64,000 nt of DNA from Eledone cirrhosa (taxonomy: Eukaryota), in assembly GCA_964016885.1 (NCBI GenBank), contig OZ024741.1:196912001-196976000 (forward strand), read 5' to 3'. The position numbers and the translations under genes were made by a program. The stretch's first letter is position 1, and each line of letters opens with the position of its first letter. This document shows positions 1-64,000 of this stretch, one piece after another. The notes beneath the pieces were generated by a model. It was not told where the DNA came from. It searched no databases and saw nothing but the letters and a program-made list of their open reading frames with translations.

Positions 1-15
1 ATAATAATAATGATT

Positions 16-225
16 TCTAGTATAGGCACAAGGCCAGTAATTTGGAGGGAGGGGACAGTCAATTAAATCGACACCAATACATTACTGGTACTTTATTTTA
101 TCGACCCTGTAAGGATGAAAGGCAAAGTTAACCTTGGCGGGATTTGAACTCAGACCATAAAGGGCCGTAACTCTTTGCTGCAAAGCATGGCGTCTGACCC
201 TCTACCGATACTGCCAATCCACCTC
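16..225 (-). mobile_element. tRNA-derived SINE, long variant
   Basis: Minus strand has A-box-like TGGCAGTATCGG, B-box GAGTTCAAATCCC, core GCCTTTCATCCTTACAGGGTCGATAAAATAAAGTACCAG (resembles the MetaSINE domain from memory) and an (ATT)n tail. Many copies in the window. Confidence 0.85.
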
Positions 226-253
226 CCTTTAATAATAATAATAATAATAATAA

Positions 254-2366
254 CAGGGGAAGTGATCTGGCTTTGGGCCATCGTTACCAAGCAATAGATC
301 CCACACAGAATGTGCAGACAGCTAGACACAAATGGACGAAGGAAGAATACACTACACTGTTTGAATGCCATGAAAAAGCAAAGATGGAAGAAAGTTGTAG
401 CGAAGGACGACTCACTGTGGACTTTTGGATGGGAAAGAGCATGTTTGAGATGTTTGAAATTAAAATAATGAATCGAGTGAGGGTGAGTAGGAGGAGGGGC
501 TGGTTAACTGAAATAAAAATATCTTGGATTAGTGAATGCTTAAAGCAACATGTAGATGAACAACAATGAGAGAGAGAAGCTGAAGCCGTCTCTATGGTTG
601 AAGGCAAAGAGAAAAATGGGCAGCAGGAGCAGAGATAGTGTGATGGAAATGTTAGGGCTGTTGAAGGGGAATGTTATTCATTGAACCCTTGTATGGCTGA
701 AGAGGAGAATGGTGATACAAGAGGAGGGAGTCACTTAGATGGTGAGTCACTTGACTTACGTAGACGGCTTATGGATTTGATGGATGCCCCAGAAGAAAGA
801 ATCCCAATGAATATGAGAAGGGTAGGTAGGAGGATAATAGTTGAAACTACAAAAAAGATAAATGCTGTCATAAAACACATCCAGACAGAAGACTTACCAC
901 AAATTAGGAACCTCATCCGAGCTGTTGCATTACTTGTAGAGGAGTAAATGGAACTGATGAACACTAGACATGGTGGAAAAGATGCATTGAAAATGCCATA
1001 ATGCAGTTAAAGCAAGATCTAAGAAAACTTGAACAATAGTTTAGAGGAAAGTGGGAAAATGGGAAAAAGGCTAGTCGAGAAACACTAAAGAAGACATATA
1101 AAATACAGAAGAGTGAATTCCATACAGTAACAGAACAGCTAAAACAGAGAATTCTCTTGAAAAGCCAGAAGATAAATAGTTCAAGGAGAATAGATTGTTC
1201 CAAAATAATATAAGATAATTTTTCTGCACTTTGGAAGGAAACAATGGGAATGGGAAGGACGCTATTCCTAATGCTGATAAGGCCAAGGAGTTCTGGAATG
1301 GGATATGGGGATACAGTATGAGTCATAGAAAGGATGTCATGTGGATAGACACCATCAAGACAGAAATGTGAGGAGGAAATATGCAAAAAGATATTGCTAT
1401 AAGAATAGTCGATGTGAGTAGCCAGGATACCAAACTGGAAAGACCTTGGATCAGATAGGATCCATGGCTTTTGGTTAAATAGATGCAGTGCAATACATGA
1501 AAGATTGGCAACACAATTGAATGATTATGGCCAGAGAGGTGCAGTCCCAGGGAGAACAACGCTTGTGATAAAAGATAGACGGGGAAATAGAGCCTTGTGC
1601 AAACAGAATGCAAGCGCTACCATAATAAAGTCTCTCTATACTTTTATTGGCGTCTGTGTCATAAATACCAGTTTAAGGTCATAAAGAATTGGTATGAACA
1701 TGTGCCTTGCAAAGTAATGCAGGAGGACGAGAAAGCAACGATATTCTGGGATTATGATTTTAAAACTGATAGAATAATTAAGCATCGCCAACCCGGGCAT
1801 TGTTATGTTGAACAAGAAAGACAAATACTTGTTTCTATTTTAGGCACAAGGCCAGCAATTACCCAGTGCATTACTGGTACTTTATTTTATCGACCCCGTA
1901 AGGATGAAAGGCAAAGTCAACCTCGGCGGGATTTGAACTCAGATCGTAAAGGGACGTAACTATGCTTGAAAGCATGGCGTCCGACCCTCTACCGATACTG
2001 CCAATCCAAGACAAATACTGGCAGATAATCGACGTCGTCATACCAAATGATAAGAATATTGTGAGAAAGGAGATTGAAAAAAAATCACCAAATACCCTGA
2101 ATTGAAAGTGGAGCTGGCAAGACTATTTGGAATGTGAGAGGGTAATGTAAAAGTGATATCAGTTGCGATCGGGGCATTAGGGTCAATCCCATTGGAACTT
2201 CGAGACTTCTTAAAGCGACTGGCAATACCATAAAGGGTGGGTGTCATACAAAAGGTGGCTGTGCTAGGTGCTGTGCACTTTTTGAGCAAAGTATTATTTG
2301 TCTGAGGTCCTTATTGCATCTTGGCAGATGACTTCTGTGCATTATCCATCTGCACTGCGTGACAGA
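254..2366 (+). mobile_element. Decayed Dong/R4-clade non-LTR retrotransposon with restriction-like endonuclease; most of the RT is deleted
   Basis: Fragments KR.HNKV...WYEHVP...IFWDYDFKTDRIIKHR.P.IVMLNKK...IIDVVIPND and VISVAIGALGSIP...IQKVAVLG are typical R4/Dong C-terminal sequence. Many stops and frameshifts; bounded by (TAA)n at 230-253 and about 2367-2378. Confidence 0.8.
1830..2007 (-). mobile_element. Young tRNA-derived SINE (short variant) with 12-bp TSD
   Basis: AAGACAAATACT is duplicated at 1818-1829 and 2008-2019; A and B boxes are present. Confidence 0.92.
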
Positions 2367-2959
2367 TAATAATAATAAAAGCCAATTGTTGTATCCATGG
2401 AAATTCCATGGTTGTTGACAACAAATACATAATTAGATATTTGTACAATCACACAACTTTGTAGAAGTAATTTATTACCTGTGCATGTATAGATGAGAAA
2501 GGAAATTTATTTTGCTTGAACACTTAATAATTAATTGGACTAAAGTATTTGTTAGTTACTAGATGATTGTTAAAAAAATACATTTCAGTTCAATAATAAA
2601 AAAAACACTACTTCTTACAATGATCACAGCCACCTTCATATTTCTACCAAAAATGCTACCACTTTAACAGCTACTGCAGTTCTCACTATGTCTCATATGT
2701 ATGTGTTTGATTATTATGTCTTTAAACAGCATCCCAGTTTATTGTTATCAGATTCCTTCTGATAAATACTCTTTTGCCTCTCTTTTTGTCTTTGCCTCAA
2801 CTGTATAGCATTCTGTAAATAAATGGCCTTCTCTTTATTCTGCCTCTCCCTGTTACCCCTTTGATAAACACTTTTCTTTCTTTTTTTTACTCTTCTTCCA
2901 TACATAAGCATATAATAGTAAAACCAATAATAAGCAGATACATTAAACAATTCTGCAAG

Positions 2960-3110
2960 ATTAATTACAAATACCTTGGTAGGACAATCAACCACTTTTT
3001 GTATATGGGTGACCTGAAGTTGTATGCTGCAGAAGACAAACAACTATGGACAATACAAGGACTTACTGGAGAAATTGATATGAGATTTGGATTATAAAAT
3101 CATGCAGTAA
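2960..3110 (+). mobile_element. Dong/R4-like RT fragment
   Basis: INHFLYMGDLKLYA...DMRFGL resembles the INHLLYMDDLKLYA...IGMEFGL RT motif. Confidence 0.6.
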
Positions 3111-6058
3111 CATTACACATCTAGTGTACATAAATGGCAGAGCATGAATGAAGTGAGAGAAATACTGGATATAGAAAGGAATCAGATGTAATGAACAAGA
3201 ATGAACACTGTGTTGCTACAGTCATATGATGCATAAGGAGGATGATAGTTATATATACATATTCACTCAAAGTGGATAGAACATGTGGAAAAAGGTGACC
3301 CTAGAAGACACAAGATGAATTGGTGCTGACTTATCTCAGGATGCTGAGCCTCATAAAGGAAATGATGAAGGATCACAATATTTAGCAACAACAGATGCAG
3401 GAGAAGACTTAACTACCTGTATAAGAATGGTGAAATGAACATTAAAATGGCTGGGAGGAATAATGTATGTGTATTTGAGTCTCAATAAGTTCTTGTTAGT
3501 TCCTACTGTTGTATCTCCATATCTATGACACCTCTTCATATCTATCATTCCCCTTCTCTCTATATGAAGTAAGACATCAATGTTTTTTTCCTTTGAGTTG
3601 ATGTCACCTGACCTCTCACCTCAACCACCAATTTCCACAAAGATATTCTCCCCTTGCCATCTCTCTCCCTGGCCGAATCTTTCTTATTCCTCCTGATTAA
3701 AGGATGAAAAAAAAAAATGAAACCTGGTATCATGGTAGTTTGTTGTCTATACAGTTATACCTCAAAATAATATCTGAAGATTATTTTAAAATGTAATGGT
3801 ATATAATCTATTAAATAAAATTAAAAGTCAACCAGAAAAATGTATACAGTATAGTAAAAAACAAAAAAAAACAAACAAACAAAAGAAACAAACAAAAGAA
3901 ATGAATGAAAATAGCTGCTGTAGTGCTATAGGTACGACCGGATGGAGTTGAAGAGACACCGTCCAGACACACTGTGTATCTTGGCCATTTTAAACCTGGC
4001 GGAGCTCTTACTTCTCCAGGTTGTAATACAGCCAATTTCTTCCTAAGAGAGAAAGAGAAGATCTGACTCAGTACTGGGCTGGTACTTTATTGACCTTAAA
4101 AGGATGAAAGACAAAATTTACCTTAGTGAGATTTGAACTCAGAGCACTGTGAACTGGAATATTTGACACCCAATTCACCACTTATGTAGTACTATAAGAA
4201 TACAGAGTACACTAACATGGCTTCACTTATAACACACAGTATACACTAATCAACAATTATGTTACTGTTACTATTTTACTAAGTGCAAAAGTAACATAGG
4301 CATTCTAACATTATTAGGGTTAAGTTTTCAGATTCAATTTAGAGAGTGAAAATAAGGTGTCAGGATTTATGATTAAGATCTTTTACTGATAAACACACAC
4401 AGGTACACACATGCAATCTATGTATACATTGTAGAGATAATTTGTGATAGTAGCTGAAATATGAAACTATCAATTTAAAAGATAGCCATACATCTAAATG
4501 TGCATTAGTACAATACCATAAAGTATGACAATAAGGTTGAGAAATAAAATTTTCAGATAAGGGTTCACATCTTAGGATTATTTTAAGAGTGAAATTATGT
4601 ATGTGATTTATAAAGACATAATAGTTAATGAGTCATCAAAAGGAGGAGGGGCATTATGATGAAATATAAGAAATATGTAATTGAAAAAATGTTACACAAA
4701 GAATTTAGTGCCATGAGAAATTCAATGGGAATATTTCCATATATATAATAAAAACATAAGGGAACACTCTAGTGGTGAGAGTGATACAGAAGGCCAAGGA
4801 GAGGAATAAAAACTGAAGTGTAGACAATACTAACAATACTGGCTTTTTATAGTTCTAATATTGGCAGAAAATAAATACTCCTCGTAGTCAGCACCAACAT
4901 TAAAATGGGGTTTATAAGCCATTGAGGGAGCCTATATATAGCTTAACCACCTAGAAATTGCAGCCAAAGCCCTTTCAAATCAGACCATACCGCCTTAAAT
5001 AAGGAAAGGATACATAATGAGGTAGTCCTATATACTTCTAAAAATGCCAAAATGGTAATGATTGAAATGCCAGGTCTACTGGATTAATCTGGATCTAAAC
5101 AAAAAGAACAACAAATGGTGGTCATGATTATAATTGAATCCTTTTTCCTTTCTCATCTCTTCCTTCTTTTTCTCCTTTTACTTTCTTTTTTAAATCCTTA
5201 CATAAAATCAACTCCATTGCACACACTTCATAAGGACCCCCCCCCCCTCTTAAATTTGTTCCCTATAAATACAACCTCCATTTCAAAAGAATTCGGTCTG
5301 AGTATTTACACCAGAGATGAAACAATTATCCAGTATGCATGTGAATGCGGAAGGGTACGTGAGCATGTGCATGCAAGTGTGTGTGTGTGCACAATGCTTA
5401 CTAAATTTTAGAAGATATACAAGTGTGCATAATAGTTTTAAGTATCAAAAGTATTTTGCTAAAGTTTAGGCAAACAATGTCTAGAAAAGTAATTTGAAAT
5501 GTCAGGTAAATGATTTTAGTGTATATTTTATGCATTAAGGAAAACAGAACTGAAAAAACAGAAAACTAGAAAACGACTGAGGGAAATGTTAAGATATGTT
5601 AGTGGTAGTTTATTTGATGAATTGACAGCACTGATATTAAATATGTGATGTACAGGTGGGAAGAAATGTGAAAAGAGTAAGAGAAGAATATTGGTTGTGA
5701 AAATGATGAATAAAACAGAAATTAAGGCATTTGAACCCTAATGTATGTTTGAAGTCATAAATTCATCAATATTTGCATTTTGAAAAGCTTAATTTAGAAA
5801 ATTATACAACAATTTCAAAAGAGTACCAGAAATATCTGTGCACTCCTTATTACAACCACCAAGCAAAGACAGGAGGGACGTGGCTAGAATATTTTTGCAC
5901 TTAGGTCTGCTCAAATAAAGCTGACCTGGGGCTCACTGCTAAATCCACTACTTTCTTGCTGCTTCATTGTGTAATTTGAATGTTTCTGTTAGATAATTCT
6001 AATTACTTGAAATAAAAAAATAAATGTATAGCTATCATGTTACAAAATCAACAGTGTC

Positions 6059-6106
<48 letters not shown>

Positions 6107-6444
6107 CATACACATATAAATCAATAGATTGCATGAACTAGTTTAAAGTTACAGGATATAATTTCAACATTTCAACAAGACCAATCTAGAATAATAAATA
6201 TTAGTAATGTCAATGTAGATTCATTGGATAAGTATCACAGAAATCAATATCATTGTAAAGTAAATTTCTAGGACACTTGTTCCAAATGAACCCAGTAGAC
6301 AGGATGACATTCAAACAGAAAAATTAGATATTCTCCTGTGTATACTGTTTGATTAAATCGCTTTGAACTATTGTCCAAATATGCCATTATGTTATTTCAG
6401 CTGTTGTCAATTATCAATAACAGAATTATTGAGATTTCAATTTT

Positions 6445-6676
6445 AACCTTTTGATACCAACCAGCCTGAAACTTCCCCCTGGTTATGTAATACTAAGCAG
6501 TTTGTTTTAAAGTGTTTATATTTATCTAAAAATCATTATAATTTTATGTAAGAAGCTTTGTCAAGTTATGTTTCAAACACAATGAGAAAGTTATTACTAA
6601 ATTCCAACAAATTCTTGGTTATTAAAATGAGATGCATATAGGTCTTTCATTAGAAATATGGTAACAAAAGGGTTAA
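6445..6676. mobile_element. TTAA-flanked non-autonomous DNA element (MITE family A, piggyBac-like ends)
   Basis: ttaaCCTTTTGATACC ... GGTAACAAAAGGGttaa inverted ends. Related copies at about 14951-15947 (split), 17826-18072, 28689-31285 (split), 52940-53148, 57290-57742 and 58089-58330. Confidence 0.6.
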
Positions 6677-6982
6677 ACAGAGAATAGGTGATTGCCAAAG
6701 AGGAATATAAAAAATAAAAACCCTAGAAAAAATATACACCCTAAAATTTTATACTGAAATGGGGTGATTTGCAAGTTATTCAAATTTTATTCTACTAAAA
6801 AATAACAGCAAAATTAAGAGCAGCAATGGAAATCTTTTAATATTTAAGAGTTCTTTCTATGTAATGTTAGCCATTTCTAAAATTCAAACTAGAAAACAAC
6901 CTTTAACATCTTAGTTTCAAAACATTGCGAACTACAGGAATTCAATGATGGTATTTTTCCCATATATATATATATATATATA

Positions 6983-9900
6983 ACCTAAATGGTCACGTTG
7001 GACAACATTGTGACGGCTACGACGAAATCCATGGAGGCTATGGGTTTGGTACTAGAAATGAGGAAGGCTCCAGAATCCTGGAATTCTGTGATGCAAATAA
7101 CCTAACTATCTGTAACACTAACTTCAAAAAACGTGACAATCACCTGATCACCTATAGATCCGGGGAACACACAAGCCAGGTAGATTATATCCTTACCAGA
7201 AGACGTGACAGAGTGTCTGTTGTTAACACTAAATCCCTCCCCCATGAAGAATGCACCTCCCAACATAGACTGATAATTAGCGACCTCATAGTCAGGACGA
7301 GACGTACTCGACAACAGAAGAGGACTATCCTCAGGAGGAAAATATGGAAGTTAAAGGACCCCACAGCCAGGAATAAATTCCAAAGCATATTACTTGATGC
7401 TTTCGACAGTAAGGAAGAACATTTAGAGTCGGACAATATAGAGGGAGAGTGGGAATTTCTGAAAGCAAACCTGCTGTTGGCGACAGACGAGGTCTGTGGC
7501 TGGAGCAGGCCTGTAGGCAGGAGGAGAGTAACATGGTGGTGGAACAGTAAGGTGGAGGGGTCAATTGAGGCCAAAAAGCAGGCTTGGAAAGTATGGCGGG
7601 ATGGGGGAAGTAGAGAGGACTATCAAGTGGCCAGGAGGGAAGCTAGGAGACAAGTGTACTTAGCAAGAAGGGAAGCTGAGGAAAGAAAGTTCAAGCATGT
7701 TCTACAACGCGATGACCAAAAACGTGAGGTGTTCAGGATTGCTAGGCAATGCGTCAAGGAAAACCGTGATATTGTCGGGGAGAAGTGTGTACTAAACGAC
7801 GATGGCACACTTGCCATCACCGACGCTGATAAGAAGGTAGCTTGGAAGTGTCACTATGAAAGGCTTCTAAATGAGGAGAATAATTGGGAGAAAGGCAGTC
7901 TCCCCCATATCGACCCAATAGAGGGACCAGCAGTGTTAGTCGAGGGGAGTATAATAAGTAAGGCAATCAAGGATATGAAGACTGGTAAGGCGGCTGGGCC
8001 TTCGGAAATAGTTGCTGAGATGCTGAAGGCATCTGGCACGGTGGGACACACCATGGTCACCCGCATAGTTAACCAAGTCGTACAAAACGGGGTTGTTCCG
8101 AAGGACTGGCATAGCAGCATCATCGTTAACTGTTATAAGGGTAAAGGAGACGCCCTAGATAGGAGTAACTATAGAGGCATTAAATTAATCGACCAGGTCA
8201 TGAAGGTCACGGAAAGAGTAATAGCGCAGCTAATCAGAGAGAGAATTGACCTAGATGAAATGCAGTTCGGGTTTGTGTCAGGCAAAAGTACCACAGACGC
8301 TCTTTTCATAGTACGACAACTACAAGAGAAGTACCTAGCTAAAGGTAAACCCCTCTACTTAGCTTTTGTCGACTTGGAGAAAGCCTTCGACAGAGTCCCC
8401 CGCTCCATTATCTGGTGGGCTCTTAGAAAACTAGGCGTTGACGAATGGCTTGTGAGGGCTATACAAGCCATGTATAAAGAAACAGTCAGCAAGGTTAGAA
8501 TTAACAACGAATATAGTGAAGAGTTTAGCGTAAAAGTCGGCGTCCATCAGGGCTCTGTTCTCAGTCCACTACTATTTATTATTGCCCTTCAGGCCATAAC
8601 AGAGGAGTTCAAGACAGGCTGCCCATGGGAACTCCTATACGCAGACGACCTGACACTCATAGCGGAATCAATGGCCGAGCTAGAGAAGAAATTCCAAACA
8701 TGGAAGCACGGCCTAGAGTCAAAAGGACTTAAAATTAACCTGGCTAAGACCAAAGTACTAGTTTGTAGGAAAGAAAACAAGGCGGCGGTCCCTTCTGGGA
8801 AATGGTCGTGCTCGGTGTGTAGGAAAGGCGTAGGTAGAAACTCCATTTTATGTCCTAAATGCAAAGTATGGGTGCATAAAAGATGTAGTGGGATCACAGG
8901 TAGGCTAACTAAGAACATAGATTTTACATGTGGCCGGTGCTCTGGTGCAATAAGTAGCAGCAAGTGCCCACAAACTACTAGCTCTTTCAATTGCGCAGAG
9001 GGTTCTATAGAAATAGTGGACAGCTTCCGTTACCTGGGCGATAAAATCAGCGGTGGGGGAGGGTGCTCTGAAAGTACTGTAGCTAGAGTCAGAACTGGTT
9101 GGAAAAAGTTCAGAGAGCTTATACCACTATTAGCTGCTAAAGGGTTCTCACTAAAAATGAAAGGCAGGTTGTACGATGCCTGCATACGAACAGCAATGCT
9201 GCATGGCAGTGAGACCTGGGCATTGTGTGCAGAGGATATACGCAGACTAGAGAGGAACGAAGCTTGCATGCTCCGCTGGATGTGTAACAGTAATATACGT
9301 GAACGGCAAAGCATAAACGAACTAAGGAATAAATTAGAGATAAGAGGGATCAGATGTTGTTTACTCGAGAGAAGGCTACGTTGGTATGGACACGTGATGC
9401 GCATGAAAGTCGATAGCTGTATAACAAAGTGCAGGGCAATAAAGATAGACGGTAGTCACGGAATAGGCAGACCTAGAAAAACCTGGGACGAGCTGATAAA
9501 CTCCGACATCACACACTTACACCTCTCCAAGACAATGTCACTGGACCGAGACCTTTGGCGGTACTCAGTAACAGAGAAGACCCGCCTTACCTAAATATAT
9601 AGTAAAACCTACTCCAGCCAGTAGGCATCTCTAACAAATACACCCCGTCCCACCACCCCCACCCGATCCACACCACCCCGTTCTATGTAAAGTTATGTTG
9701 GTGCCACGCCATCGAGGCCGAAACAAATGAGATCGTGTAGGTGTCACGACAAAAAAACACACAGTCCACGCTGTAATGTGGCCGTGTAGGCAACACGGTA
9801 AAAACCTCCCAGACCCACACTGTAAATGTGGTTGGTGTTAGGAAGGGCATCCAACTGTAGAAAACCTGCCAGACAGTCCTATGCGAGCAAGACAATCACT

Positions 9901-9991
9901 CTTGCCTCAAGTGGGACTACCCCCGTCCAAACCCATGCAAGCGTGGAACACGGACGTTAAACGCTGATGATGATGATGATGATGATGATGA
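6983..9991 (+). mobile_element. Young 5'-truncated RTE-clade LINE
   Basis: Uninterrupted ORF, about 400-nt 3' UTR containing GTGGTTGGTGTTAGGAAGGGCATCC, and a (TGA)n tail at 9965-9991. Inserted into a (TA)n tract (6962-6982 and 9991-10001); much higher GC than the flanks. Confidence 0.95.
6985..9594 (+). CDS. RTE ORF remnant: partial APE endonuclease, reverse transcriptase and embedded PHD finger
   Basis: The frame is open from 6985 (LNGHVG...NEEGSRILEFC...SQVDYIL...SQHRLI) through RT motifs FVDLEKAFD, GVHQGSVLSP, YADD and C-terminal RLRWYGHVMR/GRPRKTW. No native start; the 5' end is truncated. Confidence 0.93.
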   Translation, partial: LNGHVGQHCDGYDEIHGGYGFGTRNEEGSRILEFCDANNLTICNTNFKKRDNHLITYRSGEHTSQVDYILTRRRDRVSVVNTKSLPHEECTSQHRLIISDLIVRTRRTRQQKRTILRRKIWKLKDPTARNKFQSILLDAFDSKEEHLESDNIEGEWEFLKANLLLATDEVCGWSRPVGRRRVTWWWNSKVEGSIEAKKQAWKVWRDGGSREDYQVARREARRQVYLARREAEERKFKHVLQRDDQKREVFRIARQCVKENRDIVGEKCVLNDDGTLAITDADKKVAWKCHYERLLNEENNWEKGSLPHIDPIEGPAVLVEGSIISKAIKDMKTGKAAGPSEIVAEMLKASGTVGHTMVTRIVNQVVQNGVVPKDWHSSIIVNCYKGKGDALDRSNYRGIKLIDQVMKVTERVIAQLIRERIDLDEMQFGFVSGKSTTDALFIVRQLQEKYLAKGKPLYLAFVDLEKAFDRVPRSIIWWALRKLGVDEWLVRAIQAMYKETVSKVRINNEYSEEFSVKVGVHQGSVLSPLLFIIALQAITEEFKTGCPWELLYADDLTLIAESMAELEKKFQTWKHGLESKGLKINLAKTKVLVCRKENKAAVPSGKWSCSVCRKGVGRNSILCPKCKVWVHKRCSGITGRLTKNIDFTCGRCSGAISSSKCPQTTSSFNCAEGSIEIVDSFRYLGDKISGGGGCSESTVARVRTGWKKFRELIPLLAAKGFSLKMKGRLYDACIRTAMLHGSETWALCAEDIRRLERNEACMLRWMCNSNIRERQSINELRNKLEIRGIRCCLLERRLRWYGHVMRMKVDSCITKCRAIKIDGSHGIGRPRKTWDELINSDITHLHLSKTMSLDRDLWRYSVTEKTRLT

Positions 9992-10071
9992 TATATATAT
10001 AGGTAGAACACTGGAAGGTAATATCCGTAGTGGTAGAGCACTCAGTCCATGGGATGAGTTAGGTAGAAGTT

Positions 10072-10208
10072 CAGTTAGTTAGCTATACCGAGAACAATTG
10101 TTTCACCTTAGTGGATCCTCAGCTCGTAATGGTCATGGTTATAATGACCATTACGAGCTGAGGATCCGCTAAGTTGAAACAATTGTTCTCGGTATGGTGA
10201 ACTAACTG
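10072..10208. repeat. Near-perfect fold-back (about 65-bp arms) with a hammerhead-like motif in each arm
   Basis: cagttagtt...ctcgtaatggtcat / atgaccattacgag...aactaactg are reverse complements with few mismatches. Confidence 0.85.
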
Positions 10209-11100
10209 TTGTGTTACCACTTCTATACAAATATATATCTTACAGCCTCTCTTCGTCTCTGTGACTGTCTTCACATTTACACTGTTTAACCCTTTTGGCG
10301 CTGCGGCGACTGAATGCGCCAATAGAGTAATCTCCTATTAATACATAATGCAGTATCAAGGGAAGCAATTTATAAAAACTTCAGCCTCCAGAAGATTAAA
10401 CAAACAGTGCCATTATATAGCCCCTCTGCTTAGTGGTTCAATGTGTGAAGATCAATAGAATAAGTACCATACTATAAAATAATGTTTAGCATCAGAAAAG
10501 GAATTTAGCTTAAAAGCACTCATTCAATCTATACTAGCATGAAAAAATCAGACAAAAAGATTGCTGGTTGAGAACTTTGGTTTGAAACCAAGCGGTATAA
10601 GGGTCTGTTACAGCCTCAGGCCAGGGCAGTGGATTGGCAGTATCATTTGAGTATCAGATCAAATGCTGTGTGGTATTTACATACCATTCATTACATTCTG
10701 AGTTCAAATCATACTAAAGTCAATTTCACTTTTCATCCTTCCAAGGTCGAGAAAATAAAGTACCAGTCATGTACTGGAATTGATATAATCGACTTCCCTC
10801 CCCATAAATTATTATCCTTGGGCCTAAATAACCTTGAGCCAACAAATGTTGTGTGAGTGGATTTGGGAGAGAGAAACTATCTCTTTGTATGCTTCTTTGT
10901 CTTTCTTCTTCTGTTCACATCTGTTAACATTCTATATAAACAGGGGAACAACTGCTCAGTGGCTAGGTATGCCAAGTTCCCTATTGTATTTAGAAAAACA
11001 AGTGGGAGTTGACATAAAAAAAGTATACATCCAAGTAGTTTTTGTCCAGATGTAGTTATGTCCAACTTGTGCCAACATGGAACAATGGACTTAATGATTT

Positions 11101-11132
<32 letters not shown>

Positions 11133-11163
11133 TACATACATACAAATATATATATATATATAT

Positions 11164-11517
11164 AGGCGATAAAAGCTGATCTTGCCCAATTGCAACTCTC
11201 AAAGGTGATGACAAGACTGAGACCTCTGGCGTTACGCAGTAATACAGAAGATCTGACTTCCCCCGGGTACAAGCCAAAGCTGAAGCATATAGACAGTATG
11301 CCCCCACTGTAAAGTGGTCGTGTAGGCGCCACGGTAAAAAGCACCCAGCACTCACTGTAAATGAGGTTGGTGTTAGGAAGGGCATCCAGCTGTAGAAATC
11401 AAGCCCAAATCACTTCTGTATGAGCAAGACATGGTTACCTGACCTGGCATTGCCCACAAGGACAATCCATCTAACCCATGCTGGCATGGAAGAATGGACG
11501 TAAAACGGTGATGATGA
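11164..11517 (+). mobile_element. RTE 3'-end fragment
   Basis: Similar to 9490-9990 (ORF end, GGTTGGTGTTAGGAAGGGCATCCAGCTGTAGAAA, GATGATGAT tail); flanked by TA/CA microsatellites. Confidence 0.8.
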
Positions 11518-11626
11518 TACGCACACACACACACACACACACACATGTATATATAGTTTCTAATTTAGGGACAGGGGATCATCGATTAAATCTATCCCAA
11601 TGCTTAACTGGCACTTATTTTATCAA

Positions 11627-11667
<41 letters not shown>

Positions 11668-11942
11668 CCACACACATCCATCAGTAATGAGTAAAACTCA
11701 GTTGTTCAAATAATGGAACAGCCTGCTCATGCCAGACATGAATTTCCTTAATATAGTTTAAACATGACACACAACCCATTTTTACCATTCAATTACTGAC
11801 AGTAATTGAATTCACAACCTTATAATCATGAGCGAAACACTAATGACTAAGCCACATGCCTTCACCCACACACAATATATATATATATATTATATATAAA
11901 TGTAATCTGAGTTTTTCAAATATTAATAACATTCGATTCGTT

Positions 11943-11977
<35 letters not shown>

Positions 11978-12278
11978 ACACATATACATATATTTACATA
12001 AAAATATAAATACACACGTGTGTGTGAGTGTGTGTGTGTATCTGTGTGTGTGAGTGTGTGTGTGTATGGATACATAAATATATAAATCTAAATAATCTTT
12101 ACTAAGAATAGTTTATTTAGAAATCTATAAAAAGCTATAGTTCTCTATAATTGAATACCTAGGTGCAAGTAAGAGATAATGTTATAGTAATTATATGCCA
12201 ACTAATCTTAATCCATCACTTTCACAGACAATAATTGCTTCTACTGTTTACTCCTTTACAAAGCAATGTGGTACCTAC

Positions 12279-12419
12279 TTGATGAAAGCTGCAGAGTGTT
12301 TGCGTATGGACTTTATAACCATGTGATCCAGTTTAGTTGATGTATTCAGATGAGAGTCAGAAGCATAGGATTTTAGACAGTTTTGGATGGAAGAAGATTG
12401 TTCTCTGGAGAACCTGTTT
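12279..12419 (-). CDS. EML: EML candidate 141-nt exon
   Basis: cctcactacag|AAACAGG...TTCATCAA|gtaggt. Phase 2-2 with 46 open codons (NRFSREQSSSIQNCLKSYASDSHLNTSTKLDHMVIKSIRKHSAAFI). Unique sequence, more GC-balanced than the AT-rich flanks. Confidence 0.55.
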
Positions 12420-13129
12420 CTGTAGTGAGGACCATCATTTCAGAAGATATGCACAATTAATGCATTTTTATGAGTAAATAGAATAATGAAGTTATAGAAG
12501 AAATTAGGAATTATTTTTTGATGAACAGAAAGCAACAAGGGATCCATTAACAAAAAGACAGGTATCTGTAATTGGTAGACATTAAAAAAATCAAATTCTT
12601 TATAGAGAAAAAAGGTATTTTAAAATACAAAACTGCAATCAAGGGACAACATATACTTCCACAATAAACTAGATTTAAGCAAATATTCTAGCTATAAAAG
12701 GTGAAATCCTACTTAGAGGCATTATGTTTAAAGAAACTGAATGCATCTTGTCCTTTGTGCTTAATGAAATGTAATATAATAAATGATATTTTGTGAAAAT
12801 CCTGAATTGACTAGAGATTCTGTGGCACTAATAATGTATTAACTGAATAATCATAAACAGTGTTCCATGAAATATAAAATACAGAAGTAGTATAGTCTCA
12901 ATAAACGCAATCATATTGATGATGAAACTGATTTTAAACTGAAAAATCTACTTTAAAAAATGAGGGTATTTTACAATATTGTTTCAAAAAGAATGTGTGT
13001 ATATGTATATATATATGGATGAATCAGTTCTGATGACACCAAAGGAGTGCTGTTTTGACATGGGCACCTTAAACCTTGTAGAGCCATCCACCTCCAGGCC
13101 TGAATACAGCCAATTTCTTCTTCTTCTTC

Positions 13130-13270
<141 letters not shown>

Positions 13271-14554
13271 GGGGAAGTGAAAAAAAGATATAGAGGAAGA
13301 ATTGACCCTAGTACTAGACTGGTACTTTTTTCATCAATCTCGAAAGGATGAGAGACAAAGTTGACCTTGGTGGGATTTGAGTGCAGAGAACTGGAATAAA
13401 CATGGCAAAGCATTCTATCTAATGTTGAAACAACTCTGCCAATTTTCTACCTGTCTTAGAAGAAAATATGTTACTTTGAATAACTGAATAATTGTGGTTC
13501 GTAAAATCGAGAATGAGTTCAAAGAATTAATGCTTTTAATGCTTTGTGCTGCAATTTACTCCTAGTCTTTTCAAAAACTTCTTCCATTGTGACATTGGAA
13601 TAATCATTAAGTGATGATCTAGAAAATTCTGGAAGTTGTCAGCAGTTATTTTCATTGGATTTTGATGCAACTCCCTCCTGTATTCCACAAATCTTCATTT
13701 TGAAAGGATTTAAGAAACAAAATAGCTTGCCTACTTTATAATATAGTGTAGTTTGAATAAGTTTGTATGCTGTGGGGAGAGGAGGGATAGGATATTTTGA
13801 AACCCATCCTTTGTCTGAAATAAAGTCCTTTTACTCATACATTTTCCTGAGACTCAGTTCCTTTTTGCTACTTTATAATACATGTATTTTCTAAATGTAA
13901 TAATTGCATTCATAAAGTCAAATCTAAATTTAAAAAAAAGTTACAAAAACAGGGGTGATGTGGGCATTAAGGATTTACAATTTATGCTACACAAGTTCCA
14001 TTTAGTACTATTGAAAACCCTTACCACAAAACTTCATATTTGTAATCAGAAATAAGAACAATGTATCAAGATGCTACTGAGTATGTTTAATTAAGACAAC
14101 TTTCTATAATCATATAGTAGTAGGGATTAGCACAATATTGTTGAAGACTGTAGAGTTTAAGAATTATGAGATATAGTAAGATTGAAATGGTAATGAGGAG
14201 ATTAAGTTGATAAAAATAGACTACTTTTACACCAGGACCGAGACTTGAAAGCCTGGCAACAGGTTCAGAACATTCTGGCACTCTTTCACAAGAAACATAT
14301 TTCAGGATGCTTTTTTTTATATACTCTATTTTCTAAATCTGAGGGTGCCATATTGAAAAAAGCTGGGGTAAGTGCCATCCAGTGTCTCACACCCCCTCCT
14401 TGGTGACAGCCCAGGCTTGACATCCAATTAATAATGAGATTGTGAAACAGGTGTACTTTGTTTAATTTATTCTCTTTATAAAAAAACCATTACAAACTAA
14501 AAAAACCCTCCTTTACAGAAACATTTGGTCTTATTAATGTTTTTTATATCTGGT

Positions 14555-14588
<34 letters not shown>

Positions 14589-15014
14589 ACATGAAAGCAG
14601 AAGAGAAAAAGACGGATAAAGTAACAGGAAGGGAAAGTGAATAAAAAGGAAAAGGTAGAGAAATTAGGAGTACAGACAATAAGAAAGGGGAGAGAAGGAG
14701 GTTGACAAAAAAGTAGGTACTATAGGTAATGGTAGGTATATCAGGTCCAGTAGGTATTTGATAAAGACCTTCATTGAAGTCTCATAGTAACTTATCCATC
14801 CAAGTAATTCTGTAGCTCTATGAGGGTCTTTGTTTCTGAAAGACACACTCAACTGCATCCCCATCAAGTTCCAACTAAATGAACTGCTAACCCTGTTAAA
14901 AGGTATGGATCACATTACTATCAGGTTGAATGACATAATATAGTAAGTATTTAACCCCTTTAATACCATAAAGTCTGAAACCACCTCTAGTTCTATGATA
15001 CAAAACTGTTTTAA

Positions 15015-15211
15015 CCCTTTAATGTTCAAACCAGCCAGAATTCTCTACCTCTTTCTGTTGAAACTGGCTGTAACTGGTTGCTCAAACTGATGTTAAGGTA
15101 TTGTTCTCAAAATAAATACTTTCAAAATCTCATAGATTCGATATTATGTGAGATAAAGCCTTTACCATGAAAATATAGTAGTATATATAGAGTAATGTGA
15201 ATGTTAAAGGG
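15015..15211. mobile_element. TTAA-target MITE family B
   Basis: TTAA on both sides (15011-14 and 15212-15), TIRs CCCTTTAATGTTCA / TGAATGTTAAAGGG. A closely similar copy lies at 56335-56553. Confidence 0.85.
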
Positions 15212-15225
15212 TTAAAGTGTTTCAA

Positions 15226-15765
15226 TGGACTTGGTGAATACCCACAAAGTTTTTAACCATCTCGCCAACTGCAACCCTGAGCGCCTCTTTGATCTCCATG
15301 TGTCTAACACACGTGGACATGCCTACAAGATAAGAAAACAGCACAGCTCCCATGACTTTCGCAGACATTTTTTCACGCTCAGAGTTGCTGAAGCATGGAA
15401 CAAACTGCCTGCGTCAATTGTTAGCTGCCGAGACACTGCATCCTTTAAGACACTCATGCTTCCCAAAATACGCCAAAACTACACCTGATGTACCCCTTCC
15501 ATACACATGCACACGTGTGTATCATGACTCGTGCACTGTTCATTTTACTGATGTTTGTGCATTGCCCTATGTACTGTACATGCACTTTTTTGATGAGTTG
15601 TGGTGCACCTGGGCACTGTGCACAATATTTTGTTATTGTTATTATATCATGACTCATACACTGTTTATTTTCCTGACATTTGTACATTATTCTATGTACT
15701 ATACATGCACCTTTGATGAGTTGTAGTGCACCTGAGCACTGTACACAATAATTTCATTATTATTA
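15226..15765 (+). mobile_element. CR1-like LINE 3' fragment with a duplicated 3' end
   Basis: TRGHAYKIRK...RRHFFTLRVAEAWNKLP..IV...SFK is a CR1-type C-terminus. The 3' UTR with (ATT)n tail occurs twice; short tail copies also at about 18085-18185 and 39430-39555. Confidence 0.85.
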
Positions 15766-18439
15766 TATATTGATCTGAAAATTTTCCATCATAATTTAAT
15801 CTAAGAACCTTTATTAAGTTAGGCTCTACACCAACTTAATAATAGAGAAGTTAATTATTTTATTAAATCCTTCCAAATTCTTGATTATTTTCAAAATTAT
15901 TTGAATAAGCTGTGTATTTCATTAGAATCACAGTAACAAAATGGTTAAAACTTGAAATGCTACAAAAAACCTGAGTATTGTATTTCTCCTTTCTTTTTAT
16001 TGTTCACTTGGCTTCTGAGTCTTATTTTCAAACCCAGCTGTTGTAAAAGTCAACTGTACTTGTGGCAGAAGCTAGTTGCAGGCACATGTTCTAGAAGTCA
16101 ACTGTGCTTGTATAAGCCAGTTGCACTTGCTGCATATGCAAACTGTGCTTGTTGTATATGACAACTGTACAGACCTAGTCACCTGACCAGTCTGGCTTCA
16201 GTACGCAATGTCTAAGCTATGCAAGTATGGAAAATAGTTGTTAATCAGTGATGATGTTGAATTTTTACAGAGGATTTATCACTATGTAGTTTTTCTGTAT
16301 TCTATTTTTGAGCCTGTATTCTTTGAATATCAATAAAAACTCAGTTGTTTTATTAGTTGCACTCACTTTCTTCACAATTTATATTTTAGGCTGTTGTTAA
16401 CTTCTGACAACTGTTTTTAGTCGTTTCTGGTGCCACACCTGAATAGTGGAGTTTCCATCCTCCTGCACTAGTTCGTGCTTCTTGCTCCCTTCCTCCTGGG
16501 GGTCTCTGGATACGTAATTGTTTTTAGTAGTTGTCAAATTACTTGAGATTAATTACTTTGAACAAATTTTCAAATAGATATCATTTACTTGAAGGTATGT
16601 TGCAAACAGTCAGTAGCAACATGGTATTTCTTGAAGTTTTTTCCCAAATACTTTGACAAGTCATCCATAGTCAGGTATTTCTTGAAAGTAAGTGCTGTAT
16701 GTTTGATCATTCTGAAACCAAGTATTATTACTTGGCATTTATAGAATGTTAATTTATCATCATTTAGTATATCTCATCTTTGTTGCTGTTATAATTGTTT
16801 CTACTTTAGGCACAAGGCCAGCAATTACCCAGTGCATTACTGGTACTTTATTTTATCGACCCCATAAGGATGAAAGGCAAAGTCAACCTCGGCTGTTATA
16901 ATAAAGTCTGTACAGGGTACTGGATTGACAGAGTCATTAGAATGCAGGACAAATAATTAGCAATATTTGTTCTGGCTCTTTATGTTCATAGTTCAAATCC
17001 TGTTAATATCAATTTTATTTTTCATCCTTCTGAGGTAGATAAAATAAAATGCCAGTTAAATACTGGGGTTGATATAATTGACTTTCCCTTACTCTAAAAT
17101 TGCTGAACTAGTGCCAAATATTTGTCCAAGTTCTTTGTTGAAGTCACACATTAAAGTACTCACCCCAGAAGTGCAAGTCATACAAGGTTCTTTGTCCCAG
17201 ACGCCTTATTTAACTGTGTCCCCGAGATCCTCATACAAGCTTCTTTGCTTCTAATTAACCGTATCCCCAAGCCTCTGCATCAAATTGTTAGCTCTGGTAA
17301 GTGATACAGACCATATGACTAGTGAGTTGTGTCACAAGACAGAGAATGTATGCTACAACAACTGCCATGTTATATAGTAGGTATGCTAAGTGTGTTGGCT
17401 CACCTAAAAAATTATTAGAGGGAAGCTCCAGTGTCACTTGTGCTGTGTGATTGAGTGTGCAGATATTCCTTTTCTTCCTTATTACCCATCTTCCTTTTTT
17501 TGTTTTCGGGTGAGGGTGTACAGTATATATCTGGATAGTCTTATTCATCATATAAATTGCACTGACAATGTGATCTTAATAAAATACCCCATATATATAT
17601 TCTTTATGATGATACTTGTACAGAAAGTTTCATCTGTAACACATTTAAACTTCATCATTATCTTCATTATCCAAACATGTATTAGGTTAATGAGTAATTA
17701 CTTTCATTTGAGCCACATTTCTATCTTTATATTTAGTTATGTAAAACATTAGGACACAAAATCAAATCACCAGAATTTCAGGAGACTAGAACAGCATCAA
17801 CAAGTATCAATTGTTCCTTGAAATATTAACCCTTTTGATATAACCTCCATCCAAACAGACTCTGGTTCTATGAAACAGAACCATTCCTTTTAAAGTATTT
17901 CTATTCAAATTAAACTCTTCCAACATAATTTAATATATGGACCTTTTGTAAATTATGTTACAAACATATTGTAATAAATAAGTAATTAATAATTTTAGTA
18001 AATCCCTGCAAATTCTACCTTAATTAATTCAAATAAAGTCTATTTCATGAAACATGGCAACGAAAGGGTTTAATATGTACTTCCCTGACATTTGTGTATT
18101 ATTCTATGTACTATATTGACGAGTTGTAGTGCACCTGAGCACTTTACACAATAATTTCATTATTATTATTATTATTATTATTATATAATAGTTTTTCTAT
18201 CCCCGATCATTCCTTTTTACTTTTTATTACGCTGTGCCAAATTTTCTTTGCCAGTAACTATCTTCTCTCAGCCACTCATGCATCTGTTACAACTCTCTTT
18301 TTTTCATGGTGTACATGGTCAGACTTCTGGGATATAAAATGAATCAATCATTGAATGCAAATATAGTCAGACCTCTAGAGAATAGCAAACTCCAGAGACA
18401 TACACACAGAATAATTTGAGAATATTTAGAAAATGTCAT

Positions 18440-19225
18440 CATCCTCATCATTGTCGTTTTAACATTTGCTTTCCCTGCTAGCAAGTCAGTACTGAAACAG
18501 TCACAACTGATTTCCCAGACAAGCCAGGGATCTGTCGTCTTGCTTATGTACAGTCTCATGTTCTACCAAGTGCACAGAGGAGGTTGTCATGTCTTTGACA
18601 TAACTGAGGTTCTTCCCAACCCTTTTTTTGGCAAGCTTTCTTTGGCTAGATGTCCTTCCTATCACCAACCACTTTACAGCATGTACTGGGTGCATTTATC
18701 GTGTAGATCAGCAAACACTGTGGAGGATGTTATGCCTTGACATGACTAAAGGGTCCTCCAGACCCTTTGTTTGGCAAGCTGTCCACAGTTTGATGCCCTT
18801 CCCATCACCAACCACTTCACAAAAGAGCAGCAGCTACGAGCATGAGTACAGAGGGGATATGGGGTGTGTGTGGTGATAATTGTAGTGGTTTTGAGGATAG
18901 CTGTTAGTGAGCTGTGGAGGAAGGAGAGATGTCAAACCACATTGTATGCTGGAGATTGGGTTATCTTTATCACCATATAGTGCCATCTCTCACGATAATT
19001 AGTAATTTCTATTGTGAAGTTTAGTTTTTTTAAGGTCAGCCTTCACAACCTCATCCCATGTCTTCCTGGGTCTACCTCTTCTACAGGTCCCAGCAACTGG
19101 GATTTCTCTGCATTTCTTTATGCAGCTGTTATATTCCATGCGCATCAGATATCCATACCAACACAGTCTTCTCTCCAGCACTGTTTACAATTCCTAACTA
19201 ACCCTCACATCAATGGCATCTATCA
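18440..19225 (-). mobile_element. Old RTE 3' fragment
   Basis: LERRLCWYGYLMRM...RGRPRKTWDEVV plus decayed 3' UTR and (GAT)n tail, homologous to the end of the 6983-9991 element. Confidence 0.75.
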
Positions 19226-20434
19226 GTGAAACTATATATGTATACGTTTACTACTAGATAGAATATCTAATGAAGAAAAGGAGTGAAACTTCAGTACTAA
19301 CCAATATCATTTTTCATAGGTATTTTATCAATATTTTATTTCCAGTACAGTTATTATTGCTTTGCTTTTTTCTCTTTAGTTTATCCTCAAATATTCTGGT
19401 CTCCCTTCAATGTTTATTACTCTAAAACTATGAAATACTTTTACTGACCATCAGTAGACCACATGCATCATGTCATACAACATCACAGTTAGAGTCAATT
19501 GTAATTTTGTCATTAAATTGATAAGAAACAATCACAATTTTCTTACTTTTAATTGTTTCATGAATTGTAAATAAAAAGAAAATTAAGTTAAACAAAAGCT
19601 ATTGAAAGAGCTAATTGTTAATTAAAAGAATAGGTCACAATCACAACTATTTGATGGACACACAACAAAACAATTGTACCTAACGAGGACTCGTACCTAA
19701 CGAGGACTTGTATCTAATGGTATCTCATGCTACAGTAATCTACTCTCAACACATCAAGTACACACAGCAACATTGCAATACATATCTAACACCCAATTGG
19801 GTCCTGCATCTTGAAAGGGTAGATCTGTACAGGGCCACTGGAAATTATACTCTAGTCATGGACATAGAACAGTAACAGTGAGGGGATATGAGCCATTGAC
19901 TCTTAGAGGCATTCTAGAAAAAGGGTGGAGGAAAAGATGACGAGACTACACGTGCTCTCAGGTTTGACCAAATAAATTCTGGAATAGCAATTTTTACCAC
20001 GATTTGAAATATCATGTTTGATTGGCACAGATTGAAAAGAATGGAGAAGAGATATATTTGATGGTGTACAAATGCTGCACAGAAAACAAAGACCAGTTTT
20101 TTAAGTAGGAATTACAATAGAAGTAGAATTATTTTCTTACAGAATCTACTAATGCCATTAATATTAATGATCCACAAAATAAAAATGTTCATTGATGGAA
20201 TTTATTTAGAAAATTTATGAAAAGTTTTCATTTTAGTTTCATTTTCTTGAAACAATATATTTAATTTATTTAAAATTAAATATGAATAATAAAAGATCTG
20301 AATAGTTAACAGAAGATATATAACTGCAGTACCTTATCTACTTGGCCTTTACCAGAAAACATAATTTTATATAAGGTTTGACTTTACATTAAAGGGAAAG
20401 TTGTTTAGACATTATACATATTTCACTAATTGAA

Positions 20435-20465
<31 letters not shown>

Positions 20466-20494
20466 TTGATACGCATATATAAAAATATATGCAC

Positions 20495-20626
20495 CTTAAT
20501 TGGAGCCAGGTGTTGAAATCAGATAAAGTTTGAGGTCCATTTAATAGAGGAAGTGATGTTGCAGTGCGAAGTTCCCTTGGAGTCGAACTTTCAGAGTCAC
20601 TGGATTTATTATATAATCTCGGAATG
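20495..20626 (-). CDS. EML: EML candidate 132-nt exon ending PQTLSDFNTWLQL
   Basis: Branch-point-like gactaac, then tttcacctacag|CATTCCG...CAATTAAG|gtgcat. Phase 2-2 with 43 open codons (IPRLYNKSSDSESSTPRELRTATSLPLLNGPQTLSDFNTWLQL). Confidence 0.78.
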
Positions 20627-20896
20627 CTGTAGGTGAAAGTTAGTCATTTTACATTTTTACCTTTATAGATATAAAAATCTTTGGTAAATAAATTACTTGG
20701 ATTAATTCTGTAGCACCCAGTGTTAATCAATATTAACTCTTTAAATACTACAGTCTTATGGGAAAAAATTGAAAAAAGTGAACTGGAAGCATGGACAAGC
20801 TGTAAAGATTCTTTGTTTGAACAACATTGTTTGAATAAGATTGTTTCATGCAAGAAATACTATTTGATGATCATTGTAGAATTATTGATAATTAAA

Positions 20897-20930
<34 letters not shown>

Positions 20931-23900
20931 TGTGGTGTGTGGTGTGTGTGTGTGTGTGTGGTGTGGTGTGTGGTGTGGTGTGTGGTGTGTATATAACCAT
21001 CATCATCATCATTTAATGTCTGAGAAAACATGTTAAATGATATTAGTAATGATATATATAGATAATGATATATACAAAAGAAAAATTTACTTTTTGCAAC
21101 AAACACCTTACGCTTACCTTAAACATGCTGAAAAAGACTAATAAATATATTTTTCTGCATATTGATAATTTAAACATTATAGAGTTTATATATATATATA
21201 TAATTACACAGATGTGCACGCACACACACACATTATATATATATATTTTTTAAAATAGACCTCCCTTGCAAAAGTATCCATTAACCAGCACTTATTTCAT
21301 CAAAGAATATACTATGTCTATTTTATAGCCAGCTAGGGTAAATGTTGAGGGCATACAAAAAAGAAAAGTTTAGTAAAATGTCAGTCATTTTCAAAATATC
21401 CAATCTATTTTCAGAATTAATTGATAGACTGTAGTATTTTGTTGCATACTTGAATTAAACAAAATCCAGTGGCTGATATTGTGAAGTGTGTGAAAGTCTA
21501 AAAGAGGTAAAAAGCTTTAAGATATTCAACATATAACAGGGAATAATTTGATTTTTTTATAAGAAGCTACTGATTCTATATCCCATAGAAAAGAAATTAA
21601 GATTTGATAAAGAACCATCACAGAAGCAACTCATAAGGATGAGGAGTAAAGGGAAATAATAGTTAAAGAAGCTGAAGAGTTTGGATAATTTAAACTTAAT
21701 CTAAAAACTATTTTAATTTTACTTTAACTATCACCTCAAAATAGCATTCTAGTAAAAAATACATGTCAATTATAAAACAAAAACATTCTCTATGGTTAAA
21801 ATGAAGGTTTGGGGGGGGGGGGGGGGGGATGACCATTCTAGAATAAAGTTTATGTATGAAGCAGCAGTATTTTTATAAAAATTAATTCATTTCTCAAATA
21901 TTTTGTTTTTGTAAAAAAGAGGAGCAATTTTGAAATATTTTGTTGCATTCATTAACTTTAAAAGCTGTTTTATATATTAAACTCAGTAAATTAATGATCT
22001 AAGCAAAATAAAAGAACATTTAATATTTTCCAGTTCTATGTATGAAGACCCAAATCAATTTCCCCATCTTTCAAGCTATATCAAATTATATTTTATGGTA
22101 TACAATAAATTCAAATATTTAAAGCTGACATCTATGCATGTTTAGCTGGCTTCTTACAGGTTTGTATCTCGTAGATTTCTTGAGTGTTTTAATGATAGAG
22201 GCCCTATAATTATCATTGAAAACAATGTGAAATGAAGTGCTGCCTCAACGTGAAATGAAGTGTTGGACTCACAATCAGATGACTGTGAGTCCAACAGTCT
22301 AACCACTAAGTCATATGCTTTCACTAAGCAATAAATTGAATCAAATATATTACAATTGCATCGTAGTAAGTATTTGTACTATTAAAAAAAAAACAGACGC
22401 TCTCATACACTTGTATTCATTTTTGTCATTATTTTGTAATAATGATTTCTAATTTAAGCACAATGTGAGCAGATTTGAGGAAAAGGGCAACTTTGACAGG
22501 TACTTTATTTTATTGACTCCAGAAGAATGAAAAGCAAAGTTGAACTCAGAATATTAAAAGTCAGAACAAATACTACCATAACATTTTATCCAATGTTCTA
22601 CCAATTCTGCAAACCCACCATCCACATTCATTTTATTATAATAATACATATTACAACATTTCAAAGTCTTTTGGAATACATCTACTAACTACTCACCGAC
22701 ACTCTACTTTATTTCAGAGATACCAACATCAGTAACTAAATGATAGATGTATTACAAAAGATATTGATACCTAATAATATGCATTACTATTAAAAAATAA
22801 TAATGACTACTACTTTAGGCACAATTTTAAGGGGAAAGGATGTCAATTAAAACAACCCCAATGCTTAGCTGGAATTTTATTAACTTCAGAAGGATGAACA
22901 TAAAGAGCTAGAACCAAATGCTACAAAAGCATTTTGTTTGGTACTCTACAAATTCTGCCAATTCACTAACCACTATTATAAAATAATGAGAAATTAAAAG
23001 TGAATACAACAGTGTTATGTGAGTTTTTAATGACTAAGATAATATCTACTATGTTTTACTGCTAACATACTATATGAAATAAAATGCTTTTCAGACAAGT
23101 TCGACTCAAATATATAAAATTGCTAAAGATATTAAATTCTAAAATATACTTAATTTATTTAAAAAAAACTATAATTGAAATTCTAAGATGATTCATATAT
23201 CCAAGTTATAAAATAGACTTGTCAAAATGTTTTTTTAAATAAATGCATATATAGATTTAATAAATTTTGGTGAATGGGCAAATAATAATACTAATATGAT
23301 GGTAAAATATGCTTAGTAAGATTAGTAAAATTAAAACTTTGGCTAACAAAACATAAAAGAAAAGAAAAAAAATGGAGAAATATAATTAAAATTAAAAAAA
23401 ATATATATAATGGTTTTATAAAAATATTTTACCAATATTATTTCAATAATATCAAGATTTATATTTTATATATAGGAAAAAGTGAAAAGAACAGAAAAAA
23501 AAAGAAAAAGGATTAACAAGTAATTGCTTATTTCAGATAAATAAGTAGTTAGGAACACATACAACATGGAAATGAATGGAATCACAAAATCAAAAGAAAT
23601 AACATGGTGTGAGGTGCTGGATTTTAGTTACAACACATCAAATATAAACTCTTTGCAGCTATTTAACTAAACAATTCTATGTTTAATGTTACAATTTACC
23701 TTAAAGTAGATTGATTATTATATGTATTAATACCTATAGACTTTTGCTAGTTCAAACAAGAGTTAAAACGTTTTGAGAAGTTAAATTTTAAATACAAAAG
23801 AAAATACTCAGGTTTATGTTTATGCTAAGAGAGTGAATTAGAGCCTACTCCTTTATGAACAGATAACAAGGGGAATGACAACAGCTTTCTTTTATCACAA

Positions 23901-24234
23901 CATTAACACACCTTAATATTTGAAATAGACAATATATTTTAACAAAGCAAGGGTACATGTGAGGAGATGATTATGCTTACAAAAAAAAAACAACAACAAA
24001 AAAAACAACAACAAAGCTGGTAAAATGTTTTCATTAACCACTTATTCTTAACTAAACAAGGTTGTGTGTGTGTAGGGGGTGTTGTACATATGAACACAGC
24101 TGTGTTGTTTGCAGTTAGTGGAAAACTAAATATATTTTGTTGACAGAAGTGCAGTTTTTTTTAATGTGATATCAAATTTAAAAAAAAAATGTATTTAGAA
24201 AATACTTTTTTCTGTCTTAGAAAATCATAAACAC

Positions 24235-24399
24235 CTTGACTGAAACCATTTCTTGAAGTCTGTAAGAGTTTGTGGAGGCTGTTTAGCCTTTTCATGTTTA
24301 GCTGGTGACTTTGTAGAATTTTTTTTTCCACTTGGTACCTTGTTCTTCAGTTTTCTTGATGGGCAGGCTGGCAAACGGTTTGATGAAAGAGATGGAGCA
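24235..24399 (-). CDS. EML: EML candidate 165-nt exon, Lys/Ser/Pro-rich, ending PQTLTDFKKWFQS
   Basis: ttttacccacag|TGCTCC...CAGTCAAG|gtgttt. Phase 2-2 with 54 open codons (APSLSSNRLPACPSRKLKNKVPSGKKNSTKSPAKHEKAKQPPQTLTDFKKWFQS). The donor is weak, but the 3' end is paralogous to the 20495-20626 exon. Confidence 0.75.
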
Positions 24400-25399
24400 C
24401 TGTGGGTAAAAGTGGTGGTTTTATGATTGATTAAAATATGTATTTAACCACCATTAGTAAGCTATTGGAAACTTGATATGTGATAAACGTCTTTTTGTTT
24501 TAGATGTCCTCTACAATAAATGATGTAAAACCCTTTAATAGTTTTAATAAGAGAATCTAAAATATTATTTTAGGACTGATATTAATATAAGAAAACAATT
24601 AAAAGAATCATAATTATCTTCGATTTATAAGAAAATTAAAAGAAAGCTAATGTATATAATTTTGGAAGCAAAAATGGTTACAAATTATAAAAATCTTTGT
24701 CAAAACCATCTTGTTAACTGTTGTGAAAGGGAATTTGAATGATTGTATAATTGCATTTTGCTTAATCCTTAAATGCCTTTCTTTAAATCAAGATATTTGC
24801 ATGGGAACTAAATAAAGTAAAAATAATTTATATTGTTCAGTTTCATTTCCTTCCCATATATTAAAGTTATTAAAGGATTTTTGAAAATATTTTGTGCTCC
24901 AAAAGAAACAAAGAACTCAACTGACTAATAAAAGAGTTTATTAACTTCATATTACACTAATAAAATATTTAAACTAAAGTGACATGAAGAAAAAAGGACA
25001 GAGCCTCAAAATTGGTACAACATATTAACATTAATTACAAATTAAAATTGTTTATAATGTAGTTACAGAAAAGGATGATGGACAGAATAGATAGTGTCTG
25101 GGTTTAAGACAAATTAAATATGGAAGGCACTAATTCGAGTTGATTATAATAATAGAAAAACAGACTCTTTGGTTCAGAAAAATACAAAATAATCATTATG
25201 AAACACACACACACACATACTTAACTAAATACATTTAGAAAATCAAGTACAGCTATTTATTAATGACTAACAATTTCAAAGAGTACTATTGATTAGACTA
25301 TCATGCCTTATATTTTATAATTCTGACATGCTTAATTATAAATCTCTTCCTTGTTCTTTATTTACATAGCCGAAAATCTAGATGAATGTTGAATCTGTC

Positions 25400-25980
25400 T
25401 TTGTTATCCTTGCCATACTGTACCTCTAATTACCACTGATCTAGAGGACCACTTCACTAGATGTCTAATTCATTCAGATTGTCCTTGTCATACCATACCT
25501 CTAATTACCGCTGATCTAGGAAATATGGTCCAGATGTACGCTAGATGTCAACCTCCAGATGTACACTGGCGGTCAGTCTCCAGAGGACCACTTCACTAGA
25601 TGTCTAATTCCTTCAGATTGTCCTTGTCATACCATACCTCTAATTACCACTAATCTAGGAAATATGCTCCAGATGTATACTAGATGTCAACTGGAGGTCA
25701 GTCTCCAGAGGACCACTTCATTAGATGTCAACTTCATTCAGATTATATGTCTAATTCCTTCAGATTGTCCTTGTTATACCATACTTCTAATTACCACTAA
25801 TCTAGGAAATATGCTCCAGATGTATACTAGATGTCAACCTCCAGATGTATACTGGAGGTCAGTCTCCAGAGGACCACTTCACTAGATGTCAACTTCATTC
25901 AGATTGTCCTTGTTATACCATACCCTTAATTACCACTAATCTATGAAAAATGCTCCAAATGTATACTAGATGTCAACTTT
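25400..25980. repeat. Irregular minisatellite, about 4 units of roughly 120-160 bp
   Basis: Recurring blocks CAGAGGACCACTTCACTAGATGTC, CAGATTGTCCTTGT, CTAATTACCACTAATCTAGGAAATATGCTCCAGATGTATACTAGATGTCAAC. Confidence 0.9.
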
Positions 25981-26148
25981 ATTTACATTATCACTATAAT
26001 GTCAATAATGTCCATATGTCACACCTATTCCTTTAAAATTTCTGAATTTCCCCACAAGTCAATTAACACATATTTTCATTAACCTACAAGTACAATTTAT
26101 GTATATATATATAGAGAGATACATACATATTCATACATACATACATTC

Positions 26149-26191
<43 letters not shown>

Positions 26192-26560
26192 CAAGCACAC
26201 ACACAATTTGATTTATACTGTTTCTCACAACATATCAATGTTTGCCAAGCTTCTTCAGGGAAGTGCAGTTTGTTATTCAAGTCTTTCTCTCTCTCTCTCT
26301 TTCCACACAGACACACTTAGTCTTCAGCCATTGCAAACTTGACTTACAGTTTGACTTACAATTAAGTTTGCAATGGCTGAAGACTAAGTTAGTCCTAGAG
26401 ATACAACATCGAACATAAGTAAATACTTATAGAAAATGTGCGCCAACAACAGAACATACTATGAAACTATTAGCACCATAACATTCAATATATGCATTTA
26501 CCTCACTGTTTATATATGAAATGGGTCATTCTTTCAAAATATCAAGTACATTTAAGTAAA

Positions 26561-26894
26561 TATAGCTTACATGAAGCAATGAAAGATATGTAATAAATCA
26601 TAAGGTGTTCAGAAAGCCAGTACACTGTAGATATAAATATAGGTGGTATTGGGGTAAAAGGATGACAAAACAAAACCAAATGTTTTTACCCAATATATTT
26701 CTTCATGATATTTCACTGATATTTACCTTAAAATATCATGAAGAAACATATAGTCTAAACATATAGTCTAAAAACATTATTTTGTTTTATCATCCAGTTT
26801 TATCACCCCAGTGCCACCTTTATAATCCTATCCACATTGTACTGGCTTTCTGAACATCTTATTACATATCTCACAATGCTTCATGTAAGCTATA
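26561..26894. repeat. Long imperfect fold-back (about 150-bp arms)
   Basis: TATAGCTTACATGAAGC/GCTTCATGTAAGCTATA, GTTCAGAAAGCCAGTACA/TGTACTGGCTTTCTGAAC and TTTCTTCATGATATTT/AAATATCATGAAGAAA pair symmetrically. Confidence 0.85.
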
Positions 26895-27229
26895 CTGCTT
26901 TATACATACATACACACTAGTAATCTTATAATCTTGAAACATGTATTCAGTATAACAGTCAGGTTTGCAGGAAATGTCATATTGGATTTTATAAAACAAT
27001 ATACTTTTCTTGGAGGTAAAAATGAAATTTCCGTTGATGGGAAATAAAAAGAAATGTACAGCTAGTGGTTGTATGGTAAAATCAACATGGCTGATGTTCT
27101 ATTGGAACATCTGCAAGTTGACAGCTACAGGATAAACATGGACAGGGAAAGAATTACAAAGGGATGTCATTCTGTGAGAAGAAAAGAGAAAAGTGTAAGT
27201 GCAGGACCAGGGGAAGGGACACAATTATG

Positions 27230-27355
27230 AATATGGTAAATAGCTCTAGAGGATATGGTAAATAGCTCTAGAGGATATGGTAAATAGCTATAGAGAATAT
27301 GGTAAATGGCTATAGAGAATATGGTAAATAACTATAGAGGATATGGTAAATAGCT
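27230..27355. repeat. 22-bp tandem repeat, about 5.7 copies
   Basis: Unit RATATGGTAAATAGCTMTAGAG. Confidence 0.9.
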
Positions 27356-28856
27356 TTTTAAATCTTTAATCTTTCATCAACAGTGATCAAGTGAATGAGG
27401 TGTTGACCCTTTCTAAAGTGGCTATAATAGCAATAGCAATAGTGTTAAAAAAATCCAATCCTTTACAAATCACAAAGGTTTATATGACAGTTGCTTTACT
27501 CTTGTTTCTGAAGCACGAAATATATATAAAGTAGATTTCTCATTGGATATGGGGTTGGTGTATTGTGGATAGATTTCCCAATTAAGTAATTGAACTCAGG
27601 ACTGCAAACCAATAACATACTCATTGATTTCAGAATACTGTTGCTGTTTACAGTAGAGAATGATATCACTATGTATCAGCTTAGAGCTAGGCAGACTTGG
27701 CTGTTAAGAGTAAAGTGTCTAGTCCATGGATATAATCTAACATTAGTAGTAGAATATAAAACAGTGCTTTTCTGTTTGGTCAGCCTGCACTATTGGTTTA
27801 GTTATCCAGAGACCACTGTAATAATAGTACTGTTAATAATAACAATAATGATGATGGTTTCTGTTCTAAGGACAAGTCTCATAAAGAGATTGGAATTTTG
27901 TGAAATTTATAATTTCTGAAAGATTGACAGTATAAGTGAGCTGAAATAACTACACCCTCAAAAATCAAAACTGAATCATGAACAGTCTTCCAGGAGCTTA
28001 GCTTAGAAAAAAAAAAGGATTTATTAATTAAATATAAAGCCTATAATAGAATGAAATGCTCTACCTCCAAATATAATATATTGCAGTTGGAAGCAAATTG
28101 ATGCTTCATGACACAGGAGGAACCAGTCTCCTATGTAATCAGTCATTGCAACAGTAGAAGAAATAATATTAAAGATAATTTTTTTAGATCAGTGGCAGGA
28201 GCACAGATTTGAATAACTACCACAAAACTACCCAGGTTAGAAACAAAATCTGGACAAAGAAATTGTAAACAACATTAAAAAGGCAATCACAATTGGTTCT
28301 AATTACAGAGGTTAAAGTTATCTGTTGGGGGAAAATGCAACAAACACAGGATTTATAATTGTTTGATATATATGTATATAGTGTATGAGTATAAGGTTTC
28401 TGAATATGGTGCTTATTGTGGTGGTAAGGAAAGATTGCGTGAAAATGAAGCTAGTGTTCTATTTTAGATGAAATAAAATCGTTAATGAAAGATTTCAACC
28501 AAATATATCTGATACAACTAAAAAATATATGTGGTGTAGTTAAGGAAAAACTCATCCATGTGTTTACGACAACTACTGATGGTATGGTATTTCTATGCTG
28601 TCATGGAAGACTGAAATGGTGTAAAAACTTCCATTCCTTCTAAAAGTATCTTTCCAAGGGAAATATATCAGCTTTTGTTACTTGAAAATTAACCCTTTTA
28701 ATACCTCCCACTACAACCATGTTGCTATGAAACAAAATCACCCTTTTAAAATGATTCCTATTTAAATTAATATCATCCAACATAATTTGACATAAGAATT
28801 TTTGGTTAAGTTATGTTACAAATACCATCTTAATAATGAAATAATTCATTCAACCA

Positions 28857-31243
28857 TTATATTTGGAGAGGGTCATGTCCTAATATTGCCAGGAAATTGT
28901 AGTAAAAAACACTCAGTTTTGGTTTGGTATATCTTTATATTTCTATAATTTAGCCAGCAATCAATGTTTATCACTGACCAACAGTTAAAAATACTAGCAG
29001 AAAAACCACCCTACGGTGGTTTTCTGCTAGCATGTGTAGTGTGTATATTGATATTATACACAAATATATATGCATGTAGATATGATACATCAAATAAAAT
29101 CGTAATTGACAATATACACAGAAATTGAACAAAGCCTATGTTACACTGTCTTCTGTAAACAGTAATCCATGATATATTAAAAAAAAGACGACATTATATA
29201 TAAACTGCATTAGGAGAAAATTAGCGACGGAAATATATACGATTATAAGTGTTATAATATAACGGCCGCTAACCGGAAGTGTTGACATTTGATAATTTTA
29301 AAGAAGTGAATTTTAAAGATTAAGCTATAAAATATATTTAATCAACAGCCACGAAATTTAGCACAGAAATTATGTAATATTCATTCATTATTTATTCAAA
29401 GTAATCCAACTTATTTTACAAACCTATTTTAAAAAAATATATTCTGGACGCAATCCTGCAGACCTTCCTTTATTATAGTTAAGATAAATATAGTTTCTCA
29501 TAAATCATTTATCACACTTAAGTGACATTATCAGTGATTATCATGTTTCCATGTCTCCTCCTGCTGCATTCCTATAATTTTATTTATTTATTTTTGTTGT
29601 CTCTGTTTTTTGCATGCGTTTGTATGCATGTATTCTGTTTGGTGTGTGCTCATGTCTGTGTGTTTATATTCTAACTTTGGTCACTAGTGCGTATTTATGT
29701 GTGGGTGGTGTTACTGCATCTGTATATATTTATATTCTATCTTAGATCACAAGTACGTTTTTGTGTATGGTTGTTGTTATTCCATTCATGTTTTCTGTTC
29801 AGCTTAGGTTTTCTTAATTCTATTTCTGTAGCCTCTCTAATTTGTCTAATTTTAGAGTCATTCCTATATTTAGATATTTTCATTTCTATGTTGTCTATTT
29901 TCCCATCATATTTTAGTCTGGCATATTGATATAGTACTGAATTGTCTTTTTGTCCTTTTAGTTCACTCCAGTGTCTATCTATCCTCTCTCCTATGTATGT
30001 CATCATGTTTCTGCAAACACCTTCTGTACATTTTATACTATAGACTACGTTTCTAGTTTTACAATTTATTTGTGGACTTACTCTACATACTATACATTTC
30101 TTATTTGTACAGCGAGTTTTCTTAAAGTTTTACTGATCATGGATTTTATGGTAGTTTCTGGCTTTTCTAACACTTTGATATTTAAAAAAATGTTTCTTAG
30201 GGCCTTTCTAAATTGGTGAGCTAGTTCACCTCCAGGGGTTACATCCAGGAACATGACACTCTGGTATCTCTGATTGTCATACCATGAGATGGCTTTCCCT
30301 ATCTTTTGCCAAGTCCTGTCTATGCTATTCTGCGATTTGCTCCGTATAGCAGGCAAATTCCATGATTTGCATAGATAGGACTAATCTCTTTCATGTCCAT
30401 CTCTATGAAGTTCTTGTATGTCACTGTAACCCCTTTGATTCTGTCTCTTTGGTTGTAGCCAGAGAACTGCATGCGATGGATGAAGTGTTGTGCGTGTCTT
30501 TCTAGTTCAGTTGGATCACACATGTGGGACACATTTTTCATCACTTTTACTAAGTCCACAATCAGGGTATTAAACTTAGCACTATTAGACAACGCTGAGT
30601 TTTTGTGGAGGCAATGGGTTTAGTATAATGTGATCGGAGGATTTGGGCTTTCTCATTTATAGTATGCAACCAGAGTTCAGTGTCTAATATGGGTTGTCTA
30701 TTGTTTGGGTGTTTGGAAGGGTAGTCGATAGTTACTGTGATGCTCTGATGTATGGAGTTAGCTATTTGCTGGATGCTTTCCATGGTGTTAGCCTTTAATT
30801 TGGGTTCATATATACTCTTGTGAGGGTGTTTTTATTACTATATTAATGTAGTCTACATAACAAGAGTACATGATGAGAGCTATGGAGTTCTCTGCTAAAT
30901 AAAATAAAAAACTTATAGGAACACAACAGGAGGAGACATGGAAACATGATAATCACTAATGATGTTTCTTAAGTGTGATGAAAGATTTATGAGAAACTAT
31001 ATTCATATTTATACTTTTAACTGTTGGTCAATGATAAACATTGATTGCCAGCTAAATTATTTGTAGAAATATAAAGATATACTGAAGCGAAAACCAAACC
31101 AAACCAAACCAAACCAAACTGAGTGTGTTTTACTGTATTTTTCTGGCAATATTAGGACAACATGACCCTCCCCAAATATAACAATATCTGTTTCAACACA
31201 CGATTTCATATAAAAAAAACCTTGCAAAACAAATACATCTCCG
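28857..31243 (-). mobile_element. Penelope-like retroelement remnant with inverted termini
   Basis: Minus-strand fragments: YVDYIN (degenerate YVDD), IANSIHQSITVTIDYPSKHPNNRQPILDTELW (RT end) and YIGE...IRQIREATEI...LNRKHEW (GIY-YIG end). Sequence at 28857-28993 plus 29485-29564 is the reverse complement of about 30925-31181. Confidence 0.85.
28994..29484 (-). mobile_element. Non-autonomous Helitron-like insertion
   Basis: On the minus strand it starts A|TCTTAACTATAATAAA and ends with hairpin CTAGCAGAAAACCACCGTAGGGTGGTTTTTCTGCTAG|T, with no TSD. Removing it restores the Penelope inverted arm. Confidence 0.8.
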
Positions 31244-32184
31244 TTAATTCAAATACAGTGTATTTCATTAGAAATGTGGTAATGATTTATAATTGTTGAT
31301 CATTTACTGGTTTTAGTCACTGAACTGCACCCATACTGTGGTATTGATTTCAAAGGTTTAGTCAACCAGAATGACCCCCAGTACATATTTCATCAATCTC
31401 TATTTGCCAAATAATTAAGAAACAAAGTAACATAATTTAAATGGACACAGGCACACATACATGAATGAGTATCTACATAGTTTTTGTCTATCAAATTCTA
31501 CTGACAAGGCATTGGTCAATGTAATCCAGTAGCAGAAGGCACCTGCTCAATGTGATGCATAGTTGAGTTGACCTGGTACCAAATGATTGCAAAACAAACC
31601 TCTGGATCACATAGTTATGCCTGAACATATCCAGAATAAATTCTTCAGAAATGATGTTTTTCAAAAATATCTCGAGAAATGTGTTTATGCAATGAAAGAT
31701 CATTTGGAGTCCAAAGTTCTTGTCATATTAAAACTTTATGACAGATTATTACTTTTGGCAATAAGTTAGTTAATTATCAATTATATATTATTTAAGAACA
31801 TTTATTAAAAATAGTTTAATTTAATCTTTAATTAATAAAAAAGAAAGATAAATTTATTTTAGATTTGGTTAACAGCCAACAGTATTTTTCAATGAGTTCC
31901 AAAAATATTTAGAGTTAACACTTACAATAACTAGATCTACCACAAGATAGTCACATTTCAACAATAGCACATAATTAGTTTAACATATTGATAAGATATA
32001 CTTAACATTTTTGAAATAAGAAAAACAGATTTGATAAAGGCGCTACCAATTAAAACAATTATTTAACACTTCTTTTGGATTTTCTTAATATTAATGACCG
32101 TATAATCATATAAAGATTTAATGTTTTTAGTACTGGAATATATGCTTGAAATTTTCTAATGTAAATAAGAAACTATTCTATTCA

Positions 32185-32440
32185 TGTTGCCTGCTTCCAA
32201 CCTTGTCACTTTGGCCACAAACCTAGGCACTGCCACTCCAAAAACCGAGGAGCAAAAGATAGCCAAATACCAGGACTTCAAATTATACCTTTTTGTCATT
32301 GGGACCTCTGGTGTCCTTGGTCCCTGAACAGTTGTTTTCCTCAGCAATATTAGGAGTGACGAAAAAGCCATGTCAAGTGGAGAGGTTGATGCAGTGGGCG
32401 TTCCTGACTATTCTCTGTGGCAATGCATTTGAGACTTTAA
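32185..32440 (+). mobile_element. CRE-like RLE retrotransposon C-terminal fragment
   Basis: ASNLVTLATNLGTATPKTEEQKIAKYQDF...IGTSGVLGP* resembles the AE..K..KY...ETxGVxGP tail of CRE-type elements. Confidence 0.5.
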
Positions 32441-33664
32441 TTGCAGGGCACAGCTGAAATATACCCCCTAGACTAGGGTGTAGAGTTTTCTGCCCCCTCC
32501 CCTGCCCCTGCTTTTATTATTCAATTTTTCTTTTTTTCTTTAATTAAAAATATATAATTTATTTGAAATTTGTAGATTAAATATTTTCATTATTCTATCC
32601 ATTTCCATCATAGTTCAGACTTCGAAACTATATAGCATCAATGAGATAACCACTTCTAGGAAATAGTTTTGATGAATTGTCTGATTATAGAAATAATTGT
32701 TTCTACTTTAGGCACAAGGCCAGCAATTACCCAGTGCATTACTGGTACTTTCAGTGCTATATTGCAATCTAAACACATGTTCAATTTTCAATATATCTCA
32801 GTTCTTTTGACAGTAAATAGTTACTCGAGGAAGTTATACATGTAACCTTGCTAAGCCATAGAAAATTGTAGTTGGAGAGTGTCTCAATAGTTCAATGCTT
32901 TTAACTAAAATCCTTACACTTGCAAAACCTATCATAGATTCAGGGAAAATCAATTTCAACTGTTTAACACTTTGAAAGCCAAGCACGGTTCCAGCTGACT
33001 GAAGAGGAAGGAAACAAACCTTCCAGTTAAAGTAGTGGTTAAAAAAGAATGGAAAATTCAAATTCTAAATCTGCAATCTAAAATTAGAAATAATCAATAC
33101 TGAGCTCAATGTCTTATGTTTTTGCTTTAATATTTCTTTTTAAAAATGTAAAAAAGTTGCAGATTTTTTATTCAATAAGAAAGGGAAAGTATTCAACCAG
33201 ATTGCCAAAATGAATATAAATTTATTTGAAACAGTCACATTTTATTTAAATAATATTAATGTATCAAATCTGCATTGGTAGAAGAAATGCAAACCTAAAT
33301 CATTAGAAATCCTCCAGCCATTGTGCTATTAAGTAAACCCAAATACATATACTATGACTATTGGATATCTAAAAAAAAATCCAACATTCACCTTTAATTT
33401 GACCTATATTTTTAATAGCTTAATTAAGTCGAAAATAACAAAACAGAAGTCAAACATAATTTGGGTATTAGATGCTAGGTCGAACTAACAGTATCCAGTA
33501 TAAAAAAAAACAACAGACTGCAGTATCCATTAAAAAAAAATGTTTATTACTATTATTAATAATAGTAATATATTAACAATCGTAATTAAATTCTGCCATT
33601 TAAAGATGGGACAGCATTGTAAATATAATTATATTACATCAAAATTACCCTTCACAAGATATAC

Positions 33665-33697
33665 CTGATTCTATTTTTTGTATCATCAGGGCTCTGC
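33665..33697 (-). CDS. EML: EML candidate 33-nt exon, (R)QSPDDTKNRI
   Basis: ctcatcttctcacag|GCAGAGCC...AGAATCAG|gtatat. Good polypyrimidine tract, phase 2-2, open frame. Confidence 0.55.
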
Positions 33698-33966
33698 CTG
33701 TGAGAAGATGAGTTGATAACTTATGAATGATGAAAAGCTATTTGTTAAAGAACTAAAATTTACTGTACAAAACATTCTTATATAAACAATGATGCCATAT
33801 TCATGAAGGAAAAACTGATGAAAGCTAACACTAACTACCTTGATACATCGCTAATGGGATTCTAAATATTGAAAAACCAGAACACAGAGAAATACACTAT
33901 TTAGCAAGAAGAGGGAGGTTCTATCAAATCAAGATGTGAAGATGATTAAATAAGTTAAATAATTAC

Positions 33967-33984
33967 CTTCCATACAAATTTATT
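33967..33984 (-). CDS. EML: EML candidate 18-nt microexon, (R)INLYG
   Basis: atatatttcag|AATAAATTTGTATGGAAG|gtaatt. Phase 2-2 and open, but short enough to occur by chance. Confidence 0.35.
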
Positions 33985-34377
33985 CTGAAATATATTGATA
34001 GAAAAGTAACAATTGAGATTTACAGACTGATTGCATTTGTAAACATTGTTTCTAAAAGGCATTTTAAAAGCTTTTGCTGAAATCTAATTTTAGTTTAGTT
34101 ATATTACTTGTTTGTATATTTTATGCTTGCAAAATTTAATTTTGTTAATTTTGGAATAATTTGATTATATATTAAACACAGATGTTATACATGTTGACAA
34201 AATATATTGTAGTTTTAGCTCGTCAACTCTACAAAAGGTTTATTTTCTTTCCAAATGTAGTTACCAGATAATGCAAGTAAAACCAAATAATCTGAGAACA
34301 TCTTCCTAACAAAAATTCCCATTTTGTGTTAACATTGATTGTTTCAAACACTAAATACAAGGAGAGGTCCTTTACAC

Positions 34378-34522
34378 AAGGCAATGGCAACCTTTTTCGA
34401 GCAGTGGGCCATATAGGATGTGCCTCATGATAAGGCAGGTCGCACTACTAAAAATTCAAGACAATTTTGAAATTAGCTGTGCCATTCTAAAAGCCAAATG
34501 AGCCACAGTTTGCCCATGACTG
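34378..34522. mobile_element. Short hAT-like MITE remnant
   Basis: Imperfect TIRs CAAGGCAATGGCAACC / GTTTGCCCATGACTG. Confidence 0.45.
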
Positions 34523-35419
34523 CTTTAAACTATGAAAAATTGCTAAATTAAATGTGATAATTCTAGGTTTTCCTCTTAATTTAAGCAATGGATGGTTCTA
34601 CTGCTACTTAAAATCAATCAAAGAGAATAAGAAATATAGGAAAAACAGTAAAAAAAAGAAGAGAAACGTATGAATTTATATGAATAAAAATTATCTTAAT
34701 CTCAAGGGAGACAACTCTTTGTTAGAACTTGTACTTAAGAAAATCAGAGTGGTGTAGAAATATCTTATAAAGCGTTTTTTTTGAATTCCCAAATATAAAG
34801 TGGTGAGATGCATTTGTATTCAATAGAGTTAATATTATGTATAACCACAATTTGGATGATCCTGCATAGGAATCCAAAGCAACGAAAAAAATTCAGTGTC
34901 GTTGTTTGACCTTCTAGAAATAGTAACAAAACATTCTTCAAATTATACTTTTGCATTTTAAAATCAAGAAGCACATATTGAAAAAAGGTTGTTCAGGGTG
35001 GGATGACCATGGCTACTATGCCTTCAAGCATTGATCTGCTTGATCAGAGTTGATTTGGGACTAAATAATACAACAATATAAATTATTGGTATGCATTTCA
35101 AGCAGTATTAAGTTTTGTCTTAGGTTCTTGTTTTATATCTAGTGCTAGATGGCATCATATAACTGGTGTAGATAAGCTTAATGCATCCAATTATACCTAT
35201 TTCCAACAAAATTTGTCATTATGCTTATAGAAAAGAATTGATATTTCATCTATAAAATTACTGACATCATGGTGCCACAATAAAGTACACCCAGTTTATG
35301 ATAAATGTAATAGATAAAATGCTTTGGCATATTCATTCAGCATCTCTGCACTTTGAGTTCAAATCTCACCATGGTTAACTTTGCCTTTCATCTTTTTAAG
35401 GTCAATAAAAAAAATACCA

Positions 35420-35480
35420 TATATACATACACATATATATATACATACATATATATATACATACATATACATGCATATAT

Positions 35481-35513
<33 letters not shown>

Positions 35514-35697
35514 TACATACATATATATATATACATACATATATATATATACATACATATATATATATACATACATATATATATATACATACATATATAT
35601 ATATACATACATATATATATATACATACATATATATATATATACATACATACATACATATATATACATACATACATACATATATATACATACATACA

Positions 35698-35743
<46 letters not shown>

Positions 35744-35783
35744 CATATATATACATATATACATACATACATATATATATACA

Positions 35784-35819
<36 letters not shown>

Positions 35820-35882
35820 CATACATACATACATACATATATATATATATACACATACATATATATATATATATATACATAC

Positions 35883-35913
<31 letters not shown>

Positions 35914-35928
35914 CATATATATATATAC

Positions 35929-35959
<31 letters not shown>

Positions 35960-35964
35960 CATAC

Positions 35965-35995
<31 letters not shown>

Positions 35996-36195
35996 CATAC
36001 ATATATATATATATATATACATACATATATATATACATACATACATATATATATACATACATATATATATATATATACATACATACATATATATATATAC
36101 ATACATATATATATATACATACATACATATATATATACATACATATATATATATATATACATACATACATATATATACATACATACATATATATA
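35420..36195. repeat. Compound (TA)n/(TACA)n microsatellite, about 775 bp
   Basis: Almost entirely TA and CATA units; generates the spurious Y/I/H/T ORFs. Confidence 0.97.
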
Positions 36196-36779
36196 TGGTG
36201 GCTGCCAACTCGTTTTCGAGTACGGCCACTACTTTATATCAATGTAGGAGAACCCCTACTGATGCGCTGAACAAGTGTGACTTTTTAGTCCAGCCAGCGA
36301 CTTGAAAACTCTGGTACAAACACTACACTTGTGACAATTATTGACACATAGTGCTGGGCCCATGGTACCATGTGATGACAAGTGCAGAGAGATCTCCAGA
36401 TATAAAGCAATGCCTGTGCTGTGAAGCTTTTATAGTGAGCAAAGGCACTGCACAAAGCCAGTCCCACTCTCTTAACCAAGATGATATTTACCAAAAAGAA
36501 GAACAAGTCAACATCATTGGATACCATCAGAGTTGCAGGTGTTATATCAAAGTTTTCCTTCTCCTAGAATTCTGCCTTGACAAAGGCTAAGGGGTCATCT
36601 CTCCCGGTGATTTTGGATGGCCATTGACTCTTAAGAGCGCCTTTGCCCTTTGACAGGTTTTGTTTTTAGTCCTGCAGGATGTCCAAAGTCACCCTCCTCA
36701 CCAAGAAATCTTGGTGGGGTTGCCAGTTTAGTCGCCAACGACCTGACCATGAGACAGGTTGTACTGGGATACATGTTAC

Positions 36780-36789
36780 ATACATATAC

Positions 36790-36840
<51 letters not shown>

Positions 36841-36893
36841 CATGCATATATATATACATACACATACATACATATATACATACACATACATAC

Positions 36894-36928
<35 letters not shown>

Positions 36929-36940
36929 CATACACATGTA

Positions 36941-36972
<32 letters not shown>

Positions 36973-37041
36973 CATACATAGATATATATACATACATAGA
37001 TATATACATACATTCATATATATATATATATATATATATAT
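36780..37041. repeat. Compound TA/CA microsatellite
   Basis: Direct inspection. Confidence 0.95.
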
Positions 37042-37149
37042 GATGATGGCTGCACCCTTGTTATCGAGTATGGCCATTGCATGAAAAAAAAAAATAATAA
37101 TAATAATAACAATGACAATAATAATAACAACAATTATATATATATATTT

Positions 37150-37184
<35 letters not shown>

Positions 37185-37189
37185 ATAAC

Positions 37190-38385
37190 AATTAACAGTG
37201 CTGCGATCGAATGTGGCTTTTTAGCCCAGCCAAAGATCTAAAATGTCTTGCCGAGTTGGGAACCAAAACATTTACTGGAAATAGTCGGCTGTGGTTGGAG
37301 TTCATGTACTTTTGCATGTCGTTTGAGCTCTCCTGTTGATCTACACTCTCTTCCATATGCTTGGCAGGCAAGATGAGTAGCATCTCCAACAGCAGCCTGG
37401 TAGTCAACCATTGGTTTCACTTTATGACTGCGAAGATGAGTTTCGAGTCCAGCTTTGCTGAGGCAGAGTCTCGCACAGACGCTGCATGTCAGCGCCATAG
37501 GAGGACCTTCGCTGTCTGGAAATGCAACAGCAATGCCCTTCCTCACATCCCTCTTTACTTTCTCGTATGCGATTCGAGATGCCTCAAAGGCAACTTTCCC
37601 CTCATATACAGTCTTTTTCCATTTCAGCAGCAACAGTTTGCCATGTATCAGCAGAGATGTTAGCATCTTTCAAAGAGGCTTTCAACGAATCCTTAAACCT
37701 CTTTTTTGGTTTATGTGGAGGTCGTTTTCCTTTAACTAACTCTCCATAAAAGAGTTGTTTTGGTGACAACTCCAATGGAGTCTTTGCTTAAGCACAAGAG
37801 CTTCTATACTGTCACACATAGAGCTTTCCAAAATCTCAACATCACTGATGTGGTCCCTCCAGTGAATGCCATGGATCCGTCTGAGACGCATCTGATGGAA
37901 ACGCTCCAATTGTTTAAGGTGGTGTCGATATGTGACCCAGGTCTTGCAGGCATAAAGAAGAGAGCACACATGCTTTGTACACCTTTACCTTTGTCTTCTT
38001 GCATATGTCTTGCCGACGCCTTTCTAGCTTTCCAAAAGCATCACTTGCTCTCCTAATCCGGGGTGGAATTTCATTATCAAGGTTATTGTATCGATTGACA
38101 GAGCTTCCCAGGTAGACTAACTGATCAACCACTCCAAGTCGTTTACCATACACATAGATATTTGGCTCACTGTACTGCTTACCAGGGGGCAGGTTGGTAC
38201 ATGATGAGGGTTTTCTTGAGACTGACGGTCAATCCTAGGGTAGTGCAAGCATCAGAAAATGCATTCAAAATGTGCTGCATATCACTGTGTGCGCTACAAG
38301 ATTGCAATCATCTGCATACAAGAGATCTCTTATGATTGATGTAAATACTTTTGTTTTTGCAGCAAAGCGCCTAATGTTAAATATA
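37190..38385 (-). mobile_element. Decayed RTE/BovB-like LINE 3' part with C2H2 zinc-finger-like repeats
   Basis: LLYADDC (about 38300-38325), YLGS...EIPPRIRRASDAFGKL, LLYACKTWVTY, and CSVCARLCLSKAGLETHLRSH plus two further finger-like units. Confidence 0.85.
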
Positions 38386-38624
38386 CTCTATTACATGTTT
38401 CAGCCATCTGGCTGAGGCACCACCCTTGTTGCTACATGTTCTATATCCAGTCTACATATATATATATAGTTTAGGGAATCAAAAGCTTGTCAGACTTCTT
38501 TTGATTCCAGAGTCGAGCCTGATCAATACAGATCGAACTGTGAGCTGATCAATCGCGAAACATGTCACACCTCAATAAATATAATGAAAATGTAACATTC
38601 TTTTTATTATCATTCAGTGTCAGT

Positions 38625-38912
38625 AGAGGATCGGACGCCATGCTTTAAAGCATAGTCACATCCCTTTACATTCTGAGTTCAAATCCCGCCAAGGTTAACT
38701 TTGACTTTCATCTTTACAGGGTCGATAAAATAAATATACTAGTAACATACTGAGATAATTGCTGGCCTTGTCCCAAAAGTAGAAACAATTATTATATATA
38801 TAAATCTCACCGAGGTTAACTTAGCCTTTCATCCTTACAGGGTCGATAAAATAAAGTACCAGTAATGCACTGGAGTAATTGCTGGCCTTGTGCCAAAAGT
38901 AGAAACAATTAT
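38625..38912 (+). mobile_element. Two tandem tRNA-SINE copies, the second 5'-truncated
   Basis: GAGTTCAAATCCCGCC...GGGTCGATAAAATAAA...GCTGGCCTTGTGCC..AGTAGAAACAATTATT; the core-to-tail part occurs twice. Confidence 0.85.
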
Positions 38913-39707
38913 TATATATATATATGTGTGTGTATGTATGGATATGTGTGTGTATGTATGGATATGTGTGTGTATGTATGGATATATGTATGTATGCATA
39001 TATTTATGTATATATATATACGCGCGTGTGTGTGTGTGTGTGTGTGTGTATTTGTCATGGCCATTGTTGCAAATTCCACCACCCTCACCTTTAAATTGAT
39101 TTCACAGATGTCAATAACCAAAAATACCCAAAGATACCAAAAATTCTTTGGCCAGAGCCTGACAATTTAGTCCTCAATGAAACCTTTTTATTTACTTAGG
39201 ATAAATGACCCTTGAAAAATGTGTGGTTGTTTGTATGAATATGTGTGTATGGATAGTTGTGTATGAATGTGAACCTTGTCTTTTATCTGTGTAATTGTAT
39301 TAGTGTGTATTTTTCTAAAAACAGTTTTTCAAAGAATCCCTGTTCTTTAAAATCCCTCGGACAACCACTTCTACCCATCCTCAAAATCACCACCTTCCCC
39401 AACCACCAGAAAACAAATAAATACTACCATATGACTCATACACTGTTCATTTTCCTGACATTTGTACATTATTCTATGTACTATACATGCAACTTTGATG
39501 AGTTGTAGTGCACCTGAGCACTGTACACAATAATTTCATTATTATTCATTATTATATATTACAATGTCAGTTGGCTTTCTTGATAATTTCTTTCCAATAA
39601 AACAGTTCTAGTCCTGTAGAAGCCATTTCTATATAACATTTGATGTTTACACTCCACTAATGTATTGAGTACCCCCAATTGAACCCGCGACTCAAACACA
39701 CACACAC

Positions 39708-39752
<45 letters not shown>

Positions 39753-39774
39753 GTGAGGTTTTTTTACAAAATGA

Positions 39775-40026
39775 AAAATAACCGATGTGTCCTACACGAG
39801 TGAAAGTACGAGGAAAAAAGATGAAGTCGAAAATGCAGCTGGAGTCTTTTTTTTTTTTAAATATATATTTATTTGGTTCTCACATCTCAGATGTGAGAAA
39901 AACCACAGACCCTCCATCTCAATTCTACTTTTGAAAGCAGAAGAACTGCGAAACCGGTAAAGGAACCAAATAAATATATATTTAAAAAAAAAAGACTCCA
40001 GTTGCATTTTCGATTTCATCTTTTTT

Positions 40027-40030
<4 letters not shown>
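39775..40030. repeat. Fold-back element with a hammerhead-like motif (same family as 62991-63285)
   Basis: About 70-bp inverted arms AGGAAAAAAGATGAA...TTGGTTC / GAACCAA...TTCATCTTTTTTCCT, embedded in (TA)n. Confidence 0.85.
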
Positions 40031-40064
<34 letters not shown>

Positions 40065-40699
40065 TGTCTGTGTGTGTGTAACTATATATGTGTAAGAAAG
40101 CATACGTAAAATAGCGAATTTTGTCTCTGAACTAACGGAAATAAAAAGAATTTGGTGTAGGGGCAGTCACTCTGGCAGTCTGTGAAAAATTTCTTTATCT
40201 TGAATGGTCATGAAATCTAAGTTTAATACTTAAATATTTAGGACTATAGAGTGAAATTATTTGTTTGTATCTGTATAGGTGTTAAATTCATATGTTTGCT
40301 TTTTACAATTCTAGATTTAGTTCAAAAGTAGATCAAAAGATGGCGTTATAATAGCAGATGGCCCCCATTACATGGATATGTGCATAATTATAAATTGGAG
40401 GTATGTATAGGAGGATACAGGATTTAAGAGGAGGATGAAAGAGGGGAGAATGGAGATTTAGGAGAGCAGAGGAAATGGTGGGAAAGTGCTAATCACACCA
40501 GGCCCGTCAACTGTGAGGCTGGATAATTTAGAGGTAGGGCGTTTCAATTTTTAAGTAGGTAACTCTCCAGATAAGGGCAGCTTGTACAAATTTCCATGCT
40601 GAAAGGTAGGCAATCCTTGGAGGGGGAGTCAACCTTTGGAAAATTAATTTTACAGTAACATTTTCTGGATCGGTTAATATTGGCCTTAGTTTCCTCGAG

Positions 40700-41040
40700 T
40701 AAACCCATCTTGTTATAAATATAAATGTAAATGATTGAAATTTGAAAATGTATGTCCCCAATGCAGATAATAACTGCAACAATAGTCAACTACTATAAAT
40801 AATAGATGAGAAAATTGGGTAAAATACTCCTGAGTTGGAAAAATGTGGACACAAGTGCTTCCACGAAATTGAAATCCCCTTGCAGGTGCTTCTGTTTACT
40901 TTTTTCTATCTCGGGGGGTATTTTACTCAATTTTCTCTATTTATTGTGATCAACTGCTATTAGTAATTTTCTGCATTAAGACACATACATTTTCAATTTT
41001 CAAAACTTATCCTATGTTTTCTATGTTATATAAGATTGGT
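40700..41040. repeat. Imperfect long fold-back
   Basis: TTGAAAATGTATGT..AATGCAGA / TCTGCATT..ACATACATTTTCAA and GAGAAAATTGGGTAAAATAC / GTATTTTACTCAATTTTCTC. Confidence 0.75.
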
Positions 41041-41823
41041 TAACTAATTACATTTTCAGCTATATATGTTTGTCTGCATGTGAATATATATATATATATA
41101 TAAACTCATGTATTAGTAATTATATTTCATTGTCCATATGACTGCATTTTTCACAACTAGATTGGACCGGTCTTCAAAAATGTTTTTAAAAAGCAAGATC
41201 AACTGTAACAGTTAATGTTAAAGTAACATTAGTTAGGTTTCCACAATGATCTTTAACCTTAACTGTTAATACAATCAGAAGCGTATTGATTGCATGGCTA
41301 TAATTAGCATATGGTAAATATTTCTTGCAGCTATTTTTTGTTTATTTGACCTCTACATGCATTACATTTGCTTTAGCTATACTTGAATAATAACATCCAT
41401 CCTATTTTACTCGTTTTGTCTTGGTATTTACTACAACTACCCACTATTTCTTACCTAAATTTAGTTACTGCTATATATAGGAAAAGGTTCATCTCATTAA
41501 CATTGTTTTGAGAAGCTGGTAATCCTTGCAAACATTTTGAAGTAAACAGTCACTATTGATAATAAACAAATTATATATATGATAGATGTACAACTGAAGA
41601 AAATATTTCAATAAAGAGGATTCATAGATAGTTATCTGTAAAATGTTATTTCATCAAGACTTGAAGTTTATATACATATATACACATACATAACACCAAC
41701 CTTCTAACAGATTTACTATTCTGACTTAAATCTCATAAGGTAATGTTTAAATGTAACAAGTAATAAGTAGATTCACAACGAGTGTTCTTAGCAGTACAGT
41801 AAAGCCTAGGTGCAGCTACTCAC

Positions 41824-41862
41824 CTAAGAGACGGCAGTTTGCCATAATACACAGGTTTGGCC
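41824..41862 (-). CDS. EML: EML candidate 39-nt cassette exon, (R)AKPVYYGKLPSL
   Basis: tcatttattctag|GGCCAAA...TCTCTTAG|gtgagt. Consensus donor, phase 2-2, open in the frame set by the 49874-50108 exon. Confidence 0.7.
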   Translation of the reverse strand, partial: GQTCVLWQTAVS

Positions 41863-42278
41863 CTAGAATAAATGATAACATCGCAGGTTATGTATACATA
41901 GAAAATAACACTTTTTAATGACACATGACACGTGTTGTCTTGTGTTGGTCAAGATATTGATAGCACTATTAAAAGATAAACTACCTCTGTCATGTAGTTT
42001 TATGACAGTTTTAAGGTTTTGATGAAAGATTGATTCATAAGAAAGAAATTATTTTATTTTAAGTTTGTTACTATCAATTAGATATTTTACTAAAGTTAAT
42101 TTGGAAACTTCAGATTGGTTAATAGCACCAATGACCTTGACAATCAGCTAATATGACTGACAAGTAAATGATGCATTTAGAAAAGTGTTTACTACTTTTA
42201 AATTTTAAACCACATTAATAGGCAGGATTTCAACTTTTTAAGAAAACTAACAATATTCTTTAAAACAAAATACTTGAA

Positions 42279-42500
42279 AGACAATTTAAAGCAGTGATGG
42301 ATAAAGTTAATATGAAGTGTGGTACGTTCATGTGTGGAGAAGACTCTTAAAGACGGAAAAAGAAGTTGCCATCAGCCCAACTTTTTTTTTCTATCTTTAA
42401 GAGTCTTCCCCCTTTTTTATAAGCTATTTTATAACATCTCCACACATGAGTACACCACTCTTTATATCAACTTTATTCCCTCAGCACTTTGAAAATGTCT
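42279..42500. repeat. Imperfect long fold-back
   Basis: ATAAAGTTAATAT..GTGGT..CATGTGTGGAGA / TCTCCACACATG..ACCAC..ATATCAACTTTAT and GAAGACTCTTAAAGA / TCTTTAAGAGTCTTC. Confidence 0.75.
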
Positions 42501-43456
42501 GAGAGATCGCCTACATATACACAATGTTTATTTGAAAGCTAATTTTTATATATAAAATATTTACAGTTTTAAGCAATCCCAGATGTTTTCTTATATCATT
42601 AAACTTTAGCATATATGCTACTGGCATCTTAATATTTAATTTGAATGCCATAAGATAAAACTAGAAATCTTTTGTGGTTATCTTTCATTTCACTGTTGAT
42701 TCTTAACACTAAACAGTTTTATTTAAAATGAAGTTCTTTGTAGATAAATCTGATTCAATGGTGCAATAGAAATAATTAGAAGATCAATGAAATATCTGAA
42801 AAGGCAATGGTAAAAATCAGAATCTATCTATTTAGATTGGACAGTGGCAGTCTTTGGTATTAATATCACAATTACAAAGAAATGACAAAATGTGCTAAAT
42901 AAACTTAAATATCTTCCACAGACAGCCTCTATGGTTTCAAGGTTATTTTGGAATGGAATGTTTTCAAGAAAAAAAAGTAAGGAAAAAAAAAAAAAAAATT
43001 AAATGAAGATCACTCTTTCAAGACAAAGCAAAGCATTAGGATAGGTCATTTTATATTGTGTAAAGTAAATAATTAAGTTGCTTTTTTGCAATTTCAGTCA
43101 TAGCCAAAAGAAAAAGCAAATATTTAAAGAAATAAACAATTAAAATAAAATGCAAAAAGGGTCATAAAAAAATGTGCAAATAAATTATATTTCAAAGCAT
43201 CAATATTTTTCTGGAAACGCCAAATATCATAAAAGCAAAACTGTTTCAATTTGGCTGCATATAATAGGCACATTATACATATATGTATGCACATCCTCAT
43301 GTATATGTATGGATTTTTAAGTGTATACAAAAGTTATTTCTTATATATATATATATATACTAATCTCCTACCCACAAAAATATGGAATACTTTATTTTCT
43401 ATCTGTAAACCTTGTATCCATGAACAAAAGTAATGGAATATATATATGTATGTATG

Positions 43457-43522
<66 letters not shown>

Positions 43523-43935
43523 GCAATGTTTAGTTTTATTACTCATTTTCAGTTTCAGCTTCTGGAGGTAAGTTAGAATCAAGTTTTCTGAAAAAATAGA
43601 AAAATGACAAATGCTGACAGAAAATGATACAAAAAAAAAAAAGAAAATATCTGAAACAAAAAATTAAAATTGTACATAATTAATGGGGAACTGATTCCAG
43701 AAACATGCAAGTATTCTATCAAGAATAAGAAAATACAGACGAAAAAAACCCTATTTACAGAGAAATATAGAAGTCAGCTATTGGATAGTATAGAAATATA
43801 CAAGATTGATTAGATTCAATAATATTCATAAGTAACTGCAAAGGATTGGCTTCTTTTAGGCTAAGTATAAATGTGAAGTATGATGTTAGTGGCATTAACA
43901 AAATTATTATATTTTATATATATGCGCACACACGA

Positions 43936-43979
<44 letters not shown>

Positions 43980-44535
43980 TATACATGTATATGTATATAC
44001 ATATATGTATGTCTATGTGTGTATATATATACATATATATATATAATTTGTGTATATATAGTATGTATATATATATTTTTTTTCTCTTATACAAATAGTT
44101 AACAAATATAATCTATTACTCTGGACAAAGAATGCATGGCTCTGATATTCTTAACTAATTGTTTAAATGTATTATTGGGAAAGACAAAAACACCACAACC
44201 ATAATTTTGCAGAGAAGTAATTGTGTTTCGTCTATCTGATGTTAATCATTCTAAATCTCTTCACATTTGGTTAATTAATAGCCATGCTCTGTTCACATTA
44301 TGAATATAGTAAAGATATTTGGTAAGTAAAAAAAATCAATAACGACCCACTAAAGCTATATAGTCTTTAGTAGAATAACAAAAAAAGCTTCCTTTTATTT
44401 GCAAACATAAATGTTTCCACTTTTTCACTAGCAGCAATGCTGCCAGTGTGTTGCGTTGCATAAAAAAAAACAAAAAAACTCTTAGAGGGAAATCCTAACA
44501 CCCCTTGTATTTTACATTGTTGAAAATCATATATC

Positions 44536-44698
44536 ATCGGTGGAGGGTCGGACGCCATGCTTTCCAGCATAGTTACGTCCCTTTACGATCTGAGTTCAAA
44601 TCCCGCCGAGGTTGACTTTGCCTTACGGGGTCGATAAAATAAAGTACCAGTAATGCACTGGGTAATTGCTGGCCTTGTGCCTAAAGTAGAAACAATTA
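44536..44698 (+). mobile_element. Young tRNA-SINE copy with a small internal deletion
   Basis: Near-identical reverse complement of 1830-2007. Confidence 0.85.
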
Positions 44699-45329
44699 TC
44701 ATCATCATAGACCCCAAGGGTCCTTAGATGCCTTCTGTAATTTCCTCCAAGCAGTCCTGTCCTCTGCCATTCTGATTCCCTGCCAAGGACTCCTGTTGGT
44801 CCATACGCAGATATCATCCAGCACCTTCTTGGCCGCCCGCTACCCCTGCTGCCTGGTACACATCCGTGTATTGCAGTGCTCACCACTCTCAAATCCTTAG
44901 GTTCTGGATTTGATCTCACTGTCTAACTAGGACATCAGAAAGCCTCACTCTAGGTAGAGCCACTACTTCTCCAAATAGAGAGATTACAGTATCTGATATT
45001 ATGGACATGGTTATAATGTCTCAAGAAAGAATCAGTGGACAGATTTTATGGGCAAAACAAACCAATAGGAAACCTAGGAGTAGACCCTGAGCAAGATGGT
45101 TGGATAAGATGTGAGCTCAGCTGGTCTCGCTTGTAGATCTGGCCAGATCAATTGGAGATTGTTACTTCTGACAAGACCCACTGGAAGGAGTGTTTGAGGG
45201 CTCTGCCCCAACGCCCAAGAAAAATAACAGAAAAAGAAAGAAAAAAGAGGGACGGAAATGGTGCAGAAGACAATCATGTGTGTGCATATGTATGAGTGTA
45301 TGCTTATATCAGTATGTTGCGAAAACAAA

Positions 45330-45672
45330 TACTCACGGGTCTCGATTAACCGACGTTCCATGCTTATTCATTTTTCAGATTTCCCCCACCCCTACTCTTA
45401 TTCCAACACAACCCCGCTTATTTAATTTTGCTAATCTATCTCCGTAGAAATTTTAATTTAAGTGGTAACATTTCTGCAACAATTAAAAAACATACATGAC
45501 AAAAGTACATTATTAGAAATCTCATAACAAATAGGATGAGTTGGAGTCTCAATATGTAAACTAAACGACTAATTCTAGTTTTTAAAAAATCAACGGAGAC
45601 AATCTAGAAAAATTACCGACTTTCCACCCCTTCCCGCTTATTCGCTCCCCTATTATTTGGGACCCAAGAGTA
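45330..45672. mobile_element. TA-flanked pogo/Tigger-like MITE
   Basis: Ends TACTCACGGGTCTCGATTAA and (reverse complement) TACTCTTGGGTCCCAAATAA match at 15 of 20 positions. Confidence 0.55.
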
Positions 45673-47940
45673 AATAATTAGTTGTATTCATGTCCGACTG
45701 AGTTATCTCCCCTTAAACCATGGTCCACTTTGTATTGTGTATTTTGCGAGAACAATACGTATGACACACTGAGAACGACACACTCAACTGAAACCCACTG
45801 AAAATGGTACTCTATCTCGGTCACGGTTCAATGGCTGGGAACTGTTAATGAAGAACAAAAGCAGGTAGTTGGACGTATATTTCATAGAAAATATCAGATT
45901 GTAATTTTATCGTACTAGACTTTAATAAACGTCATCTATATTTCACTATCATGTGGAGTGTAGCAAAGAAGTTAGAATTTTAAAAAAAGCAGACATGTCA
46001 ACACTTATCTTTTTTTTAAATTCTAATTTCGAAAGAATACGATCGTGAATACAAACAGTTGAAATGTGTTTCCGCTGAAGGGTCTTTTGAGTAATGTTAC
46101 TCAACAGAGTGAGTAGCTCAAAGATCTGGGAGTCGCTCCAGGTAGAACTGCTCCTTTACTGAATTGAGAGATCACAGCTCCGATACAATGGGCATGTGGT
46201 TAGAATGTCTCAGGATAAAAAAAAAAAAAATTGCTGGACAGATTTTACAGGCAAAAACCAACCGGCAGGAGACCCAAGGTAGACCGTGAGCAAGATGGTC
46301 TCACTTGGGGATTCAGCCAGATCAATTGGAGATGGCTGCTTCTGACAGGACTCATGGGAAGGAGTGTCTGAAGACTCTGCTCTAGGACCCTTCAAAATAT
46401 TCTAGGTCAGTACTCTTTTGTGAGGTATGCAAAATTATGGCTGTGGTGATTATGTCTTTTCCAATAATTGTTTTCAACAACTATTTCAGGATGTTCTTTT
46501 ATAAACTATTTTCCTAATCTGAGGATACTTCACTGAAAAGTGGAGCATCAGTAGCATTCAGTGGCCCACCTGTTGGTAACAGGCCCAACAGAGGGTCTTT
46601 TATAGACTTTTACCATTGCCATTTTGTATTCTAAACATACTTTCCATGTTAGCATGGATAGAGTGTTTTCATTGAACTAATTATTTTTAGACCAAGATGT
46701 TTTTCTTACTCATCCATGATGTAAGATTGAAAAATATTAGATCTATCATGCAAACTGATACAACACAACTAATGATCTAGTTCTTAGCACTATATACCTT
46801 AGACACACAGAATTTTGTATTATATACTCTTATAATAAGCAGTGAATTGGTAGAGTTGTTAGAACATCTGATAGAATGCTTTGTGGTATTCATTCTGGCT
46901 CTCTGTGTACTGATTTCATATCTCACTGAAGTCAACTTTGTCTTTCATTCTTTCAAGGTTGATAAAAAATGTACGAGTCTAGTAATGAGGTAAATTCTTA
47001 CTTGAGACCTCCTTCCACCACCTTTATCTCTCTCTCTCTTTCTTTCCTTGTCTGTAAGAAATTGGCTGAAGAGGAATGGGCACCACAAGGTTTAAAATGT
47101 CCAAGACATACTGTATGTCCTGATGCTCCTATAACTCCATCAGGATTTATGTGTTCATACACATATACTCTTATAATAAATGAAGTTAAGACCAAGGCTT
47201 TTTCTGTAGGACTGATTTTGATGAGCGGTGGTGACCCTAATGAATATTTGATACATCATTTTGATAGCTAATGGTTTCAACAGTGTTTGTGTAAAAAAAA
47301 AAAAACGACAAACTAGTTAAATAGAAAGGGTGTTTTTTCTTTAGGTCAAATGGAATAAGTGAGAAATATATTTAATCAAATAATTTAGAAAATATTTAAA
47401 AACAAATTTGTTAATCAAATGTTTATAGTCTCTTTACTAGTGGGAAGATCATTGTGAAAATTTGCAGTAAACTAAAGACTTTAATTTTTAATGTGAAGCA
47501 GTCACAGGGCTGTTTTGTACCTCTTAAAAATACGTTTTCATGATGTACATGATGTTAATCATTAACCAACACCCTATTACAATGATCAGCTGATTAGTTC
47601 GGTTTTTTTTTTTAAACATTGCATTTCAAGTATTCCTTTGAAAAGGTTTGAAGCGAAATATAGAAAAAAATATTTTCATTAATGTGATGGTTTTAGAAAT
47701 CTGTACCATCAAGTTAAAACAAAACAATATATCATGCAAGTAAACCTGAATACATGGAAGTATTACCTTATACACTCTGAAACAAATCAATTGCCATGCA
47801 ATGAGAGCTGCTGAAAAGTGAATCTCAATATTACAGGGGTCTTTAAATGAAAGGAAGTTTATTTCTGAATAAATAGCAATAACTATTTAAATTTTGTTCA
47901 ACATAGTTAATTAAAATATTACATTTTTTTCTGTGCTTTT

Positions 47941-48058
<118 letters not shown>

Positions 48059-48439
48059 TCCATACTCCTTTTAGTTGTATTCATCTCGGGTGAATCAACG
48101 TGGATGTATCCCTGTTTCTTTCCTTCTCAAAGTAACAGTTACAAGAAGCTAAGGAAACACATTTATTGTAGTTATTTACAGCTAGATAGAAAGAAAAATT
48201 AGCCTCTAATTAATATTTTTTTTTATCTTATTTCAATTTCTTTTAATGTTCCAAGCATTTAACTAATTTAACTACATTTAAGATGTTTTGACAAAACACA
48301 TCTTTACTTCATAATCATATTATATTTAGTGGACTTAAATTATTCTAATATAAAGAAACTAATGAAAACTCAGTAAAAAGCCTGTTCTTGAGAAGTGTAG
48401 ACAACTTATTCTGCTTGAAAACTGCTGGTTCAAAAGTTA

Positions 48440-49152
48440 TCATATATATTTGAATATAAACCAATCCGAATAAAAGCCAAAAGCCTCTATAATATATTTG
48501 AAAAATGTGCAAATATCCAAACCCTCATTTGTAAGCCAAGGCAGCTAATCAACACATTATGTTTAGATGGCATGGTTTTGAAATTCTCATGAGTATAAAA
48601 TATATTTATGAAATTTTAATATTTTTATATTCAAAATGTTTTAAGTATCATTTAGAGTAGAGTTTTGTTTCACAACTCCATTATGTTAAGTTTCAACAAA
48701 TTTCTTGAATTTTTGTTTACTTCCGGCCACTCACTTACTAAGAGTACTTTAAAAGCAAAAGATTGAATAAAGGAACTTTGTATAAGGATTCATAGAGTAT
48801 AAGAGGGAGGGAGAGACAGAAAGTGAGAGGGCGAGAGAGAACGAGAGTGATAAAACACATATCAGAAGTAAGATTTCAATTCTTATATAAGATTGAAAGA
48901 AAAAGTCTTATTAAGTCAGAGAAAAATAGGTGTGTGTGTACGTGTGCATGTGATATTTATGTATTAAAAAATTCAAATTATAAAAATTTGTTCGAAATAT
49001 TTAACAATAATGACAATATTTTAGCAACTTATTTATGTAGAATTTGAAGTTGGTGAAAATCAGCAAAATATTGACCTTAAATATAAGTCAACCCATTTTA
49101 CCATCGATTTTTTTTGTCACATATTTCTCAACTTATATTCGAGTATATACAC
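48440..49152. mobile_element. Decayed pogo/Tigger-like MITE
   Basis: TIR-like ends CATATATATTTGAATATAA / TTATATTCGAGTATATAC with TA flanks and subterminal repeats of the ATATAAG motif. Confidence 0.5.
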
Positions 49153-49873
49153 TATATGCATTATACTATCAAGCTTTGAAACTAGAGTAACTTCCCTTGC
49201 TACAAAATTTTACATTTTGTAATGAGTAGCAGCAAATATCTTATCAGATAAAACACTTTATTATGCCCTGTTTAGGCAGCGAATTCACAGAGTAGTAAGG
49301 GCTTCAAATTAAAAATACTTCAATATTTGTTCTGACTTACTGTACTCTGAGTGCAAATCCTGCCTAGTTCAATTTTGCTTTTCATCCTTTTGAAGTCAAT
49401 AAAGAAACTACCAATACAAGGGTTGATTCTCTCCTTTTCTGGAAGAAATTGATCACGAAAAGGATGGGCCTAAGAGTTAAAGGTTCTTTGCCTTACCTCC
49501 ATCTGGTATGGTGTTTTAGGTTGATGTGGTCAGAACTATCAGGGTCGATGCTTTAATATGCTATTTGCTTTAGTGACCAAGGATTATGTTAAAGGTACAG
49601 ATGCTTGTGAAATACTCAACCATGTAAATTATAATTCAATGAGTAAGCAGTTTAGTTGATCAGACAACAAAGATACTTATTAAAACCAACAATGATCCAT
49701 TTACATTTTTTTTTACATATAAAATATTAAAAATACAAGGAGAAAAAGAAGTACATTCAAACCCAGTCATAAATACAAAATTATTATAGCTTAACTTTAG
49801 CAAAAACAAACAGTGAAGACCAAAAAGAAAAATAGCCCAATAAGTGTGTATAATGAATAATATACTAACTTAC

Positions 49874-50108
49874 CTGAATGGTTTAACATTTCCATCATTA
49901 AGTTCTGTGGTTGTTGACAAAGATGACCATTTTTTAAGATTGGCATTGTTAGCTTTGTGTGATGGAGATGTTCTAGCTGGAGGGGTTGTACTTCGGTGGG
50001 GAGTGCTATGAATACTTTCCACTGGACTTAAGTGGACTGCTTTTTTCTCTCCACGCCGAGTTGCAGATTTAAATGCAGGTTTGGAAGGCAAAATGTTATT
50101 TTGCAACG
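49874..50108 (-). CDS. EML: EML gene exon, basic Ser/Pro/Thr-rich linker
   Basis: gttttgtag|CGTTGC...CCATTCAG|gtaagt, 235 nt, phase 1-2, in frame with the upstream exon. Gives (A)LQNNILPSKPAFKSATRRGEKKAVHLSPVESIHSTPHRSTTPPARTSPSHKANNANLKKWSSLSTTTELNDGNVKPF. Overlaps ORF 49870..50133. Confidence 0.88.
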
Positions 50109-50257
50109 CTACAAAACAAGAAAATATTCTCAAAAGTAAAGAAACTATTATAAAAAGAAGAGTTTTATAAATTTAATTAAATACATGATGGATATTGATT
50201 TCTTTTCTGAATGTAGAAATGTTCTTATAGTTAGTTCATCATTATCTAATGTTCCTT

Positions 50258-50443
50258 GGGCGGTGGATTGGCAGTATCGGTAGAGGGTCGGACGACATGC
50301 TTTGACGTATAGAGTTACAGCCCTTGCCATTCTCAGTTCAAACCCGCTGAGGTTAACTTTGCCTTTCATCCTTACAGGGTCGATAAAATAAAGTACCAGT
50401 AATGCACTGGGTAATTGCTGGCCTTGTGCCAAGAGTAGAAACA
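50258..50443 (+). mobile_element. Full-length young tRNA-SINE with 17-bp TSD
   Basis: ATTATCTAATGTTCCTT at 50241-50257 and 50444-50460; A-box TGGCAGTATCGG, B-box GTTCAAACCC. Confidence 0.93.
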
Positions 50444-51169
50444 ATTATCTAATGTTCCTTTCTCTGTTAACAAGGATTGGATGGGTCATTACAGACCAAG
50501 TTAATATTAATTAGAGCCACTGATTTCACACTACAGAGTGCATCATGTACTTTATCATGGGGCCATTATTAGGAAGGTTTTTATGCCGTATTTTATTGTG
50601 GCACCAGCACTAGGGAGGTTGTTATGTCTTTGTTACACCTGAAGAGTCATTTCTACTTTTTGCTTGGAAAATTTTCTATGGCTGGATACTCTTCACCAAC
50701 TAATATACAAAGTTTACCAAGTGTGTTTTATCGTGTCACCAACATTAGAGAGGTTGTTGTGCCTCCACCCCCATCATAAAGCATAAAATGTTTAACAATT
50801 TTCAATTGCTAAAAATATGATTTTCAAAGAACCAATTATGTTTCGCATATCAAATTTTATCAAAAGCAAAATTGTCATTTTTGTCAAAGTATGGCATAAA
50901 AGTTTATTAAATTTAACATCTATTGTCAGTTATTCCCATTTATATTGGATGAGCCAGTTAAATGTTTTTCTGCTTTAATCTTTGGTATGATTGAAACAGC
51001 TGTTATCTCATCCATTATCTTTCTTCTCAAAATAACCACCATAACAATCAGCCACATACATTTCAAAGCACCATCCTCCTTTTCTAAAATATTTCAACGT
51101 CTTTAAGTATACTAGATGTAACTATTTCCAACAAAACCAACTACACTAATTTTTCTCCTTCCCCCACAT

Positions 51170-52175
51170 ATCCCTGTGAGGGTTGTTGTGGTAGAGTTCT
51201 CAGGCATGCTTTCCAGAGCGTCCTATTAGAAGTAATTGTCTCTGGATGTCCAAGTGAGAGCAACTGAGATTATGGATGTTGTCCAACCATCATACTCATG
51301 GTCTACTTCTGGATCCCCTGCCTGTTAGCTTTACCTATAAAACTTGTGCAGTAGTTCTTCCATAAGACATTCTAACCATATGTTAATTGTATCAGAGCTG
51401 TGATGGCTCTACTGGAGCAACTCCCTGATTTCTGATCTATGCACCCTCTCGAATATTGTCACTCCAAAGACCCTTTGGATGAACCCAATTTAAGCCGCTT
51501 TGGTTATTAACCAAGATTCATGACCATAGGCAAGGGTAGGCCAAATTGAAGATAGTGAGTTTGACTTTTACATCTACCTCCCTTCTTCTGATGATCGAGT
51601 TCTGAAGCTGGCGCATTACTGACTAGCTCCAGCAATTCTTGCATTGAATTCAGTTTCCTGCCTTCTTTCATTCATGAAAATGACTGAGATATTTGAACTC
51701 CTCCACCTGCTTCAGTGTAACTTAACTCACATGCTGCAGATTTTCTCAAGAGGATAAACAGTGTGGTTTTCATCCTGGATGTAGAACAGCCAACTAAATA
51801 TTTACTCTATGGCAAGTCTCCAAGAAGTATGTTTGTTTTGTGGACCATGAACTGGCATATGATCACACTCCCTAGGACTTGTTGTGGAAGTTTCTGCAAG
51901 AGTATGGGATCAACAGGCAGCTTCTAGTATTTGTGTTCGTATAAATGATGCTAAGTTGAAACCATTCAATGTGCGTGTTGGACTCTGCCAAAGGTGTTCT
52001 TTCTTGTTCATAATCTTCAGAACAGGATTGACATGCACACCTGTGTTGGAAGTGGAGTCAAAACCGGCAGGTGTAAAATAAGTTGGCTGATATTTGGAGA
52101 TGATAGGTTTGCTGCTGAATGCTGTATAGCAAGAATGAAAATCGATGCTGTGAAGCCTGAGATATACATAATTCT
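51170..52175. mobile_element. Old RTE-type LINE fragments: 3' part on minus (about 51170-51750), RT part on plus (about 51780-52175)
   Basis: YVCFVD..AYD and VRINDAKLKPFNVRVGLCQ remnants. Related 3' fragments at about 45075-45210, 46075-46390 and 61150-61470. Confidence 0.55.
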
Positions 52176-54599
52176 TCCTTTTTAAACTACTGTATTTTAA
52201 TTAAATACTTAGTACTCTAATTAGGCAGTGAATTGGCAGAGTTGCTAAGACGTCAGATAGATTGCTTTACGGTATTCGTCCTACCTCATTGTGCACTCTG
52301 AGTTCAAATCCCGCCATGGTCAACTTTGCCTTTCATCCTTTGGAGGTTGATAAAAAAAAGTACCAGTTCAGGACTGGGGTAGATTCTTCCTCTATAGAAA
52401 AAATTGGCTGTGTTCAAACCTGGAGAGGGTTGGGCTCTGACAGGTTTAAAAGTGCCCTAGACACACCATATGACGGTGCCTTTATGACTCCGCAAGGAGC
52501 TATGGGATCTTTATCCTTTATCCTACTAATTAATTAAAGATTTCAAGGGATTTATTAAAATTGTTACATTAAGATGGCATTTTTCATATAACAAAATGTT
52601 TTTAGATGAAATTATATTAGAAGGTTTTAATAGGAATTTAAACATAACTAGAGGACAAACTATGTATAAAGAAAGTATAACAGAAACATCAACTAATGTA
52701 GCCATGTGTTGTCAAAGCTAGAACAGTGTATGTTAGGGGCCGAGATATGTATAGCAAGCCTGTTCAACACAAGTTAGCATGGGCATTATGCATATAAAAT
52801 TAATGAAAACTGTGTAAATCAAATCTCAACCTATTTTTAAGATTGGGTTTGCACGAGTAAACAGCAACAAAAATCCACTTTCTATAGATATCTAATATGA
52901 TTCACATTGAGAAGTTGATGTTTTATTTCCATTGCCATTGACCCTTTCACAACCATATTTCTAATGAAAGACACTGTTTGTGATTTTAAAATCACAAACA
53001 GTGTCTTTGAAAATAGCAAAAAAAAAAAAATTGTAAGGATTTAGGAATATAACTTTCTCATTATTAAGCTATGTTTTGGAACATATCTTAAAGATTTTGT
53101 ATAGAAGAACCAAGGGTATTTTCAGATAGTTTGATATCAAAAGGTTAAAATGTCTATTGTGAATCTCTAATCTGCTGTATTAAGAAAATAAGAAAGCTAT
53201 CTAATCAGACTATCCTGTTTAATAATACATAATTTGAAAACAATATTAAAAACACATTGCTGTATGTATCCTGGATTTTAGAATAGGTACACTGTATCAC
53301 TGCATTGTCTAAGAGGCAACTAAAAGGGTTGGCATCGGGAAGAGCATCTGGTTGTAAAACATTGTCTCAAGACATCCTGTTGAACTCATTCTAATCAATT
53401 TACCACCTTTTACTCAATGAAGTGGAGCTAAATGTATAGCAAGGCTAAACAATTTTATAGAGTTGTGGTTAAGTCATCAGAATCCAATCTATAGAGCAGA
53501 AACAAGGACAATATTATTGCCATGTACAGTAAACTACAGAGACAGCTCTATATTTCTGTTCAGAAAAGGATGTGAAGTTACAAGGATTATTTTGAAGGCT
53601 ATTTTCAAACTAAATATGTCATTTATAAATCAACTTTGAAACCTAATGATTAAAAGCTGACAAAGGATGATAAATCATCAACTCTGATCAAAGAAACCAT
53701 GGCAAAAACTAAATATATGATCTAGACGTTGTCATCTGCCACTCTACTCTCAGAATGTGACACCCCTTCTAACTCTTGTAAGTAGAGGAAAATAGATATT
53801 AATGATGATGATGATGATGTGCTCGTTTCCAATCCCCTACCACCAAAATCCCTGACTCACCTTCTCTCTCCAACCCATATCTGCATGTAAGTTGAATACC
53901 CATTCCCCCATTACCAATAAGCAACATGCAGCTCATCTCTTCCTCCTCTCTTTCCTTCTTATCCTCAGTCAAGCCAAAAACACAACAAGCACCCAAATGA
54001 TGTAATATATTGGCATCATGATAAAATACACTACAGCCCACTCTGTGGAACAGTCATGCTAGTGTCACGATAAAGAGCACCCAGTCCACCCTGTAAGCTG
54101 GTAGTGCTGGTGAAACAACAAAAGCACACAGTCTACTCTGTAAGGGGTAGTGTTAGTGCTGCAAAAATGCTTTCAGTATAAGCTGTAAAGTGGTTGGCAT
54201 TAGGATAGGTATCCAGCCATAGAAACCAAGTCACAATCGGAACATATAAGCAAGATGTGGTCCCCTGGCCTGTCTGGTTTCAGAACATGACAATACGTTT
54301 CACCCATGCTAGCAAAAACATGAAAGTTAAACAGTGAGTTTTTAATTAAAGCAAATAAATTTTAAATGAATAACACATTGAGTTAAAAATTTCTAACATA
54401 TCTGAAATCATCACAAAACGTTAATTTAACCCTTTATTTATTTAATCAATTTAAACGACCGTATAGAGCTAGTGAGTCATGACAGACTAGGGTAAGTATC
54501 GAGTACTCCTTACAGTTGGTAATAAAAAAACCCAGTGAGACATGTAATAAAAATAAATAAATAAATAAATTAAATTAAAATTTCAAACATTGAAGGCCA

Positions 54600-57280
54600 A
54601 AGGGAAGCAGATTATTCAAAAGAAAACAAAAAAGAAAATGAAAATAGGAAACAAGGGAAGCTGTAAAACAGAAGTCTCTGTTGTTGAATCTTTTCTTAGC
54701 TTCCATATACTCAAAGACTGTTTAAATTTGGTAGACCTGTAATCATATATTGAACTTCCAATCTTGGTAGGTTTGTAAAGATTGATTTCAATATGGCCTC
54801 TCTTTCAGACTGATAGTTTCTACATTGGAACAATTAGTGCTAAAGATTTTATGGAGAGTCACCATAAGAACATAGAGGTGAATCTCTATGATCTGTTCTT
54901 GATAGAATGTAGTTCAAAGGTATATGTCCAGTTCGAAGCCAGCATAGTTTTTTTTTTTATTTGCATTATTCAATGATTGATAAGTTTTGAATATTGTCAA
55001 ATCTGGTTGAGAAAATGGAGGGGGGGGGGGGGGGGCCCTGAAATTTGTGATCTTATCGCTGGATTCTTCCCAAAATGTTTCCCACCCATGACTAATTATA
55101 TGTTTGCTAAATGATTTTACCTGCGGAAGATTTGGGATGTAGTCTATATCTATTATTTCCCTTTGTGCTCTTTCTTTTGCTACTTCATCTGCTGTCGTCT
55201 GCTTTCCTATATCCTCTAATATCTGTATGGCCTGGTATCCAAATCACTTATTTCCTTATTATTTTCTGAGAGGTAGTTATCTATTTTTAGCAGAGCATTC
55301 TCAATATCTCTAACCTGACCCCTTTCTTTTTTTTCAATAGACTATCAGTAAATAGAAAACCATTTTTCCAGGGCAATTCCTTAGCTGAATCTATGTAATT
55401 CCCCACCATTCTGCATCAACTATTGTGTAATCTGAAGTTCATATTTCTATAATTATTTTTGAAAGACCAAGTAACTCCACAACCCACTCCCTTGTCTGAA
55501 TGTGACTCATCTGGTAGCAGACCCAGCTGTTAAAAGAGATTAACTGTGTGATAGTGTTATGGAGTTCTTTTGCTTCCTCTTTTATGCTTTTAATCATTAT
55601 TCTAAACAAGTTTAATTGTTCTACCATGGAGGAAGCCAAGTATCATGCTGTTTTCTTTTGCCTTTAAACCGAGCAGTTAGCAATTTGCATTCCTTGGACT
55701 CTTCTATCAACAAGTGAGTTGGGGTTAACCCTGCTTCATGAAAAATCACTATCTTGGGAGTAGACATCCCAATATAGTTTTGCCAATTTGGGTACAGAAT
55801 CTATCAATAGCTTGAAGATAGTTAGTACTTGTGTGTCCCCAAACCCAACTGCCACACAGCAATTGAGAGGTGATGACTCTCTTATTATACAGTCTCAAGT
55901 TGTATGTTAGGCAGTGGAATTTCTTTGAAATTATTTTAATTGCATGTCATGTTGAAGTCATTATTTTCAGTGTGTGTTTGAGATGAGTTTCCCCCATTTC
56001 AAGTTAGATTGCTGGATTTTTGTGGTATCAGTAGTTGGTTCATCAAGTATATTTCATCGCATTGATAATTGATGGGTTCAGAATTATGAAAATGAACTTG
56101 TGCTTTAGAGGGATCAAATTGTTGGCCATTTTCCTTTGCCCATTCAGTTGCAGTTGAGAGGTCTGTGCATAATTTAGTTTTGTTGTAGTTGATGATACTT
56201 GATGAAGTATATAAATTGATATCATCTGCAAAGCCTGATACTTCTACAATTTTATTTAGAGATGTAAACAAGCCTGTTGTGTAATATAGAAAGAGAATTG
56301 GTGAGACTGGCAAACCATGTGGGAGACCCTTTAACCCTTTAATGTTCAAACTGGCAAAAACTGGCCAGAAATCTACTTCTTTCTGTTGAAACTGGCTGTA
56401 ACCGGTCACTCAAACTGATGTTAAGGTATTGTTCCTCAAAATAAATACTTTCAAAATCTCATAGATTCGATATTATGTGAGATAATTATGCGAAGTAAAG
56501 CCTTTACCGTGAAAATATAATAGTAAATATAGAGTAATGTAAATGCTAAAGGGTTAATAGGTAAATAATTTTGCTTTTCTCATTTCCAAGAATCAGACTT
56601 GTACTACAATGAATGAGAAAGCTTCCAACCTAGTTACAAAGATATTTGGGGATTTCAAATTGTAGTTTTTTTTATTAGAATGCCATGAACCACATTGTCA
56701 TAAGCTCCCTTTATGTCTAGTGAGATGAAGCTGGTCAATTTTTTAAAGAGTTTTGAGTTTCTGATGAATGTGATTATTTCACGTTCACAGTGTTTTTATG
56801 CACTTGAAATCTGAATTGGGATTTTGTGAACATGTTCTTTGATTCTCCTAAGTAAGATAATCTATTGTCTATAATTCTTTTTTGCATTTTAGAAAGATTG
56901 CTTAGTAAAGATATTGGACAGTATGATTTGGTAGAGTGGTAGTTATCCTTATTTGGTTTTGGTATCACTAACGTATGAGTAAATTTCCATATATCTGGAT
57001 GGTGTTGGAATTTAATTATACTATTAAATAAGTTTAGTACTATTTCATGCATTACACTCCAAGTGGCCATTTCCATTTTCAACCCATCCTTAACTTCTAG
57101 TAGTTCTTGTTTAATAATAGGATTGCAGTGAGAGAATCAGAAGCTTTGTAATGGGTAGTAGATTCTGTAAATGAAGCATTGCCAAAAAACGATTCTGCAA
57201 ATAGTGAAGAGAGTTTGGAAGTGTCTGAGATTACTTCACCATTGTGGTGATTTGTTTTGGTGGGGGTTGGGTTTAATCAT
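54600..57280 (-). mobile_element. Decayed I-group LINE with RT and RNase H remnants
   Basis: WKFTHTLVIPKPNK..YCPISLLSNLSK, GLPHGLPVSPILF..GFADD and WIPGHTDIRG..ADEVAKE (RNase H). Interrupted by MITE 56335-56553. Confidence 0.8.
56335..56553. mobile_element. TTAA-target MITE family B, inserted in the LINE RT
   Basis: TTAA on both sides (56331-34 and 56554-57); homologous to 15015-15211. Confidence 0.88.
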
Positions 57281-58858
57281 TGAGTTGTATATGCTTTCAT
57301 TACTGTATTTCTATTGAAATACACTGCCTATATGCTTAAATTAATTTTGAAAATAACAAATTAGGAGGAATTTAATATAATAAATAACTTTTTTATTAGT
57401 GAGTTGATATTTAGAACATTATTAAACAAAAATTTCTTAGATTTATTGAACATTTAGAAGCATCAATATATTTTTTTGACTCTGAAAAGTAATCTAACAA
57501 ATTGGGCATAAAAGCCCCTGGACAGAAAAAAATGGTAGGGCGCTGTGAACTTTTTTCCTTTCAGTTCAATTTGTTAGACTATTTTCAATAAATACATATC
57601 CGCTAAACATTTCTAAAAATTGATAATTGTTCTTAAATAAAATTATAATGGAAGATATAAATATAAGGATAAACATTTTAAAATGAGCAGTTTTGTATCA
57701 AATCCAGGGCAGTTTCAGACAGTTGTGTATAAAAAGGGTTAATTACAAGAATCAGCACTGTTGCAGTAAATAGTTTATTGGTTCACATCATTTCTCTCAG
57801 ATTATGTATAACTCTATAGTTAGATTGCTATTAAAATGTCCTATCTTTTATGACTTTCACTGTAGTTTTCCAATTATATACTGTTCACGTGATTAATCAT
57901 CTTTAGCAGCATTAATGATATTTTCTATGCTGAAGTTGTTTGACCTAATCTTAAGTGCAGAAACTCCAATGTTTGGCTTGACCTTAAAGCTTGCAGCCTT
58001 ACATTCACTCTAATTATCTTATTCCATTACCTTTAAGCTATGGTTGTAATTTACCAGTTATAATACACTATAATCATATATTTGTAGCTTAACCCGTTCA
58101 TTAGTGGATTTCTATTAAAGTACACTGTCTATGTGTTCCAATTAATTCCAAAAATAACTAAACATTTGGAGGAATTAGCATAGGTAATCTGATATTTAGA
58201 ATATTGCTTAAGAAAATTTTCGAAAATAAAATTATGATGAAAGGTATAAATATAAGCATAAACATTTGAAAATGAGTAGTTTTATATCAAATCCAGGGAG
58301 GTTTCAGGTGGCTTGGTATCAAAAGGGTTAGCAGCCAATATAAATTATACAGCTGAACCATTTTAAATTGAACCAAGGAGGTTGCAACCACAACAACTGA
58401 GATATAGGCATTAGTCAATAGAAATCGGATACATGTGAAATTAGACAAATTTTTAACTAGTTAGTACTTATGCCTTAATTCTACTCATTTGAACCTAGTG
58501 TTTTCATACCTCTTTCCCAATGCATGCTTAATTAAATGTCTCACAATACTTCATGCAAACTATAATTTTAATCATTTTTTCTTATATCATAATTGTTTCA
58601 GGTGGCTTACTTCATAAACATCTAAAAATCATATATAAGCTTTAGTATTACAAAAATAGTGGAGAACGATATTTATGAAGGTAACTTGAGAAGCTACAGA
58701 AGCAAGTTCAATTCTAGTTGACAAGCAGTAGAAATTTCAATAGGCACTTTCGATATTTGTAGTTGCAGAAGTTTATAAGACATTTCAAAGATGAGAAGTT
58801 CAAATAAAAATCCAGGGAAACATAAAAGATTCAAGTTAAAACCAATAAGAGGACTTAC

Positions 58859-59011
58859 CTTTACCAGACTCCTGAACGTGGTTTAGTTTGCGAATCACAT
58901 CTGCAAGAGCACTTTTAAGGCAAACTATTTCATCTCCTTGCAGTTGTACTTTCTTTTCTAAAACTGCAACCCGCTCACTTAAGGTTTCTTGGTCTTGATC
59001 AAGTAAGCCAT
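58859..59011 (-). CDS. EML: EML/EMAP-family gene, exon encoding the N-terminal coiled-coil trimerisation domain
   Basis: Minus strand ttgtttcag|ATGGCTTA...GGTAAAG|gtaagt, 153 nt, phase 1-1. Translates (D)GLLDQDQETLSERVAVLEKKVQLQGDEIVCLKSALADVIRKLNHVQESGK, matching the EML1/EML4 trimerisation motif (R...LE.RVQ.Q.DEI..LK.ALADV.RRL) as recalled. Confidence 0.92.
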
Positions 59012-59619
59012 CTGAAACAATTATGATACAAAAAAAAAAATGATTACAATTATGGTTTACATAAAGTATTGTGAGGCATGTATTGAGTAAGCCTGTTCAG
59101 TATGAATAGGAAATATAATAGTGGAACTAGAGTAAAGTAAGAATGACAAAAAAAAACATTTTACCCTATAAATCATATTTCGAGTTTATAATCCCTTTAT
59201 CAAATGACAAATCAGTCTTATTCTTATAAGTTATTCTTTGTCGTGTGACTGACTGGAAGTATGAAGCAAGTTCAATTCCAGTTAACAAACAGTTGATGAG
59301 AAGTTGAAATAAAAATCCCTTTATCCTTTTTAAATAGGCAGTTATATGAAAAATAATTATTTAAAATTTATACATTTGCACATCGTGGGAAGGAAACAAG
59401 ATTGAGTTTGGTATACAAACAAATGTCTGAACATTAATATGATATAATCTGAAGTTAAACTTTATATAGAAGGACTAAAGTTCTAGCAAGTAGAAAGGAT
59501 AACAGGGCCCAGATCTCCTCACTGTGCAGAAAAGGAGTAGGTAGAAATTCCATTCTATGTGCTAAGGGCAAGCTATGGGTACACAGGAGGTGTAGAGGGA
59601 TCTCAGGCAGCTAACACAG

Positions 59620-59830
59620 AACGTAGGTTTTACATGTGGTTGGTGCACAGGGACATTAAGTAGCAAGAGCTCTCAGGATATAATCACCTTCAAATGCCCA
59701 GAAGGCTCTATAGAAGTGGTAGATAGTTTCTGTTACTTGAGTGACCGAATCAGCAGTGGGGGAGGGTGTTCCCAAAGCACAGTAACCAGAGTAAGATTGG
59801 GTTGGAGAAAGTGTACTCCTAATGTAATTC
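59620..59830 (+). mobile_element. Old fragment of the PHD-bearing RTE family
   Basis: FTCGWC..FKCPEGSIEVVDSFCYLSDRISSGGGCS aligns to 8920-9100. Confidence 0.75.
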
Positions 59831-62199
59831 TCAGAGGTATTCAATGTGACAGAGTGTAAAATTGTTGTTCCTTTGAATTACAGGTACAGTCATCCAATGG
59901 GCTTTCAAACAGTTTCCACCTACCCAGTTTCACCCCTAAGGCATGGGTTTGTATGCCTATGTCAGAACCATATCCATATTCAAGTTTAGAAGATTTGAGA
60001 TCTTTGTCATTGTTTAACTCCAACATTCATAATATCTGCTTCATATTGAAAAATATTTCAAGCTGAGTGAGCCATTACATAGTCATTTGTCCTGCTATAA
60101 ATAGACAAATTTCTTTCAAATTACACTCTACCATCTTAAAAAGATATATTAAATAATATAGTCTTAGATGCACTATTCACCAAAAGAAAATGTAGTGATC
60201 AAGACTAGAAAGTCTTTAATCAAAGGTCTGCTCAATCAAGGTTGACCAGGAACTCAATTTTGGCTGTAGGATTTTTTAAGGTTTAGCTAAGTTTAGTTGA
60301 AAACATTCAAGTCTCATTTGGAAAACAAAAAGGCCATTTCACTCCTGAAACTGATGATAAAAAGATAAAATTCCACTAAAATATTCTGAAGGCTATCAAT
60401 CAAAATAATCACCCACCATAAGTTCTTCAAGAAAGGGTATATACTGGTGAAATGCATGAGGAAGCAAATCACTTTCAGAGACAATTTATTTCAATAAAGC
60501 ACAAACTAGAATGCTGTTCATAGATAGCAGTAGATCTGGCAATGAACACTTAATATACAGGATTAATTAATCTATAGGAAACATGGAGTTATATTCTAAA
60601 ATAGTATTATTAGGCCAAAGTAAATAATACTTTTTACATAATCATATAATCTCTAATAAGCAAAAGAGTTGATAGAATACTATTATTTAATCAATGAAAT
60701 ATGGATCAGGATCTTCAGATTAACATATCCTGACTTGGGATAATTACCTGCTATAAAAACATCACAAGATTTATCTTTTAAAAATCACACATAATACATT
60801 CCTTAAACATAAATATTATATCATTAAAAGTTCCATAATATTATATATACTAGCAGAAATATCCCCCTCCTTCAAGCATTTTTTTTTGCTAATATATATA
60901 CTATACTGTGTATGTAATATACATATCAATGTTTACAAATGTATGTAATGGAAAAGCTACATCATTGATATGCGAATGATATAAACTTGAACTCACATGT
61001 TTGATTTTACAGCTTATTTAATTAGATACAATGTTTATACCCTACAAAATAAATAGTGACCCCTATGTGCTTAAGCAGAGATGGGACACAAACCAACTCC
61101 CAAAGACATGTCTCTTTCTTTGCCCACTTATTTCTGAGAGGGTCGTGGGGGAAGAGTCTTCAAACACTCCTTCCAGTGGGTCCTGTCAGAAGAAACTATT
61201 TCCAACTGATCTGGCTGGATCCTTAAGCAAGACCAGCCAAGCTCATGGATGTTATCCAATCATCTTGCTTGGATCTCCTGCCAGTTGGTTTTCCCCATAA
61301 AATCTGTCCAATGATTCTTTCCTAAGACATTCTAACCACATGCCCATAGCACAGGAGCTGTGAGCTCTCAATTCGGAGAAGTAGAAGCTCTAACTTGAGC
61401 AACACTCTGATTTGCGAACTATGCATTCTATAGAGTAACATTAGCCCAATGACCCTTCAGAGGAACCCTAAGTGATGTCTAATGAGATAAACATAATTTA
61501 TATAATGCAGAACAGCTCCTTCAATGTGATTCAAACTCATACTGACTAATAAAACAAAACAGTTTTTTTTATTCATCTATTTGGATACTCTATCACATTA
61601 ACTCTGTTTAATTCAGGTATCTCAAACATGTAATCAACAAAGTACCTTTCAATGGTCTGCAGCAGAACAATTTTCATGATTAATTAATGAAAATTTGAAA
61701 TGGAAAATTTGTCCACCCATATTTTGTATTAATTCACATATCCTACTTATTAATATATATATATTCATTTTGATGGGAAAAAAATTAAATGGCAGCCTAT
61801 ATCAGCTGTATTGCAAAGTAGCTTTATAACTGATGGAAATTATCCCCCACCCCACCTTATCTCACTTTTGGCTGTCTGTGCCTCTTCCCTAAGGACATAA
61901 TAGCTCTTTTGAGTCCCCGAGTTTTAGACACCTGGTCTAGTTGAACTTCTTATATTAAAAGGGTAGAATTACTTTCATGATGTATGAACAATACAAACTT
62001 GCAATGAAATATTTAATTTTGGAGTATATTTAATTTAATATTTAAGTAAATTTAATTATTATTTACCACCATCAATGATGACACGAGTTCGCTATCTAAA
62101 TATGTGTGTATCTGTGTGTGTCTTTTTCATATATATATATATATTGATAGAGGTGTATATGAAGACATATATGATATGTTTATGTATCAATAAATGATT

Positions 62200-62985
62200 G
62201 TTTAAGCCTTTTCAAAAGCATCCATTAGGTGTTGCATATCCTCTTCTGTGCAAGCCACAAGGTCATTGGCATAGAGCAAATACCTCACCAATGTCAAAAG
62301 ACTTTTATCTTTGCCTTAAAATGTCTGATGTTGAAGACATTTCCAGTTGTTTACAGTCCCTGAAAACCAGTTGAAATACTATTGTGAAGTATAATGCAAA
62401 CAGTGTAGGAGCAAGAATATATCCCTGCTTCACTCCATACCCGACGTTTATGGACTTAGAAAGCTTTTCACCCACATTTTCGTGAGTATCCATACCGCCA
62501 CAAAATCCTTTCAAAATACTCACATTTTTCAGGGCACTCAAGCTTCTCCAAAGATCTCCACAAACCACCTCTGTGCAAATTATTACCTTGTTCTAAGCAC
62601 TTCTCTTGCAATTATTTGGCAGAAAAGATCATGTCAACTGTACCATGTTCCTCACAAAAACTGGATTGAGATTCTGGAAGAGCATCTCTGGCAATACGCA
62701 TAAGCAACAGATCAAACAAAATCCTTCACAAAATCTTCCTGACTATAGAGAGCAAAGATATGCCTCAATAGTTGCCACAATCGTCTTTACTACAAGATAC
62801 AAGATAACCATCAGAGCATCTCACCAATCAGGGGGAAACAGTTTTATTATACCAGATGTCATGTTTGATGACATGAAATTGTTTCTGTAGGTTCTCACCT
62901 TCCTATTTCAGAAATTCAGCATTAATTCCATCCATTCCAGGAGATTTGCCACTAATTAGTTTAGTCACTGCTGTCTCCACTTCCT
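62200..62985 (-). mobile_element. RTE/BovB-like RT fragment
   Basis: GVKQGYILAPTLFALYF and LLYANDL remnants. Confidence 0.75.
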
Positions 62986-62990
62986 CAAAC

Positions 62991-63285
62991 ATAAGAAAAA
63001 TCGAAAATGCAACTGGAGTCTTTTTAAGAATATTTATTTATTTCCTTTACCGGTTTCACAGTTCTTATGCTTTTCAAAAGTAAAATTAAGATGGAGAATT
63101 TGTGGTTTGTCTCCAGATGTGAGACAAACCACAAACCCTCCATCTCAATTTTACTTTTGAAAAGCATAAGAACTGTGAAACCGGTAAAGGAAATAAATAA
63201 ATAAATATTCTTTAAAAACTCCAGTTACATTTTCGATTTCTTTTTCTTATACTTTCACCCATGTAGGACATCTCGTTTTTTTATC
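62991..63285. repeat. Near-perfect fold-back (about 125-bp arms) with hammerhead-like motifs in both arms
   Basis: 62991-63113 is the reverse complement of 63121-63250 with few differences; loop CAGATGT. Confidence 0.9.
63148..63194 (+). ncRNA. Putative minimal type I hammerhead ribozyme, U3:A8 variant
   Basis: CUU-UUGAAAA-GCAU aagaa CUGU-GAAA-CCGG-UA-AAG; an identical copy lies on the minus strand in the left arm. Confidence 0.5.
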
Positions 63286-63599
63286 TTTTTTAAATCTTTA
63301 TAAGCAAAGGGATATTTAATTTGTTGGTAATTCAACAAATATATATATTTATAACAGATTCAAAGGACTTGACAAGTTTTCTCGAGTATAATATCAATGA
63401 TATTAATAAATGGAAATTATATTTATAAAACCATATTTATTCTATTATATATATTTCAAGGGTACCAAAACTTTGGTGTGCTCTGATCAGATAAAATACA
63501 AGGTTTGTTTTATAAATATTGACATATCCAGGAATGAGACCTTAACAGTTCAAGTTTCACCTGGATAGCGAACACACACACACCAAACACTATACACAC

Positions 63600-64000
63600 A
63601 CGCAAACACATGCGCAGAAAAGAAGACAAAAATAAATAATTAAATAAACAGATAAAATAAAAATGGCGTAGATATACGATACAACAGAAGGAACATAATA
63701 TCACCACTGACGATGTTGCAGATGGGTAACGAAAGAACTTTATTAGACTATATATATATATGTGTTTATATCTATATTATATCTGTACTTTTGACCGTTG
63801 GTTAGTCAGTGCTAACATTGAGGACTGAATGAATTAACTGTGGAGATATAAAAGATACAGAAACGAAAACCAACCAAACACTGAGCGTGTTCCGTTATCA
63901 TTCCTGGCAATATTACAACAATATGACCCTCCCCAAGTATAACAATATTTGTTTCGACACACAATTTCATATCAAAAACCTCGCAAAAGAAATTCAGTGC
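63600..64000 (+). mobile_element. Penelope-like terminal repeat related to 30925-31243
   Basis: Shares CTTTT.AC.GTTGG..AAACACTGAG.GTGTT..CTGGCAATATTA..ATGACCCTCCCCAA.TATAACAATAT with 31010-31230; contains CTGACGA-TGTTGC..GTAAC-GAAA. Confidence 0.65.

What the first reader, a model, noticed from the sequence alone, without database searches (positions are those of the whole stretch)
20495..24399. Two paralogous exons share a C-terminal PQTL[ST]DFxxW[FL]Q motif conserved at protein level
Seen: PQTLTDFKKWFQS (24235-24399) and PQTLSDFNTWLQL (20495-20626) are 8/13 identical and both abut an AG|gtg donor. Four of the identical residues use different synonymous codons (CCA/CCT, CTT/TTA, GAC/GAT, CAG/CAA), while the 5' parts of the exons show no evident similarity. 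Inference: an old exon duplication with purifying selection on a short, probably amphipathic helical motif that I do not recognise from vertebrate EMLs. The exons may be tandem or mutually exclusive.
Basis: partly seen in the sequence, partly recalled or inferred. Interest (0 to 1): 0.75.

Follow-up and report, generated by a model that had tools for sequence, protein, structure and literature searches.

The report
Twin optional exons in octopus EML
An octopus-type gene for the microtubule-binding protein EML holds two copies of one old exon that share a 13-residue ending but differ sharply in charge; one copy is an annotated optional exon in two Octopus species, and the other is unannotated but likely still spliced, which would let splicing tune how tightly the protein grips microtubules.

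Summary
The window holds the 5' half of an octopod EML (EMAP-like) gene on the minus strand. Exon A (24399-24235) is an annotated cassette exon in O. sinensis and O. bimaculoides, and its motif is kept at 11-12 of 13 residues. The motif pattern occurs only twice in 3.0 Gb. Differences are mostly synonymous (pS 0.85, pN 0.21), and no level of neutral decay reproduces B's pattern. B is therefore likely a live or only recently lost exon. However, B is in 0 of 55 EML proteins seen, no RNA run was available, and no orthologue could be tested. New point: A is strongly basic (+11) and B is neutral and Ser/Thr-rich. EMLs grip tubulin's acidic tails through this basic linker, so A/B likely tunes microtubule affinity while keeping a short predicted helix of unknown partner. 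Mutual exclusion is untested. This is an ordinary process with one uncharacterised, lineage-restricted motif.

The parts
24235..24399 (-). Exon A: 165-nt frame-preserving (phase 2-2) cassette exon of the EML linker; 54 full codons, net charge +11; conserved N-block, variable middle, C-terminal motif
   Evidence: Present in 8 of 11 listed O. sinensis isoforms and the one O. bimaculoides protein; splice sites and frame; charge
24237..24275 (-). Motif copy A (13 codons), ending 2 nt before the donor
   Evidence: 11/13 and 12/13 identical to the O. sinensis and O. bimaculoides exon A; low-confidence helix in both AlphaFold models of P0028
24400..24413 (-). Acceptor tract of A, homologous to that of B
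   Evidence: 10/12 identical before the AG vs at most 7/12 in 35 other pairs
20495..20626 (-). Segment B: unannotated 132-nt duplicate of exon A, phase 2-2, open frame of 43 full codons, net charge 0, 12 Ser/Thr; likely a cassette exon
   Evidence: GC 0.39 vs 0.28/0.23 in the flanks, like the known exons at 0.41. One of 7 hits of a blind cassette filter over 71.5 kb. In 0 of 55 EML proteins
20497..20535 (-). Motif copy B (13 codons), ending 2 nt before the donor
   Evidence: 8/13 identical to window A and 9/13 to the Octopus A orthologues
20627..20644 (-). Acceptor tract of B, with an ACTAAC word at -18 (branch-point or STAR/QKI-type site; label recalled)
58859..59011 (-). EML coiled-coil (trimerisation region) exon, 153 nt
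   Evidence: 92% identical to Octopus EML-like 2
49874..50108 (-). Basic, Ser/Pro-rich linker exon, 235 nt, net +8; present in all long Octopus isoforms seen
41824..41862 (-). 39-nt cassette exon of the linker
   Evidence: 13/13 match to Octopus isoforms; skipped in others
33967..33984 (-). 18-nt cassette microexon of the linker
   Evidence: Present in O. sinensis X1 and absent in X2; located

Best explanation
A and B are two copies of one exon in the linker of an octopod EML gene; A is an annotated optional exon in two Octopus species, B is likely a second optional exon still in use, and choosing basic A (+11), neutral B (0) or neither would tune electrostatic grip on microtubules while A and B both supply the same short predicted helix. 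Shown: host gene, duplication, frame, splice sites, charge contrast and conservation of A. Inferred: that B is spliced (about 0.7), that the helix is a binding element for an unknown partner placed just before the TAPE domain (about 0.5), and that the charge difference matters for microtubule binding (about 0.45, by analogy with human EML4). I lean to either/or use over routine co-inclusion, because no annotated isoform is longer than the A-only form, but this is weak.
For: Host gene. The EML1 TAPE crystal construct 4CI8 aligns from residue 258 of P0028, i.e. right at the motif's end. Duplication. Selection: (pS 0.85, pN 0.21; given 13 random changes, P 0.018-0.035 for the identity and about 0.002 for the score); for a neutral copy of A, across 9 divergence levels of 4000 runs each, motif retention together with an unrecognisable 5' part reached at most 0.0025; all four features together appeared in 0 of 4000 runs at every level. 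Exon-like composition. A conserved in blocks: 16/18, 4/17 and 16/19 vs O. sinensis, with net +8 and +9 in the two Octopus species. Mechanism by analogy: EML4 binds tubulin's acidic tails through its basic N-terminal domain, and Nek6/7 phosphorylation lowers this (10.1101/466979, abstract). N-terminal splice variants of EML2/EML4 differ in microtubule localisation (PMC12182296, abstract and introduction).
Against: B occurs in 0 of 55 EML proteins seen, including 20 from three Octopus species. Searches with B or the A+B profile found no true relative. Motif A occurs in none of the 35 proteins seen from outside the genus Octopus (Argonauta, the cuttlefish-type cluster, Biomphalaria, Ostrea), so it is not a deeply conserved element. 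The helix has pLDDT of about 30-35, and its hydrophobic moment is not significant. The neutral null assumes a whole-exon copy and a frozen A, and it cannot exclude recent loss of B. No functional data exist for either exon.
Confidence: 0.5

Rival explanations
1. B was a functional duplicate for a long time but is now a pseudo-exon (recently dead or spliced at noise level); only A matters.
For: B is in 0 of 55 proteins and in no annotation seen. Its donor is weak (GTGCAT). It lost A's conserved N-block, and its helix lost both lysines.
Against: AG, GT, frame, open reading frame and exon-like GC are all intact. A has an equally weak donor (GTGTTT) and is used in relatives. A long-dead copy is excluded.
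Confidence: 0.2
2. A and B are spliced in tandem. The protein then carries two copies of the helix, and the A-B junction creates an S-S-I-P word, matching the EB1-binding SxIP consensus (recalled), that could add plus-end tracking.
For: Both exons keep the frame and lie 3.6 kb apart, so nothing steric or NMD-based forbids co-inclusion, and their lengths differ. The A-B junction was the only one of 17 in-frame junctions tested that gave an [ST]x[IL]P word; 4 rows starting at the 18-nt exon were out of frame in the script and were dropped. PMC8373072 (passages) says most tandem duplicated exons become constitutive.
Against: O. sinensis exon A ends in Pro rather than Ser, which would destroy the word. 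None of the 9 A-containing proteins seen carries B. A 4-residue word arises easily by chance.
Confidence: 0.2
3. The shared 3' end is kept for RNA reasons (a splicing enhancer beside a weak donor) or by partial gene conversion, not for the peptide.
For: Both donors are weak, and the shared tract abuts the donor; the acceptors are also alike.
Against: Synonymous sites are saturated (pS 0.85) and differences pile up at third positions (8 of 13). This is the reverse of nucleotide-level constraint or recent conversion.
Confidence: 0.07
4. B is a chance look-alike in intron sequence.
For: Many exon-end and intron positions could have been compared; 7-11% of 43-codon stretches here are stop-free.
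Against: Score 47 vs a null maximum of 34; exact donor register; acceptor 10/12; only 2 matches in the genome.
Confidence: 0.02

Closest known systems
Octopus sinensis EML-like 2 RefSeq isoforms (XP_036363550.1 and others) and O. bimaculoides XP_052827945.1
   Same: Same gene; the same linker cassettes (39-nt, 18-nt, exon A) are annotated as optional; exon A has the same motif.
   Different: None of the 12 proteins seen from these two species has a B-type exon; 5 of the 20 members of their cluster were not listed.
Human EML2/EML4 long and short N-terminal splice variants (PMC12182296; 10.1101/466979)
   Same: [quoted passage not shown]
   Different: Those variants delete parts of the N-terminus. 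The text I read describes no duplicated exon pair and no such motif.
C. elegans elp-1 exon 5 (PMC2642796, passages)
   Same: Optional, lineage-restricted, Ser/Thr-rich, frame-preserving exon in an EML gene, conserved within its lineage, function unknown.
   Different: A single 27-residue exon, not a duplicate pair. I did not compare its sequence with A or B.
Tandem exon duplication-derived substitutions (PMC8373072, passages)
   Same: Adjacent homologous exons; that catalogue also admits pairs that are alike in only a few motif residues.
   Different: Substitution (either/or use) is not shown here; the catalogue is human, and the term EML has 0 hits in its main text.

Membership tests
EML1-4-type EMAP-like proteins | N-terminal coiled-coil (trimerisation) exon | tested here: met
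   59011-58859, 92% identical to Octopus EML-like 2; Pfam has no specific hit for it
EML1-4-type EMAP-like proteins | HELP motif and two beta-propellers (TAPE) downstream | tested here: met
   Exons on the same strand at C2:196.82-196.89 Mb; orthologue P0028 passes PF03451, PF23409 and PF23414 and matches 4CI8 at E 1e-237
EML1-4-type EMAP-like proteins | Basic linker that binds microtubules | not testable with these tools
   Charge measured (+8 for the main linker exon, +11 for A); binding not testable
Tandem duplicated exons | Homology between adjacent exons | tested here: met
   Motif, register, donor and acceptor
Tandem duplicated exons | Both copies are spliced into mRNA | tested here: inconclusive
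   A: annotated in relatives. B: in no protein seen, and no RNA data to lay
Mutually exclusive homologous exons | Never on the same transcript | not testable with these tools
   Needs long reads; 0 of 9 A-containing proteins carry B, but no B-containing protein exists to compare
Mutually exclusive homologous exons | Similar length and similarity along the exon (typical feature, recalled) | tested here: not met
   165 vs 132 nt; 5' parts unalignable
Mutually exclusive homologous exons | An enforcing device: steric spacing, frameshift on co-inclusion, or docking/selector pairing | tested here: inconclusive
   Spacing of 3.6 kb and preserved frame rule out the first two. None of the 25 longest of 165 inverted repeats shown links the two exons except microsatellite arms; short selectors were not assessed
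TPR helix (only profile hit, P0060) | 34-residue repeat with paired helices | tested here: not met
   The hit sums 5 weak stretches in a TPR-repeat protein from JGI/IMG; A and B have no Pfam match

The most novel reading that the evidence does not exclude
The 13-residue helix is an undescribed octopod-specific docking motif, and A/B form an either/or splicing switch. The switch would keep the partner site while swapping a +11 microtubule-gripping spacer for a neutral, phosphorylatable one, uncoupling partner recruitment from lattice affinity in particular tissues such as neurons or muscle.
Probability: 0.25. Interest if true: 0.55.

Novelty: new member of a known kind. Interest (0 to 1): 0.32.

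Why it matters
If B is live, annotation misses an EML isoform, and the pair is a natural experiment. Evolution has isolated the one 13-residue element that must be kept while the rest of the exon changed charge, which points straight at a testable motif in an otherwise disordered linker. The process (tandem exon duplication, optional linker exons in EMLs) is known and the motif has been seen only in octopods, so the general reach is modest.

Tried and rejected
RNA evidence: no RNA holder listed. The 3 runs, all of one sample, cover intron and exon alike as genomic contigs and say nothing on splicing. Orthologues of B: none at E<=10 among longer proteins (9 candidates) or near-length proteins (7 candidates, A+B profile). 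The 1.84-billion representative search gave 1 hit, a TPR protein, rejected as a summed repeat match. Metagenome contigs gave 0 pattern matches and 0 confirmed of 162 candidates. These collections cluster isoforms or hold few animal genomes, so the blanks are weak. Further copies in the own genome: none. PDB sequences: 2 hits at E 0.8-1.4, chance. ESM Atlas: no usable feature hit; structure hits under TM 0.4 are other EMLs. Complex prediction of the exon-A end with the TAPE domain returned no verdict. Both AlphaFold models are poor overall (mean pLDDT 37-38), so no fold search was run. Known motifs considered from recall and rejected by eye: the PIP box (Gln out of register, one aromatic), the p53-type MDM2 helix, the EF-hand exit helix, LIR (B only) and the LC8 TQT site. 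Literature: no paper for (motif strings); two searches listed nothing on this gene. Subscription journals and bioRxiv supplements were not searchable, and cephalopod splicing tables there could list exon B. Earlier scan notes had nothing for this locus.

Full report
Host gene. The window is G000:C2:196912001-196976000 of a 3.0-Gb genome. An ORF at 59033-58860 is 92% identical to Octopus EML-like 2 proteins. The remaining exons, through both propellers, follow on the same strand below the window. The organism is an octopod close to, but not identical with, the named Octopus proteins. Between the 235-nt basic linker exon (50108-49874) and the first exon of the TAPE region (about C2:196890350) lie 71.5 kb. 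This span holds several optional exons: 39 nt (41862-41824), 18 nt (33984-33967), A (24399-24235), B (20626-20495), a 51-nt exon near C2:196894390, and an internal first exon near C2:196905017. The four cassettes inside the window end in AG|GT in phase 2 and preserve frame. Shared phase is therefore no evidence of kinship between A and B.

The observation. The match scores 47; controls reach 25-30, and 150 simulated spans reach at most 34. A pattern built from both copies finds only these 2 places in the genome. The coding 5' parts do not align. However, the 12 bases before the acceptor AG are 10/12 identical, against 2-7/12 in the other 35 pairs among 9 acceptors of the gene. A and B also share a GTG donor, which the other four window exons tabulated lack. 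The whole exon was duplicated with both splice sites.

Is A real? Yes, in relatives: 8 of 11 listed O. sinensis isoforms and the single O. bimaculoides protein carry it, while others skip it. Against O. sinensis it is 16/18 identical at the N-end, 4/17 in the middle and 16/19 at the C-end, and it stays basic (+8, +9 and +11). The Octopus copies have Ser at motif position 5, like B, so B matches them at 9/13 and the window's Thr is likely derived. None of the 8 O. vulgaris proteins and none of the 35 proteins from Argonauta, the cuttlefish-type cluster, Biomphalaria and Ostrea carries the motif. Four short genomic fragments (P0010, P0011, P0058, P0059) were left out of this tally, and 5 of 20 members of the Octopus cluster were never listed.

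Is B real? Evidence for:
- Over the 13 codons pS is 0.85 and pN 0.21 (Fisher P 0.002 on rounded counts), and 8 of 13 differences are at third positions (P 0.012).
- With donor-anchored windows of 10-25 codons, the score-based P stays at 0.0003-0.007; the identity-based P ranges from 0.001 to 0.11.
- A neutral copy of A cannot at once keep the motif, lose the 5' part, keep both splice sites and stay open. This happened in 0 of 4000 runs at each of 9 divergence levels, and the motif-plus-5' pair alone peaked at 0.0025.
- GC is 0.39 against 0.23-0.28 in the flanks.
- A blind cassette filter over the span returns 7 candidates: A, B, four antisense to a retroelement ORF, and one other.
Evidence against: B is in 0 of 55 proteins, and no search found an orthologue. 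The O. sinensis isoform named X1 (947 aa) has A without B. If RefSeq numbers isoforms by length (recalled), that annotation has no A+B form. The motif was chosen for protein similarity, the null assumes a frozen A, and recent loss of B is not excluded. I put B being spliced at about 0.7.

How it likely works. A encodes 13 Lys/Arg and 2 Asp/Glu; B encodes 4 and 4, with 12 Ser/Thr. Human EML4 binds the acidic tubulin tails through its basic N-terminal domain, and phosphorylation there lowers affinity (10.1101/466979, abstract and outline). EML2/EML4 N-terminal splice variants differ in microtubule localisation (PMC12182296, part 1 of 7: abstract, introduction, start of results). By analogy, including A would raise lattice affinity and including B would not, while both place the same short element just before the TAPE domain (the 4CI8 alignment begins at residue 258 of P0028). 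Both AlphaFold models draw a helix at 256-262/264 in an otherwise coil linker, at pLDDT of about 30-35. The Thr-x-x-Asp start fits a helix cap (recalled). The hydrophobic moment is not significant against shuffles. The partner is unknown. Shown: duplication, frame, charge, conservation of A. Inferred: splicing of B, a binding role for the helix, the affinity effect, either/or use.

Rivals. B recently dead (0.2). Routine co-inclusion, in which the A-B junction spells SSIP, an SxIP-type word that O. sinensis would lack (0.2). RNA-level constraint or conversion (0.07; contradicted by synonymous saturation). Chance (0.02).

Comparison and novelty. Optional, lineage-specific linker exons are known in EMLs, e.g. 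C. elegans elp-1 exon 5 (PMC2642796, passages). Tandem duplicated alternative exons are a described class (PMC8373072, passages). Earlier unchecked notes from this scan report several duplicated cassette exons in this genome, including an annotated/unannotated twin in an ASAP linker; this suggests the process is common here. I found no paper on this motif or on octopus EML splicing in the searches. Verdict: a real, unannotated paralogous exon with a constrained motif and a charge contrast; a new member of a known kind; interest 0.32.

Noticed in passing
window 6949-9591 (+), antisense to the EML gene, inside its intron: An 881-codon stop-free ORF of a non-LTR retroelement: partial endonuclease, RVT_1 (E 4e-32) and a PHD-type finger after the RT; the open frame suggests a recent insertion.
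   Followed up: partly
L004 about 3017 (G000:C2:196905017, minus): Internal first exon starting MASQK that gives a short isoform without the coiled coil or linker. It is also seen in O. vulgaris and Sepia pharaonis proteins and parallels the short EML2 form described in PMC12182296.
   Followed up: partly
L003 about 2342-2392 (G000:C2:196894340-196894390, minus): 51-nt cassette exon beginning R-S-T-S-H-G, with counterparts in O. sinensis X9 and in Biomphalaria, so older than A/B. It never co-occurs with A in the 11 O. sinensis isoforms listed.
   Followed up: partly
window about 49925-49945 (minus), in the linker exon: A KWSS[LM]S word is kept in octopods, the cuttlefish-type cluster, Biomphalaria and Ostrea within an otherwise divergent linker; a better-conserved candidate motif than the A/B helix.
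   Followed up: no
window 33967-33984 (minus): 18-nt microexon with alternative use in O. sinensis; no TGC within 50 nt upstream of its acceptor.
   Followed up: partly
G000:C14:44882000-44906000 (+): A second EML-family gene with repeated propeller matches at 38-51% identity, possibly EML5/6-type (label recalled); it lacks the motif pattern.
   Followed up: no
window 21744-24180: Runs X2 and X3 show other letters and small deletions in the intron between A and B, against X1 and the window (possibly a second haplotype); none is listed inside either exon.
   Followed up: no
window 28876-31159: Nested long inverted repeats (arms of 49-113 nt, 86-92% complementary) flank a decayed element of about 2 kb, between the microexon and exon A.
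   Followed up: no
P0028 (O. bimaculoides record): The gene model has apparent intron read-through in the propellers and a divergent C-terminus relative to EML1, so it is an imperfect template for structure prediction.
   Followed up: no
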